Both the position numbers and the translations under genes were made by a program. A stretch of DNA of 51,417 nt from the NCBI GenBank assembly GCA_049303575.1, contig JBAQNH010000001.1, forward strand, positions 1 through 51,417, read 5' to 3'. Position 1 is the first letter of the stretch. Each line of letters starts with the position of its first letter. The notes under the pieces are model-generated. The model worked only from the letters and a program-made list of their open reading frames with translations. It made no database searches and was not told where the DNA came from. This document shows, piece by piece, positions 1 through 51,417 of the stretch. This DNA is from Microgenomates group bacterium. Its GTDB lineage: Bacteria > Patescibacteriota > Microgenomatia > UBA1400 > MFAQ01.

Positions 1-2233
1 CAACTCCTGTACCTGTTGTAGAGAGTATTTGACCGGCAGTTCCAGCACTACCGTTGTCCCTTAAAGCTCCGGTGAGATTAATATCTCCCGTTACATCTAG
101 CTTGTAGGCCGGATTAGTAAGGCCAATCCCAAAGTTACCAGTGTTAACAAAGGAGTTCTCTCCAGCCGTACCAGCTAGATGGACTAGAGCGGAGGCGGTA
201 GCAATGGCGCCAATATTGACAGAGTCGGTAATGTTTAAAGGAGCCAGAGATCCAGAGGTTCTTTGCCAGAGATTTCCGGAAACAGCGGAAATATCGACAC
301 AGGTAAGAGTGTCACCTATGGCTTGGATAGCTTGACCAGCAGGACAAGCAGAAGGATAGTTTTGGAGTTTAGTCCAGTCGAGTTCACTGATCTCGGCGTT
401 GTTTATTTCTCCATTGGGGAAGGAGACAGTACCTGAAGCTACCGTTAGTCCGGTGAGACCTGTAAGGGTGCCGGTAGCCGTGATATTACCATTGTTTGCA
501 ATGGTGAATTTAGTTGTACCTGAAGACGAGGCGGTAAAGATGTCTCCGGTACCATTTTGGTTGACGATTAAACCGGCATTAGCGAGAGTAGCGGAAGTGT
601 TGATGGCTGTTTGTCCGTTGGCGGCGACATAGAAACGATCGGTTTCGGTAGAACCTGAGGTAAGAGAGAGAAGTCTGCCTGTCGCGGTGTTGTTGCCGAT
701 ATAGCCGGAGATGAGGGCACCGGAAGTGAGATTGGCGTTTTCAATGCGTAAAAAATCGGTATTGGTTGTACCACCCAGCATTTGAATTTGACCACCACCT
801 AAAGCATCCGGCTGAAGAATGATGTCACCACCAGAGTTGGCAGTTGTGGTAAGGGTGAGAGCCTGACCATTTAAAGTGAATGTACCGGAAGTGGAGTTTA
901 TTGTTGGAGAAGTGGCAGCAATATTGATGTCGCCGTTGTTGTCGACAATGGGAACGGTATTGACAGTAGCGGAAGCAGAAGCGGGATACCCCTGGAGGGT
1001 TTCGGAGTTTAGGGCGTAACCGACGGTAGCAATTTGCTGACGGGGGGTAAGGGTCTCCGCTCCGACGATGACTTCCAAGAAGACGTCGCGATTTTCTGTG
1101 AAAACGGTGTTGGGAATTTCAGCACCACAAGTGCCACTACCAATTAAAGTATTAAAGATACCATTTGGGTCGGGGACAATGGGACAAATTCCGGAGGTAT
1201 ATAGTTGGGTGCCGGCAGTTAGATCATTCCAAAGTTTGAAGGTGACGTTGACGGAGGTAGTGATAGGGGTTCCGGAAGAGTCGGTCAGTCGGCCTTGGAA
1301 AGAGAGCTGACGTTTAGGAACTGTAGGTAAAGCAGCGGAACTAGGTGAAGCCTGTTTGATTATCTGGTTATACCCAAAAATGACCATTGCAGAGGTAGCC
1401 AGAACCAAGATAGCGAGGTGGAGATACGGCGTGAAGGGCAGAGAGTTGTATTTTTGATACAAGATACCAAGGCGGCTTCTTGAGCCTTTTTGGGAACCCT
1501 TGTTCTTGGACGAAGAAAATCTTTCGAACCAGGAGAGGGGGAGTAGCCGAGGTGTTTCGCGTTTGTACTCAAACGGATTGGTAGGTATATATTTTTGAAG
1601 AAAACAGTATTTAGTGAACTGTTTTATTGATGATTGACGACGATTTATGACAGATGTACTTGTATGACTGAGTTTGAGATAGGTTACATAGGTGTTTAGG
1701 TGACTTTCACTCAAGATGTTTTCTAAATTTTGGTCTAGGAAAGGAGTGTCGTTAGCACTCCAAGCAAAGAAATGATTAAGGTCGGAAACGTAGTTTTTAA
1801 TTGTAGAGTGGGTCTTTTTTTCTTTAAGTAGAAATATTTTGAATTGAGCAATAATTTTTTTAATTGTCGGCAAAGATTCACTATCGTCTTCTGGAGCATC
1901 TTTTGAGGAAGAGGAGACTCCGGAAACTAGGCCATATTTAGCCTCGAGGAAGGTAGAAAAACGTCTAATTGAAGCTAAACGACGGTTAATGGTGTTCTGA
2001 GGAGTCATGCTTCTTTTCTGATCTAGGAGATAAGAATTGAGATAGTTTGAAATACTTTGAAATATTTCTTGAACGGTTGGAGGGTTATCTTGAGGGGAAA
2101 TAGAAGTCGAGTATGAAAAGAAATGACGAAGATCGGAGAGATAGTTTTTGATGGATACTGCAGAGAGCCCAGCCTCAGACAAGAACCCCGAGAAGAGTGT
2201 TTGGAGTTCTAGTTGATTAGGCAGGGAAGTCAT
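1..2233 (-). CDS. Giant membrane-anchored surface protein, N-terminal part only (continues past window start). It has tandem recombinase-type SAM-like/core-binding domains, one TM helix, then Gly/Thr/Asn-rich beta-helix or tail-fibre-like repeats.
   Basis: Missing from the ORF track because no stop lies inside the window. Manual minus-strand translation from ATG 2233 (in-frame TAA at 2236-2234 upstream) stays open to base 1. The N-terminus reads MTSLPNQLELQTLFSGFLSEAGLSAVSIKNYLSDLRHFF..TINRRLASIRRFSTFL. A second copy reads STIKNYVSDLNHFFAW..SVINRRQSSIKQFTKYC. The TM helix is LHLAILVLATSAMVIFGY, followed by repeats such as TFTLNGQALTLTTTANSGGDIILQP and NITATGTLTGLTGLTVASGTV. Confidence 0.8.
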   Translation of the reverse strand, partial: MTSLPNQLELQTLFSGFLSEAGLSAVSIKNYLSDLRHFFSYSTSISPQDNPPTVQEIFQSISNYLNSYLLDQKRSMTPQNTINRRLASIRRFSTFLEAKYGLVSGVSSSSKDAPEDDSESLPTIKKIIAQFKIFLLKEKKTHSTIKNYVSDLNHFFAWSANDTPFLDQNLENILSESHLNTYVTYLKLSHTSTSVINRRQSSIKQFTKYCFLQKYIPTNPFEYKRETPRLLPLSWFERFSSSKNKGSQKGSRSRLGILYQKYNSLPFTPYLHLAILVLATSAMVIFGYNQIIKQASPSSAALPTVPKRQLSFQGRLTDSSGTPITTSVNVTFKLWNDLTAGTQLYTSGICPIVPDPNGIFNTLIGSGTCGAEIPNTVFTENRDVFLEVIVGAETLTPRQQIATVGYALNSETLQGYPASASATVNTVPIVDNNGDINIAATSPTINSTSGTFTLNGQALTLTTTANSGGDIILQPDALGGGQIQMLGGTTNTDFLRIENANLTSGALISGYIGNNTATGRLLSLTSGSTETDRFYVAANGQTAINTSATLANAGLIVNQNGTGDIFTASSSGTTKFTIANNGNITATGTLTGLTGLTVASGTVSFPNGEINNAEISELDWTKLQNYPSACPAGQAIQAIGDTLTCVDISAVSGNLWQRTSGSLAPLNITDSVNIGAIATASALVHLAGTAGENSFVNTGNFGIGLTNPAYKLDVTGDINLTGALRDNGSAGTAGQILSTTGTGV

Positions 2234-2371
2234 TTATTTTGTGGCTATTACTAGAAGAAAAATAACAGGGAGAACAAAGATAATTCCCGCAGTCAAAATC
2301 TCAGTTAGAGATACCTTTGAACTGACGGAGTTACTCTCCCAGCTTTGTTGTGAATAGTCATTTATTAACAT
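2234..2371 (-). CDS. Candidate 45-aa tail-anchored small membrane protein, translationally coupled to the giant gene
   Basis: Manual read from ATG 2371: MLINDYSQQSWESNSVSSKVSLTEILTAGIIFVLPVIFLLVIATK. Its TAA stop overlaps the ATG of the downstream gene (TAAATG). There is no obvious SD, and it is below the ORF-track size cut-off. Confidence 0.3.
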   Translation of the reverse strand: MLINDYSQQSWESNSVSSKVSLTEILTAGIIFVLPVIFLLVIATK

Positions 2372-2809
2372 TTTAAAAGAGGTTGTTGATAACTGGTGTT
2401 TAGGTTCACATTAGACGATATTAGACGTCTATATACTAATATAATAAGGGGAGAGAGGGAAGTCAAGTCAGAGAATGAGCGACGAGTGAAGAGTCGGTAA
2501 AGATTGAAAGACTACGCGGTAAATATAAGGAAAAGCGAGTATTGAGGAAACCTAACTGATAATAGCTAATTTATTACCGCAGATATGTGCGTTTATATAT
2601 TTTCATATGCGTTAATTAAGGCTATTTATATATTATTATATGCGGATATATGTAATAGGCATAATTTTACACGACTGTATTGATATGATGTTTATAGCAC
2701 GATAATGATATCATGTGATATTGTCTGCGGAAATTGTTGATATAGTTCACCTTTAAACCTAAGGGTACCGAACAAACCCGAAGTCGAACTAGGTGGAGTA
2801 TGAGGACGA

Positions 2810-4348
2810 TTATTTGGAAAGCTTGGGATAAAGATATTCGGAATACGTGAGCTGAACGGAGAGATAAAGATAGATAAAGAAGGAGTAACTTTGTTGAGTA
2901 ATAAAGGCAATGACTGATGTAGCACAAGCAACAATGAGAGGTAATGAACGAAGATTCAACAAGAGCTTTCGGAGACGATTTGGGTGGATTTTAGGGTCTT
3001 CGGGGAGTGGAAAAAGACAGATAAGTGGAAGAAGTGGGCCGTTGACGATGACGTTTTTCCAGTAACGGTTGGTGGCGGTAATTTTTACAAATATTTTTGG
3101 GAGTAATGGAGAAGTAAGATGATAAAAACCTTTGATGTCTGAAATTTTTGTCTGCCACGACGAGTCCATTTTTTCCGGGTCATACATATCAAGAGTGGCG
3201 AAGGGAACTGTTTGATATTCTTTTTTACCAAAAAAGGGGAAGAGTAAAACGAAGATAAAACGGAAGATCAGTGCGAGTCTAATTTTGGCGCCGTACATAG
3301 TCATTAAAAGATGAAGAGGAAGACCAATGACTAAAAGAAGCATGAACCAGAGATTAGAGGTAATTAGTGGGGGTTTGGGAACCAAGGTGGGGTTGAGTGG
3401 AGGTGTGGGTGAGATGGGTGGAACGGGAATAAAAGGGGTAGGCATTATCTCTACCTCCGGGGTGATGATGGGTGTAACTTCCGGAGAAACGGATGTTGTC
3501 GGCACGGGGGTGATGATGGCTAAGGGTGTTGGAGAAACGATGCCGTAGGCGAGATAGAACTCGGGAAAGATAGTGGAGTTGCCGCCAGCGTCTGTTGCGG
3601 AGAGATAAACGGTGTAAACAAGGCCGCGAATGAGTCCGTAAAACCGGTGCTGCCAATTTCCGGTAGGATAGTTTCCTTGATATATCTGATTAGTACAATT
3701 AAGTATATTTTGTGGGCACATCAGGATAAACTGCATATTAGAATATGGTTCAACCGAGCCGGTGAGAAGAGGGTTGGCAGTTGTTACGGTGAGATCTCTT
3801 TGGTTGATATCGGGAATGGTGAAGATTTCCGTAGTACTCCAGTTAAGAGTTTGACGATCGACCTTTTTAAGGGTAATGAAAGGATCGATTGAGTCGACAT
3901 AAAAGGTTCTGGTTTCTGAGGATGCGCTGGTACCGGCATTAGTGTAGGCAACGACTTTCCAGGTGTGATATCCCTGGGCAAAATCAAAATTAGTTTCAAG
4001 ATAAAAAATGTCGTTGTCACGTCGGATGGTGTAATAGTAATAAACCTGAGAAGTAATACTGTCGCTAACCGAAGCAGCAAATACTTGACCATCCAGATAG
4101 ACGTCGTAGTGGTGCAGAGGAGTGGCGGGTAAAGGAGAGGGACGTTTCCAAACAAGAGCTTCTCGTGTATTGTTGGTAGTGGAGTTGTCGCCAGGAGAGA
4201 TTAGGGTAGGAGGGTTGAATATCTGAGAAATTATCTCGGCAGTTACTGCAGCAGAACCGGTAAGGTAGGGATCTATGGCGAAAGCAGATTTAACTGAGAC
4301 GAGTAGTAGGATGGCAGAAAGTAAAAGTTTGGTGGCAGTTCTCCTCAC
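2810..4348 (-). CDS. Secreted/membrane protein with signal peptide, beta-rich ectodomain, Pro/Thr-rich stalk and C-terminal polytopic membrane region. Last gene of the five-gene surface operon.
   Basis: 512-aa ORF. Signal peptide MRRTATKLLLSAILLLVSVKSAFA/ID. Pro-rich stretch PTPLAIITPVPTTSVSPEVTPIITPEVEIMPTPFIPVPPISPTPPLNPTLVPKPP. Hydrophobic helices follow (NLWFMLLLVIGLPLHLLMTMY, LALIFRFIFVLLFPFF, SLPLIVACATSVIAFI). It lies 18 nt downstream of the preceding gene. Confidence 0.75.
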   Translation of the reverse strand: MRRTATKLLLSAILLLVSVKSAFAIDPYLTGSAAVTAEIISQIFNPPTLISPGDNSTTNNTREALVWKRPSPLPATPLHHYDVYLDGQVFAASVSDSITSQVYYYYTIRRDNDIFYLETNFDFAQGYHTWKVVAYTNAGTSASSETRTFYVDSIDPFITLKKVDRQTLNWSTTEIFTIPDINQRDLTVTTANPLLTGSVEPYSNMQFILMCPQNILNCTNQIYQGNYPTGNWQHRFYGLIRGLVYTVYLSATDAGGNSTIFPEFYLAYGIVSPTPLAIITPVPTTSVSPEVTPIITPEVEIMPTPFIPVPPISPTPPLNPTLVPKPPLITSNLWFMLLLVIGLPLHLLMTMYGAKIRLALIFRFIFVLLFPFFGKKEYQTVPFATLDMYDPEKMDSSWQTKISDIKGFYHLTSPLLPKIFVKITATNRYWKNVIVNGPLLPLICLFPLPEDPKIHPNRLRKLLLNLRSLPLIVACATSVIAFITQQSYSFFIYLYLSVQLTYSEYLYPKLSK

Positions 4349-4366
4349 TAATCCAGTATATCTCTC

Positions 4367-5332
4367 TTAAAAACTTTCGGTACTTTGGAGCTCTTCTTTT
4401 AGTTCTTGAACTTCTTTTTCAAGTTCTGATTGGTGTTTCTTACTACGCTTGTTGAGGATGATAATGATAGTTAAGATAGAGACAAGAACAATAAGAGAGT
4501 AGATTACCAAACGAATGGGGAAGAGCCAAAAGAAAAGAGTGGCGGTCATGAGAGAACCGGCGGTGCCATAAGCAAGACTTAGGTCGGCTTTGTAGCGTCC
4601 CCAACCCCATTTTTGATTCCAAACTGCGGTGAAGTCTCTTTGAGTTTCAGGAAAAATGTTACCAGCGTCGACTTTGACTTCGGCAATCTTGGAATTAAGA
4701 GGATCGCTGATGGTGATAGTTCCTTTAGGGTTGACGTGAATATCAGACAAACTTTCAATTGACCCGGTGAATTCAACAGGTCCTTTTTCTGTAAATTTAG
4801 GAACAGAAAATTTGGTGATACTAGCCTTTTCAGTTACCGGTCCGCTGACAGTGACGTAGATGAGGGTACCGACGCGTGAGGTGATGACGTTGCCAGTTTG
4901 TTTGAGGTCACCAGCTTTGGCCTCTGCATTTGGGGTGTAGGTAATCATGGCGTAGTGACCACCAGGGAGAGCCGTCATGGGGATATTGATATTGATATTG
5001 ATTATTTGTATGCCTCCGGCATCGACAGGGATGTTTTTCGGTGCCGTAATCCAGTTGGCAAGAGACCAGCGATTGCTGAGTTTGGTGGAGATGGGAAGAG
5101 GGGTTCCTTTGCTGTCAACGACGATGAAGTCTTCGACCGAAACGGTAAAATTTTCGGTATTGGCAGAATCATTACGAAGTTTTAAGGTAGCAGTTAGTGT
5201 CTGTCCGGGGTCGCCTCGAAGCTCAACCTTAGGAGGAATGGCGGTCATAATCATTTGGGCAGCGACAGGGGGTACAAATGAAAGAACGGCGAATAAAGAG
5301 GCGATAGTGAGGAGGATTTTGGTTTTGTTCAT
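4367..5332 (-). CDS. Cell-surface protein with WxL-interacting-protein-like (DUF916/DUF3324-type) architecture: signal peptide, beta-rich ectodomain, C-terminal TM anchor and charged tail
   Basis: 321-aa ORF. Signal peptide ..FVPPVAA/QM. First strand IPPKVELRGDPGQTLTATLKLRNDSANTENFTV. C-terminal TM LFFWLFPIRLVIYSLIVLVSILTIIIIL, then NKRSKKHQSELEKEVQELKEE. Paralogous in layout to 6806-7774. Confidence 0.75.
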   Translation of the reverse strand: MNKTKILLTIASLFAVLSFVPPVAAQMIMTAIPPKVELRGDPGQTLTATLKLRNDSANTENFTVSVEDFIVVDSKGTPLPISTKLSNRWSLANWITAPKNIPVDAGGIQIINININIPMTALPGGHYAMITYTPNAEAKAGDLKQTGNVITSRVGTLIYVTVSGPVTEKASITKFSVPKFTEKGPVEFTGSIESLSDIHVNPKGTITISDPLNSKIAEVKVDAGNIFPETQRDFTAVWNQKWGWGRYKADLSLAYGTAGSLMTATLFFWLFPIRLVIYSLIVLVSILTIIIILNKRSKKHQSELEKEVQELKEELQSTESF

Positions 5333-5356
5333 TTGGGCAGGTGGATTTGTTTATAT

Positions 5357-6769
5357 TTAGAAGGAGGCGGTAGCAGTATAAGTAATTTGGTTTTCATAGT
5401 TTCCTGCTGGCTGGGTGGCATCAACGGAAAGTTTGTAACAAACATGTGCCTGTTGACTGCTGGCAATGGTGGCATTGGACATTATTTGAAAGGGTGATTC
5501 GGTGTCTGCCAGACTGGGGAAGTGTTGATAGTTGGGGGCAGTAGGGGCAATTGTAGGAGCGTTGGCGACAACAGCGACGGTGTAACCAAAACCAGCGTTG
5601 TTGGAGGCCGTTGCCCAGGTGTCTGGAGTATCGAAGTCGCATAAATTATTATCGCAAGTGGTGTCTGGGATGTATGAGGGTGAAACAGCCAGATTACTGA
5701 GCTGAGAATTTTCAATTGCGGTAACGACATAACCACTAACAGCATTGGTGGAGACGGTAAGAAGCTGAGCGGCGGCTTTGAAAGTCTCAAGAGCCATTAC
5801 TCCAAAAGGAACCGAAGCATTGGTGGTGGTAACGTTCGTGGTTAAACTACAGGCAGACGCGCCGGAGTTGACGCCCTCAATTTTGAAAGTAATACTAGGG
5901 TCGACGGTTGCGGTAACGCGGACAGACTCGATGACAGCCACTTTACCAGTGACATCATCGGTCGGGGTGGCGCTATTTGGATCGGAAGCGTTAGTAAAGT
6001 TTTGGATTTTGAAAGTGTAAGCATCGGCGGTGTTGGCAACTCTTGTAGCTGAAGGGGCGGGGGCAATAATATTGGCGGAGCCAGCTGTATCTCCGATGGA
6101 GAGGCTAATATCGGTTCCGATTCCTCCGGCACCGATATAGTGATACTCAAAACAGTGATAGTTTGCCGGTGAGGTACAACCCGTACCACCGGATGCCGTA
6201 GCAACACCTGCCGAAAAAGTATAACCGGTGGCGTTGGTACCGGCTGCTGCTGGAGTACCGTTGAAGTCAAAACCGGTAATGTCAGGAATACTATTGTTGG
6301 CGGTTGCCGGAGTTGAGTCGGCCGGAATCAAGACTCGGAAAAATCCAGCGGAGACGGCGGAGGCGGTTTTAAAAGTGATGACGTGTTGAGGAAGAGATTT
6401 GAAGTAGATAACATCGGTATCATCAGCATCACCGGCAGCGAGGACGGTGGTGGTGGTGAATTCGTCTTCATCAATGATGGAGGCAATAGTGTAAGAGTTT
6501 GTGCCACCGATAACGAGTGAGTCACCAGGTTTGAGTCCGGCGGTGGAGATAGAGGTAAATACGGTTGCGGCGGAGGTGTAGATCCAGACATGGGTACTGC
6601 CAGCGACGGTTGGGGCCTTAACACGGCCGGAAAAAGACATACGAGAGTTTTGGAGGGTGTCTTTGGCCACAGTAAGGTTAGCGGCGAGGGAGAAAGAAGG
6701 ATAAAAGAGAGAAGATATCAGGACCAGTGTTAACGCAAAAAAAAGTTGCAGGACGTGTCTATTTTTCAT
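5357..6769 (-). CDS. Secreted surface subunit (470 aa). It shares a C-terminal domain with the 244-aa protein and ends in an AGNYENQITYTATASF strand.
   Basis: Signal peptide ..YPSFSLA/AN, Thr/Ala/Gly-rich, no TM. The C-terminal region ..NAVSGYVVTAIENSQL..IPDTTCDNNLCD..NAGFGYTV..VCYKLSVDATQPAGNYENQITYTATASF aligns by eye with 7775-8509. Confidence 0.75.
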   Translation of the reverse strand: MKNRHVLQLFFALTLVLISSLFYPSFSLAANLTVAKDTLQNSRMSFSGRVKAPTVAGSTHVWIYTSAATVFTSISTAGLKPGDSLVIGGTNSYTIASIIDEDEFTTTTVLAAGDADDTDVIYFKSLPQHVITFKTASAVSAGFFRVLIPADSTPATANNSIPDITGFDFNGTPAAAGTNATGYTFSAGVATASGGTGCTSPANYHCFEYHYIGAGGIGTDISLSIGDTAGSANIIAPAPSATRVANTADAYTFKIQNFTNASDPNSATPTDDVTGKVAVIESVRVTATVDPSITFKIEGVNSGASACSLTTNVTTTNASVPFGVMALETFKAAAQLLTVSTNAVSGYVVTAIENSQLSNLAVSPSYIPDTTCDNNLCDFDTPDTWATASNNAGFGYTVAVVANAPTIAPTAPNYQHFPSLADTESPFQIMSNATIASSQQAHVCYKLSVDATQPAGNYENQITYTATASF

Positions 6770-6805
6770 AATCTAAATTAAATATGTCATTGACCTTGAT
6801 ACGTG

Positions 6806-7774
6806 TCAAGTAGATCTTGCTGATGTTTTTGAGGTAATTTTTATTATGGAAATGATGATAAGGAGAGAGACGAGAAGTCCAAGACCAAGTTTGAGTGGGA
6901 GAAAGATAATATTAATAGTACTAGTGGTATTGGAGTTATCGGTTTTGATTTCCAGTGATAGTTGATGAGGTCCAATATTACCCAGGGAGGGTAAAAATTC
7001 AAAGTTGTCGCCATTGGTGTTTAGAAGTTGCCTTTGAGATTTGGCGATGACGTTTGTCGGAAGAATACCTTCGAGATATACAGGCTTGTTTTTTCCAGAA
7101 ACGACTCGGAAAACACCCTTTGTTTCGGCGACGAAACTGCCCTCGTTACTTACGGTAGCGGTAAATTTGAGTGGGGTAATACTGTCCGCAAAGTAAAGGT
7201 TACCAATTTTTATAACCGCACCTTTGGCTGGGTAGAAACCTTCAATTCTGAGAATAGTATCCGGATATGCTTGGGAGCTGATAGTGATCAGCAGGTTGGA
7301 ACCAATGGTGGCACGAAGTGCAGAACCCTGGAAGGTTTGATCAATGGAGTTTTCGTAAGTAGAGACGATCAAGGTGACATAAATATCTTTTAAGGGGGCT
7401 GTTTCGGGGACAGAAAGACTAAGAATTAATTGTTCTGAGGATCCAGCGGGGATAGAGAACGGCTTGTTAAATTTTATTTCGGAGTTAGCTAGGCTAAAGT
7501 AGTTTAACCAAGGAGCGGTGACCTTGGGATCAAGAACTGGGTTGCCGAAGTTGTCCGATTCGGTGAAGGGAACAATGGCGGCGACTAAAGTTTTGTCATT
7601 ATTACTGAGGTTTTCTATTTTATAAACCTGAGTAATTGATTTTCCGGGTTTGATATGAACGCGAAGAAGAGGTGGGGAGATGGACATACCATAGTTGGCG
7701 GCAGAAACATGTTTGGGCAGCAAAATAGCAAAGGTAATTAAACAAAGGATGATGATAAATATTCTTTTTGTCAT
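6806..7774 (-). CDS. Cell-surface protein with WxL-interacting-protein-like / chaperone-like architecture (signal peptide, beta-rich domains, C-terminal TM anchor)
   Basis: 322-aa ORF. Signal peptide ..LPKHVSA/AN. First strand MSISPPLLRVHIKPGKSITQVYKIENLSNNDKTLVAAIVPF. C-terminal TM LGLGLLVSLLIIISII, then KITSKTSARST. Its start abuts the stop of the upstream gene (7775/7774). Confidence 0.75.
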   Translation of the reverse strand: MTKRIFIIILCLITFAILLPKHVSAANYGMSISPPLLRVHIKPGKSITQVYKIENLSNNDKTLVAAIVPFTESDNFGNPVLDPKVTAPWLNYFSLANSEIKFNKPFSIPAGSSEQLILSLSVPETAPLKDIYVTLIVSTYENSIDQTFQGSALRATIGSNLLITISSQAYPDTILRIEGFYPAKGAVIKIGNLYFADSITPLKFTATVSNEGSFVAETKGVFRVVSGKNKPVYLEGILPTNVIAKSQRQLLNTNGDNFEFLPSLGNIGPHQLSLEIKTDNSNTTSTINIIFLPLKLGLGLLVSLLIIISIIKITSKTSARST

Positions 7775-8509
7775 TTAAAAAGCAGGAATAGCAATGAACT
7801 GAATGGCATTTTGATAAGTGCCAGCTGCTTGTGAGCCACTGATGTTAATTTTGTAAGTGACTGTCGCGGCCGAGGAGGTAGCAATACCGCCCTTGGACAT
7901 AACAATAGCCGGCTGGTCGATGTTTTCGACCGGAAAAGGACGATAGTAGGTGGAGTTTATGAAGTCGGTGGTGTTGACGTCGGCTCCGGACATGTTGTAG
8001 CCAAAGCCAAAACGGGTATTATCGCTCCAAACATTGGCATCTGCCTGCAAACAGGGTGTTGCCAGATCACACGATGTATCGGGAATGGTGGTAACACCGT
8101 CACTCCTTCGGAGAGGATGATCTTCGATGGCTTTGACGGCGTAGCCAAAAGCACTACCTGTCGTAACAGTAAGAGTGTTTGACAGGAGACTGGGGATGCC
8201 CGGGACGAGACTACCGAAGTTGATGTCGAGATCCGAGATCTTGAAAGAAAAAGGGATGAGGGTATTAATATATTGGAAACCGGCGAGGATGACGTATCCG
8301 GCAGAGTTGAACTGACCCTGAAAGGTTTGACCAACAGTATCGGTAAGTTTGTAAGTAGTTGAGGATTTGGCACCGCCAGTAATATTGATAGTGCTCATTT
8401 GGATTTCAAAAGTGGGTGACTTAAGGTCATCCGCATAGACCAGGGAAGTTTCAACTATCGGGAAAAATATTGAGAAAAAAAACAGGGTTATGGGGTATAT
8501 TACTTTCAT
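7775..8509 (-). CDS. Secreted small surface subunit (244 aa) ending in AGTYQNAIQFIAIPAF. First gene of the surface operon.
   Basis: Signal peptide ..VETSLVYA/DD, no TM. The domain ..SAFGYAVKAIEDHPL..IPDTSCDLATPC..RFGFGYNM..VTYKINISGSQAAGTYQNAIQFIAIPAF is shared with the C-terminus of 5357-6769. Confidence 0.75.
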   Translation of the reverse strand: MKVIYPITLFFFSIFFPIVETSLVYADDLKSPTFEIQMSTINITGGAKSSTTYKLTDTVGQTFQGQFNSAGYVILAGFQYINTLIPFSFKISDLDINFGSLVPGIPSLLSNTLTVTTGSAFGYAVKAIEDHPLRRSDGVTTIPDTSCDLATPCLQADANVWSDNTRFGFGYNMSGADVNTTDFINSTYYRPFPVENIDQPAIVMSKGGIATSSAATVTYKINISGSQAAGTYQNAIQFIAIPAF

Positions 8510-8674
8510 TTTGGAGTCTAATTAGAAGTTTTTGATTGTTGTTGATGAGATTTTTAGGAGTGAGTTGTCTAACATTGATGTAGTTCTTTACTATTGGTTG
8601 GTTATGGGTGATATAGTTTGGTTTTGTGCTTGAGAGGAGGAAGTTTACCCGAAACAATTAGACAGTTATTTAAT

Positions 8675-9406
8675 TTATAATTCTGTCTTATCGGATGAGT
8701 CCTTAATGGACTTTTCGAGAGTCCCGGTAGAGGCATAAAGACTAATTAAATCCTTTTGAATAGTCTTAAGTTTTTCAACAAATGACGTGGAAATAACGAT
8801 GTTTTGGCCTTTGGAGTTTAGATAGATAACGACGTCGGTGAGAGAGTTGAGAATGGTTGCAAGAGAGGGTTTAGCGGTGGTTGATATCCAGAGGAGGCTA
8901 TCGGTTTCCTCATCCTTTATAGCTTCTTTTAAAAGGGAGATTTTGCCTTCTGACTGGAGGGACTTGAGGTAGCCATCACCAAAAATTATGGCTAAAGGAG
9001 TCATAAGAATGAGGGAGACAAGGTCGACAACCATAATTGAGGATAGGTTGGAAAAGTTTTCCCAGAGAAAGAAGGAGACGAGAAAAAATGAGGCTACTGC
9101 AGCCTGGTAGGGATCAAATAAAAGGGCAATAACAAAGAGAAGAAAAAATAAAACAAAGAAAATAGGAGAGTTAATGCCGCCGGAGGAAAAGATTAGTAGA
9201 AGAACTACTGAAACGAGCACGACGGTTTCCAGTATTAAGGTATTACTATTACCAACTCGAAAAAGATATTTGGAGCCGAAATAGAGCAGTATGAGAGCCC
9301 CGGTAAGTTGAAGATTGTAAGAGCTGAGGAGGGGAGACTGAGTCCAGACAAAAATAAATAAAATAGCTGTAGATAAAATGAGAGTACGCACCAATTTCAT
9401 GGACAT
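8675..9406 (-). CDS. Polytopic membrane protein with a short cytoplasmic helical tail resembling a His-less histidine-kinase DHp segment
   Basis: 243-aa ORF with about 5-6 hydrophobic helices. The tail DSLLWISTTAKPSLATILNSLTDVV resembles the HisKA H-box context (SHELRTPL) with Thr in place of His. No ATPase domain follows. Confidence 0.55.
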   Translation of the reverse strand: MSMKLVRTLILSTAILFIFVWTQSPLLSSYNLQLTGALILLYFGSKYLFRVGNSNTLILETVVLVSVVLLLIFSSGGINSPIFFVLFFLLFVIALLFDPYQAAVASFFLVSFFLWENFSNLSSIMVVDLVSLILMTPLAIIFGDGYLKSLQSEGKISLLKEAIKDEETDSLLWISTTAKPSLATILNSLTDVVIYLNSKGQNIVISTSFVEKLKTIQKDLISLYASTGTLEKSIKDSSDKTEL

Positions 9407-9617
9407 ACTCTAATAATACCAGTAATTTAAGACTCAATAAATTGAACTGGATCCTAATATTACTGCGGAAATAGCAAAAGTAGGTTGCGGAGATTAATGA
9501 TATATATTGTTGCTAAATTAGCAATTAATTGTAAAATCTGCTTATATATTTGTGCCTATGTTTTTAAAATAATTAAATTTAAACCAAATATATTGCTCCA
9601 CGGCCGGATAAAAATAT

Positions 9618-10283
9618 TTGCGGAAATTGATGAAAAAACGGGAGGAAATTTATTTAAAGTGGTATATTTTAATTGTGCAGTCGGTAAATTTAAACAAATT
9701 TCTTAAAAAAACCAGTGGTCTAGATCGGCTTCTGTTTATTATTATCTTAATAGGAGCCATCGTCGCTATTGTGAGCCTTTTTAGAGGTATCTTAATGGAC
9801 GCTCCTGTTCAAGTTGAGTATTTATCCGGCGGTAATTTGGAGAGTAGTGAACTAAATTCTAAAATTTTTGTCGACATAGAAGGGGCTGTAATTAAACAAG
9901 GTGTTTATGAACTTTCGGAGGGATCTAGAATAAAAGATGTTTTAATAATGGCCGGCGGATTTACAGACAAAGCAGACAGAGATTTTAGTGAAAAAAATAT
10001 TAATATGGCCGAGTTATTAAAAGACGGACAGAAGATTTATATTCCGTACACTCAAGATACCGATACCCAGCAGGGGTACTTTGAGGCCAGCGTTGCCAGT
10101 AAAAAGATTAGTATTAATAGTGCTTCTGTTACAGAATTAGATACCCTGTGGGGTATAGGAAGTACTAGGGCAGAATCCATTGTGAAAAATAGACCTTATC
10201 AAAGTATTGATGAACTGGTTACCAAGGGGGTTTTGACTAAGTCACTAGTAGATAGAAATAGAGATCTGTTATCTGTCTACTAA
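9618..10283 (+). CDS. comEA: Competence protein ComEA (membrane anchor, SLBB-like domain, C-terminal helix-hairpin-helix DNA-binding domain)
   Basis: C-terminal motif INSASVTELDTLWGIGSTRAESIVKNRPYQSIDELV. TM LLFIIILIGAIVAIVSLF. Directly precedes comEC. The start is uncertain: TTG 9618 or ATG 9630. Confidence 0.85.
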   Translation: MRKLMKKREEIYLKWYILIVQSVNLNKFLKKTSGLDRLLFIIILIGAIVAIVSLFRGILMDAPVQVEYLSGGNLESSELNSKIFVDIEGAVIKQGVYELSEGSRIKDVLIMAGGFTDKADRDFSEKNINMAELLKDGQKIYIPYTQDTDTQQGYFEASVASKKISINSASVTELDTLWGIGSTRAESIVKNRPYQSIDELVTKGVLTKSLVDRNRDLLSVY

Positions 10284-10284
10284 T

Positions 10285-11400
10285 ATGAAATGGAGACTTG
10301 TTTTTATTTTTTTGATTTTAATATTTCGATTTGCTCTAGGCTTTGCGGAATCGAGTAAATACCAACAGAATTCACGAATTAAAGTTACGGGAAATATAGA
10401 CAATGTATATCAATATAATACGGAATGTATCATTGTTGTAGGAAGATTTTGGATTAATTACCGAAACGAGTGTTCTTTTTCACGACAGGCAAAGGTACAG
10501 ATAATTGGCACAATCGATGGTAAGGTGATAGATAGATTTTTGGGGAGATTGTGGCTTGATAGGGCGAAATTATCAGTTTTGCCGGATAAGTTAAAAAACG
10601 TTCCTTCGACGAGTGCTTTCTCGATAACGATTGAGGCTGTTCGTGAAAATATTGTAAATGTATACAGAAGATTTTTACCTGAGCCTGAGTCAGGCTTGGT
10701 TGCGGGAATTATTTTGGGATACAAAAAAGATATAGGGCGGGAGATGTATGAGCTAATGGTTAAAAGTGGAACAGTACACATCGCCGTGGCTTCAGGATAC
10801 AACATAATGTTAGTTGGCGGTACGGTGCTTTCAGTGTGCTTTTGGTTGATGAAGCGAAAGTGGGCGAGTGTCGTGGCTGTTTTGGCCATGTTATTTTACG
10901 CTTTGGAGGCAGGTGGTGAACCACCGGTAGTTAGAGCAGTGATTATGGCCGGAGTGGTGTTTTGGGCGGCTGTTGTGGGTAGAAAGGCTATTTCTTGGTG
11001 GATATTGCTGGTGACGGGATGGCTAATGATTTTGGTGGAGCCGTTGTTGTTGGTAAGTGTAAGTTTTCAGCTGTCTATGGCGGCCAGCGTGGGTTTGATG
11101 GTAGTGGAGCCAATGATTAGTAGTAGGTTCGGCAATGGCCATGAAAAACTAATGGAGGTGTTGGGAGGATCGGGGTTGCTGACATCCATTTCAACAATGA
11201 TAATGACGGCGCCGATTATTTGGTGGCATTTTGGAAGAATGAGTTTGATTGGTATATTAAGTAATATTTTGATATTACCTTTAGTACCGATTTTGATGAT
11301 TACTGGAGCAGCAATGCAGATACTTCCCGGAGTGTTTTCTTATCCTACTTACGCGATTGCACACTGGATGATAGAAGTGATTCGCTTTTTTGGCATGTAA
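10285..11400 (+). CDS. comEC: ComEC/Rec2 N-terminal part (OB-like domain plus polytopic competence channel domain)
   Basis: 371-aa ORF with many TM helices. Contains ..GLVAGIILGYKKDIGREMYELMVKSGTVHIAVASGYNIMLVGG.., the typical ComEC competence-domain motif. Ends at TAA 11398-11400. Confidence 0.85.
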   Translation: MKWRLVFIFLILIFRFALGFAESSKYQQNSRIKVTGNIDNVYQYNTECIIVVGRFWINYRNECSFSRQAKVQIIGTIDGKVIDRFLGRLWLDRAKLSVLPDKLKNVPSTSAFSITIEAVRENIVNVYRRFLPEPESGLVAGIILGYKKDIGREMYELMVKSGTVHIAVASGYNIMLVGGTVLSVCFWLMKRKWASVVAVLAMLFYALEAGGEPPVVRAVIMAGVVFWAAVVGRKAISWWILLVTGWLMILVEPLLLVSVSFQLSMAASVGLMVVEPMISSRFGNGHEKLMEVLGGSGLLTSISTMIMTAPIIWWHFGRMSLIGILSNILILPLVPILMITGAAMQILPGVFSYPTYAIAHWMIEVIRFFGM

Positions 11401-11408
11401 GATGAAGT

Positions 11409-12185
11409 GTGAACTGGAAAAGAGGAGTAGTGATTGTCTTATTGCTGAGCTTAGTTTGGCTTTGGCAGCAGTGGCCAGATGGGAAGCTGCGGGTAGTTTT
11501 TTGTGATGTGGGACAAGGAGATGCGTCGCTTGTTGTTTGGGGTTCATTCCAGGCATTGATTGATACTGGTCCGAGCGAGCGGAAGCTATTTGCTTGTTTG
11601 GCTAAAGAAATTCCTTTTTGGGATAGACAAATTGACTTGGTATTTATTAGTCACCCTCAGGCGGATCATGACGGAGCGTTAAAGGGGTTGAGAGCTCGAT
11701 ACAAAATTGGAAAGGTAGTAGAGAAAGCGGGTAACAATGATAGATATAGATATAAAGATTTATATTTTGATATATTACTTGGAGGCCAAACCGACAACGG
11801 TGAGGAAAAAGTAAGTGGTAGTGATGAAAATGAAGACTCGATGGTCGTGTCTTTGAGATACTTTGGTTTTTCGGCTTTGTTTACGGCGGATATCGGAGAG
11901 AAGACGGAATTGGCACTGCTCGACACGGGAGTGCTAAAAAAGACAAGTATATTAAAGGTGCCCCATCACGGGTCTAAATTTAGTTCATCGATTTCATTTT
12001 TAGAAAGGTTGAGCCCAAAATTAGCCATAATCTCCGTGGGAGCCGGAAACAGCTATGGTCACCCTAGTGGTGATACTTTGATGCGTTTGGATCAGGTAAA
12101 CGCAAAAGTGCTGAGAACTGATCTCCAGGGTAATGTAGGCGTGATTTATGATGCCGGGGAGATACAAGTTTTCACGGAGAGGTGA
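11409..12185 (+). CDS. comEC: ComEC C-terminal metallo-beta-lactamase domain encoded as a separate ORF
   Basis: Begins GTG 11409, 8 nt after the upstream stop. TM VVIVLLLSLVWLW, then VVFCDVGQGDASLV, ISHPQADHDGAL and LKVPHHGSK (MBL-fold ComEC motifs). Confidence 0.85.
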   Translation: MNWKRGVVIVLLLSLVWLWQQWPDGKLRVVFCDVGQGDASLVVWGSFQALIDTGPSERKLFACLAKEIPFWDRQIDLVFISHPQADHDGALKGLRARYKIGKVVEKAGNNDRYRYKDLYFDILLGGQTDNGEEKVSGSDENEDSMVVSLRYFGFSALFTADIGEKTELALLDTGVLKKTSILKVPHHGSKFSSSISFLERLSPKLAIISVGAGNSYGHPSGDTLMRLDQVNAKVLRTDLQGNVGVIYDAGEIQVFTER

Positions 12186-12425
12186 GCGAGACCTTGATGT
12201 TTGTCAAAATATCTACTACTATGAATATGGATGTTAAGAACATCCTAGTTGGTTAGTTGCCTTGATTGAAAAGTGACTTGTAGACGTACAAGAGTTAACT
12301 CTCAATAGCCCTGATCAGGTTGCAACGGCTAAATAAGTTTTGTTTGCACATTGCAGGTGTTCGTGTTCGCGTAAGGCCACGTTCGTATCTGCTGTTCGTG
12401 ATTGTTGTTTGGTTCGTAAAGAGAC

Positions 12426-12459
12426 AAGGGGCGAGGTTTTTACCAAGCCCCTTTTCTTT
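12426..12459 (+). terminator. Stem-loop plus T-rich tail, about 240 nt downstream of the comEC stop and 35 nt upstream of the peptidase start
   Basis: AAGGGGC..(14-nt loop)..GCCCCTT followed by TTCTTTG. Confidence 0.5.
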
Positions 12460-12493
12460 GTCTATCGAGACGGTTTTGGTCTACAATTGAGCC

Positions 12494-13768
12494 ATGAGAT
12501 TTTCACCAAAAATATATAAACTAGGGAAACTGCGAGTGGTGCTGGTACCGGAGGAGAGAGAGTCAGTGACGGTGCGAGTGATGATTGGTACCGGTTCTCG
12601 TGAAGAAACCGACAGTGAGGCGGGTAGTGCTCATTTTTTGGAACATTTTGTCTTTAAGGGTACGCGAAAATTTCCTCGAATGTTTGATATTAATGAGGCT
12701 GTCGAAAAAGTAGGAGGCGCTTTTAATGCCTATACCGGTCAGAACGAGATGGGTTTTTGGGTAAAGATGGACAAAGGTCATGTGGTCTTGGCTACCGAGA
12801 TTGTGGGGCAGGTAGTGACAGAGCCTGTTTTACCTAAAGAACATTTTAATAAAGAAAGAGGCACAATTCTGGAGGAGCTTCATATGTATGAGGACAGGCC
12901 GAACAGTAAAGCTGCCGAGGAGTGTGAAAAATTGCTGTACGGCAAAACCAATATGGGGAGACCAATTATTGGAACAGTGGAGAGTTTGAAAGCGATGACG
13001 GTTGAAGAATTGCGGAAGTATTTTGAGAAATGGTTTGTAGCCGAAAATATTGTTCTTGGTGTAGTGGGTGAGTATGGATCCGATGAGTCAATGCTGGAGC
13101 TAATTAAGAAAGAGTTTGGCTCGCTCATCGACGATACCAGGACACTTTTAGAGAAAGATAAATTTTCCTGGGATGATCAGAAAAAACCGAGAATAAAGCT
13201 GGTCAGCCGTAAAGTGGAGCAGGCTGCAGTTTATGTGGCATTTAGGGGCATTAAGATGACTGATGAGAGGCGTTTCACCCTGGAACTGTTGAACATTATT
13301 TACGGTGATGGGTGGATGTCCCGTTTGATGCGCGAAGTTCGTGAGGAGAGGGGTTGGGCTTATGCCATAGGTTCCGGAGTGGAAGAATTTTCGGATGCGG
13401 GGAGTGTAATGGTTGGAGCCGGGTTACCAAAGAACAAATTAAATGAGGCAGTGGAACTAATCACCGAGATAAGTGTGGGCTTGGCCGGGGGAAATGTCTG
13501 GGCTGTAAAAGACGAGGAGCTGGTGGTGGCTAAGGATTGTTTCCGTGGCCGCCTGGCATTGGCTTTTGACAAGCCTGAAGAGGTACTTGGTTCGGCACTG
13601 GAAGATACCCTTTTTAGGGAAAAAATATATAGTCCGGAGGAAATAATCGAAAAAATTGAAAGCGTAAGGATGGAGGATGTACGTAGTTTGGCAGCAGAAA
13701 TCTTTAAAAAAGAAAATATGTCGATTGCTGTTGTAGGAGATTATAAGAAACTAGATTTTAAAATTTAA
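12494..13768 (+). CDS. M16-family (insulinase/pitrilysin-like) zinc peptidase
   Basis: 424 aa. Inverted zinc motif HxxEH in GSAHFLEHFVFKGT. Typical two-domain length. Confidence 0.9.
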   Translation: MRFSPKIYKLGKLRVVLVPEERESVTVRVMIGTGSREETDSEAGSAHFLEHFVFKGTRKFPRMFDINEAVEKVGGAFNAYTGQNEMGFWVKMDKGHVVLATEIVGQVVTEPVLPKEHFNKERGTILEELHMYEDRPNSKAAEECEKLLYGKTNMGRPIIGTVESLKAMTVEELRKYFEKWFVAENIVLGVVGEYGSDESMLELIKKEFGSLIDDTRTLLEKDKFSWDDQKKPRIKLVSRKVEQAAVYVAFRGIKMTDERRFTLELLNIIYGDGWMSRLMREVREERGWAYAIGSGVEEFSDAGSVMVGAGLPKNKLNEAVELITEISVGLAGGNVWAVKDEELVVAKDCFRGRLALAFDKPEEVLGSALEDTLFREKIYSPEEIIEKIESVRMEDVRSLAAEIFKKENMSIAVVGDYKKLDFKI

Positions 13769-13776
13769 CAGTAAAA

Positions 13777-13796
13777 AGCCCCGCATGAGCGGGGCT
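13777..13796. terminator. Bidirectional hairpin between convergent genes
   Basis: GCCCCGC-ATGA-GCGGGGC flanked by an A-run and TTAAA. Confidence 0.6.
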
Positions 13797-13807
13797 TAAA
13801 GAGAACC

Positions 13808-14107
13808 TCAAGAGGTTAGTTCGATGGCAAAAGTGAGGGGAAACTTGATGTAAAGAGGTTGGTAAGAATTACCTGAGCGGCGTAGCAGTTCCAGCGGGAG
13901 TGGTTTCCCTAGGCCGTCGAAGATACAGCGTTGACGGATTGGTGTGTCCTTACTTCGACGATTGCTGGTGGTGTGGAGCACACAGCTGGTTTTTAAAACG
14001 GTGTGATCAGGAAGGACAACGGCTGTGACTGCGTACTTGAAAACGGAAGCTTGGTAGGTTTTTCCACTATGTGTGAATTCAACTGTGACGAGCTCTGTGC
14101 TTTTCAA
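13808..14107 (-). CDS. Hypothetical 99-aa protein
   Basis: TTG start with GGAGG 7 nt upstream on the minus strand. I recognise no motif. Confidence 0.55.
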   Translation of the reverse strand: MKSTELVTVEFTHSGKTYQASVFKYAVTAVVLPDHTVLKTSCVLHTTSNRRSKDTPIRQRCIFDGLGKPLPLELLRRSGNSYQPLYIKFPLTFAIELTS

Positions 14108-14181
14108 GGTATACCTCCATTAAGAAAGATATTGGGATTATACACCTGGCTAAAGGTAAAAATATAGATATAATATGAGTT

Positions 14182-14754
14182 GTGGAAGAAAATAACTTTG
14201 TCGGTCCAAGGGATTACAAGAAGCTAGATATTGAGGGAGCGGTTGTAGTCAGATCCAAAAGGTTTGGGTCGGGCATTGATGAATGGATGTATGAGCCTGT
14301 TGATTTTACAGAGCTCACCTATTTTCTAGGTTATCATTTTGATCCTAGGGGTATGCATATGTTCAAAACAGGAAAGGGGGTGATACGCGGTGGCCACCTT
14401 GAGGGAAGGTCAAAATGTCTGACTGTTGTTTCTGGATGCGCGTTTATTGTCTTGGTCGACATGAGATCCGGAAAAAATCAGGGTAAGGTGCAAACCGTTT
14501 ACCTAGGTGATGACGACAGGGCATGGGGCAACACGCTATTTTCTTCAGAAGGGATCTTAATTGCTTCAATTTCCATGACCGATGATTGTATTTCGATGGT
14601 GGTTGCTGATAGACCATACAATAGATTTGACTCCTTACTGACACTTGATATAACCGATCCAGAACTGGGAATAGAGTTTCCAGAAGGGGTAATTTTTCCT
14701 GAGAGTAAAGACAAAAAAACGGTTTCATATAAGGAGTTTATCGAAAGAATTTAA
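14182..14754 (+). CDS. RmlC-like cupin (dTDP-4-dehydrorhamnose 3,5-epimerase fold)
   Basis: VIRGGHLEGRSKCLTVVSGCAFIVLVDMRSGKNQGKVQTVYLG parallels the RmlC core RGLH...KLV.v..G.v.dV.vDlR..S.tfG. Confidence 0.65.
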   Translation: MEENNFVGPRDYKKLDIEGAVVVRSKRFGSGIDEWMYEPVDFTELTYFLGYHFDPRGMHMFKTGKGVIRGGHLEGRSKCLTVVSGCAFIVLVDMRSGKNQGKVQTVYLGDDDRAWGNTLFSSEGILIASISMTDDCISMVVADRPYNRFDSLLTLDITDPELGIEFPEGVIFPESKDKKTVSYKEFIERI

Positions 14755-14755
14755 A

Positions 14756-15790
14756 ATGACAAAAATAATGAATAACGCCTCATATGAAGTTGTAAAACTT
14801 TCCGATAGCGATAGATATTGGTTTAGAAGAGAGTATTGTGACACTCGATATGAGGAAAGCAGGCTGGTTTTAGTGTCTTTGGAGAAGACAGTATTTGGTG
14901 ATACGGATATTTCGGGAGTATTGCCATGGAATATTTGGATTGATGACAGAAGATCGATGCAGTTTTGGAGATTGATCAAAATGAGCATAGACGGTGAGGA
15001 AAAAATGATATTTGAGAGAGTTGTTAAAACAAATAGAGGTGGCAAAAGCGACAATCTGAGTTTGGGGTATGTTCCCAATTGGTTAATCGAGGAGATAAAA
15101 CAGGTGGCATATGAGATGAAAGAACAAAGAATAGCCGAGGAGGGAAGAAAATTCCTGGAGAACTTAGTCGAGAAGATCATTGAAGAGAAGAAACAGCTAA
15201 AAGAGAAGTTGTCTGCTGTGGTGAGTGAAACAAAAATCAACGGATTGTTCCACATTTTGACACAAACAAAAGGAGATGATCGAGGAAGTTTCCGCGAAGT
15301 AGTTCGTTTCCCGGAAATTGAGGTACTTACGGGATATGATTTTGTAGGAAAACAAGTAAATCATTCATTTTCAGTTTATGGAACGTTGCGTGGTTTACAT
15401 GTTGAGCCTTGGGCAAAACTAGTAACCGTAGTTTCCGGATTGGCGGTTAGTTATTTGTTGGATACCAGACCGCAATCGCCAACATTCGGTAAAGTAGAAA
15501 GGTTTTATCTGGGATTTGGAAAGACACCTGATGGCCAGGAGATAACGGGGGGAGCCTTGTTCATTGAGCCGGGAATTGCCAACTCCGTATTAACCTTGTC
15601 TGAAAAAATGAACTACACCTACGTCGTGGATGATCTTTGGACACCGGCGACAGCAACATATGCAGTAAACCCTATGGATCCCAAACTGGCTTTACCGTGG
15701 ACAGAATATGTTCCAGAAAAAGAGATCATTCGGTCGGAAAGAGACATGACCTCACAAATGTTTGATGAGTTTATAAAGAAGGTTTCTTAG
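14756..15790 (+). CDS. RmlC-like cupin with a unique ~170-aa N-terminal extension
   Basis: The C-terminal half GDDRGSFREV..GTLRGLHVEPWAKLVTVVSGLAVSYLLDTRPQSPTFGKVERFYLG matches the RmlC core. The N-terminal half is charged and helical with no motif I recognise. Its start is 2 nt after the upstream stop. Confidence 0.7.
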   Translation: MTKIMNNASYEVVKLSDSDRYWFRREYCDTRYEESRLVLVSLEKTVFGDTDISGVLPWNIWIDDRRSMQFWRLIKMSIDGEEKMIFERVVKTNRGGKSDNLSLGYVPNWLIEEIKQVAYEMKEQRIAEEGRKFLENLVEKIIEEKKQLKEKLSAVVSETKINGLFHILTQTKGDDRGSFREVVRFPEIEVLTGYDFVGKQVNHSFSVYGTLRGLHVEPWAKLVTVVSGLAVSYLLDTRPQSPTFGKVERFYLGFGKTPDGQEITGGALFIEPGIANSVLTLSEKMNYTYVVDDLWTPATATYAVNPMDPKLALPWTEYVPEKEIIRSERDMTSQMFDEFIKKVS

Positions 15791-15938
15791 GACGTTTTTC
15801 CTCTTGGGCTTTGAGGCTTTGACAGATAGGGCAGTACTGTGGTGCTGGGTGATTTTCTTTGAAGTTTCTTTGCTGCTCAAACTCAGAGTAGACAAATGGA
15901 CTATGGCAGTTTTGGCAAGTAAGAACTTTATCAGGCAT
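15771..15938 (-). CDS. Small zinc-ribbon protein (55 aa)
   Basis: MPDKVLTCQNCHSPFVYSEFEQQRNFKENHPAPQYCPICQSLKAQEEKRPKKPSL carries two CxxC pairs. I trimmed the 102-aa track ORF to ATG 15938 because its upstream part overlaps a tRNA. Confidence 0.6.
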   Translation of the reverse strand: MPDKVLTCQNCHSPFVYSEFEQQRNFKENHPAPQYCPICQSLKAQEEKRPKKPSL

Positions 15939-15959
15939 GGTTTTATGATTTACTAATTG

Positions 15960-16030
15960 TGGACCTGGGGGGAATTGAACCCCCATCTTGGCAATGCGAA
16001 TGCCATGTTCTACCGTTGTACTACAGGCCC
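15960..16030 (-). tRNA. tRNA-Ala (anticodon CGC)
   Basis: 71-nt manual cloverleaf. Acceptor GGGCCUG/CAGGUCC with the G3:U70 Ala identity pair. Anticodon stem UGGCA/UGCCA with loop UUCGCAU. T arm GGGGG-UUCAAUU-CCCCC. No encoded CCA. Confidence 0.85.
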
Positions 16031-16092
16031 GATAGATGTATTTTATCAACAATATGTTCGATTTTAATTTGTCATTCACATAGAGTAGTTCT

Positions 16093-16803
16093 GTGGTACA
16101 GTTAATTATGAATGATTATTCTGCGAAGGATATTAAAAAGGCCAAAGAACTGCGTCTTAACGGGAGAACGTATGGTGAGATAAGCAGGGAGTTAAATAAA
16201 ATTATTCCAAAGAGTACTTTTTCCTATTGGTTCAGGGGTTTAGTTCTTTCTTCTGACGTTCAAGAAAAGTTGTCGGAAAATATCGCAGAAAAACTAAACA
16301 TTGCTCGAATAAAAGCCGTAAAAGTAAACAAAGAAAAACGAAGTGTGTTTCTAAAATCTCTTGACCAAGAAAATGAACCTGTTAGTAGAAAACTGAAAGA
16401 ATTAGATACGGCCAAAATTGCACTTTCTATGTTATGTTTGGGTGAAGCATCAAAATATGGAAGTGGTGCAGCATTTTATTTAGGTAGTTCAAACCCTAAA
16501 ATAATCATTCTTTTTGTAAAATTATTAAAACGCTGTTTTCCAATAGATTTTTCAAAGTTTAGATTTACGGTTCAGTGCCGTGCTGATCAAGATGTTGAAG
16601 AACTGGAAAGATATTGGAGGAAAGTAGTTGGGGTAGCTGGTGGACAGTTTTACAAAACTAGAATTGACCCAAGATCTTCAGGAAAACCAACTGAAAAGGT
16701 TGATTACAAAGGAGTTTTGCGTGTTGATTATTTGGATACAAAAGTTCAGTTGGAGCTGGAATCTCTAGCTAATTTGCTTTATAATCAAGCAGTTAGTTTA
16801 TAA
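16093..16803 (+). CDS. HTH-domain protein of unknown function wedged between two tRNA-Ala genes (possible degenerate homing-endonuclease-like protein)
   Basis: 236 aa. N-terminal resolvase-like HTH AKELRLNGRTYGEISRELNKIIPKSTFSYWFRG. Mid-section ALSMLCLGEASKYG is faintly LAGLIDADG-like. Its TAA stop (16801-16803) abuts the tRNA 5' end at 16804. Confidence 0.65.
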   Translation: MVQLIMNDYSAKDIKKAKELRLNGRTYGEISRELNKIIPKSTFSYWFRGLVLSSDVQEKLSENIAEKLNIARIKAVKVNKEKRSVFLKSLDQENEPVSRKLKELDTAKIALSMLCLGEASKYGSGAAFYLGSSNPKIIILFVKLLKRCFPIDFSKFRFTVQCRADQDVEELERYWRKVVGVAGGQFYKTRIDPRSSGKPTEKVDYKGVLRVDYLDTKVQLELESLANLLYNQAVSL

Positions 16804-16876
16804 GGGCCCTTAGCTCACCTGGTAGAGCGCTACTATGGCATAGTAGAGGTAGTCGGTTCGAGTCCGATAGGGTCCA
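16804..16876 (+). tRNA. tRNA-Ala (anticodon GGC)
   Basis: 73-nt cloverleaf. GGGCCCU/AGGGUCC with G3:U70. D arm GCUC-ACCUGGUA-GAGC. Anticodon stem CUACU/AGUAG with loop AUGGCAU. T arm GUCGG-UUCGAGU-CCGAU. No CCA. Confidence 0.9.
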
Positions 16877-16880
16877 CAAA

Positions 16881-16906
16881 ATAATACCGCCAACGGGCGG
16901 TATTAT
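16881..16906. terminator. Bidirectional hairpin after tRNA-Ala
   Basis: ATAATACCGCC-AACG-GGCGGTATTAT. Confidence 0.6.
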
Positions 16907-16929
16907 GTTATTAATCCTAAATTACTATA

Positions 16930-18894
16930 TTACTGGAGTGTTCCTGACTGGGTTGAGGCCGGGGCGGGGGCAAGTTTTTCCAAGGCCTTAATTTCTTCCT
17001 GAATAGTAGTGATGTTTTCTCCCTTGGGATCGGTGAACTGGAGACCGGCTTGGGCATACCGGAGTGCTTTAGCATACTCCTTTTTGGTTTTGTAAATACT
17101 GGAAAGATTGAAGTAGGGCACATCCCAGTTCTGTTTGAGTTCACTGGCGCGATCAATAAATTTAATAGCTTGATCGGTGTCGCCAAGGTTATAGAGGAGA
17201 ATACCAAGTTGAAGATAAAGTGCGGGATTGGTTGGATCAACTGAGGCAGCCTGAAGTCCGTGAGAAATTGCCATGTCGGCAGAACCTTCGGCGTAAGGAA
17301 TAAGTGATCTGTAAACCGAGAAAAGATTCTCCCAGACAGTGACGTTCATTGGATCCAACTTGGCCGAGGTTTTTCCGGCGTCAAGGGAACGTTGGGCAAA
17401 ATCGGTACCAGATTTTTTCTCTTCATCGGTAGAGTTTTCTTTGGAAAGATAGGTGTTGGCGATGGAGAGATAAATTTGAGACAGCTTTTGAGGGTAGTAG
17501 GGGTTGTAAACATCTAACTGGGCCGATTTCTGGAACTTCAAATATGAGTTATAAGGGTCTGTCTGAAGGGTATCGATTGCTTCTTTGTAGGTAACAGAAG
17601 CAAGATACATCTTGCCGGCAAAGAACCAGTATGACGAAAGCAAGGCGACGGCGATAAAAGTAATTATCCAAGGTAAGAAAGAGGAGGTGACGGTTGTCTT
17701 GGCTGTTTCCGGGAGGTCGTTGTAGACGGGAGAAGCGGATGAGGCGGCGGAAAGGCTGATAGAAACATCCTTTACGGACTTAAGATTCTGGAGTTTTTGT
17801 TCAATGGTAAGACAGATGAGGACAACAAAAGCTAAAACGAGAGAGACAACACCGGTAGGAATGACAAAAAAAGAAATAATGACGGAAACGAGGGCAACGA
17901 TAAGAAAGTTGGAGGAGTTTTTATCTTCGACATTGCGTCTGTTTTTAAGAGAAACAGCTAGTGGTCGGAGGAAAGAAAATAAAAATGATAGAGCTCCGAT
18001 AAGGCCGGTGGTAGTGATAAGGGTAAAAATAAAGTTACTGGACTCCGAAAAGCGAAGATTCCAGAGATATTTGTCCAGATTAAGGAAGGCGGGGCGAAGA
18101 CGGGTAAAAGCAGTGAGAAAAGTTTCCGGTCCAGTGCCGAGAAGAGCAGTCTGCCAGATTTTCATAGTGTCGACAGCGATTGACCAGCCTGCCCGTACAG
18201 GAAGAAGAGAAACAACTGGAATGCCACTTTGGGGAAGAATAAGACTGATGTTGATTACAGTACCGATGATCATCAGGAGAATTGAACCAAACAAGGCCGA
18301 TTTAACGGTCCAGTTTTTGATACCGGTAGCAAAAAGAGTAGTAGCGATGAGGACAGGAATGGTAAAAGAAATGGCGGGAAGTATACCCCCTGTAGGGTTA
18401 AAGAAGCGATTGGTGATGAATTCGGCGGAGGTAAGTTTACCGATGAGGCCGAAGTAGTGTAGTAGGGTGATAAGACTGAGAAGTGAGCCAGAAATAATTA
18501 GTCCGTAGATGCCGGAGTTTACCGTAAAACGATTTTTTTGAGAAGAAACGACGGTAATAAAGATAATAGCTAGGAAGAAAAAGAGAGAGGTTTGTCCAAA
18601 AAGACTGAGGTGTTGGGTTGGACTAATTAATACTGAAGAGACAATGTTGGCGACAACAAGAATTACGAGGGGAAGCAGAGCCGGTGAAGTGGTGAAGTGT
18701 AGTTTGCCACGGGTGATGTTGCGAATACACCAGGCAATTAGAGAAATGGTACCGAGAAGAGCGATGAAAAAATATTTGTTGAAGGCAAAATAATCGGCGG
18801 TAAGGGGAATAAAAAGAAGAGGGGTGAATAAACTGAGAATAAAGGGAACAATTCGTAAAATTTTAGTGGAGATTTTATCTAAAGCTTGTCGCAT
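16930..18894 (-). CDS. Polytopic membrane protein (O-antigen-ligase/polymerase-like) with C-terminal TPR repeats
   Basis: 654 aa with about 10-12 TM helices in the N-terminal 430 aa. The C-terminal part has TPR-like repeats (YLQLGILLYNLGDTDQAIKFIDRASEL, YFNLSSIYKTKKEYAKALRYAQAGL). Confidence 0.7.
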   Translation of the reverse strand: MRQALDKISTKILRIVPFILSLFTPLLFIPLTADYFAFNKYFFIALLGTISLIAWCIRNITRGKLHFTTSPALLPLVILVVANIVSSVLISPTQHLSLFGQTSLFFFLAIIFITVVSSQKNRFTVNSGIYGLIISGSLLSLITLLHYFGLIGKLTSAEFITNRFFNPTGGILPAISFTIPVLIATTLFATGIKNWTVKSALFGSILLMIIGTVINISLILPQSGIPVVSLLPVRAGWSIAVDTMKIWQTALLGTGPETFLTAFTRLRPAFLNLDKYLWNLRFSESSNFIFTLITTTGLIGALSFLFSFLRPLAVSLKNRRNVEDKNSSNFLIVALVSVIISFFVIPTGVVSLVLAFVVLICLTIEQKLQNLKSVKDVSISLSAASSASPVYNDLPETAKTTVTSSFLPWIITFIAVALLSSYWFFAGKMYLASVTYKEAIDTLQTDPYNSYLKFQKSAQLDVYNPYYPQKLSQIYLSIANTYLSKENSTDEEKKSGTDFAQRSLDAGKTSAKLDPMNVTVWENLFSVYRSLIPYAEGSADMAISHGLQAASVDPTNPALYLQLGILLYNLGDTDQAIKFIDRASELKQNWDVPYFNLSSIYKTKKEYAKALRYAQAGLQFTDPKGENITTIQEEIKALEKLAPAPASTQSGTLQ

Positions 18895-18903
18895 ATAGAT
18901 ATT

Positions 18904-19416
18904 CTAGGGATTGACGATGTGATAGTCAATGTATCGAAGGGTATCGGAGACGTCGTCAACAGCGACGGTAAACTGACCAACAGTTTTTGATTTTAAGGAA
19001 TAAATGGTTTTATCGCCTGGGCGGGGTGAGAGATAGATTTGAGAAGTTTCTTTGACGTCTGCGTCTTTAATGAGGGTTTCGGTAGTATCAGGTTCGATAG
19101 TGGCAACTTTGTCGACGATGTTGCTGCCGGAAACAGGGGCAACGTCGGTAGCGGCGGCTTGGGTGGCAGTGTTGTCGGCGGCGATGATGGGCTGGTTGTC
19201 AGGGGCCATAGTTGGAGTGACAGAAGTCGGGGTATTCTCGCTCAAAATTCCTTGAGGTAGAGGAGAGATGAGATTGCCGGTGGGTTGGCTGGTGTAATAG
19301 CCAAGGACAATGAGAGTGGTGGGTATGAAAAAGAGGGCGCAAGCGGTGATCGCAATAGCCATAGCCATGGCGGAATGGTTCTTCGGTTCGATGGTGTTTT
19401 GGAACTCAATAATCAC
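18904..19416 (-). CDS. Membrane-anchored hypothetical protein
   Basis: 170 aa. N-terminal TM AMAMAIAITACALFFIPTTLIVLGYY, then a Thr/Ala/Pro-rich linker. Lies 9 nt downstream of 16930-18894's start side, on the same strand. Confidence 0.6.
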   Translation of the reverse strand: MIIEFQNTIEPKNHSAMAMAIAITACALFFIPTTLIVLGYYTSQPTGNLISPLPQGILSENTPTSVTPTMAPDNQPIIAADNTATQAAATDVAPVSGSNIVDKVATIEPDTTETLIKDADVKETSQIYLSPRPGDKTIYSLKSKTVGQFTVAVDDVSDTLRYIDYHIVNP

Positions 19417-19506
19417 TGTAATATAGTATATTCCATTTTTGATTTATTTTCCTAATTTCTGCCGTGATATCGACATACCATTACAAAAATAATCTATCAT
19501 TATTTA

Positions 19507-20178
19507 ATGGACCTGCCGAAGAAAAAGTGGAGTGAAGATTTGAAGTTGATCAAACCGGAGGTGGAGAGAGTTTTATACAAGGGGAATATTGATTTGCTTT
19601 TAGATGATGCACCGAAGCTCGCTATTGTGGGAAGCAGACGAATGTCGGACTACGGAAGGAGCGTGGTTGAAAAATGGATGCCGACATTTATAGAGAAAGA
19701 TATTACGATTGTGTCAGGTTTTATGTATGGGGTAGATCAAGCAGCGCACAGAGCGTGTCTTGAAAATGGTGGCAAAACGATTGCAGTTTTGGGTTGGGGA
19801 ATTGACCGAAAAGTAGCAATGGAAGATGAAAAACTGTATCAGCAAATACTAGAAGTTAATAGTTTGATAGTGTCTGAGTACGAAGGAGAGTCGGAAGGAA
19901 GTGTTTGGACTTTTCCGCGGAGAAATAGAATTGTGGCGGGAATTGCGGATGCGGTTTTGGTAATCGAAGCGGCGGAGAGGTCGGGGAGTTTGATAACGGC
20001 ACGGTTGGCGAGGGCATTTGGGAAACCACTAATGGCGGTTCCGGGATTGGTGACCAACAAAGGAGCCGAAGGAACAAATAATTTGCTAAAGACCGGTAAG
20101 GCAATAATGGTAACTTCGGCCGAAGAGGTTTTGACGGAGATGGGTCTTGGTGCAGGGCAGATAAAAATTAAGTTTTGA
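19507..20178 (+). CDS. dprA: DNA-processing protein DprA/Smf (short form, Rossmann-like domain only)
   Basis: LAIVGSRRMSDYGRSVV..ITIVSGFMYGVDQAAHRACLENGGKTIAVLGWGID..FPRRNRIVAGIADAVLVIEAAERSGSLITARLA. Confidence 0.85.
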   Translation: MDLPKKKWSEDLKLIKPEVERVLYKGNIDLLLDDAPKLAIVGSRRMSDYGRSVVEKWMPTFIEKDITIVSGFMYGVDQAAHRACLENGGKTIAVLGWGIDRKVAMEDEKLYQQILEVNSLIVSEYEGESEGSVWTFPRRNRIVAGIADAVLVIEAAERSGSLITARLARAFGKPLMAVPGLVTNKGAEGTNNLLKTGKAIMVTSAEEVLTEMGLGAGQIKIKF

Positions 20179-20233
20179 GACGAGTATTTAAAACAATAAT
20201 AAAAATAAAGCGGTAAAAAGTAGAAGAGAGGGG

Positions 20234-20422
20234 TTGGTTGGTGATTACCTTGAGAAAAATGGTTACAGGTTTATTGAGCGCAATTTTCGTACTCGTTTGG
20301 GGACGATTAATATTGTTTGTAGAGACGCAGAAAATTTAGTGTTGGTGGAGGAAAAGATAAAAATAGGGCATAAATTTAGAGAACATAGAAAAATGGTTAA
20401 TAAAAGCAAGATTTTGAGGTAA
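20234..20422 (+). pseudogene. Decayed YraN/UPF0102-family endonuclease remnant
   Basis: GDYLEKNGYRFIERNFRTRLGTINIVCRDAENLVLVEEKIK parallels YraN (yL...Gy.il.rN.r...GEIDii....lvfVEVK.R), but the catalytic E-I-D reads T-I-N. The N-terminus is cut by an in-frame TAG and the C-terminus is truncated. Confidence 0.45.
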
Positions 20423-20480
20423 GACGGGTTAATTGATTCCCGGTTAACCACTCGTCAATCTATACGGTAAAATAGGAGAC

Positions 20481-20951
20481 ATGATGCAAAAAACAATCGT
20501 ACTGGTAAAACCAGACGCTTTACAAAGAGGTTTGGTGGGGGAGATTATCTCTCGATTTGAAAGAAAAGGTTTAAAACTGGTAGGTTTAAAACTGGTGCAG
20601 ATGACTGATGCAATGATTGAGCACTGGTATGAACATCATGTAGGCAAGAGCTTTTTTAACGATCTGAAAAAATTTATGGAGTGGACACCTATCGTGGCCA
20701 TGGTCTGGGAAGGAGTAGACGCCATTCCAGCTGTTCGAAAGATGGTTGGTTCAACCAAAGGTATCGAGGCTGATGCTGGTACGATTCGCAGCGACTTTGC
20801 CATGAGCGGTTCACAAAATTTGATTCACGCGTCAGATAGCCCTGAAGCGGCTGGAAAAGAAATGGGTATTATTTTTAATGCGGATGAAATCTTCGAGTAT
20901 CGAAATGTAACAGATTGTTTGATTTATGGTGAAGAAGACCTAAAGAAATAG
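20481..20951 (+). CDS. ndk: Nucleoside diphosphate kinase
   Basis: MMQKTIVLVKPDALQRGLVGEIISRFERKGLKLVGLKL.. and NLIHASDS (active-site His context). Confidence 0.95.
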   Translation: MMQKTIVLVKPDALQRGLVGEIISRFERKGLKLVGLKLVQMTDAMIEHWYEHHVGKSFFNDLKKFMEWTPIVAMVWEGVDAIPAVRKMVGSTKGIEADAGTIRSDFAMSGSQNLIHASDSPEAAGKEMGIIFNADEIFEYRNVTDCLIYGEEDLKK

Positions 20952-20999
20952 GGATTTGTAGGGGATTTTTGTGCTTGGAAATGGTAGAATTAGCCGTAT

Positions 21000-21071
21000 C
21001 GGGGTGTAGTGAATCGGTATCACGCTTCGTTCGGGACGAAGAGACAGGCGGTCCAATTCCGCCCACCCCGA
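21000..21071 (+). tRNA. tRNA-Pro (anticodon CGG)
   Basis: 72-nt cloverleaf. CGGGGUG/CACCCCG. D arm GUGA-AUCGGUA-UCAC. Anticodon stem CUUCG/CGAAG with loop UUCGGGA (G37). T arm GGCGG-UCCAAUU-CCGCC. No CCA. Confidence 0.85.
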
Positions 21072-21265
21072 CTTTAGGTATCAATCACCAGACCGGGTTT
21101 TGGTTTTTGGTGAGGTGTTATATAGCGAAATTCGGACCTTTTTCCTACAAAATTTATCAACTAAAATGGTTCACCGTTCGGGGTTTGGCGGCCTTGCGGG
21201 TTTGCTAACTGCCTGTCGGCAGTATTACGGTCGCGCGATATGAATTCCGTAAAAGACCTATATGA

Positions 21266-21293
21266 TTGTTTTGCATCTGTATACTGCTATAAT
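21266..21293 (+). promoter_or_regulatory. Candidate sigma70-type promoter for the precursor gene
   Basis: TTGTTT, 16 nt, then the extended -10 TGCTATAAT (TATAAT at 21288-21293). It sits about 55 nt upstream of the precursor ATG. Confidence 0.35.
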
Positions 21294-21348
21294 ATAGGCC
21301 AGCATGAATCTCATGCAATCACGCACTTTAAGAGAAAGGAGGAAATAC

Positions 21349-21501
21349 ATGGAGACAGAAGATGTCAAAGTTGTACCATTTGGTGCACAGTTTATGCAAA
21401 TGATGCCCAGTTTGGATCAAACGGCCTTATCTATGACCCGTACCCATACCCATACGGGCATGGGCGATTCTGGCCAAGATAGCGAAACAGACAGCGACTA
21501 G
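21349..21501 (+). CDS. Candidate graspetide (omega-ester peptide) precursor, 50 aa
   Basis: Strong SD AAAGGAGGAAATACATG. Sequence METEDVKVVPFGAQFMQMMPSLDQTALSMTRTHTHTGMGDSGQDSETDSD. The leader PFGAQFM resembles the microviridin PFFARFL motif. The C-terminal 20 aa hold 4 Thr, 3 Ser, 4 Asp, 1 Glu and no Lys. It lies immediately upstream of an ATP-grasp gene. The track ORF (21304) was trimmed to the SD-supported ATG. Confidence 0.7.
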   Translation: METEDVKVVPFGAQFMQMMPSLDQTALSMTRTHTHTGMGDSGQDSETDSD

Positions 21502-21520
21502 ACATAGTCGACCCACTCTT

Positions 21521-21543
21521 GGGAGGGGTTATATGCCCCTCCC
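21521..21543 (+). promoter_or_regulatory. GC-rich 8-bp stem-loop between the precursor and ligase genes (possible attenuator or stabiliser)
   Basis: GGGAGGGG-TTATATG-CCCCTCCC starts 20 nt after the precursor stop. There is no T-run, and the ligase SD follows about 12 nt later. Confidence 0.5.
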
Positions 21544-21566
21544 AAATTTCAATAAAAGGAGGAAAG

Positions 21567-22526
21567 ATGAAAATACTTGTTATTACTTCAGGAGATGATC
21601 CCCACATTGATTTAGTAAAGAAGCATCTTCCCTCATCGGAATTTGTTATTTTTGATCCTAAGAAATTAATGGAATCATCAGAAATTTCATATGAGTGGAA
21701 TGGTGCCAAGTTCGACATTATCAGTAATGATTCAAGTTTGAATGATTGCGATGTCGTTTGGTTTAGAAAACCAATCATTCTCGAACCGGAGCAGATGCCC
21801 GTTGAGCAAAAGTATCAGAAGTATGTTCACGGGGCATACAAAAGAACGGCCAATGCAATCTATGCACTTCTAAGAGATAAATTTTGGGTTTCAGATCCTT
21901 GGGCCATAATCAGAGCAAACAATAAGCTTCTTCAACAAGAAGTTGCATCTGATCATGGTCTGCTAATCCCCGACACGCTTGTCACAAACTCACCGACAAA
22001 AGCCAAACTTTTCCTGGACAAACACAGGAAGATAATTGTTAAGCCACTTGGTGCGGAAACGGTAAGCGAAGAAGGATTTGAAAAAGCCTTCTACGCAACA
22101 CAAATTTCTACCAACGACAATATTGACTTCAGTGGACTTAAGGTAGCGCCATCGATATTCCAGCAAGATCTTGTGGGTTTTTTGGATATTCGAGTAACTG
22201 TTGTTGGAAACAACGTCTATGCCTGTGAAATTCACAAAACAGGGACTCTGAAAGAAGGTACAGATTGGAGAACTGGCATTCTTACACCAAATTTGGAATA
22301 CAAAAACCATGGTTTATTTCCCCGAGTCTTAGCTGACCAATGCATGTCAGTTGTCAAGGCTCTAAATCTAAAATTCGGAGCTTTTGATTTTATGCTCGAC
22401 GATAAGGGTAACTACTGGTTTCTTGAAGTAAACCCAAACGGTCAATGGGGCTTCGTCGAACTAGAGGCAAACATTCCCGTATCAGAGGGTTTTGCTGAGT
22501 TATTTACAAACAAAAGTTTTAATTAA
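21567..22526 (+). CDS. Microviridin/graspetide-type ATP-grasp macrocyclase (MdnB/MdnC-like)
   Basis: SD AAAGGAGGAAAGATG. MKILVITSGDDPHIDLV.. (pre-ATP-grasp domain), NKLLQQEVASDHGLLIPDTLVTNSPTKAKLF, DIRVTVVGNNVYACEI, DWR, GAFDFMLDDKGNYWFLEVNPNGQWGFVE. These parallel MdnC segments as I recall them: NHKQLQLQVARQLGLLIPGTL, ELRITIVGEQIF, YDWRK, GAIDMIV..YIFLEINPVGEFFWLE. Confidence 0.85.
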   Translation: MKILVITSGDDPHIDLVKKHLPSSEFVIFDPKKLMESSEISYEWNGAKFDIISNDSSLNDCDVVWFRKPIILEPEQMPVEQKYQKYVHGAYKRTANAIYALLRDKFWVSDPWAIIRANNKLLQQEVASDHGLLIPDTLVTNSPTKAKLFLDKHRKIIVKPLGAETVSEEGFEKAFYATQISTNDNIDFSGLKVAPSIFQQDLVGFLDIRVTVVGNNVYACEIHKTGTLKEGTDWRTGILTPNLEYKNHGLFPRVLADQCMSVVKALNLKFGAFDFMLDDKGNYWFLEVNPNGQWGFVELEANIPVSEGFAELFTNKSFN

Positions 22527-22578
22527 GTTAAAATGAGGGATAATATCACTATTAGATATACCCCTCATTTTTTATTGT

Positions 22579-23079
22579 ATGAAATACACTACAATCGCCG
22601 AAGAATTAAATAAGATGGCTCTGGAAGATCAGCAAGCCAGAGAAAAATTCTATTCACAGAAAGAGCCTAAAAAAGAAACCTTCAAAAATTTAGTCGTACC
22701 AATTGATGAAAGAAACTACCAGAGAATAGCAAAGATTATCGATCAAATCGGTTATCCTACAATCAGTAAAGTTGGTAAACAAGCTTCTTTCAATGCCTGG
22801 TTAATTATTCAGCATCATCCTCAAGTTGAATTCCAAAAAAAATGTTTGCAGTTGATGGAAAATGCAGAAGACGACGTTAATCCACAAAATATTGCCTATC
22901 TCAAAGACCGTGTACTAATGTTTTCTGGCAAAAAGCAAGTTTACGGTACTCAGTTAAAACAGAATGAAATCACAAATAAAATGGAGCTATACAATGTTGA
23001 AGACGAGGCTCATCTAGATGATAGAAGAAAACAAATAGGGCTAGAGCCAATTGCGGAGTATTTAAAAAAATTTGAGTAA
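22579..23079 (+). CDS. Hypothetical 166-aa helical protein
   Basis: Clean ORF with no signal peptide. A GTGCGGG-CAATGTA-CCCGCAC hairpin follows. I recognise no catalytic motif. Confidence 0.65.
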   Translation: MKYTTIAEELNKMALEDQQAREKFYSQKEPKKETFKNLVVPIDERNYQRIAKIIDQIGYPTISKVGKQASFNAWLIIQHHPQVEFQKKCLQLMENAEDDVNPQNIAYLKDRVLMFSGKKQVYGTQLKQNEITNKMELYNVEDEAHLDDRRKQIGLEPIAEYLKKFE

Positions 23080-23132
23080 TTTCGAGAGGGTGCGGGCAAT
23101 GTACCCGCACGTAGGCGGGAACTCTCTGAGTG

Positions 23133-23206
23133 TGAGGTTGGGCAGAGTCGAACTGCCGACCTTCTCGTTAGGAGTGAGATGCTCTATCCATCTGAGCTAC
23201 AACCTC
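23133..23206 (-). tRNA. tRNA-Arg (anticodon CCU)
   Basis: 74-nt cloverleaf. GAGGUUG/CAACCUC. D arm GCUC-AGAUGGAUA-GAGC. Anticodon loop CUCCUAA, with one A-C mismatch at 31:39. T arm GGCAG-UUCGACU-CUGCC. No CCA. Confidence 0.8.
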
Positions 23207-23249
23207 AATTAGTGTATTTTACATCGAAGGTTGTGGTAATATTTGGCCA

Positions 23250-23909
23250 ATGAGAAAAGAGTACGATCTTACGAATGAATTGGGGCCTCAAAATTGGTTG
23301 GATGTAGTGGCCGGGGAGGCAGTGGTTTTGGGTTGGTTTTTAAAAGACGTGGAGTTGACGATGAAGGGAACGAGACTAGCTGAGAGCATTGCCAAAGTTC
23401 ATTTTGATAGAGATGACTTCTTTAAAGTTGAGGCTCAGGCTCTGGACTTAATCAAGGTTATCGAAGAAAAAAAGAAGAGCCAGTCTTTAGTGTTGTTTAT
23501 GGACGAGATATGTGAATATGACGGGAAAAACAAATCACTAAATAAATGGGAGTACAGCTTCATTTTAAGCGAGGGAAGATATCAAATTATGATGTTGATG
23601 CCGGAGTATTTTGATCGTGAGCCACCAGATGACGGGAAATCAAAGGTTGAAGAAATAATTAGAGAAAGTTTTAGAAATCCAACTTTTGGTGAGTTGGTCA
23701 AAATTGAAGACTCAAAAATGATGGGTGTGCAAAAGATGGATACAACCGATTATTATACTTGTGACAAAAAATTAATTTGCCATAAAGTTGATTTTGATCA
23801 CGAATGTGGGTGGAAAAGGGGGCAAATTGTTATCTATCACATAGATGATTATGGGCAGTCAATTGCCGTCTGGGGAAAGATAAGGACTACTTTAGATCAA
23901 AAGAAATAA
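23250..23909 (+). CDS. Hypothetical 219-aa cytoplasmic protein
   Basis: ORF only, no motif recognised. Its 3' end overlaps the convergent gene by 23 nt. Confidence 0.6.
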   Translation: MRKEYDLTNELGPQNWLDVVAGEAVVLGWFLKDVELTMKGTRLAESIAKVHFDRDDFFKVEAQALDLIKVIEEKKKSQSLVLFMDEICEYDGKNKSLNKWEYSFILSEGRYQIMMLMPEYFDREPPDDGKSKVEEIIRESFRNPTFGELVKIEDSKMMGVQKMDTTDYYTCDKKLICHKVDFDHECGWKRGQIVIYHIDDYGQSIAVWGKIRTTLDQKK

Positions 23910-25206
23910 GGTTGTAAGTGTCGGCTTTCTGGTTGATGTTTGTCAAAAGAATTAAACGGCTGCCATCCGGATTGCTGACGGCAAAACCATTTAGTGGCTG
24001 AACATAGGTAATGTTGGTCATGTTCAAACCGTCGTAGTCGACAATACCGACACCATCAGCGTTGGTGATGACGAGCTGGCGGGAGTTGGAGTACCAGGAG
24101 AGGTTACCGACGGTGTAGCTTTCCGTTTGAGCCTTAAGCTGCTTGAGGGTAGTGACACTGGCGGAAGGAGTGGCGTCGGAGGCAGTAATGATAGTTTTCT
24201 TGGTTGTGGCGGAGGAGGTGGCAGCGGTAAGAAGATAATTGGTGCCCTCTTTGAGATCATAGATGTATGTTTTTTCCTTTTGGAGATTTCTGGTTTCAGG
24301 GGTGGCGTTGATGTTGGGAAGTGCTTTGCCGACTTCGTTTGTGGGAAGATTCATGTCGACAATGGGTGTGTAAAAAACCTTTTCCTTGTCGGGGGAGAAA
24401 AAGACGTTAACTGCTTTGTGGGTAAGGATATCGGAGAAGTACTCGGGGTAGAGGGCAATGGTGGGAAGATTGATCTTGGCGTATTCGTCCTGCCATTGAG
24501 AGATGATGAGGGGAAGTCGAAGAGTAACATCGGAGATAGTCTTGATGTTGTTTATTCCTTTAGTGGAAAGAAGCAGAGCAGAAGTGATTTTTTCGGCGGT
24601 TTTGGTTTTTTCGGAAAAGACAGCCAGGATTTGGGTACTGTCAGGTGACCAGATAAGAAGGGCTTTGGTAAAGTCTCTGGTGTTGTTGTCGGCAATCTGA
24701 GTGTACTGGGACCCAAAAAAGTTTCCGGAAAGAGAGTGAACATAAAGTCCGTTGGCGGTATCAATAGGTGATTTGGTTAGGACGTAGGCGATTTTGGTAC
24801 CGTCGGGGTTTAGAGAAGCATTGCTTGCTTGATAGAAGGTTAGAGGGGTGGTGGCGTTGATGGTGGGGAAGAGACGAGCGTCGGCATTGGAGACCAGCTC
24901 GGATTTTAATGGAACTGTTTTGATCCAGGGGTGGAAACCGTCTTTTTCAATCTTAACATTGTAGTTTCCGGGGTAGAGATAGAGCTTATCGTCGGTAACG
25001 GTGGTTAGTTTGTCATTGATAATGACACGGGCGGACTTGGGGTATGAGGTGACATTAAGAAGACCAGAACCTTGAAGTGAGCCTTCTCTGAGGTTGGGGC
25101 GATAGCCTTTGGCATATTGGATGGCGGCAACGGTGCCTCCGACGAGGAACAGGAGAATTAGGATATTGATGATTAGGCGTTTAGCTTTCGGATTTTTTGT
25201 CATCAC
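23887..25206 (-). CDS. Membrane-anchored PEGA-domain protein with a TolB-like beta-propeller
   Basis: N-terminal TM LIINILILLFLVGGTVAAI. PEGA-like segment VTSYPKSARVIINDKLTTVTDDKLYLYPGNYNVKIEKDGFHPW. Repeated propeller motifs NPDGTKIAY, WSPDSTQILAV, FSPDKEKVFY, NPDGSRLILL. Confidence 0.75.
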   Translation of the reverse strand: MMTKNPKAKRLIINILILLFLVGGTVAAIQYAKGYRPNLREGSLQGSGLLNVTSYPKSARVIINDKLTTVTDDKLYLYPGNYNVKIEKDGFHPWIKTVPLKSELVSNADARLFPTINATTPLTFYQASNASLNPDGTKIAYVLTKSPIDTANGLYVHSLSGNFFGSQYTQIADNNTRDFTKALLIWSPDSTQILAVFSEKTKTAEKITSALLLSTKGINNIKTISDVTLRLPLIISQWQDEYAKINLPTIALYPEYFSDILTHKAVNVFFSPDKEKVFYTPIVDMNLPTNEVGKALPNINATPETRNLQKEKTYIYDLKEGTNYLLTAATSSATTKKTIITASDATPSASVTTLKQLKAQTESYTVGNLSWYSNSRQLVITNADGVGIVDYDGLNMTNITYVQPLNGFAVSNPDGSRLILLTNINQKADTYNLISFDLK

Positions 25207-25299
25207 GTCTATTATATCAAGACCATAATGACTAGTGTAGTTATGGCGTAGAAGTAATGGGTACTATTTGTATCGAACACCTGATAGAATGTGAGACAA

Positions 25300-26307
25300 A
25301 TGTCCTTTTCATTTTCCAAAAAAATTGCCATAGATTTGGGGACAGCCAATAGTCTCGTATATGTAGTGGGTGAAGGGTTAGTTCTGGAAGAGCCAACCGT
25401 GGTGGCCGTGTCGGTGACGGATGGAAAAGTTTTAGCTGTGGGTAAAGAGGCTCAAAGTATGTTGGGTAGAACTCCAGGAAACATCAAGGCAAGTAAACCA
25501 ATGCGAGATGGTGTGATTGCCGATTATGCTGTGACGGAGGCGATGTTGAAGTATTTTCTACGAAAAGTGGGTGCTTATGGTCTTATCAAACCAGAAGTAA
25601 TGATTTGTGTACCCGCCGGAGTAACTCAAGTGGAAAGAAGGGCGGTTTTGGGAGCAGCTATTGAAGCTGGTGCTCGAAATGCCTATCTTATCGAAGAACC
25701 TTTAGCGGCAGCCATTGGAGCCGGAGTACCGATAGCCGAACCATCAGGAAACATGGTTTTAGATATGGGAGGTGGAGCATCTGAGGCGGCGGTGATATCT
25801 CTAGGTGGTGTGGTGACCTTTAAAAGTGTTAGAGTGGCCGGCAACAAAATTGACGAGGCAATCATCAGATGGGCAAGAAGAAAACATAATTTAGTTATTG
25901 GAGAGCAAACCGCTGAGTATATAAAGATAAAAATCGGTTCGGCAATGCCAGTGTCTCGTGAGGAGACGGTGGAAGTGACCGGACGTGACAGTATTGCCGG
26001 GCTACCAAGACAAGTAACTGTTTCTTCAACCGATGTCTTTGAAGCCATTAGAGAACCTTTGGGAAAAATTATTGCCATGTTGAAGACAGTGATGGAAGAA
26101 GTGCCCCCAGAGCTTTCCAGTGACATTATTGATAAAGGTATCGTGATGTCGGGAGGAACGGCTCTCTTGAGGGGTTTTGACAGATTAATTACTCAAGAAA
26201 CCGGTGTACCGGCATTTGTAGCAGAGGATCCACAAAGGTGTGTAATAAAAGGTATAGGGATAGCAATTGAGAACTTAGATGTTTACCGTAGTAGTCTAAA
26301 GCACTAA
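25300..26307 (+). CDS. mreB: Rod-shape-determining actin homologue MreB
   Basis: MSFSFSKKIAIDLGTANSLVYV.., PMRDGVIADY, VLDMGGGASEAAVISLGG, GIVMSGGTALLRGFDRLI. Start taken at ATG 25300; the track uses GTG 25291. Confidence 0.95.
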   Translation: MSFSFSKKIAIDLGTANSLVYVVGEGLVLEEPTVVAVSVTDGKVLAVGKEAQSMLGRTPGNIKASKPMRDGVIADYAVTEAMLKYFLRKVGAYGLIKPEVMICVPAGVTQVERRAVLGAAIEAGARNAYLIEEPLAAAIGAGVPIAEPSGNMVLDMGGGASEAAVISLGGVVTFKSVRVAGNKIDEAIIRWARRKHNLVIGEQTAEYIKIKIGSAMPVSREETVEVTGRDSIAGLPRQVTVSSTDVFEAIREPLGKIIAMLKTVMEEVPPELSSDIIDKGIVMSGGTALLRGFDRLITQETGVPAFVAEDPQRCVIKGIGIAIENLDVYRSSLKH

Positions 26308-27836
26308 CGGAGAAATACATTTTGTATCAATCTTTTTTATTTAACGTGTCAGTGTTGTGAAACGATTGCTAATGCTGTAATTAGGTTCAATTCTGTAATA
26401 ATCCGAATTTTTATATGAGTTAGTTTGTTTATTAATATTAAGTACATAGTAAATTGGTAAGGGAGTGTTTTTGAAAAATTTTTATTAATGATCCACATTA
26501 ATATGTTTCTTGTTTTCCGTCAATGTTTTTCAATAAAATTGATTTTTTTATTAATGATTAAAAGGAGTTGGTAATGGGGGAGCATCTATAGTGTTTTTCG
26601 CTTTTATTTTTAGATTTTGTTTTCACGGTTATGTCTTATACCCCCATACAAAAATATTTGGCATTTGGTATTTTGATTATTAATGATATGGGGGTATGGG
26701 TATGCCGGAGCTGGTGAAAATAAAATAATTTTCTACATATATCCAGGGTGGGGTATGAGCGAGTAGTTGTTGTGATAATTATTGAATAATTTATGAAATT
26801 AGTCTCTATTTTTGTATTTCAAAATTATGGGATGATTCGGTTATTTCTGACTATGTAAGCGATATTACTATCGCAAGTGTCTGATGATTGTAAAACTGTT
26901 TATTGATATGAAATATAGGGCAATGGTTTTTAGAGACGGTGGGTATAATCCTATAATCAGGCACGGAACCAGTCTAATTTGAGTTTCAGCTGCCTATTGT
27001 GAGACTCATCTTTCTTTGTATATTCCGGACTGGGAATCGAAGTTGTGCACTTTGTGTCGTTTGAGTGGTTTTATAAAGATCCCTTATTTATTTTTGGTAG
27101 GAGAGTTATGAATTTTAGTTTTAGTGATGGAAAACTGGAGTATCAAAATGACAATGTTTTGGGTGGGGAGCAATGGATGAGTTATGAAAGACGAATTTTT
27201 TAAAATACGTTAAGGATGGTCTTTGGGTGAACAGGTTGTGAAAATGATTACTTATTTGATTTTTATGGTTGAACAAACTATATCAAGTGTTTTTCTGATA
27301 TAGGGTAGATTTGCTTAATTTTTGACCTATTTATGATGCAAAATTATGAGGTTTAAAGAGGATTGATAGCTGTTAATATAAGATAGTGAAAAATTAAAGT
27401 AATATTTTTGATAAAAATGTTATTTAAGTATGAATATCGAGTAGATAATTTATTCAATAATGTCAAATAAATTTAGATTGATCCATGGAAGAGAAGAGCC
27501 AAATAACATAATTTAGGTAAATATTGGACGCTTATTAATATAAGCCTTTAAAGTGTAGCTTATATTATTCATATTTTTTGGCAAAAACATTAAAATTTAC
27601 CGATTTTTTTAGGTTTGACGTTTTCACTGACCCATTTTTTGCTGATTTTTGGCCTATTTTTGCTTTCAATATGACATAAATAGATTGATACAAGGCAACA
27701 AACATTTAAAAATGCTTATTTGGCAGACAAATACGGTGAGTGATAACGATTCTGGAATTTAGGCACGATTTTTGAAGATTGATTTTGAGAGAGTTTAGTT
27801 TGAGGATTTATCTCGTTAGCCTGTTAAAATAATACC

Positions 27837-28640
27837 ATGAGAAAGAATGTTTTGGGTGCACCGGTAGATTTGTTGTCCGGGGCAGAAACTTTGGAATTAT
27901 TGACCGGTTGGATTGAAAGTAAGTCGAAAATGAAGTTAGTGGTGACTGCTTATAGCGAGTTTTATGTTCGGGCACAGTCTGACCACGAGTTTATGAAGGC
28001 GATGCAGTCTGCCGATCTGGTCACTCCTGACGGGGTATCTGTTTTGGCGGCGGCGAAATATCAAGACAGAGTTGGCGGTAAATCCCTTTTGGGAAAACTG
28101 GGAGAAGGTCTAAGGGTCGGCGGAGAAATATTAAATGGAAAAGTAGGAAAACCGGTGACGGGGGTATGGCTTTTTGAAAACTTGGTAAAAATGGCGGCAG
28201 ATAAGGGTTGGAAGGTATTTTTGCTTGGCGGATGGGATAAGGTGAGCGAAAAAACGGCCAGAATGCTTCTAAATCGGTTTCCAGAGCTTAAGGTGGAATA
28301 TGACGAGGGCGAAGAGAGGGTGGGAACAGACGAAAAGACAAATAGTCGTGTAATTGAAAAAATAAATCGGTTTGCTCCAGACATCTTGTTTGTGTCCTAC
28401 AACCCCATAAAACAGGAAAAATGGTTAGTGAAACATCGTGGTGTTTTAAAGGCAAAAATTGGTATAGGAGTGGGCGGTACTTTTGATGAGTATGCGGGAA
28501 AGATCAAGAAGTCGCCTGAATGGATGGGGAGAATGGGCTTAAAGTGGTTGTGGAGGGTGTTGATTGAGCCGAAGAGATTTGGGAGGATAATGAAAGCAGT
28601 GATTGTGTTTCCCTGGTTAGTATTTAGAAACTCAAAATGA
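27837..28640 (+). CDS. WecB/TagA/CpsF-family glycosyltransferase
   Basis: 267 aa. ..ADLVTPDGVSVLAAAKY.., KVFLLGG, PDILFVSYNPIKQEKW and IGIGVGGTFD are typical of TagA/WecG-type enzymes. Confidence 0.8.
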   Translation: MRKNVLGAPVDLLSGAETLELLTGWIESKSKMKLVVTAYSEFYVRAQSDHEFMKAMQSADLVTPDGVSVLAAAKYQDRVGGKSLLGKLGEGLRVGGEILNGKVGKPVTGVWLFENLVKMAADKGWKVFLLGGWDKVSEKTARMLLNRFPELKVEYDEGEERVGTDEKTNSRVIEKINRFAPDILFVSYNPIKQEKWLVKHRGVLKAKIGIGVGGTFDEYAGKIKKSPEWMGRMGLKWLWRVLIEPKRFGRIMKAVIVFPWLVFRNSK

Positions 28641-29200
28641 TAAACACGGTTTCAAAGGGTAAGAATGGATTTTCACTCGGACTGGGTCATAAAATTATGT
28701 CAGGTTTCGCGGGTTATCTTTATCGTGGTGGTTATCTTAGCGAGTATGTAGATGTTGACACACTGACGGGTTTGTATAATCGCAACTTCTTTGAAAGATG
28801 GCACCCAAAAATTGTGTCTCAGGCAGAAAGAGCGGGTGTGGATCTGGTAGTGGTATCTGTTGACGTAAACGGGTTGAAAAAAGCGAATGACAGTAGTGGC
28901 CATGCCGCCGGAGACAGAATGATAAAGAGCTTGGCAAGGCTGTTTTTGAAAACAGTACGTGACTCGGACCTGGTAATTAGAATGGGAGGAGACGAGTTCC
29001 TGTTGATTTTATGGAACAGTCAGTTAGAGGGAGCGGAAGGGATGCTAGGTAGGGTGCTGGAGAAGGCAGAGGAGAAGGAGTTGAGTTTTAGCTATGGTTT
29101 GGCCTTGGCCGAGAAGGGGAAAAACATAATAGGGAAGGTTGAGGAGGCTGACGAGAAAATGTATTTAATGAAAAGGGCTTCAAAGGCAGGTAGAGCTTGA
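28637..29200 (+). CDS. Stand-alone GGDEF-domain protein (putative diguanylate cyclase)
   Basis: DTLTGLYNRNFFE.., VVSVDVNGLKKANDSSGHAAGDRMIKSLA, IRMGGDEFLLIL (GGDEF motif intact). Its ATG overlaps the upstream stop (ATGA). Confidence 0.85.
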   Translation: MINTVSKGKNGFSLGLGHKIMSGFAGYLYRGGYLSEYVDVDTLTGLYNRNFFERWHPKIVSQAERAGVDLVVVSVDVNGLKKANDSSGHAAGDRMIKSLARLFLKTVRDSDLVIRMGGDEFLLILWNSQLEGAEGMLGRVLEKAEEKELSFSYGLALAEKGKNIIGKVEEADEKMYLMKRASKAGRA

Positions 29201-29298
29201 CTTTTTAGACTTATAGTGATATAGTTCCCCCATAAATCAGCTAATTTAAGGCTGGTATTGTTCCTTAATATTTTCCAATAAACCCATGGAGGTGAAAG

Positions 29299-29952
29299 GT
29301 GAAGATTCGACAAGGTTTTGCGGCACTAAGCTTTTTAATGGGACTCGTGTTGGTCTTTGCAAGCTTCGTTCCTGCACAAGCGCAGACCGACGGCCTGATG
29401 GAGATCAGCGCCAAAGCTTTGGGTGATCACGAGTGCGATGACAGTGAGTGGCATTTTGTGATTACACAGGTTGAGTCGGAAAGTGTTGCCCCTGCTTCAA
29501 TTCATGTTGTTTGGGCAAATGGCGGAAGTGAAGACATTCCTCGTCAGGACAAGTTTACCGGGGGGGTGGCTCACTATGCCACGACCAGCAATCTGGATTC
29601 AAGTGTAGTAAGCGCTACGACTCAGATTTACTCGGAATGGGATGGGCAATTTAATTTGAGCCACGGACCATGTGGTCTGCCTCCTACCGAGACTCCCATA
29701 GTCACGGAAACACCGATTGTCACGGAAACACCAATCGTCACTGAGACACCGGTAATCACCGAAACACCAATTGTCACGGAAACACCAATCGTCACGGAAA
29801 CGCCAATTGTGACCGAGACACCGGTAGATCCAACATCGACGCCTGTCCCTCAGAAGACCGGTGTCGGCGACGGAATACCCTGGAATCTACCTGTTGGTTT
29901 GTTAATAGCAGGTATGTCCCTGGTCGGGTTTTTCTGGAAGAAAAGTAACTAA
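29299..29952 (+). CDS. Secreted repeat protein with a sortase-type tripartite C-terminal signal carrying a non-canonical PQKTG motif
   Basis: GTG start with GGAGG upstream. Signal peptide ..FVPAQA/QT. Eight TETP(I/V)(V/I) repeats. C-terminus is VPQKTG, then hydrophobic IPWNLPVGLLIAGMSLVGFFW, then KKSN. Confidence 0.8.
   Translation: MKIRQGFAALSFLMGLVLVFASFVPAQAQTDGLMEISAKALGDHECDDSEWHFVITQVESESVAPASIHVVWANGGSEDIPRQDKFTGGVAHYATTSNLDSSVVSATTQIYSEWDGQFNLSHGPCGLPPTETPIVTETPIVTETPIVTETPVITETPIVTETPIVTETPIVTETPVDPTSTPVPQKTGVGDGIPWNLPVGLLIAGMSLVGFFWKKSN
29686..29829 (+). repeat. Eight tandem 18-bp coding repeats (ACGGAAACACCAATCGTC-like)
   Basis: Read directly from the sequence. The units start at 29686, 29704, 29722, 29740, 29758, 29776, 29794 and 29812, with synonymous and near-synonymous variation. 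Confidence 0.95.
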
Positions 29953-29964
29953 GTTCCAATCAAA

Positions 29965-29995
29965 GGGTTGGGGGTAAAACCCCAACCCATTTTTG
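29965..29995 (+). terminator. Intrinsic terminator
   Basis: GGGTTGGGG-GTAAAA-CCCCAACCC followed by ATTTTTG. Confidence 0.75.
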
Positions 29996-30013
29996 TAATT
30001 TGAGGAGGGACCA

Positions 30014-30937
30014 ATGAGAAAAGTAATGATGGGGTTTGCTAGTTTTTTGATTGTGTTGGCTTTGGTACTTCTTGGAGAGAAGTTGATCGGAAACAGCACA
30101 GACAAACCACAGGTAGTCGTGGCACAAAGCCAACAGATTACACCTAAGGCTACGTCGACACGAACAATGCCTGTTATTCCGACTCCCTTTCTTCAGCCTA
30201 CAAAAATGCCAACGGCTACGGTTGAGGTCAGCGAACCCACTCCGACTCCGGAACCGGTTGTAAGCAACTATGTTTTTGGAAAACAGGTTGATCTGTCTTC
30301 AGGAGCACCAGTTGCCCTAACGATTCATCTTAGTGATGACAGGTTACTACTAATTAGTAACTGGGCGGGAACAGTGTCCTACAAGGATACCGATGATCCA
30401 AAAACGGTTTTCGCCCCCAACAAGGGAATAATCTATTCCTATTCGGGGGACGTAACAACCACCTGGGCGCATTCGGGTATAAACATGTATGGTCAGCGCT
30501 ACTTTGCGACGAACATCGACCTTTATATCCGAAAAAATGAAGACAACAAAACAATGAGTCTTTCCGAGGCTGCTGCGAGAGCAGATAGTCTAAAAGGATT
30601 GACAGCAGTTTTGTGTCAGGCAGAATCAGGAGAGGTTGAGCCACTTTCGGACTTTGATGCCCTGGAAGAGTGTCCAGGTAAGCAGATTGAAATGGAGATC
30701 GTGGCCGTAGCCGTAATTCCTCGAGAGATAGTGGATGAGTACGACTCGAAGATTTTGGATCTTAACCAATGGTTGATGGATAATTATCCGGAAGCGGGTT
30801 TTGATCAGCTGAGTAAGGAAGATGGTTGGTTAACTCGTTTTTGTATTGGAAAGTTATCCGATCAGATTTCCGACGGGACACCATCGTATGAGTACAACAG
30901 GGGAGTGATTGGATTTAAGATTAAGGACGGGGAGTAG
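30014..30937 (+). CDS. Membrane-anchored extracytoplasmic hypothetical protein
   Basis: SD GAGGAGGG. N-terminal TM MMGFASFLIVLALVLLG, a Pro/Thr-rich linker, then a ~220-aa globular domain with no confidently recognisable motif. Confidence 0.7.
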   Translation: MRKVMMGFASFLIVLALVLLGEKLIGNSTDKPQVVVAQSQQITPKATSTRTMPVIPTPFLQPTKMPTATVEVSEPTPTPEPVVSNYVFGKQVDLSSGAPVALTIHLSDDRLLLISNWAGTVSYKDTDDPKTVFAPNKGIIYSYSGDVTTTWAHSGINMYGQRYFATNIDLYIRKNEDNKTMSLSEAAARADSLKGLTAVLCQAESGEVEPLSDFDALEECPGKQIEMEIVAVAVIPREIVDEYDSKILDLNQWLMDNYPEAGFDQLSKEDGWLTRFCIGKLSDQISDGTPSYEYNRGVIGFKIKDGE

Positions 30938-30959
30938 CTATATGCTGCTCCCTTTTTTT
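30930..30959 (+). terminator. Intrinsic terminator overlapping the stop codon
   Basis: GGGAGTAGC-TATAT-GCTGCTCCC followed by TTTTTTT. Confidence 0.75.
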
Positions 30960-30963
30960 GGCT

Positions 30964-31215
30964 TTAGGAGTTGGTGGTGCCGGGATTTATGCCTAACATC
31001 CAGAGAACGGACTCTTTTTTGTAGCGACGATCACCACGGGAGTTGATGCGAATGGCCGGAAGCTTGCCGCGTTTGCCCCAACGCTTGATGGTCAGAGTGG
31101 AGACACGGAGGATTTGGGCTACTTCGGAGACGGTCAGGAGGTCTGGGAGATTGTTCAGATCAAGATCTTTCTTGATTGGTTTTACTGCAATAGGGGTTTG
31201 GTCTTGGTTGTCCAT
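30964..31215 (-). CDS. Excisionase/MerR-type helix-turn-helix DNA-binding protein (83 aa)
   Basis: LLTVSEVAQILRVSTLTIKRWGKRGKLPAIRINSRGDRRYKKESV, the HTH_17 excisionase-family pattern. Confidence 0.8.
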   Translation of the reverse strand: MDNQDQTPIAVKPIKKDLDLNNLPDLLTVSEVAQILRVSTLTIKRWGKRGKLPAIRINSRGDRRYKKESVLWMLGINPGTTNS

Positions 31216-31278
31216 GTCTGATATAGAAATTAACAGATAGTTTCATTAACGTCAAGTAGGAGTTAATGACCTATATTA

Positions 31279-31307
31279 TTGACAATTGAACACAGAAGTG
31301 GTATATT
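31279..31307 (+). promoter_or_regulatory. Near-consensus sigma70 promoter
   Basis: TTGACA (31279-31284), a 17-nt spacer, then TATATT (31302-31307). It sits about 68 nt upstream of the 31375 ATG, which has a GGAGG SD. Confidence 0.5.
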
Positions 31308-31374
31308 TGCCCCTGTAACGCACTTTGAATGTTCTTGAAGACAACACATTCTTTATCATCACAGGAGGTAAGAG

Positions 31375-31671
31375 ATGGAGCCAAGGTTAGTTCCCATTAT
31401 CCAAGACATGAGTCCTAAGAAATATTTGAAATATTTAGTTGAAGTGTTACGGATAACCAGGCTAGAAAAATTAACGCCTGGAGGAGAAGTAATTTTCAAT
31501 TTATTACCAAACCAGGATTTTACTTTGTATTATTCTGGTGAAAGGCCTGAGAAGATCTTGATGGACCGTCGGGAGCTGAGGGTCTTGATGCCCTCGGAAA
31601 AGTGTATCTTGATACTCAGATACGAGAACGGTCCTGCAAATGTTGAAGTTGCTTATTCAATAAACAACTAA
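31375..31671 (+). CDS. Hypothetical 98-aa protein
   Basis: ORF with SD CAGGAGGTAAGAGATG. No motif recognised. Confidence 0.6.
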   Translation: MEPRLVPIIQDMSPKKYLKYLVEVLRITRLEKLTPGGEVIFNLLPNQDFTLYYSGERPEKILMDRRELRVLMPSEKCILILRYENGPANVEVAYSINN

Positions 31672-31711
31672 TAAACACTAAGCCCCGAGATCTAGAGTTG
31701 CTTTTGAGTAC

Positions 31712-31742
31712 AAAAAAACCCGCTTTTTAAGCGGGTTTTTCT
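31712..31742. terminator. Bidirectional terminator between 31375-31671 and rplL
   Basis: AAAAAAACCCGCTT-TTT-AAGCGGGTTTTTC. Confidence 0.75.
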
Positions 31743-31759
31743 TTGGTTTTAATTGAGTA

Positions 31760-32137
31760 TTATTTAAGCTCAACTTTTGCACCGGCCTCTTCGAGTTTCT
31801 TCTTAGCGGCTTCGGCGTCTTCTTTTTTGGCACCTTCAAGGACGACTGCGGGAGCTTTTTCGACTAAGTTTTTGGCTTCCACCAAACCTAGATCGGTTTT
31901 GATCTCACGGACGGCTTTGATAACACCAATTTTGTTAGCACCGGCATCGGCGATAACAACATCGAACTCGGTCTTTTCCTCTTCAGGAGCAGCAGCAACA
32001 GCAACGGCGGCACCGGCGACGGCGACGGGAGCGGCTGTAACACCGAATTTTTCTTCTAACGCTTTGACTAATTCAGCGACTTCCAAAACGGAGAGTTCAC
32101 TGACTTGGTCGACGAGTTTGGTTACTTTCTCGGACAT
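31760..32137 (-). CDS. rplL: 50S ribosomal protein L7/L12
   Basis: [74 protein letters not shown].. Confidence 0.95.
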
Positions 32138-32173
32138 GTTTTTTTATATTATTTATTAATTTACGAGACTAAT

Positions 32174-32698
32174 TTAGGCGGACAGTTTGGTTTTTAAAGC
32201 ATCCAAACCATAAACGAGGTTTTGCATAGGGGCGGAGAGCTGTCGGACTAGAGCTTGAGCGGGAGCTTGGAGCTGGGCCATCAGTTTGCCAAGGAGCTCT
32301 TCGTAGGAAGGAAGTTTGGAGAGAGCGGAGATATCGGCTAGGGTAATGACTTTGTCGTCCATAATACCGGTTTTGATCTTGAGTTTGTCGTGGTCTTCGG
32401 CAAATTTGGTGAGGGTTTTGGCGGCAGAGACGGCGTCGGCACCGAAGAGAACGGCGGTAGGACCCTTAAGGAAGGAGTCGAGCGTGTCGGCAAGTTCTTT
32501 GGACTTTTCTTTGAAGGCGAGACGGAGAAGGTTGTTTTTGGTGACGATGAAAGAGGAGTCGGTTTTTTCAGCTTCTTCACGGAGAGCGTTTTGCTCAGCA
32601 ACAGTAAGGCCGGCGTATTCGGTAAGAATAACGGCTTTTGAGTCGGCTAGGGCCTTGGTAATAGAGGCCAGTTGATGAATATTTCTTTGGTTTGGCAT
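32174..32698 (-). CDS. rplJ: 50S ribosomal protein L10
   Basis: MPNQRNIHQLASITKALADSKAVILTEYAGLTVAEQNALR.. Track ORF trimmed to ATG 32698. Adjacent to rplL. Confidence 0.9.
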   Translation of the reverse strand: MPNQRNIHQLASITKALADSKAVILTEYAGLTVAEQNALREEAEKTDSSFIVTKNNLLRLAFKEKSKELADTLDSFLKGPTAVLFGADAVSAAKTLTKFAEDHDKLKIKTGIMDDKVITLADISALSKLPSYEELLGKLMAQLQAPAQALVRQLSAPMQNLVYGLDALKTKLSA

Positions 32699-32821
32699 TT
32701 TATTTTGTTTGTTGATTTGAGTATAAAAAAGGCTCCATTCCAAGTTGAGCCATTAAGTAGGTTCTGCAAGGGGCTTAGTGATCGCCCTTGGTCTTGGAAC
32801 TTTGTTAGTTTAACACCACGG
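32699..32821 (-). promoter_or_regulatory. Possible rplJ (L10) leader / 5' UTR
   Basis: A ~120-nt untranslated stretch upstream of rplJ with local hairpins (GGCTC..GAGCC). L10 leaders are known autoregulatory elements, but I have not shown structural homology. Confidence 0.25.
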
Positions 32822-32889
32822 TTGCGGTATTGCAAGAGGTGAGATATAATATAGGTCTAGCAAATTTACATTATCCTAGGAGGCTTGAA

Positions 32890-33291
32890 TTGGAAGAAGA
32901 GGCAAAGACTTTAGTTACGGAAAACGCAATGAATTTGTGGTATCAGGTTCTCAATGGTCCGGTCGCGATTCCCGAATGGGAGTTACGATGTACGGACGTA
33001 CAAGAACTGCTGAACAGCCGTTTGATTAAGGTTGTTGATTCAACGTTTCCGGTAAAGTTTGTAGAGCTTTGTAACCCTTCAATGGCGATGAACGGCGACG
33101 AAAAGAAACTCTTTATCGCATTGAAAACGTATAAAAATGGACCGGTAACAGTTGGTTTGTTGGGTGTTTGGTCCAAAGAGTTGGGGTTTAAAAGACCCCT
33201 GAAGACCATTAAAAAATTGTTTGATTTGGGCCTGGTAGAGTTCTCGAACAGAGAGAAAAAACAAGTTCAAGTTTGTTTGGGATGTAGATAG
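32890..33291 (+). CDS. Hypothetical protein (possible winged-helix-like), inserted between rplJ and rplA
   Basis: The track ORF starts at 32830. I prefer TTG 32890, preceded by AGGAGG (32878-32883). A TTGCGG-17nt-TATAAT promoter-like element lies at 32822-32850. A terminator follows. Confidence 0.5.
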   Translation: MEEEAKTLVTENAMNLWYQVLNGPVAIPEWELRCTDVQELLNSRLIKVVDSTFPVKFVELCNPSMAMNGDEKKLFIALKTYKNGPVTVGLLGVWSKELGFKRPLKTIKKLFDLGLVEFSNREKKQVQVCLGCR

Positions 33292-33303
33292 TCTTTAACA
33301 AAG

Positions 33304-33330
33304 AAAAACCGGCCAGTTGGCCGGTTTTTT
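33304..33330. terminator. Bidirectional terminator
   Basis: AAAAACCGGCC-AGT-TGGCCGGTTTTTT. Confidence 0.75.
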
Positions 33331-33340
33331 AATACCGAAA

Positions 33341-33778
33341 TTATTTGATTAGAATGAGGATGCCTGTTTGGAGGCTCTCGATCATGGCCTTCTTAACAAA
33401 GCCCTGGTCTTGGTTATCGGCGGCGATCATAGCCGAAACCTTGGCGAGGGAGACTGGACTTTCAACAATGCCTTTCCAGGTATCACTGAGGTTTTCTGGA
33501 ATGGTGTAGCACCAATCAACACTTTCTGGGAGGGTGACGTAGTAGTCGTTGTTGGCCTCGTCCAGGCGAATATCAAGATTGGGGCAGGTAAGCAGCGAGG
33601 CCTTGGCGAGGGCGGTGTTGTTGAGGCCGGCGTTACCAAAAGCCATGCCGGCGAAGAAAACAACGAGAACGATGGCTACGATGGCGATTACGATGGGGTT
33701 GATATTAAACTTTAACCGGCCGCGACGACCTTTCGGGATTTTTGTCCCGACGGGGGGAGTGGAGAGTTGTTTTTTCAT
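33341..33778 (-). CDS. Membrane-anchored hypothetical protein (145 aa)
   Basis: A basic N-terminus, TM IVIAIVAIVLVVFFAGMAF, then a small ectodomain. Lies 15 nt downstream of the SLT gene. Confidence 0.6.
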   Translation of the reverse strand: MKKQLSTPPVGTKIPKGRRGRLKFNINPIVIAIVAIVLVVFFAGMAFGNAGLNNTALAKASLLTCPNLDIRLDEANNDYYVTLPESVDWCYTIPENLSDTWKGIVESPVSLAKVSAMIAADNQDQGFVKKAMIESLQTGILILIK

Positions 33779-33793
33779 GAATTTCTCCTTGAC

Positions 33794-34582
33794 TTAATAT
33801 GTCTCGTGAATCTTGAGTATTTTGTCGGCGTAGCCAGCATATCCAACACCAGAAGGTCCATATTTGAGGAGGGCATCCCTGATGGAGCCGTGTTTTTTTA
33901 TCAGTCCGGCAAGCATCTTGGTACCATACTCAATATTGAATTCAGGATCATACAGTTCTTCCATCGATGGACGGTTGCTAAAGCAAGGACCATTGATACA
34001 TTGAAAGTTGGCGGAAATGCCGTCTCGGGGCATGACCTGAAGTAGACCGATGGCGCCGTCTTTGGAGGAAGCGTCCGGGCTACCTCCGCTTTCCTGAAGC
34101 ATAACTGAGGCGATAAGTTTGGAATCGATGTTGTATTTTTGAGCGCTGGTTTCGATGAGAGGGCACCATTGTCGGATCTTCTCAGGAAAGTTTGTAGAAA
34201 CGCAGTTTCCAGAAGTGAAGGTGGGTAGCGGTTCGCCGGAAGCTATTTCAGTGCTTTCCTGGGGAATGACCAGAGAGGTGTCTTGTCCGTCGATAATGAT
34301 CTCTTCAACTTGACGAGGGGGCTGTGATTGGGCAAAGGCGGTATCAATCTTTTGAGATGACCATATGCCAAAAGCGAAGAGGATGAGGATAGCGATAAAA
34401 CCGAGAAGGGTCTTAAAGAAATTTCTTGAAGTGAGATAGATGATCGAGCCGGCGATGATGATTATGCCAATTAGAGCGAAAAACAGATTAACATCTCTAA
34501 TGGCAAAATGGAAAAACGCAAGGAACATTATGACAAACAAACCAATAACGATCCATTTAACTTTACTGTTGCCGATTTCCAT
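33794..34582 (-). CDS. Membrane-anchored lytic transglycosylase (SLT domain)
   Basis: Three N-terminal TM helices, then KLIASVMLQESGGSPDASSKDGAIGLLQVMP (SLT catalytic Glu and the ES..G..GLMQ motif) and ..NIEYGTKMLAGL. Confidence 0.85.
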   Translation of the reverse strand: MEIGNSKVKWIVIGLFVIMFLAFFHFAIRDVNLFFALIGIIIIAGSIIYLTSRNFFKTLLGFIAILILFAFGIWSSQKIDTAFAQSQPPRQVEEIIIDGQDTSLVIPQESTEIASGEPLPTFTSGNCVSTNFPEKIRQWCPLIETSAQKYNIDSKLIASVMLQESGGSPDASSKDGAIGLLQVMPRDGISANFQCINGPCFSNRPSMEELYDPEFNIEYGTKMLAGLIKKHGSIRDALLKYGPSGVGYAGYADKILKIHETY

Positions 34583-34726
34583 GGCGACCTCCTTTGGGGT
34601 CTAATCAAAATTTTAAGGTGATTCAGCCAGGTGGCTGGTGATGGCCGAATTGTATCTCATAATACTTCAAATTGCAAGAAACCCTCCGGATGGAGGGCTT
34701 CTTTAACCTTGGTAACTTTTTGAGAC

Positions 34727-35602
34727 TTAGATGTTGCTTATAGCAAGCTTGACGGAAGGAGTGTGGGTACAAGAAAGATAAGCGGACTTGATCTTGGTGA
34801 CGTTGATGCTTTTTATAGCTTCGTTGATGTTGTCTACCAAGTCGTCACCCTTTTGAGTAATGGAACCTAAGTTGAGGTGAATGATGGGGAATTTAGCTTC
34901 GGTTTTGTAGGGAAGAGTGCCTCCAGAAGCAAGCTGTTTAGCTCTTTCCTCGGGGTGTTCTGTGACCGTTCCTGACTTTGGATTAGGCATGAGGCCCTTG
35001 GGTCCAAGAATCTTGGCAAAACGAGCTATTTTAGGCATGTCGGCCGGAGTACAGAGAAGGATGTCAAAATCAATAGTGTTGGCGGTGATTTTGGCAGCAA
35101 CCTCATCGGAGAAAATGGCAATCTTGACGTCTTTGCCGGTAGAGTGAGGAAGTTTAAGCTCGCCTCTTAAGCCTGTTTCACGGGTGTTGAGGTGAAGTTC
35201 GACAGTTTTGAGCTTGGAAGATTTGGAGAGCTTGGCTAAGATAGCGACGGCGTTGACGATCGAGTAAAGCTCATCCTTTTTGATGGCTTTAGCCATGGTC
35301 TTGTATTTATTGCTGCGTTTGCGAGCAACAACCTTCTTGGCAATTTTTTTGGCTTCTTCTACGACCTCTTCCTTGGCTTCTGCCTCTTTGACCTCTTCCT
35401 TGGTAGGAACAGCTATGGAGTCGGCGTTGTAGATGGCTCTTATGGAGTCAAGGTCTTCTTCCTTGATACCCTCGATGGCCATGAGTTCACCATCCTCTTT
35501 AAGGATGATTTGTTCCGGTTTTAAGCGGGCGGTACGAAGGGCGACGGCTACGTGCGTAGGTAGGTCGGTGTATAGGTTGTCCCAGATTATTTTTTTAGCC
35601 AT
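34727..35602 (-). CDS. rplA: 50S ribosomal protein L1 with a ~85-aa N-terminal extension
   Basis: The core runs from ..KRSNKYKTMAKAIKKDELYSIVNAVAILAKLS.. through KGLMPNPKSGTV. The extension is MAKKIIWDNLYTDLPTHVAVALRTARLKPEQIILKEDGELMAIEGIKEEDLDSIRAIY.. plus an acidic/Lys linker. Confidence 0.9.
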   Translation of the reverse strand: MAKKIIWDNLYTDLPTHVAVALRTARLKPEQIILKEDGELMAIEGIKEEDLDSIRAIYNADSIAVPTKEEVKEAEAKEEVVEEAKKIAKKVVARKRSNKYKTMAKAIKKDELYSIVNAVAILAKLSKSSKLKTVELHLNTRETGLRGELKLPHSTGKDVKIAIFSDEVAAKITANTIDFDILLCTPADMPKIARFAKILGPKGLMPNPKSGTVTEHPEERAKQLASGGTLPYKTEAKFPIIHLNLGSITQKGDDLVDNINEAIKSINVTKIKSAYLSCTHTPSVKLAISNI

Positions 35603-35604
35603 AG

Positions 35605-36030
35605 TTATTCTTTGATAGTAATACCCATTGATTTGCAGGTACCTTTAACCATTTCCATAGCGGAGGTTAGGTTAGTGGTATTCATGTCGGCGAGTTTTTT
35701 CTCGGCAATGGTTTTGATTTGTTCCATGGTAATTTCACCAACTTTGTCTTTGTTGGGAGTACCGGAGCCTGACTTAAGATTAAGAGCTTGTTTGATGAGG
35801 GCGGTGACAGGAGGGGTTTTGAGCTCAAACTTGAAGGATCTGTCTTCAAAAATGGTAACCAACGCAGGAATGATTTGACCACGCATCTCGGCGGTTTTAG
35901 CGTTGTACTGGGTAATGAACTCCATAATGTTGACACCGTGCTGTCCTAATGCGGGACCAACGGGAGGAGCAGGATTGGCGGAGCCGGCCGGAAGGTTTAG
36001 CTTCAGGATGGCTTTGACTTTTTTTGCCAT
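35605..36030 (-). CDS. rplK: 50S ribosomal protein L11
   Basis: [38 protein letters not shown].. Confidence 0.95.
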
Positions 36031-36179
36031 GTTTAGTTTTTAGTATTTTTTAATAGCCACACAAAAAGGGAAGTTGAATAGGTTTGATGCACTAGTTAGT
36101 AGATGTACCTATTTCGCTTTACTTTTGGTAAGCTCCCTCAGACTTGCCGAGGTAGGCATATTTTAACACAGTTGGAGAT

Positions 36180-36491
36180 TTATGGACACTCGCCTGGGGT
36201 GAAGGCCGTGACACCAGCGTTGTTGGCTTCGCATTCGCTGGGATAGGTGACACCGTTTTGGCTACAGACAGGAGAGTACAGGGCAGAGCAAATGATCTCG
36301 GGGCGTTCGGGAGATAGAGGGGTTACGGTTGGAATTGCCGTAACGGTTGGAACAACGGTGGGTTCAGAGGCTTTGCTACGAGTTTCGGTTTGGGTTTGGG
36401 GAAGAATGATGATGCTGGCAATGAGAATACCAATCACGAGAAGGATGGGAAGGACTACCCAGAGAGTTTCTTCGCTGTTTAAGTTTTTCAT
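36180..36491 (-). CDS. Membrane-anchored protein with a C-terminal Kazal-like (4-Cys) domain
   Basis: Track ORF trimmed to ATG 36491: MKNLNSEETLWVVLPILLVIGILIASIIIL.. The C-terminus is CSALYSPVCSQNGVTYPSECEANNAGVTAFTPGEC, matching the Kazal core PVC..G.TY..eC......G.C. Confidence 0.7.
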   Translation of the reverse strand: MKNLNSEETLWVVLPILLVIGILIASIIILPQTQTETRSKASEPTVVPTVTAIPTVTPLSPERPEIICSALYSPVCSQNGVTYPSECEANNAGVTAFTPGECP

Positions 36492-36609
36492 AGAGTGTCT
36501 AACTTTTACTATGGCAAAAAATAGAGGTAGAGTCAAGTTTTTGTTTGACAAAATGAGGATATTCTGATACTATGGGGCTATCGTTTAACCTTAACATGGA
36601 GGTGAAGAA

Positions 36610-37092
36610 ATGCTGACGGTTTTCGTCGTGGTCGTGGTCTGTTTGGGTGGTTTTGGGATTGCAACCAGAAAACAACATCTTGGTCCTGAGTGGATGTTTG
36701 TGCTCGTTTTGGCCTTTATTTTGGGTATTTTTGTGTCCTTGGGGATAGGAGGTTTGATTCCCAAAGAAAGACTTGTGCGTGAAACCAAGCTGTTGCACAA
36801 TTTGTACGAGGATGCCACGGTTTCGGGCGGTTTCTTTTTAGGGAGCGGTAGTATTGATGAGACAGAGTATCTGTTTTTCAATACCGTGACCGAGGACGGA
36901 ATGATCCACCCGGAAAAGGTAGAAAAGTACACCGAAGTGTACATTGTTGAAGGTTCCGGGCAACCTCGTTTGGAGATTGCCTACTATGTTCCATCAGATA
37001 AATGGAAGTGGTGGATAAACGGTGGATATGAAAATGTTTACATCTTCTATATCCCAGAAGGGAGTGTCGATTCCGGTTATCGAGTGAAGTAA
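36610..37092 (+). CDS. Hypothetical membrane protein (160 aa, two N-terminal TM helices)
   Basis: MLTVFVVVVVCLGGFGIA.. and WMFVLVLAFILGIFVSLGIGGL. SD GGAGGTGAAGAAATG. Confidence 0.6.
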   Translation: MLTVFVVVVVCLGGFGIATRKQHLGPEWMFVLVLAFILGIFVSLGIGGLIPKERLVRETKLLHNLYEDATVSGGFFLGSGSIDETEYLFFNTVTEDGMIHPEKVEKYTEVYIVEGSGQPRLEIAYYVPSDKWKWWINGGYENVYIFYIPEGSVDSGYRVK

Positions 37093-37101
37093 GTTTTAAG
37101 T

Positions 37102-37126
37102 AGGAGGGGCTTAGCCCCTCCTTTTT
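37102..37126. terminator. Bidirectional terminator between 36610-37092 and nusG
   Basis: AGGAGGGGC-TTA-GCCCCTCCT followed by TTTT. Confidence 0.75.
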
Positions 37127-37140
37127 CGTGGAAAAATGGC

Positions 37141-37758
37141 TTAGATTTTGGAGATTTGGAGGAAGTCGAGCTCAACGGGAGTTTCGCGTCCAAAGATACT
37201 GACTAGGACAGTGACTTTACCCTTGGCGTCGTCGATGGCGGAAACGGTGCCGAGAAGATCGGTGAAGGGGCCCTCGATGATGCGGACGGCTTCGCCCATG
37301 GTGAAAGCGGCTTGGAATTTGGGAGCGGCTTGCTGACCAAAGGCGGTAATGGCCTTAACTTCGTTTTCAGGAAGAGGAGTGGGTTGGTCGGCGGTACCGA
37401 CAAAACCGGTGACACCTTGAGTCGTGCGGACAGCGAGCCAAGAGTCGTCGGAGACAATCATGCGAACGAGCATATAACCGGGGAAAAGTTTTTCTTTGAT
37501 AGTGGTCTTCTTGCCTTTGTTGATTTTGATCTTTTCTTGAGTTGGGATGAGAATTTCGTAGATGAAGTCTTCAAGACCCATGGAGATTACTCTGGTTTTT
37601 AAGGTAATCAAAACACGATTTTCATGACCGGATTGAGTGTGAACGACATACCACTTGGCAGAAGGGGGAGCATTGTCGGTAATGACGACGTGATTAGGGT
37701 CCTGTGTTTTTGGCACAAGTTCATCGATTTGTTTGGCTTTGTCTTCTTTTAGTTTCAT
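37141..37758 (-). CDS. nusG: Transcription termination/antitermination factor NusG
   Basis: KWYVVHTQSGHENRV.. (NGN domain), and GEAVRIIEGPFTDLLGTVSAIDDAKGKVTVLVSIFGRETPVELDFLQI (KOW domain). Confidence 0.9.
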   Translation of the reverse strand: MKLKEDKAKQIDELVPKTQDPNHVVITDNAPPSAKWYVVHTQSGHENRVLITLKTRVISMGLEDFIYEILIPTQEKIKINKGKKTTIKEKLFPGYMLVRMIVSDDSWLAVRTTQGVTGFVGTADQPTPLPENEVKAITAFGQQAAPKFQAAFTMGEAVRIIEGPFTDLLGTVSAIDDAKGKVTVLVSIFGRETPVELDFLQISKI

Positions 37759-37759
37759 T

Positions 37760-37963
37760 TTAGCGATTTAGTGCTTTGGCAAGCATGGTCGTAAAGAGAT
37801 AGTCAAGACCTCCTGAATAAAATGCTACGACTAGACTAGTAATAATGACTAAGACGGTCATCTTTAAGGCAGTCTGGTGAGACGGCCATTTTACTTGCTT
37901 CATTTCTAGTCTTATCGAGCGTATATATTCAAGTGGACGAGGCATATCAAGGTATTTTAACAT
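37760..37963 (-). CDS. secE: Preprotein translocase subunit SecE
   Basis: ..IRSIRLEMKQVKWPSHQTALKMTVLVIITSLVVAFYSGGLDYLF.. Lies 1 nt upstream of nusG. The start could be the internal Met at residue 7. Confidence 0.85.
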   Translation of the reverse strand: MLKYLDMPRPLEYIRSIRLEMKQVKWPSHQTALKMTVLVIITSLVVAFYSGGLDYLFTTMLAKALNR

Positions 37964-37986
37964 GGAAGGGTCAATTTGAGGTATTC

Positions 37987-38010
37987 AAGTTGTGCAAACT
38001 TGCACAAGTT
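37987..38010. promoter_or_regulatory. Near-perfect palindrome just upstream of secE (possible operator or RNA hairpin)
   Basis: AAGTTGTGCAA-AC-TTGCACAAGTT. The 8-bp arms TTGTGCAA/TTGCACAA at 37990-38007 are perfect. It lies 24-47 nt upstream of the annotated secE start. Confidence 0.4.
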
Positions 38011-38497
38011 TTCAGGGCGTGATTAAATGAAGTTGCTCTGAACTTTGATAGATTGGGAGGTTTTTCCTCTACAAGCTATCCTTCGGGGGACGGAGTTTTC
38101 GACATTTCCAGTGTCGAGACAGTTCACCCACCTTTATGTTTTGGGGAAAGATCCCGAGTATCAAGATCAGGGCAAAAAACAAAATCTGTGCCTTCGTGAC
38201 CATCGTTTTTAAACGCAGATAGAATCCTTAACAAGCGGACAGTAATTGAGTAGGGTAGGTCGAAGCATGAAGTGTCTTTTAGAGTTGTAGAAACGCCTTG
38301 AGGTCAGCAAGGTAGTTTAAGGATGCACCCGTTGTAAGGGTGAACCGGCGGTAGAAGATACAAAGTGAGTTGATCAAAAATTATTTTTTTTGATGCTGAG
38401 GTGCAGAATATTTTCTTTTAATATAATGCACGAGAGTATTTGTTTTTGTTGTATAATCGCATAAATGTTGTACATTTAGTTAGCGGAAGGAGGAGCT

Positions 38498-38704
38498 GTG
38501 ACGGATACCTTTTTCTTCAAAGGAATTAAGGGGGTGTTTCAGCCCAAGGATAGGGAGTATTACTGCCAAAACGGGGAGTATGTTCGTCTCCCGGACGGTA
38601 AATTATTCCTCGTGGAGATAAAAGATCGGATTAGGTTGTTTCCGGTTGAAGCATCAACGTTACCTCCCAGTGCAGTAATCGTTGATTTAGTAAAAATCAA
38701 CTAA
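38498..38704 (+). CDS. Hypothetical 68-aa protein
   Basis: GTG start 4 nt after the strong SD GGAAGGAGGAG. A TGTTGTATAAT extended -10-like element lies upstream, and a terminator follows directly. Confidence 0.55.
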   Translation: MTDTFFFKGIKGVFQPKDREYYCQNGEYVRLPDGKLFLVEIKDRIRLFPVEASTLPPSAVIVDLVKIN

Positions 38705-38714
38705 AGAAAGTTTG

Positions 38715-38737
38715 CCCGCCAGAAATGGCGGGTTTTT
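38715..38737. terminator. Bidirectional terminator
   Basis: CCCGCC-AGAAAT-GGCGGG followed by TTTTT. Confidence 0.75.
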
Positions 38738-39740
38738 ATTTGATGAGCTTCTGGAGAAGTCGGGAGAATTTTTGAGGATCGTGGCGAAGACGGTTGAGTT
38801 GAGGAGTGATAGAGATAATATCAGAAGTTAATACTTTGATACCTTTGTCAGAAATCAATTTGAGCTCGGTTTTTGACCAGCCAAGAAAGTGAGAGTGTTC
38901 GAGGGCATATGACTTGGCCACCCTCGAGTATTTCCTTTCGAAGGCTTTTTGAGAAATGTGGGGAGTAATAATGACATCAAAGGGTTTGGAAAGACCCGTG
39001 AAGCGACGGAAGACTTTTAAGTATTTTTCCGGGGTGAAATGATGGGTTTGGTTTCTATTGGAGACAAGATTGGTAATGAGGATTTTTTTTGCTTTGGAGA
39101 CTGCTAAGGCTTCTTTGATGCCTACAGGAAGAAAGGTACTGATAATTGAGCCATAAATGCTGCCCGGACAGTAAATAATGAAGTCGGCATTTTCGATGGC
39201 TTCAATGGCTTGAGGAGTGGCCGGCACATCCGGATCCAACCAAAGGTCGGTAATGGAGTTTTTGGACATGGACTGTTTATCCAGCTCGTGTTCGCCTCGG
39301 AAAACAGTGCCGTTTTTTGTTTCAAAACAGATATTGCTGGAGTCGGTAGTCACCGGAATGACGGTGCCGTCAAACTTAATACCCAGAAGATTTTCGAGAT
39401 GTTCCTGGACTTTAATGAAGTCGTTTTGATACTTTTCCAGAAGAGCGTAGTAGAGAGTGTAGCCAAGATTTCTTTGGCGGCCATCGGTGAAGGAAACGAG
39501 ATCAGTAAAAGCCTGGATATTTTTTTTATGATTGGTACTGGAAATTAGGGAAATGAGGGTGCGAAGAAGGTCGGAGATGGCAATAACTTGATCGCGCTCG
39601 TCGGAGCGGATAATGCCTGTTTTGCCGCCCGAGTCCATACTAGCTGCAATACAAGAAAGATTTTTGTACCCGGCAAGGAGAAGGGCTTGGATGATAATAG
39701 GCGCTCCGGTACCACCACCCAAGGTAACAATTTTTTGCAT
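38736..39740 (-). CDS. YvcK/CofD-family protein (UPF0052, gluconeogenesis factor / 2-phospho-L-lactate transferase-like)
   Basis: MQKIVTLGGGTGAPIIIQALLLAG.. and SMDSGGKTGIIRSD, DLLRTLISL, PGSIYGSIIS. Confidence 0.8.
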   Translation of the reverse strand: MQKIVTLGGGTGAPIIIQALLLAGYKNLSCIAASMDSGGKTGIIRSDERDQVIAISDLLRTLISLISSTNHKKNIQAFTDLVSFTDGRQRNLGYTLYYALLEKYQNDFIKVQEHLENLLGIKFDGTVIPVTTDSSNICFETKNGTVFRGEHELDKQSMSKNSITDLWLDPDVPATPQAIEAIENADFIIYCPGSIYGSIISTFLPVGIKEALAVSKAKKILITNLVSNRNQTHHFTPEKYLKVFRRFTGLSKPFDVIITPHISQKAFERKYSRVAKSYALEHSHFLGWSKTELKLISDKGIKVLTSDIISITPQLNRLRHDPQKFSRLLQKLIK

Positions 39741-39813
39741 TGATTAGATATTACCAGATTGTCGGTTCCAAAAATGAATCTGTGGTTTGGTATCTTGGGT
39801 TAAAATACGATAG

Positions 39814-40419
39814 ATGAAAACTATTTTGTTCTCGCAACTTATGGCAGATGAGGTAGTGAAAGTGCTTAAAAGTGGTGGTTTGGTAGTTTATCCAACCGAG
39901 ACGGTTTACGGATTAGGAGTGGATGCAACTTCCGAGGCTGCTTTGGAAAAACTGTGGAAGTTTAAGGGAGAGCGAGGAGACAAACCGGTGTTGGTGGCGG
40001 TGAGTGGAGTAGCGATGGCGGAAGATTATGTAATTTTGGGTGATTTGGGTAAGAAAGTGGTGCAAAAATACTGGCCGGGCGCGGTGGCTATTGTAGCCAT
40101 GAGTAAAAACAAGGTGGCCAAAAAAGCGCAGGGAGAAACTGAGACATTGGGGCTACGAAATCCGGACAGTAAGGATATCTTGGAGATAATTGATATTTTT
40201 GGGAAACCAATTACTTCGACGTCGGCTAATGTTTCCGGAGCGGTGACGGCGAGAAGTCTGAAGGAATTTTTGGAAACAGTGCCTAAAGAAAAACAAAAAT
40301 TAATTGATTTATTTATTGATGCGGGAGAGTTGCCTTTGCGTCAACCGTCAACGATTGTAGATACGACAGGGGAGGAAATAAAGATTTTGAGACAAGGAAG
40401 CATCGCGGTTGAGGTATAA
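39814..40419 (+). CDS. tsaC: L-threonylcarbamoyladenylate synthase (TsaC/YrdC/Sua5 family)
   Basis: GGLVVYPTETVYGLGVDATS, YWPGAVAIV, LGLRNPD, TSTSANVSG. Confidence 0.9.
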   Translation: MKTILFSQLMADEVVKVLKSGGLVVYPTETVYGLGVDATSEAALEKLWKFKGERGDKPVLVAVSGVAMAEDYVILGDLGKKVVQKYWPGAVAIVAMSKNKVAKKAQGETETLGLRNPDSKDILEIIDIFGKPITSTSANVSGAVTARSLKEFLETVPKEKQKLIDLFIDAGELPLRQPSTIVDTTGEEIKILRQGSIAVEV

Positions 40420-40423
40420 AAAA

Positions 40424-40443
40424 GCCCCGATTTGCATCGGGGC
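40424..40443. terminator. Hairpin GCCCCGAT-TTGC-ATCGGGGC, with the T-run on the minus strand
   Basis: Read directly. It serves the 72-aa minus-strand gene and possibly tsaC. Confidence 0.6.
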
Positions 40444-40452
40444 GGGTAAGAC

Positions 40453-40671
40453 TTAGAAAGGTAAAAGGAGGAACCAAAAGAAAAGTGGGGTAAATCCGAA
40501 GACCAAAAAGCACAAGAACAGGAGAGGAAAAAGATATTTATGAACCAGTTCTTGTTTGGGGGTAGGACTGTTGACCTTGAGGTACCACTTCTCGATGAAG
40601 TAGGCACCAACGAGACAGAGAAATCCGAAGGAAACAGAAATCCAGAACAGTAATGGGGTCAGGACTATCAT
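40453..40671 (-). CDS. Small two-TM membrane protein (72 aa)
   Basis: AGGAGG 6 nt upstream of the ATG on the minus strand. MIVLTPLLFWISVSFGFLCLVGAYF.. and LFPLLFLCFLVFGFTPLFFWFLLL. Confidence 0.55.
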   Translation of the reverse strand: MIVLTPLLFWISVSFGFLCLVGAYFIEKWYLKVNSPTPKQELVHKYLFPLLFLCFLVFGFTPLFFWFLLLPF

Positions 40672-40747
40672 GAGCGGCCTCCTTTTTAGTGTGCGTGGTG
40701 GAATTGTACCTTTGGTTTGGTGTTAGCGCAAGTGCGGATAAAGAAAA

Positions 40748-40767
40748 ACCCCGATTAGTATCGGGGT
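40748..40767 (-). terminator. Hairpin ACCCCGAT-TAGT-ATCGGGGT overlapping the stop codon of the 241-aa gene
   Basis: On the minus strand it is followed by TTTTTCTTT. Its core is nearly identical to the hairpin at 40424-40443. Confidence 0.6.
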
Positions 40768-41480
40768 CTTGGTGTTTTAAATTCTTCGTATTCCTCGTCG
40801 TCATCCTCGTCGTCAAATTCTTCGTCACCGTTTTCCGGGGTGCTGACGGTGTGGTTGGATACGGCGAATGAGGCGTCGGAGTTGTCGTCCGGACGACTGA
40901 TTACCAGCTTGCTGGCCTCCGTTGGCTTGTTGGGGATGAAGGTGGTGGTTACCGTGAAGTTTACCCTGGGAACAGGATACCATTCAATATCAAGAGTTAG
41001 ATCCTTGATGACCTTCTCGATGATTTTTTCCCAGATGATGAAGTCAAGGTCATTCCAGATTTTGATAAAGAACAGATAGGCAAGCCCGTTATCAAGTAAG
41101 CCTGTTTTGCACTCCCGACCTTCATACTCAAAGTACAAAACAGCATCAATCTCGGCGACGTCCGGATTGGGGTGAGTGCTTACTTCCCGTTTGGTATCCA
41201 GGTTTAAGAAACCCAGATTAGTGTGAATGGTTTTTTGAGGAGGAGGGGGAGTAAGCGTCAAGCCGATAGAAGGAAGATAGATCAGTCCGTCGATGTAGTT
41301 TGTCGTGTCCAGGTCGATAAAGTAAACATTTTGTTTGGCGAGAGAGGAGAGAACTCGAAACTCGACATCGGGTCGACTAACATTAATGGGTTCGTAGAGC
41401 TCGATTGTTGGCGGCAGTGACTTCTTATTGAAGAGACCGGAAACTCTGTCAAGAAAAGAAGCAAGAAAATGGACGGCCAT
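40755..41480 (-). CDS. Hypothetical 241-aa protein with a highly acidic C-terminal tail
   Basis: SD GGGAGG upstream of the ATG. C-terminus ..ENGDEEFDDEDDDEEYEEFKTPRPRY. No signal peptide. Confidence 0.65.
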   Translation of the reverse strand: MAVHFLASFLDRVSGLFNKKSLPPTIELYEPINVSRPDVEFRVLSSLAKQNVYFIDLDTTNYIDGLIYLPSIGLTLTPPPPQKTIHTNLGFLNLDTKREVSTHPNPDVAEIDAVLYFEYEGRECKTGLLDNGLAYLFFIKIWNDLDFIIWEKIIEKVIKDLTLDIEWYPVPRVNFTVTTTFIPNKPTEASKLVISRPDDNSDASFAVSNHTVSTPENGDEEFDDEDDDEEYEEFKTPRPRY

Positions 41481-41587
41481 GTTACCTCCCTTTAGATTTT
41501 TAGAGTACTTGTTGCGTTGTGGTGAATTGTATCCTGGTTTTCAAATTAAGCAAGTGTAAAAACCTTTAGCAGATGTGGTAATCTAGT

Positions 41588-42268
41588 GTGAAGATGCATA
41601 AAAATGACCTAAAACTAAAAAAATACCCCGGCGAGAAGGTAGAAATAAGATTTTTTGATTCCGGACGGAAAGAAGATATGTTGCGATTGAGGAAAATTGT
41701 TGATCATCGTGAGGTGCAAGAAATGATGGACAGCGTGGCCGGGATGTCCAAAAAAGATCGTTACGAGTGGGCAGATGAAAAGGGAGCCTACGGAAGATAT
41801 TACTTGTTTGCAGTATCGGGTACGGACAAAATTTTTGGAGAAGATCAAGCCAGTGAAATCGGGGAGGTTCAGGGGTTTGTGTATCTTTATGCGGGTAGTG
41901 AAGAGAAGAAAATCATTAATAGAATTGTGAGGACGGGTTTGATTAAAAAGAGCGAAGTCGGCGATAATAAGATTTTTGAAATTAGTTTTGCCAAACTACC
42001 AAAAGCTCCGGGTGGACAGATATCCAGCGCGGTAAGGCAAGCGTGTTTGGAATTAAAAAGACTGGATAGGATCAAAGAGGGCACGGGGGTGTTTGTATTT
42101 TGTTTCATAGATGAGAGCAACGTCGGATCAATGAGGGTAGTGGAGGCATGTGGTTTTGAGAGAAGAGGAAGGCATTTTTATGAGGAGGATTCAAAGGAGA
42201 TGAGTGCCTTGTACGTTTTAGACTACAAAAAGCTCAGAGATATCGAAAAAGAGAAAAGCAACGGTTGA
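41588..42268 (+). CDS. GNAT-family acyltransferase-like protein (paralogue of the N-terminal half of 43466-44716)
   Basis: ..VQGFVYLYAGS.., FEISFAKLPKAPGGQISSAVRQAC, FIDESNVGSMRVVEACGFERRG (GNAT C-terminal beta-alpha motif). Aligns by eye with VHGFIYFYPSK / LEMSYAKRPGAPTGLITPAIEIGC / GNIPSIKVAEKAGFKMIRDF. Confidence 0.65.
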   Translation: MKMHKNDLKLKKYPGEKVEIRFFDSGRKEDMLRLRKIVDHREVQEMMDSVAGMSKKDRYEWADEKGAYGRYYLFAVSGTDKIFGEDQASEIGEVQGFVYLYAGSEEKKIINRIVRTGLIKKSEVGDNKIFEISFAKLPKAPGGQISSAVRQACLELKRLDRIKEGTGVFVFCFIDESNVGSMRVVEACGFERRGRHFYEEDSKEMSALYVLDYKKLRDIEKEKSNG

Positions 42269-42300
42269 TTTTAGTCAGGGGAAAATGCTAAGCTGAATTC

Positions 42301-43452
42301 ATGATTGGAATAAAAGATTTGTTGGGAATAAAAAAGAAAACACAGATACCAAAAGAGGAAGACCTGCCTAAGCTGGAAGTAAAAGCGGAGGAAAAGCAGG
42401 AGTCGGTGACAGCTAAAGCACATAAAAGACCGAAACTTAGAATTGAAAAAGAGGCCCTAAAGAATCTGGGCTTGGTGGTGGTGGCATATTCCCACGTTGA
42501 AAGAGAGATGTTCCCGACGGAAGATGCTTATTACGCCGAAGTAGAAGTGGAAGATAGAGCCAAAGAGGTTGCGGAGAGAATTGAAAAAATGGGTATCCAG
42601 GTTAAAACTTTGCCCGGTGATCCATATTTTCTAACTAATCTACTGGTAGATAAACCTTCGTTGATTTTGAATTTGGTGGATACCCTAAAAGGGATGGACA
42701 GACTGCAGACATCAGTACCGGCAGCTTTGGAGTTGTCCAACTTGCCCTATACCGGTGCCGGCATGGAGGGAATGGTAATTGGAAATAATCGAAACTTGAC
42801 GAAAAGACTTTTGATGGCTTATGGAATTCCTACCCCGGCGTTTCAGTTTATTCGTAGATCAAACACGGCAATTCGTGAGGATTTGGGATTACCTTTAATC
42901 GTCAAATTAAACGAAAGTGGGGGAAGTGTAGGTATTGATAACCATGCGGTCAAGGAAACGATTAAGGACGCTCAGAGAAAGGTTAATAAGATGGTGTCGA
43001 CGTATAAAATTCCGGTTATTGTGGAACAGTTTATTGATGGACCAGAGGTGACAGTAGTGGTTTTTGACGATGGGTCAAGAAAGAGTGTTTTTATGGGTCA
43101 AAAAGTGTTTAGAAGAAAAACGGACGGGAAGCATTATTTCACTAGCCTTGAGTCTTATGAAGACCTCAAAGCTTATACCTACAAAAGTGTGGAAGAACCT
43201 TTGGCCAGTAAAATTTCCCAGTTGGCGGTGCGCGCTTTCAATGGGCTACACCACAAAGACTACGCTAAGTTTGACGTACGTGTGGATGAAAATACAAACA
43301 TTCCATATTTCACCGACTCAAATCCAAACACCGCTTTTGGTCCGGATATGGGGCTGCCATTTACCGAAGTCCTCGCGATGTACGGAATTAGCTTTGACGA
43401 GGTTTTGGCAAGTTTACTCTCAAAGTACGCCAGGACGCTCAAGCAGGGTTGA
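42301..43452 (+). CDS. D-Ala-D-Ala-ligase-like ATP-grasp enzyme with a Lys/Glu-rich N-terminal extension
   Basis: 383 aa. NKNLTKRLLMAYGIPTP, LPLIVKLNESGGSVGID, PVIVEQFIDGPEVTVVVF, YAKFDVRVDENTNIPYFTDSNPNTAFGP. Confidence 0.8.
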   Translation: MIGIKDLLGIKKKTQIPKEEDLPKLEVKAEEKQESVTAKAHKRPKLRIEKEALKNLGLVVVAYSHVEREMFPTEDAYYAEVEVEDRAKEVAERIEKMGIQVKTLPGDPYFLTNLLVDKPSLILNLVDTLKGMDRLQTSVPAALELSNLPYTGAGMEGMVIGNNRNLTKRLLMAYGIPTPAFQFIRRSNTAIREDLGLPLIVKLNESGGSVGIDNHAVKETIKDAQRKVNKMVSTYKIPVIVEQFIDGPEVTVVVFDDGSRKSVFMGQKVFRRKTDGKHYFTSLESYEDLKAYTYKSVEEPLASKISQLAVRAFNGLHHKDYAKFDVRVDENTNIPYFTDSNPNTAFGPDMGLPFTEVLAMYGISFDEVLASLLSKYARTLKQG

Positions 43453-43465
43453 ACTTAAGGATTGA

Positions 43466-44716
43466 TTGTTTGGTAAAATCAGGGTTATGGAGGACCAGGA
43501 CAAAAATTATTTTTTGAAGGATGGAAAGGGCTATGTGGTGCGCTTTTTTGAGTGTGAAGATAGCCGTGATTTGCGGGATCTGATCCAGATAGTGGAGAGT
43601 TCCGAGGTGCAAAGATGGATGGACAACGTCAATGATCTGAGTATTTGGAATTACCAAAAATGGATGGATGAAAAAGGAGAGGGGAACACCTTTTTATTTG
43701 CCATTGCCGATTCACAAGGAGAGGTGGCTAATGATCGTCGAGTTCACGGCTTTATTTATTTTTATCCATCAAAGATAGTTCAGGGTAGGTTGGAAATGAG
43801 CTATGCCAAGCGTCCTGGAGCACCAACCGGTTTGATTACTCCGGCAATCGAAATTGGCTGCAAGCTAGTGTTTGAGTACCTTCAGGAGAAGAAGCCCTGG
43901 ATGACGGATGGTTTGAAGGTGTTGGCAGAGATTGAAAGCGGAAATATTCCTTCAATCAAAGTGGCCGAGAAGGCAGGATTCAAGATGATTAGAGATTTTG
44001 ATTTAGAAAATAACGGTTTGTGGGAGAGGGATCTAGTAATGGCCGCCAAGGAAGAGGAAGTTTCCGAGGTACTAGAGAAAAAAATGACAATCGACAATTT
44101 ACCGAGAGTTCGTCAGGAGAACCCAGCCTTTTGTGGTCCAGCTACATTGCAAATCTTGTTGTCGCATTACGGTATTGAGACTAGTCAGGAGAAATTAGTG
44201 ATGGCGGCAACGACGAGAGAGTTAGCCTTAAAAAACGGGATGTCGATCGAACTTTTGGCCAGAGCAGTGAAGAATTCTTATCCGGGGATGCGTCTTTGGG
44301 CAAAACGGGATGCTAGTCTGTTTGACATTGAGCAGATGGTCCGTGTCCACAACTATCCGGTGGGTGTTGATTGGCAGGGAATTTTTGGGAGTGATTCGTA
44401 TGAGGACTATCCGGATGAGGAGGTGGAGGAGATGGAAGATGAAGAGGAAATGTGTAAGGGGGACAGTGGGCATTACTGTGTGGTCACCGATGTAGACAGA
44501 ACAAACGATAGTATCCGAATGATGGATCCATACGGTCATTATCACGCGGAGGATCGAGTTTATATGATTCAGCAGTTTCTAAATCGTTGGTGGGATGACA
44601 GAGTAGATAAGTTGCTCGATGGCAGCAAAAAGTATGTTTACGAAAAGAGATTGATGTTTGTCGTAGTACCAAAAAATGTGCGTATACCGGAAGCTTTGGG
44701 GATGACGGAGCTTTGA
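43466..44716 (+). CDS. Fusion protein: N-terminal GNAT-like domain plus C-terminal C39-like (papain-fold, BtrH-like) cysteine peptidase/transferase domain
   Basis: GNAT half as described for 41588-42268. C-terminal half: RQENPAFCGPATLQILLSHYG (Cys in the C39-type context) and GDSGHYCVVTDVD (His context), with an acidic insert DEEVEEMEDEEE. Confidence 0.7.
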   Translation: MFGKIRVMEDQDKNYFLKDGKGYVVRFFECEDSRDLRDLIQIVESSEVQRWMDNVNDLSIWNYQKWMDEKGEGNTFLFAIADSQGEVANDRRVHGFIYFYPSKIVQGRLEMSYAKRPGAPTGLITPAIEIGCKLVFEYLQEKKPWMTDGLKVLAEIESGNIPSIKVAEKAGFKMIRDFDLENNGLWERDLVMAAKEEEVSEVLEKKMTIDNLPRVRQENPAFCGPATLQILLSHYGIETSQEKLVMAATTRELALKNGMSIELLARAVKNSYPGMRLWAKRDASLFDIEQMVRVHNYPVGVDWQGIFGSDSYEDYPDEEVEEMEDEEEMCKGDSGHYCVVTDVDRTNDSIRMMDPYGHYHAEDRVYMIQQFLNRWWDDRVDKLLDGSKKYVYEKRLMFVVVPKNVRIPEALGMTEL

Positions 44717-45375
44717 TAGTTGATGGAGTTGTATATACTGGAGGTAGTATGTTCGAAGACAGGATGGATGCCGGCAAAAGATTGGCCTCAAGCTTGGTAA
44801 GGTTTCAAAAAGAAGACGGTGTTTTAGTGGCGATTCCTCGTGGTGGAGTGATTTTGGCGGAGGTGATTGCCCGTGAGTTAAAGTTTCCCCTGGAGCTTGT
44901 ATTGGTGCGGAAGATCGGACATCCTTATAACAGGGAGTATGCCGTTTGTGCGGTTTCCAAGAGCGGAGTACAGTGTGAGGAGAAGGAAAAGAGCCAACTT
45001 AACCAAGACTGGTTAAGAAAAGAGATGGAGAAGGAAAGACGGGAGATTAAAAGAAGAGAGAGTTTGTATCTTCGAGGGAGGAGCAGCTTGGACATTAAAG
45101 GGAAAACGGTAATTTTGGTTGATGACGGGGTGGCCACGGGGTTGACTTACTTGATGGCCGTTGAAGAACTGCGAAGTAAAAATCCACGTAAAATCATTGC
45201 AGCTTTGCCGGTGATGCCCGCAGAGTTTGAGGAAAAACTGGGAAAAGTGGTGGATGAGATAGTTTGTTTGAACATTGATAAAGATTATCGAGGAGCAGTG
45301 GGGGCATATTACAGAAACTTTCCTCAGGTGACGGATGAAGAAGTGATGCGGGCGATGGCCGTAGAGAGTAGGTGA
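44713..45375 (+). CDS. Phosphoribosyltransferase-domain protein (COG1926-like)
   Basis: MFEDRMDAGKRLA..VLVAIPRGGVILAEVIA.. and the PRPP loop GKTVILVDDGVATGLT. It overlaps the upstream stop. The start could be the internal ATG at 44749. Confidence 0.8.
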   Translation: MIVDGVVYTGGSMFEDRMDAGKRLASSLVRFQKEDGVLVAIPRGGVILAEVIARELKFPLELVLVRKIGHPYNREYAVCAVSKSGVQCEEKEKSQLNQDWLRKEMEKERREIKRRESLYLRGRSSLDIKGKTVILVDDGVATGLTYLMAVEELRSKNPRKIIAALPVMPAEFEEKLGKVVDEIVCLNIDKDYRGAVGAYYRNFPQVTDEEVMRAMAVESR

Positions 45376-46244
45376 GAAATATCAATAACGGAGACTTTGG
45401 AAGGAAGTTTTTCTTGAGGTTTTAGAGAGTTAGTGATGAGGATTTTCTTAAAAAGTGATGTAGAAGTTAGTAGATTGATACCTTTGCTCTGATAGACACA
45501 GTGAGTGACGGCGACGTAGAGATTTTTGGCGCCTTTGGACCGTAGAAGCTTGGCGGCGGCAAGAAGAGTACCACCTGTTTGAATCATGTCATCTACAAGA
45601 ATGACATTTTTGTTGTTGACATTGCCCGTAATTTTTAAGGGGACAGCGCTTTGGACCGAGGGACGATATTTTTCGATGACAACGATATTTTTGATCCCCA
45701 TAGCTTTAGCAAAAAGTTTGGCACGATCTGAACCACCGAGATCCGGAGTGGCAATGGTTAAATTAGGAATATTTAATGATTGATAGATATCAGCCATGAG
45801 AGGTAGAGCAGAAAGATGAGTGAGGGGGATGGTAAAGAATTTTTTGTTTAGTTCGCTGTGAAGATCAAGGCAGATAATCTGAGAAGCACCAGCTTGTTTG
45901 AGAAAACCAGCAAAGAGTTGGGAGTTTATAGGTTGAAGGGGTTTGTCGCGGTCGGATCTAGCGTAGCCGAGATAGGGAATGACCGAAATTATGGATTTGG
46001 CACCATTGAGTTTGAGGGTGTTTACGATGGTAAACATGGAGAGGAGGTTGTCGGCGGGAGGTCCAGTATGTCCAAAAACAAAACAGAGTTTATCTCTGAC
46101 CGGCTCGTCGAGATAAAACATGACTTCGCCATCAATAAAGTGACCAAGACGATACTTTCCTTGGCGCAAAGAGGGGACAGCGGCGATGATGTTTTGAGCT
46201 AGATTTGAACTGTCTGAGGAAGTGAAAAGCAAGGACTCGGCCAT
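45324..46244 (-). CDS. prs: Ribose-phosphate pyrophosphokinase
   Basis: ..RLGHFIDGEVMFYLDEPVRDK.., IPYLGYARSDR, ICLDLHS, ATPDLGGSDRA, VILVDDMIQTGGTL. Its 3' end overlaps the convergent PRTase gene by 52 nt. Confidence 0.9.
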   Translation of the reverse strand: MAESLLFTSSDSSNLAQNIIAAVPSLRQGKYRLGHFIDGEVMFYLDEPVRDKLCFVFGHTGPPADNLLSMFTIVNTLKLNGAKSIISVIPYLGYARSDRDKPLQPINSQLFAGFLKQAGASQIICLDLHSELNKKFFTIPLTHLSALPLMADIYQSLNIPNLTIATPDLGGSDRAKLFAKAMGIKNIVVIEKYRPSVQSAVPLKITGNVNNKNVILVDDMIQTGGTLLAAAKLLRSKGAKNLYVAVTHCVYQSKGINLLTSTSLFKKILITNSLKPQEKLPSKVSVIDISHLLSTAIARITSSSVT

Positions 46245-46344
46245 ACCTAAATAATACCAGAAAAGTAAGAATGATTACAGTTTTGATTCCTTCATAACCA
46301 TATAAACAGAAAATTCTTTACCAGGAAAAGAATTTATATTCTTG

Positions 46345-46415
46345 CAGGGGTGGAAGGAATCGGACCTTCATCACAGGTTTTGGAGACCCGGATTCTACCA
46401 TTGAACTACACCCCT
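46345..46415 (-). tRNA. tRNA-Trp (anticodon CCA)
   Basis: 71-nt cloverleaf. AGGGGUG/CACCCCU. D arm GUUC-AAUGGUA-GAAU. Anticodon stem CGGGU/ACCUG with loop CUCCAAA. T arm GAAGG-UCCGAUU-CCUUC. No CCA. Confidence 0.85.
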
Positions 46416-46462
46416 AAGTCAGTGTATTTTAACAGATTTGGAGGCACAACGGGTATAAAAAA

Positions 46463-46480
46463 ACCCCGCTGAGGCGGGGT
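46463..46480 (-). terminator. Intrinsic terminator of the 178-aa gene
   Basis: ACCCCGC-CTCA-GCGGGGT followed by TTTTTTT when read on the minus strand. Confidence 0.75.
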
Positions 46481-46488
46481 TTATAAAG

Positions 46489-47025
46489 CTAGTTGTTTTC
46501 TTTATCCCAGATGGCAATTTGACTTTCAAGGACAACGGCCATGATCTCTTTACCTAAAGCCAGAACGGCTTCCTTGAGATTGACGATGTTTCCGTTCGGA
46601 AGAACATCAAAAAGGGTGTCCAATTTGCGGAAGACGAGGTACTTTCCGGTAGTACCAGAGTTGACATCGACAAAGACGTCAAGATATTTTCTTGTCGGAG
46701 TAATACCGACTTTTTCTTTGAATTTTCGGTCGTTGATGATGCGTTCGTAGGCGTCAAACAAGAAAAACATGACGTTTTCGGTGTCCCCATCAATCTCGTT
46801 TAATTGGCCAAAAATATCATCGACGGCAGCAGTTAGCCGACAAATTTCCGGGGTGAGGGACATTAAGTTTAGAGCCTCGTCTTCGGTGATCCCTTCGGCG
46901 ATGATCCGATTTTCTAGACTGTGACTAGGGTGAAACTCGGTGTTACTTTTCAGGTTGTGTCGACCTCTAACACCCGAACTACCACTTGTTCGGTCTAAAT
47001 TTTCATAACACATCCAGTATGACAT
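46489..47025 (-). CDS. Hypothetical 178-aa protein located between rpmG and tRNA-Trp
   Basis: Track ORF trimmed to ATG 47025, which has AGGGAGG 5 nt upstream. MSYWMCYENLDRTSGSSGVRGRHNL.. No motif recognised. Confidence 0.65.
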   Translation of the reverse strand: MSYWMCYENLDRTSGSSGVRGRHNLKSNTEFHPSHSLENRIIAEGITEDEALNLMSLTPEICRLTAAVDDIFGQLNEIDGDTENVMFFLFDAYERIINDRKFKEKVGITPTRKYLDVFVDVNSGTTGKYLVFRKLDTLFDVLPNGNIVNLKEAVLALGKEIMAVVLESQIAIWDKENN

Positions 47026-47145
47026 TGTAGCCTCCCTTTCAAATTTAAAGTACAGATTTTGTTCAGATGGATTATATATCAGTTTGATACAGTAACGCAA
47101 AAATTTGCTGATATAGAAACGAGGGAGAGTTGAAAGATAGAAGAA

Positions 47146-47319
47146 CTATTTTAACTTAGAGACTTCCTTGTGGTCAGTATGCAAGCGACAGGTGCGGCAG
47201 TACTTACTGATGACGAGTTTCTCGGGAGTGTTGGTCTTGTTACGTTCGGAGATGTAGTTGAAATGCCCGCATTTGGAGCATTTTAAACCCATACTTTGTC
47301 TTGGTCCTTTTTTTGCCAT
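47146..47319 (-). CDS. rpmG: 50S ribosomal protein L33
   Basis: 57 aa, below the ORF-track cut-off; translated by hand. MAKKGPRQSMGLKCSKCGHFNYISERNKTNTPEKLVISKYCRTCRLHTDHKEVSKLK, with two CxxC pairs and the typical L33 pattern. Confidence 0.85.
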   Translation of the reverse strand: MAKKGPRQSMGLKCSKCGHFNYISERNKTNTPEKLVISKYCRTCRLHTDHKEVSKLK

Positions 47320-47484
47320 GTTTTGTGTCTTTGATATTGATATGAAGCAACTGGTATTTTAACACAAAACGTTCTGGAGCTGGGAGCGGTACCTAAATGA
47401 GAATGTTTTTTGATTTGACAGACACTATTTTTTACCTTAGAGTGATTGTAGGGATTTGTAAAAATTGTTACAAACTTTAAAATT

Positions 47485-49446
47485 ATGAAGAAAACATACT
47501 CGGTTTCCGAGACTGCCAAGATTCTGGGTTACTCAGCAAATAGTATTTATGGTTTTTTAAAAGAAGGCCTCATAAACTCTGTCAGAATCGGTAAGGGAAA
47601 ATTTCGAATTCCGGAACAGGAAATTAAAAGGTTCGAAGGTAGCAAAGGTGAGGAAAAAACGATCGAGCCAAAAAAGATACCTGAAGAGGTGAGTCAGGAT
47701 GTTTTTTTACCCAGTTCATTGTTACCACCACCAAGACCAGGAAAGAGCTTGTCGGACTTAAGTGGAGAGTCTTTTTTGCACACATTGAGTTTATGGCTGG
47801 TGGAAAGGGTAGGATTCCCGACCCTGTTTGATTGGTTGATAAGTTTGACATCTATTGTTTTGGGAATGTCTCTGTTTTTGTATTCGAATCAACAAGACGT
47901 TTTATCTTTGGGAAGACTTTCTCTTTGGTTAAATCCGATTCGTTTGGGAATGATATTCGGAGGGTTGGGATTGATTTTGGCTTCGATGATTCAAGAAGAG
48001 GTTGGACGACTGGTGAATTTGACAAACATTTTCCGGTATTTTTTAGGAGCTGCCTTTTTGGGTTTGTCGATGGTTTTGCTTTCAGGAGGAGATATCGATG
48101 GCTTTTTGATTCACGGCTTGTTTGGTTTGGTGATTTTGATTGAAGCACTAAGTGGTGTCGAGTCTTCAACGCTATACATGCTTTATATTTTTGGGTTGCT
48201 CATTAGTGTATTTATTGCTTTAAATTTTTTCCCTAATGATTCAGGAATGTCCATAATAATTTTGGGTTTAAAGTCGGCACTGGGTGGCTTAGGATGGCTT
48301 TTAAGTCTATTAATACTCGTACTGATTGCCTCCGGGCTTTATGGATTTTTTTGGAACAAGAGGTTTTTGAAAAATATCTCGTTTACTTATGGATTGATGC
48401 TTTGCGGTTTGGCCCTTTATTACGGTACAGAGAATTACTGGTCAAGATTTTTCGCGGTTTTAATGGCAGGTTTGATAGGGATGGCCTTACCCTCCTGGGA
48501 CTCGTTTAAAGCCAGACTGGTGACAGAGCGCACATTGGTGTTTAAAGTGTTTGGCTCAGTCCTCATTAGCTTCATGTTGATGATTTTTATGATTGCGGTG
48601 GTGCAGGGAACTTTAATCAGCAATGCAAATAGAGGCCTTGCCGAAAAAGCCGAGTTTGCCAGAGTGGAGTTATCAAGAACAATCGACGGTTTGATACGGG
48701 GGGTGACCGATTTATCAAAGAACGAAGTATTTATTAATGCTCTTGCTCGTTCTCAAAACAAAGAATTAGCAAATCAGTTAAAGTTTTTATTGTTGGGAAG
48801 AACCGACGTAGCAATTGCAGGAGTAATTAATGCAAAAGGGAAGCCAATTATCTCCTATCCGGCAGCAGCTTCCTTTGGCTCGTTTGATTTTGCAAACACC
48901 GGGTTTTTTAGATCGACATTAAACACGGGGAAAACATATGTTTCGGTGGCTTTAGAAGATTTTATTGAGGGAATCAATGACGTTTTCTTGATTGCCGTCC
49001 CGACAGTCGATACAAAAAATGTAGTATCGGGTGTTTTAGTCGTAGCTGTTTCAGGAGTAAACCTGTCAAGTGAGCTCCAAAGAGTGGGTGATAGTGTGTT
49101 GGGACAGGAGATAATTGCGATTGGAGAGGAAGGAAAAATAGTGGTTCATCCCGATGCTGACAAACTGGGTGCGGTGGTGAATGAAGCTGACGGTAGCTAC
49201 GACCTGTGGAAAACAAACGGACTAAACACAGAGGGATACAACGGGAAAGGGGTGCATTCCTTGTTCGGATCAAGTAGACTTTCGAAGTATGGATTGACGA
49301 TTATTGCTTCCGAGCCAATTCAAAAAGTACTTGATGTGAACTTGTCTTGGCTGACTTGGTTGCTGATACTGCTTCTGATCGTAGGAATAGTGGCGCTGAC
49401 TGCCATTGTCTTTATTAAAACTCCGGAAAAGGTGGAGGATTCATAA
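47485..49446 (+). CDS. Membrane protein with an N-terminal excisionase-type HTH, ~10 TM helices, an extracytoplasmic Cache-like sensor domain and a terminal TM
   Basis: YSVSETAKILGYSANSIYGFLKEGLINSVRIGKGKFRIPEQEIKRF, then many hydrophobic helices. The Cache-like stretch is ..VINAKGKPIISYPAAASFGSFDFANTGFFRSTLNTGKTYVSVA..VFLIAVPTVD..VSGVLVVAV..IIAIGEEGKIVVHPD. The final TM is WLTWLLILLLIVGIVALTAIVFI. Confidence 0.8.
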   Translation: MKKTYSVSETAKILGYSANSIYGFLKEGLINSVRIGKGKFRIPEQEIKRFEGSKGEEKTIEPKKIPEEVSQDVFLPSSLLPPPRPGKSLSDLSGESFLHTLSLWLVERVGFPTLFDWLISLTSIVLGMSLFLYSNQQDVLSLGRLSLWLNPIRLGMIFGGLGLILASMIQEEVGRLVNLTNIFRYFLGAAFLGLSMVLLSGGDIDGFLIHGLFGLVILIEALSGVESSTLYMLYIFGLLISVFIALNFFPNDSGMSIIILGLKSALGGLGWLLSLLILVLIASGLYGFFWNKRFLKNISFTYGLMLCGLALYYGTENYWSRFFAVLMAGLIGMALPSWDSFKARLVTERTLVFKVFGSVLISFMLMIFMIAVVQGTLISNANRGLAEKAEFARVELSRTIDGLIRGVTDLSKNEVFINALARSQNKELANQLKFLLLGRTDVAIAGVINAKGKPIISYPAAASFGSFDFANTGFFRSTLNTGKTYVSVALEDFIEGINDVFLIAVPTVDTKNVVSGVLVVAVSGVNLSSELQRVGDSVLGQEIIAIGEEGKIVVHPDADKLGAVVNEADGSYDLWKTNGLNTEGYNGKGVHSLFGSSRLSKYGLTIIASEPIQKVLDVNLSWLTWLLILLLIVGIVALTAIVFIKTPEKVEDS

Positions 49447-49448
49447 AA

Positions 49449-51417
49449 ATGAACGATTCTCAGTTAATCACCGGGAACAAATATGATCAGGTAGTTCGTT
49501 TTATCTTAATTCTGTTTTTTGTGATTACTGCGGGAGGAGTTGTTTTTGCCGTTAGCGGAGGCAAAATCAAGTCCAGTGTTGTCGAAAAACAAGTAACGAT
49601 TCAGGCTGTTTCGCAAGTAACCCCAGAAGTACTATCCGAAAGTAATTTGGGTAATCAACCATATTTGGTAATAGCGCGAACCAATGGAGAGTACGCATTT
49701 GTGAGAGTTAAAAACGCACAGATTCAGAATGAAAAATATGTTGACCTTACGGAACTTGTTTATCAAAACGGTGAGGCGAAATTGACCCGGGAAATAAACG
49801 GAACAGTAAATATTTATGACGACAATAATCGGGTGATTGAAAATGCCACAATTGTGTTGCATGGAGTGGTGGGTATTACACTAACCGATGGATCTACCTT
49901 TCCGGTAAAAATTATTAACGGTAGAATAAACGGCGGCAAGATGGTTGGGGATGTAGAGCTGCGAAGTCTAAAGGATAATTCTCAGATTTTGGGTACGATA
50001 GATGCTCGGGGTAATTTTGAAAATGTAACTATCGTGCCGTCTTTACAAGAAATAGATACGGTTACCGCGACGGTCGGAAAAGAGGTTTTTAAATGGCTAG
50101 ATCAAACTCAAGAAACGGTAACGGTAACTCTGCCTGGGGCAGAAGTATCCCCCACGCCATCGTTAGTTTCCGGGGCCATTACTATAGATCCCGTGACTGG
50201 TTTGGCAATAATCAATAGTGGAGTAGTTGGTGATGCCCAGATTGTAAATGGTTCAATAACAACTTTGAAATTGGCTGATGGGGCGGTAACGACGATCAAA
50301 CTGGCCGATTCCGCGGTGACCGGGGCCAAAATAACGGATGGAACAATTACTTCGGGAAAAATTGGTGATGGAGAGATAACTAACGCAAAACTGGCTCAGA
50401 TTACTGAGGCAAATAAAGTATCCGGATCAGCAGTGTCGTTGAGGAGTGGAGGAGGATTGGCAAATGACTCAGGTTTGAGTCTTTTGACTGGTTGTTCGAT
50501 AGACCAGGTGTTGAGTTGGGATGGAGATTCGTGGGAGTGTGAGTCGGTAAGTGGAGTGGGGACCGGAGTATCGAGTGTAAATGGTTTAACCGGGGGTCTT
50601 ACGATTACCGGCAGCGGATTAAATACGGTAACTGCGTCTGGGACAACAATAAATATTGCGGGGGCATTACCCGCCCTGGGAACAGCCGGAACTTACGGGA
50701 CGGCGATGGACATCCCCGTGATTACAACTGATGCAAACGGGAGAGTGAGTGGGGTAACTACGACTGTAATTTCGGGGTTAACCTCAGCCAATCTGGCGGC
50801 TTCTGCGGGCATTACCAACGCTCAGTTATCTAATAGCAGTATCTTTGTTTCCCCGGGAAGTGGTATTTCGGTGAGCGGTTCGCCAGTATCTCTTGGGGGA
50901 ACAGTAACAATTGCCGGTGTAGATGCTTCAACAACATTAAAAGGAGTAGCAAATTTCAATTCAACAAACTTTAGTGTAGTGAGCGGGACGGTGAATACGA
51001 TTCAAAGTATCGACTCAACAGCGGTACCAACGTTTAATTCTTTAATTTTGTCAAAGGTTAATAATCAACTGGTTTTGGGAACAACCAATACAACAACTAT
51101 TTCCTCTACGGCACCAAGTGCCAGTAGGACAGCGACAATTCCGGCTTTGTCCGGGAATGATACTTTTGTTTTCCTGAACGAGTCGGGGACATTGACAAAT
51201 AAAACAATTGCCGCCGGATCTAATACAATCTCGGGTCTTACGAACTCAAATTTATCCGGAGCTGCGGGAATTACCGATGCCAATTTAGCAACAATCACGA
51301 CCGCAAATAAAGTATCCGGTTCGGCAATTCAGCTAAGTACTGGCGGAGGACTGGTAGACAGTACTGGTTTGTCTTTACTACGAAGTTGTTTGTCAGGAGA
51401 GATTCTTAAATACAATG
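49449..51417 (+). CDS. Second giant surface protein, N-terminal part only (runs off window end); signal-anchor plus tail-fibre-like repeats
   Basis: Not in the ORF track because it has no stop. Manual translation from ATG 49449, 2 nt after the upstream stop, stays open to 51417. MNDSQLITGNKYDQVVRFILILFFVITAGGVVFAV.., with repeated modules ..ITNAKLAQITEANKVSGSAVSLRSGGGLANDSGLSLL.. and ..ITDANLATITTANKVSGSAIQLSTGGGLVDSTGLSLL.., plus TYGTAMDIPVITTDANGRVSGVTT. Confidence 0.8.
   Translation, partial: MNDSQLITGNKYDQVVRFILILFFVITAGGVVFAVSGGKIKSSVVEKQVTIQAVSQVTPEVLSESNLGNQPYLVIARTNGEYAFVRVKNAQIQNEKYVDLTELVYQNGEAKLTREINGTVNIYDDNNRVIENATIVLHGVVGITLTDGSTFPVKIINGRINGGKMVGDVELRSLKDNSQILGTIDARGNFENVTIVPSLQEIDTVTATVGKEVFKWLDQTQETVTVTLPGAEVSPTPSLVSGAITIDPVTGLAIINSGVVGDAQIVNGSITTLKLADGAVTTIKLADSAVTGAKITDGTITSGKIGDGEITNAKLAQITEANKVSGSAVSLRSGGGLANDSGLSLLTGCSIDQVLSWDGDSWECESVSGVGTGVSSVNGLTGGLTITGSGLNTVTASGTTINIAGALPALGTAGTYGTAMDIPVITTDANGRVSGVTTTVISGLTSANLAASAGITNAQLSNSSIFVSPGSGISVSGSPVSLGGTVTIAGVDASTTLKGVANFNSTNFSVVSGTVNTIQSIDSTAVPTFNSLILSKVNNQLVLGTTNTTTISSTAPSASRTATIPALSGNDTFVFLNESGTLTNKTIAAGSNTISGLTNSNLSGAAGITDANLATITTANKVSGSAIQLSTGGGLVDSTGLSLLRSCLSGEILKYN

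Follow-up and report, generated by a model that had tools for sequence, protein, structure and literature searches.

A probable three-gene graspetide cassette inserted at the 3' end of a tRNA-Arg gene in a CPR bacterium

Results and Discussion

A three-gene unit between tRNA-Pro and tRNA-Arg

What do a 50-aa ORF and an ATP-grasp gene encode between two tRNA genes of a CPR bacterium, and how did they come to lie there? We addressed these questions in a window of 51,417 nucleotides (the whole stretch of DNA that was analyzed). Its host is a CPR bacterium, probably of the Candidatus Collierbacteria lineage, which bears out the reduced, CPR-like genome proposed in an earlier note made from the sequence alone. 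All the elements described in that note (the 50-aa ORF with its strong SD, a GC-rich hairpin and the ATP-grasp gene, between tRNA-Pro and tRNA-Arg) are present in the sequence. The tRNA coordinates shifted slightly: tRNA-Pro(CGG) spans 21000–21072 on the forward strand (not to 21071; ARAGORN; Rfam, 57.8 bits) and tRNA-Arg(CCT) spans 23132–23206 on the reverse strand (not from 23133; ARAGORN, Rfam and allele comparison). The two tRNA genes do flank the module but are not mere context: tRNA-Pro is the left anchor outside the inserted DNA, and tRNA-Arg is the gene whose 3' end received it. We estimate at about 0.8 the probability of what we consider the best explanation of the locus as a whole, a self-contained graspetide (omega-ester RiPP) cassette of three genes inserted at the 3' end of tRNA-Arg(CCT). 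The inserted DNA (2,015 bp; 21117–23131, forward strand) carries a promoter region and the genes for the precursor, the ligase and a DUF6624 protein.

The last of these genes (22579–23079, forward strand; 166 aa) had been passed over as one unknown gene. It matches DUF6624 (PF20329, 2.2e-22), which is conserved as the cluster's third member, and the unit therefore extends to 23079. We found no protease, GNAT, methyltransferase or transporter among the neighbors scanned from 14.2 to 32.7 kb, as the earlier note had stated for all but the methyltransferase; the closest peptidase is an M16 enzyme at 12494–13768. The whole window, scanned against Rfam, returned five tRNAs only, and thus no riboswitch or other RNA near the cassette. 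PADLOC gave no defense-system match for the precursor, the ligase or the DUF6624 protein. A downstream neighbor of the cassette, hyp219, had a weak PADLOC match (E = 0.0057).

The ATP-grasp gene encodes a predicted graspetide macrocyclase

The ligase gene (21567–22526, forward strand; 319 aa) starts at the ATG at 21567, which is preceded by the SD AAAGGAGG at 21555–21562; the TTG at 21519, taken as the start in a mechanical ORF call, was rejected in its favor. The four segments quoted earlier as typical of microviridin ligases are all present in the product. Over its full length, the protein matched the profiles of the RiPP maturases TIGR04187 (2e-57), MvdC (3.6e-49) and MvdD (7.6e-40), compared to only 6e-10 for RimK and approximately 1e-6 for GshB, the check that the earlier note had proposed. 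None of the three NCBIfam maturase models (TIGR04187/04185/04184) was matched at its curated cut-off, the scores being 194.8 versus 350 bits for TIGR04187, 167.6 versus 425 bits for MvdC and 137 versus 475 bits for MvdD. Sequence matches in the PDB were to MdnB, AMdnB, PruB, MdnC, CdnC and PsnB (MdnB 5ig8, 3e-36). The fold predicted with AF2 (pLDDT 94.4) superimposed on CdnC, AMdnB and MdnC with TM values of 0.81–0.84, and graspetide ligases filled the top 32 places of its Foldseek list (best, 5e-27). Further, the E-x-N residues (E287, N289) and the D233-W234-R235 triad are invariant or nearly so among 29 relatives.

Relatives of the enzyme are named “RimK-type ligase” in precomputed Pfam labels and JGI names, and a PHROG family of “ribosomal protein S6 glutaminyl transferase” matched it at 3e-17 (PHROGs gave such a RimK-like match for the ligase only and none for the DUF6624 protein). 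These labels would fit a RimK/GshB-type ligase acting on a protein or small molecule, with the small upstream ORF a chance frame. Such a reading is highly improbable, however, given that RimK profiles reached 38.9 bits against 137–195 bits for the RiPP maturase models and that the first RimK structure in the Foldseek list ranked 33rd (1.8e-16), behind 32 graspetide ligase chains. By its profiles, PDB matches and predicted fold, the enzyme is best described as a graspetide (MvdD/MdnC-type) macrocyclase and not RimK, which upholds its earlier comparison to MdnB/MdnC.

Conservation of the small ORF as precursor and purifying selection on its core

The precursor gene (21349–21501, forward strand; 50 aa plus stop) lies 65 nt upstream of the ligase and encodes METEDVKVVPFGAQFMQMMPSLDQTALSMTRTHTHTGMGDSGQDSETDSD. 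Its call as a gene is based on the ORF and the SD AAAGGAGG at 21335–21342, which the ATG follows 6 nt further on. The product consists of a leader (approximately residues 1–29; 21349–21435) and the core TRTHTHTGMGDSGQDSETDSD (residues 30–50; 21436–21498, forward strand). As in other graspetide clusters, the ligase has next to it a small precursor gene whose product joins an N-terminal leader to a C-terminal core with many Thr/Ser donors and Asp/Glu acceptors. Curated precursor models did not detect it (PF14408, E = 0.25; no NCBIfam match).

The same precursor family was found just upstream of homologous ligases in 15 distinct loci, the conserved precursor-ligase pairing that the earlier note had suggested looking for, and a small ORF precedes every close relative of the ligase for which there is upstream DNA. 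The family forms 16 clusters in 5.8 billion proteins. Relative to L001, a 69%-identical locus, all 15 changes in the last 21 codons, which make up the core, are synonymous and 0 are non-synonymous; purifying selection acts on this core. Recurrence and synonymous-only change support the small ORF as the precursor and argue against a chance frame, as does the strong SD-like sequence that precedes the precursor in nearly all loci listed.

The leader motif VVPFGAQFM (V8–M16; 21370–21396) had been likened, as VVPFGAQFMQ, to the PFFARFL of microviridin leaders. The comparison gained support from 13 precursor variants in which P10 and F11 are invariant, as are T32 and T36 in the core, and in which hydrophobic residues follow P10-F11 at positions +5 and +6 (F/Y/L/V, then M/L/V). 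The sequence conforms to the leader motif Phhx(1,2)h, save for a Gly at the third position that departs from a strict “h.”

The core predicts a four-rung ester hairpin

The core reads T30xT32xT34xT36-GMGDSGQ-D44xE46xD48xD50. As counted earlier, the final 20 residues of the precursor include 7 Ser/Thr and 5 Asp/Glu but lack Lys, and a Lys-free core served by a single ligase fits the ester-only product proposed at the time. Its dissimilarity to the microviridin core TxKYPSDWEEY was also confirmed, as it has neither Lys nor KYPSD. The candidate donors (T30, T32, T34 and T36) and acceptors (D44, E46, D48 and D50) are equally spaced in a stem-loop pattern, and four nested esters would be expected because both strands share a one-residue spacing. 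Such a core is predicted to form a hairpin with four Thr-to-Asp/Glu ester rungs, similar to amycolimiditide. Equal-spacing Thr-Asp ladders are known from four characterized stem-loop graspetides, and in amycolimiditide the links are installed loop first (PMC13001092; PMC13003496; bioRxiv 10.1101/2023.06.21.545981).

Natural variation in the family bears on this prediction. The four variants nearest to the window's core pair TxTxTxT with DxExDxD (or DxDxDxD); L086, L090 and L087 pair TxTxT with DxDxD; and L084 and L085 have jointly lost the outermost Thr (replaced by Ala) and the C-terminal Ser-Asp, giving three plus three. As judged from these alignments, the numbers of rungs on the donor and acceptor strands appear to co-vary across variants. 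A WWE3 variant has four Thr and just three Asp in register, so rung counts are not always matched. This mismatch is one reason to consider that the same graspetide system makes other cross-links (three esters only, links involving Asp40 or Ser, or a non-nested pattern). The core also holds further possible partners in the spare donors S41, S45, T47 and S49 and the spare acceptor D40, and connectivity is usually not predictable from sequence (Makarova et al., PMC8939145). We consider a different pattern somewhat unlikely in view of the joint loss of Thr and Ser-Asp in L084 and L085, the recurrence of both three-plus-three and four-plus-four cores, and the nested equal-spacing ladders of all four characterized TxT…DxD peptides (PMC13001092).

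Relation to known graspetides

The earlier expectation of a new graspetide group was overstated. CPR graspetide clusters and their link to DUF6624 have been published previously (Makarova 2022, PMC8939145; Carter 2026, PMC13097080). The ligase clade is the CPR “Branch 2” of Makarova 2022 (PMC8939145), a placement resting on L004, the 316-aa RAAC2_WWE3_1 enzyme of Branch 2 that is 44% identical to the window ligase. Carter 2026 (PMC13097080) described this order of precursor, ligase and DUF6624 in candidate phyla as group 42, whose defining pair, a synthetase and DUF6624, occurs in 81.8% of its clusters, and the core pattern resembles known stem-loop graspetides. Branch 2 and group 42 share with the window a candidate-phyla host and the order of a small precursor, one ATP-grasp and then DUF6624. 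The group 42 representative, from Komeilibacteria, differs in its leader (PLILDRL) and core (GFTTHGTPNDPDSGGTD). Because the ligase of L061, which has a group 42-like precursor, is only approximately 31% identical to the window's (149 bits), the window's clade probably forms a similarity-network cluster separate from group 42. Makarova 2022 assigned no precursor to the 316-aa WWE3 enzymes, for which none could be identified (PMC8939145); the PFG…TxTxT…DxDxD peptide would fill this gap in Branch 2. The precursor assignment for the window's subclade and the evidence for insertion appear to be new.

The group 13 graspimiditides (amycolimiditide, albusimiditide and fuscimiditide) resemble the predicted product in design. 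They too use one ATP-grasp, there to make Thr-Asp esters only, with donors on the N-terminal strand, acceptors on the C-terminal strand, equal spacing and two to five nested rungs around an Asp-holding loop. The best NCBIfam match of the window ligase is to the actinobacterial SAV_5884 subfamily, but with a score short of the TIGR04187 cut-off. In contrast to group 13, the window has a leader of approximately 29 aa with a PFG motif, DUF6624 in the accessory position and a CPR host instead of Actinomycetota. The PIMT-type O-methyltransferase that is the hallmark of group 13 is absent from the three-gene, 2,015-bp insert and from the neighbors scanned, so an enzymatic aspartimide is not expected. 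With the microviridin system (MdnA, MdnB and MdnC) the window shares the ligase fold (MdnB is the closest solved sequence), a Pro-aromatic recognition motif in the leader and a precursor gene directly upstream. Yet its core is not TxKxPSDx(D/E)(D/E) and lacks Lys, which precludes a lactam; one ligase, scoring below the MvdC and MvdD equivalog cut-offs, takes the place of two (MdnC/MvdD for the esters, MdnB/MvdC for the amide); and the cassette has neither a GNAT nor an ABC transporter.

Hairpins, a promoter-like element and a proposed pathway

The hairpin between precursor and ligase (21519–21545, forward strand) has an 11-bp stem, a 5-nt loop and a folding energy of −29.9 kcal/mol (z = −4.66; 0 of 200 shuffles were as good). 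The stem-loop reported earlier is therefore real, but positions 21521–21543 cover only its G+C core. In 15 of 15 loci an equivalent hairpin stands at this position, unrelated in sequence and usually followed by a T-run, as expected of a genuine feature. In the window, the tail AAATTTC makes a poor T-run that does not guarantee termination; we regard the hairpin as a likely partial terminator or attenuator. A second terminator-like hairpin, followed by U6 (22530–22571, forward strand; inverted repeat I2) separates the ligase and DUF6624 genes (−15.3 kcal/mol, z = −3.2). Upstream, a sigma-70 scan found no two-hexamer promoter before the precursor. An extended -10 promoter-like element, TGCTATAAT (21285–21293, forward strand), found by eye and identified by its match to the consensus, lies 55 nt from the precursor ATG, and in 9 of the 13 loci listed a TATAAT-like or extended -10-like match precedes the precursor by 39–69 nt.

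These elements suggest how the cassette could work. Transcription would start at the extended -10-like promoter within the inserted DNA and yield mainly a short precursor mRNA. The conserved stem-loops that follow the precursor gene and then the ligase gene would pass only part of the transcripts, and such partial read-through would leave the substrate in excess over the enzymes. By homology, the ligase may dock on the Pro-Phe motif VVPFGAQFM as the counterpart of the microviridin PFFARFL helix, and would spend one ATP per link to convert an Asp/Glu carboxylate into an acyl phosphate that a Thr hydroxyl captures. The nested esters T36-D44, T34-E46, T32-D48 and T30-D50 would form from the loop outward, producing a tetracyclic beta-hairpin ladder, 72 Da below the precursor, around the conserved loop G-h-G-D-S-G-Q. 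The DUF6624 protein could then serve as a cytoplasmic tailoring, maturation or partner protein acting on or with the peptide. The cassette itself encodes neither leader removal nor export.

The cassette entered at the 3' end of tRNA-Arg(CCT)

In sister Collierbacteria contigs (L168–L172) the cassette is absent and 35 nt separate tRNA-Pro from tRNA-Arg; with 24 contigs read, the empty site is seen in the five places shown. Junction comparison with four of these contigs (L168, L170, L171 and L172) and a three-way alignment located a 7-bp direct repeat, GTGAGGT, at both ends of the insert. The left copy (21110–21116) closes a 13-nt remnant, TTTTTGGTGAGGT (21104–21116), of the tRNA-Arg 3' end and flank, and the right copy (23132–23138, forward strand) is the tRNA-Arg 3' end itself. 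The CCA that is genome-encoded in the empty allele has been lost from the window's tRNA-Arg. tRNA-Pro, 100% identical between filled and empty alleles, was considered as the source of the repeat and rejected, as the direct repeat belongs to tRNA-Arg; a search for a second copy of the tRNA-Pro 3' end that could have served as attachment site found none. These comparisons show that the cassette was acquired in the Collierbacteria lineage, where it inserted at the tRNA-Arg(CCT) 3' end.

The composition of the insert also sets it apart, as it alone departs from the extreme GC skew of the host (0.034 in the insert versus 0.274 ± 0.066 in the host; z = −3.65). Two filled alleles share 95.5% identity over the cassette and 85% and 90% over their flanks. 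The existence of both filled and empty alleles, taken with the contrast in composition, is rare direct evidence that a RiPP cluster was recently gained by horizontal transfer in CPR bacteria. Genomic islands at tRNA 3' ends share with the cassette their site of integration, a short direct repeat by which the tRNA is restored, the two allele states and a foreign composition. Unlike these islands, the cassette is only 2.0 kb long, holds three genes with no integrase, excisionase or transposase, and has a repeat of just 7 bp. A repeat search across the cassette (seed 9) returned chance-level pairs only, and conserved termini are not definable, the DNA homology to L001, L081 and L083 being restricted to coding regions.

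DUF6624 and the significance of the cassette

Wherever a DUF6624 ORF was found in a close locus, it lies 29–64 nt downstream of the ligase or, in L087, directly abuts it. DUF6624 equals “cluster 23” of Makarova, as it aligns with the same QH…DR…QxYGTQ motifs, and Carter et al. 2026 (PMC13097080) noted that it might be an as yet undiscovered biosynthetic enzyme. The window's gene has no obvious SD. Its product was modeled with AF2 at a pLDDT of 95.6, and searches for structural relatives gave none (best E, 0.84 with Foldseek against the PDB and 0.078 with a PDB-sequence profile search). Polar residues Q78, H79, D110, R111, Q120, Y122 and T124 are invariant.

The search for a cofactor-binding motif or known fold in DUF6624 found neither, which would also suit an immunity or binding protein, making the cassette a small mobile toxin-plus-immunity unit directed against CPR cells or hosts. 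The mobility of the cassette, present or absent among close relatives, favors such a role, and the signal-peptide-like or lipoprotein-like N-termini of some relatives (P0157 and P0181; also PMC8939145) would fit an extracytoplasmic guard. We nonetheless think it quite unlikely, because the invariant polar residues resemble an active site more than a binding surface, the DUF6624 proteins of the window's clade, the window's own included, have no signal peptide, and antibacterial activity is not known for any related peptide. A joint reading, in which DUF6624 is a new, cofactor-independent class of graspetide-finishing enzyme and the 2-kb unit an integrase-less mobile cassette, is speculative and, taken whole, unlikely. 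If true, the enzyme would have tasks such as leader removal or modification of the conserved loop Asp, and the cassette would be directed to tRNA 3' ends and pass between CPR bacteria, equipping these episymbionts with a peptide that can be exchanged and used on hosts or rivals.

Regarded as a graspetide cassette, the locus is close to the smallest complete system in which to test the role of DUF6624 and also suits the question of what the “orphan” ligases of CPR Branch 2 act on (Makarova et al. 2022). The assigned precursor offers a simple, predictable ladder topology for this purpose. CPR bacteria have tiny genomes and, to our knowledge, very little secondary metabolism. A peptide that they keep and trade is therefore likely to matter for their episymbiotic life.

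Layout of the cassette and its ligase

The cassette lies between tRNA-Pro(CGG) (21000-21072, + strand) and tRNA-Arg(CCT) (23132-23206, - strand), bracketed by tRNA genes as the earlier note had reported. Its first gene is the predicted 50-aa precursor ORF (21349-21501, + strand), which does carry a Shine-Dalgarno (SD) sequence (AAAGGAGG, 6 bases 5' of the ATG) upstream of an ATP-grasp gene. We rejected a ligase start at TTG 21519, offered by a longer mechanical ORF, and took the gene as 21567-22526 (+ strand, 319 aa), also preceded by AAAGGAGG. The third gene (22579-23079), described earlier as an unknown 166-aa gene, is present but encodes a DUF6624 protein (PF20329, 2.2e-22), a recurrent neighbor of the ligase. 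An obvious SD sequence is absent before this gene.

In profile searches, the ligase matched TIGR04187 (SAV_5884 subfamily) over its full length (2e-57), the MvdC (3.6e-49), MvdD (7.6e-40) and grasp-with-spasm maturase (8e-21) profiles, and the RimK family profile at only 6e-10. Every score fell below the curated cut-off, so the enzyme is a divergent superfamily member rather than an equivalog of any named enzyme; by sequence profiles it belongs among the RiPP ATP-grasp maturases. All its sequence matches in the PDB were graspetide macrocyclases (MdnB, 3e-36; AMdnB, PruB, MdnC, CdnC and PsnB), and chains of these same enzymes made up the best 32 Foldseek matches of its AlphaFold2 model (pLDDT 94.4; E = 5e-27 to 2e-17, TM up to 0.84), with the first RimK at rank 33. 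Thus, profiles, PDB matches and fold all uphold the proposed graspetide type over clustering with RimK/GshB. Across 29 relatives, the E-x-N motif never varies at E287 and N289, nor the D-W-R motif at D233 and R235; W234 is almost invariant.

The DUF6624 gene lies 29-64 nt 3' of the ligase, or abuts it (locus L087), in each close locus found to have a DUF6624 ORF, and also adjoins the ligase in Dojkabacteria loci, one Yanofskybacteria locus and several others. The QH...DR...QxYGTQ motifs of the window protein are common to the alignment of "cluster 23", an uncharacterised protein reported from every CPR Branch 2 locus (Makarova et al., PMC8939145). DUF6624 also occurs in 81.8% of group 42 graspetide clusters and was considered a possible undiscovered biosynthetic enzyme (Carter et al., PMC13097080). 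Invariant polar residues across 33 aligned relatives are Q78, H79, D110, R111, Q120, Y122 and T124. The AlphaFold2 model is very confident (pLDDT 95.6) and mostly helical. Neither fold (best E = 0.84) nor profile comparison gave a significant PDB match; the fold may be undescribed. DUF6624 proteins of the window clade carry no signal peptide and are, therefore, expected to act in the cytoplasm.

A constrained precursor and a predicted ester ladder

We sought ligase relatives in genomes and metagenomes and also examined seven close homologues in their contigs. In 15 distinct loci, the ligase is immediately preceded by a small ORF of the precursor family, the conservation beside homologous ligases that the earlier reading called for. 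P10, F11, T32 and T36 are invariant across 13 variants. Compared with locus L001, whose ligase is 69% identical to that of the window, the last 21 codons of the precursor show 15 synonymous and 0 non-synonymous changes, a codon pattern that establishes the ORF as a genuine gene under strong constraint. Nearly all loci listed have a strong SD-like sequence before the ORF, and 9 of 13 have a -10-like element 39-69 nt 5' of it. The family looks rare (just 16 clusters when 5.8 billion proteins were searched with a profile), with the caveat that short genes are under-called. The precursor matched no curated precursor model (PF14408, E = 0.25; nothing in NCBIfam). The closest genome-collection loci, L001 and L002, are labeled "uncultured Pseudomonadales" and "uncultured Chloroflexi" MAGs; because these contigs are just 6.6 and 14.8 kb long and the remaining close relatives of the cassette are all CPR, they are probably mis-binned.

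Folding recovered the GC-rich stem-loop previously noted between precursor and ligase (21519-21545, 11-bp stem; -29.9 kcal/mol, z = -4.66, 0/200 shuffles folding as well). The spacer holds a stem-loop in 15/15 loci examined, with unrelated sequences; that structure is retained where sequence is not argues for a function. Most are followed 3' by a T-run, that of the window being weak; the likeliest role would be that of a partial terminator keeping the precursor in excess. A second hairpin with U6 (22530-22571, z = -3.2) lies between ligase and DUF6624.

The core reads T30-R-T32-H-T34-H-T36-GMGDSGQ-D44-S-E46-T-D48-S-D50, with one-residue spacing for donors and likewise for acceptors; the earlier count for the last 20 residues (7 Ser/Thr, 5 Asp/Glu, 0 Lys) was right. 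Donor and acceptor rungs covary among relatives: 4 + 4 in L082 (TNTFTHTGIGDSGQDSETDSD), L083 (TNTFSHTGLGDSGQDSDTDSD) and the protein P0221 (TRTHSHTGLGSDGQDSETDND), and 3 + 3 in L084 and L085 (ANTQTHTGISDNGQDSDTD), L086 and L090 (TGTATGSD...GDNDKD) and L087 (TITKTGGKKPPGQDTDSDA). Ala replaces the outermost Thr in L084 and L085, which have also lost the C-terminal Ser-Asp. The WWE3 form (L003, L004; TNTGTGTSQPDADHD) is the exception, with four Thr versus three Asp (4 + 3). Equal donor and acceptor spacing is shared with fuscimiditide, amycolimiditide, albusimiditide and SsfA, whose Thr-Asp esters form an experimentally solved nested stem-loop ladder, made in amycolimiditide in strict order, loop first and then outward (PMC13001092; PMC13003496; bioRxiv 10.1101/2023.06.21.545981). 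By analogy, we predict four esters (T36-D44, T34-E46, T32-D48 and T30-D50), a product 72 Da lighter than the precursor and, by our own atom count, a 29-membered loop ring and stem rings of 23, 23 and 22 members. The best-conserved loop, G-h-G-D-S-G-Q, contains an Asp. In graspimiditides, a methyltransferase drives aspartimide formation at a loop Asp; the window cassette has no such methyltransferase.

Insertion at tRNA-Arg

The window Ndk clusters with Candidatus Collierbacteria proteins (90% identity), and contigs bearing this Ndk keep the gene order of the window, TPR protein, hypothetical, DprA, Ndk, tRNA-Pro, tRNA-Arg, 219-aa protein, PEGA protein, MreB. At the empty site (24 contigs read, five places shown), just 35 nt separate the two tRNA genes, without the cassette. 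Comparison of filled and empty junctions defined a 2,015-bp insert (21117-23131) with no integrase gene. On either side lies a copy of the 7-bp direct repeat GTGAGGT (21110-21116 and 23132-23138), which is the tRNA-Arg 3' end; the encoded CCA of tRNA-Arg is lost in the filled allele. Host GC skew is extreme, at 0.274 +/- 0.066 in 1.8-kb windows (minimum 0.102) regardless of gene strand, versus 0.034 in the cassette (z = -3.65); each cassette gene has 0.03-0.05 against 0.27-0.43 for the flanking genes listed. These sequence features identify the cassette as a recent insertion. Across the whole window, + strand skew averages about 0.27 (0.15-0.39 in 1.5-kb bins, whichever the gene strand) and is 0.29-0.33 in sister contigs (L168-L174); the cause could be, for instance, a very strong replication-strand bias.

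The filled allele occurs at the same site in other samples. The cassette is 95.5% identical to that of contig L173, versus 85% and 90% for the flanks, so the cassette may postdate the divergence of its hosts or reflect exchange between these. The identical tRNA genes may have acted as anchors for recombination.

Related cassettes adjoin tRNA genes in other lineages as well. In L081 and L082, a tRNA-His gene lies about 100 nt upstream. In L089 (950-1157), the tRNA-Ala 3' end (ATTCCGGTACGGTCCACCA) is repeated twice just 5' of the precursor, at 1061-1079 and partly at 1141-1157, a pattern resembling scars left by successive integrations at the tRNA. In the complete WWE3 genome (RAAC2_WWE3_1, CP006914; L004 2202-6685), a ~200-bp segment of tRNA-Gln(ttg) and upstream sequence is duplicated 4,288 bp apart, bracketing a 4.3-kb block (alpha/beta-hydrolase-like gene, precursor, ligase, DUF6624, SAM-methyltransferase-like gene) that resembles an island with a tRNA copy at either end. 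The window also differs from L168 (1239-1426) in its two tRNA-Ala genes (15959-16877): sister contigs have them adjacent on the + strand, and the window has tRNA-Ala(cgc) at 15959-16030 (- strand) and a 236-aa ORF (16093-16803) between it and tRNA-Ala(ggc), by its arrangement a second tRNA-linked rearrangement.

According to the literature, TPR proteins accompany some CPR graspetide loci. A 653-aa TPR protein is encoded 2.2 kb 5' of the cassette (16930-18894); we excluded it from the cassette because empty-site genomes carry it too. Nothing ties the M16 (insulinase-type) peptidase 7.6 kb 5' (12494-13768) to the cassette. This reduced genome also encodes a small protein of 187 aa with a GGDEF diguanylate cyclase domain (28637-29200), next to a WecG/TagA-type glycosyltransferase gene.

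Relation to known CPR graspetides

Graspetides are a well-studied RiPP class. CPR clusters were described in 2022 (PMC8939145) and a DUF6624-associated group in candidate phyla in 2026 (PMC13097080), so the "new graspetide group" of the earlier note goes too far; the precursor family assignment seems new. The group 42 representative differs from the window precursor in leader and core, and the ligase of L061, a locus whose precursor resembles that of this representative, shares only about 31% identity with the window ligase; the window clade is, therefore, probably a distinct network cluster. A full-text literature search retrieved no other paper linking graspetides with CPR and no further mention of DUF6624. 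The predicted methyltransferase-free ester ladder and the direct evidence of recent insertion also seem new. The window ligase shares 44% identity with the RAAC2_WWE3_1 enzyme, listed under Branch 2 without a precursor; Branch 2 precursors were not identifiable there and were suggested to be possibly unannotated small genes (PMC8939145). On sequence grounds, the PFG...TxTxT...DxDxD peptide supplies this missing substrate.
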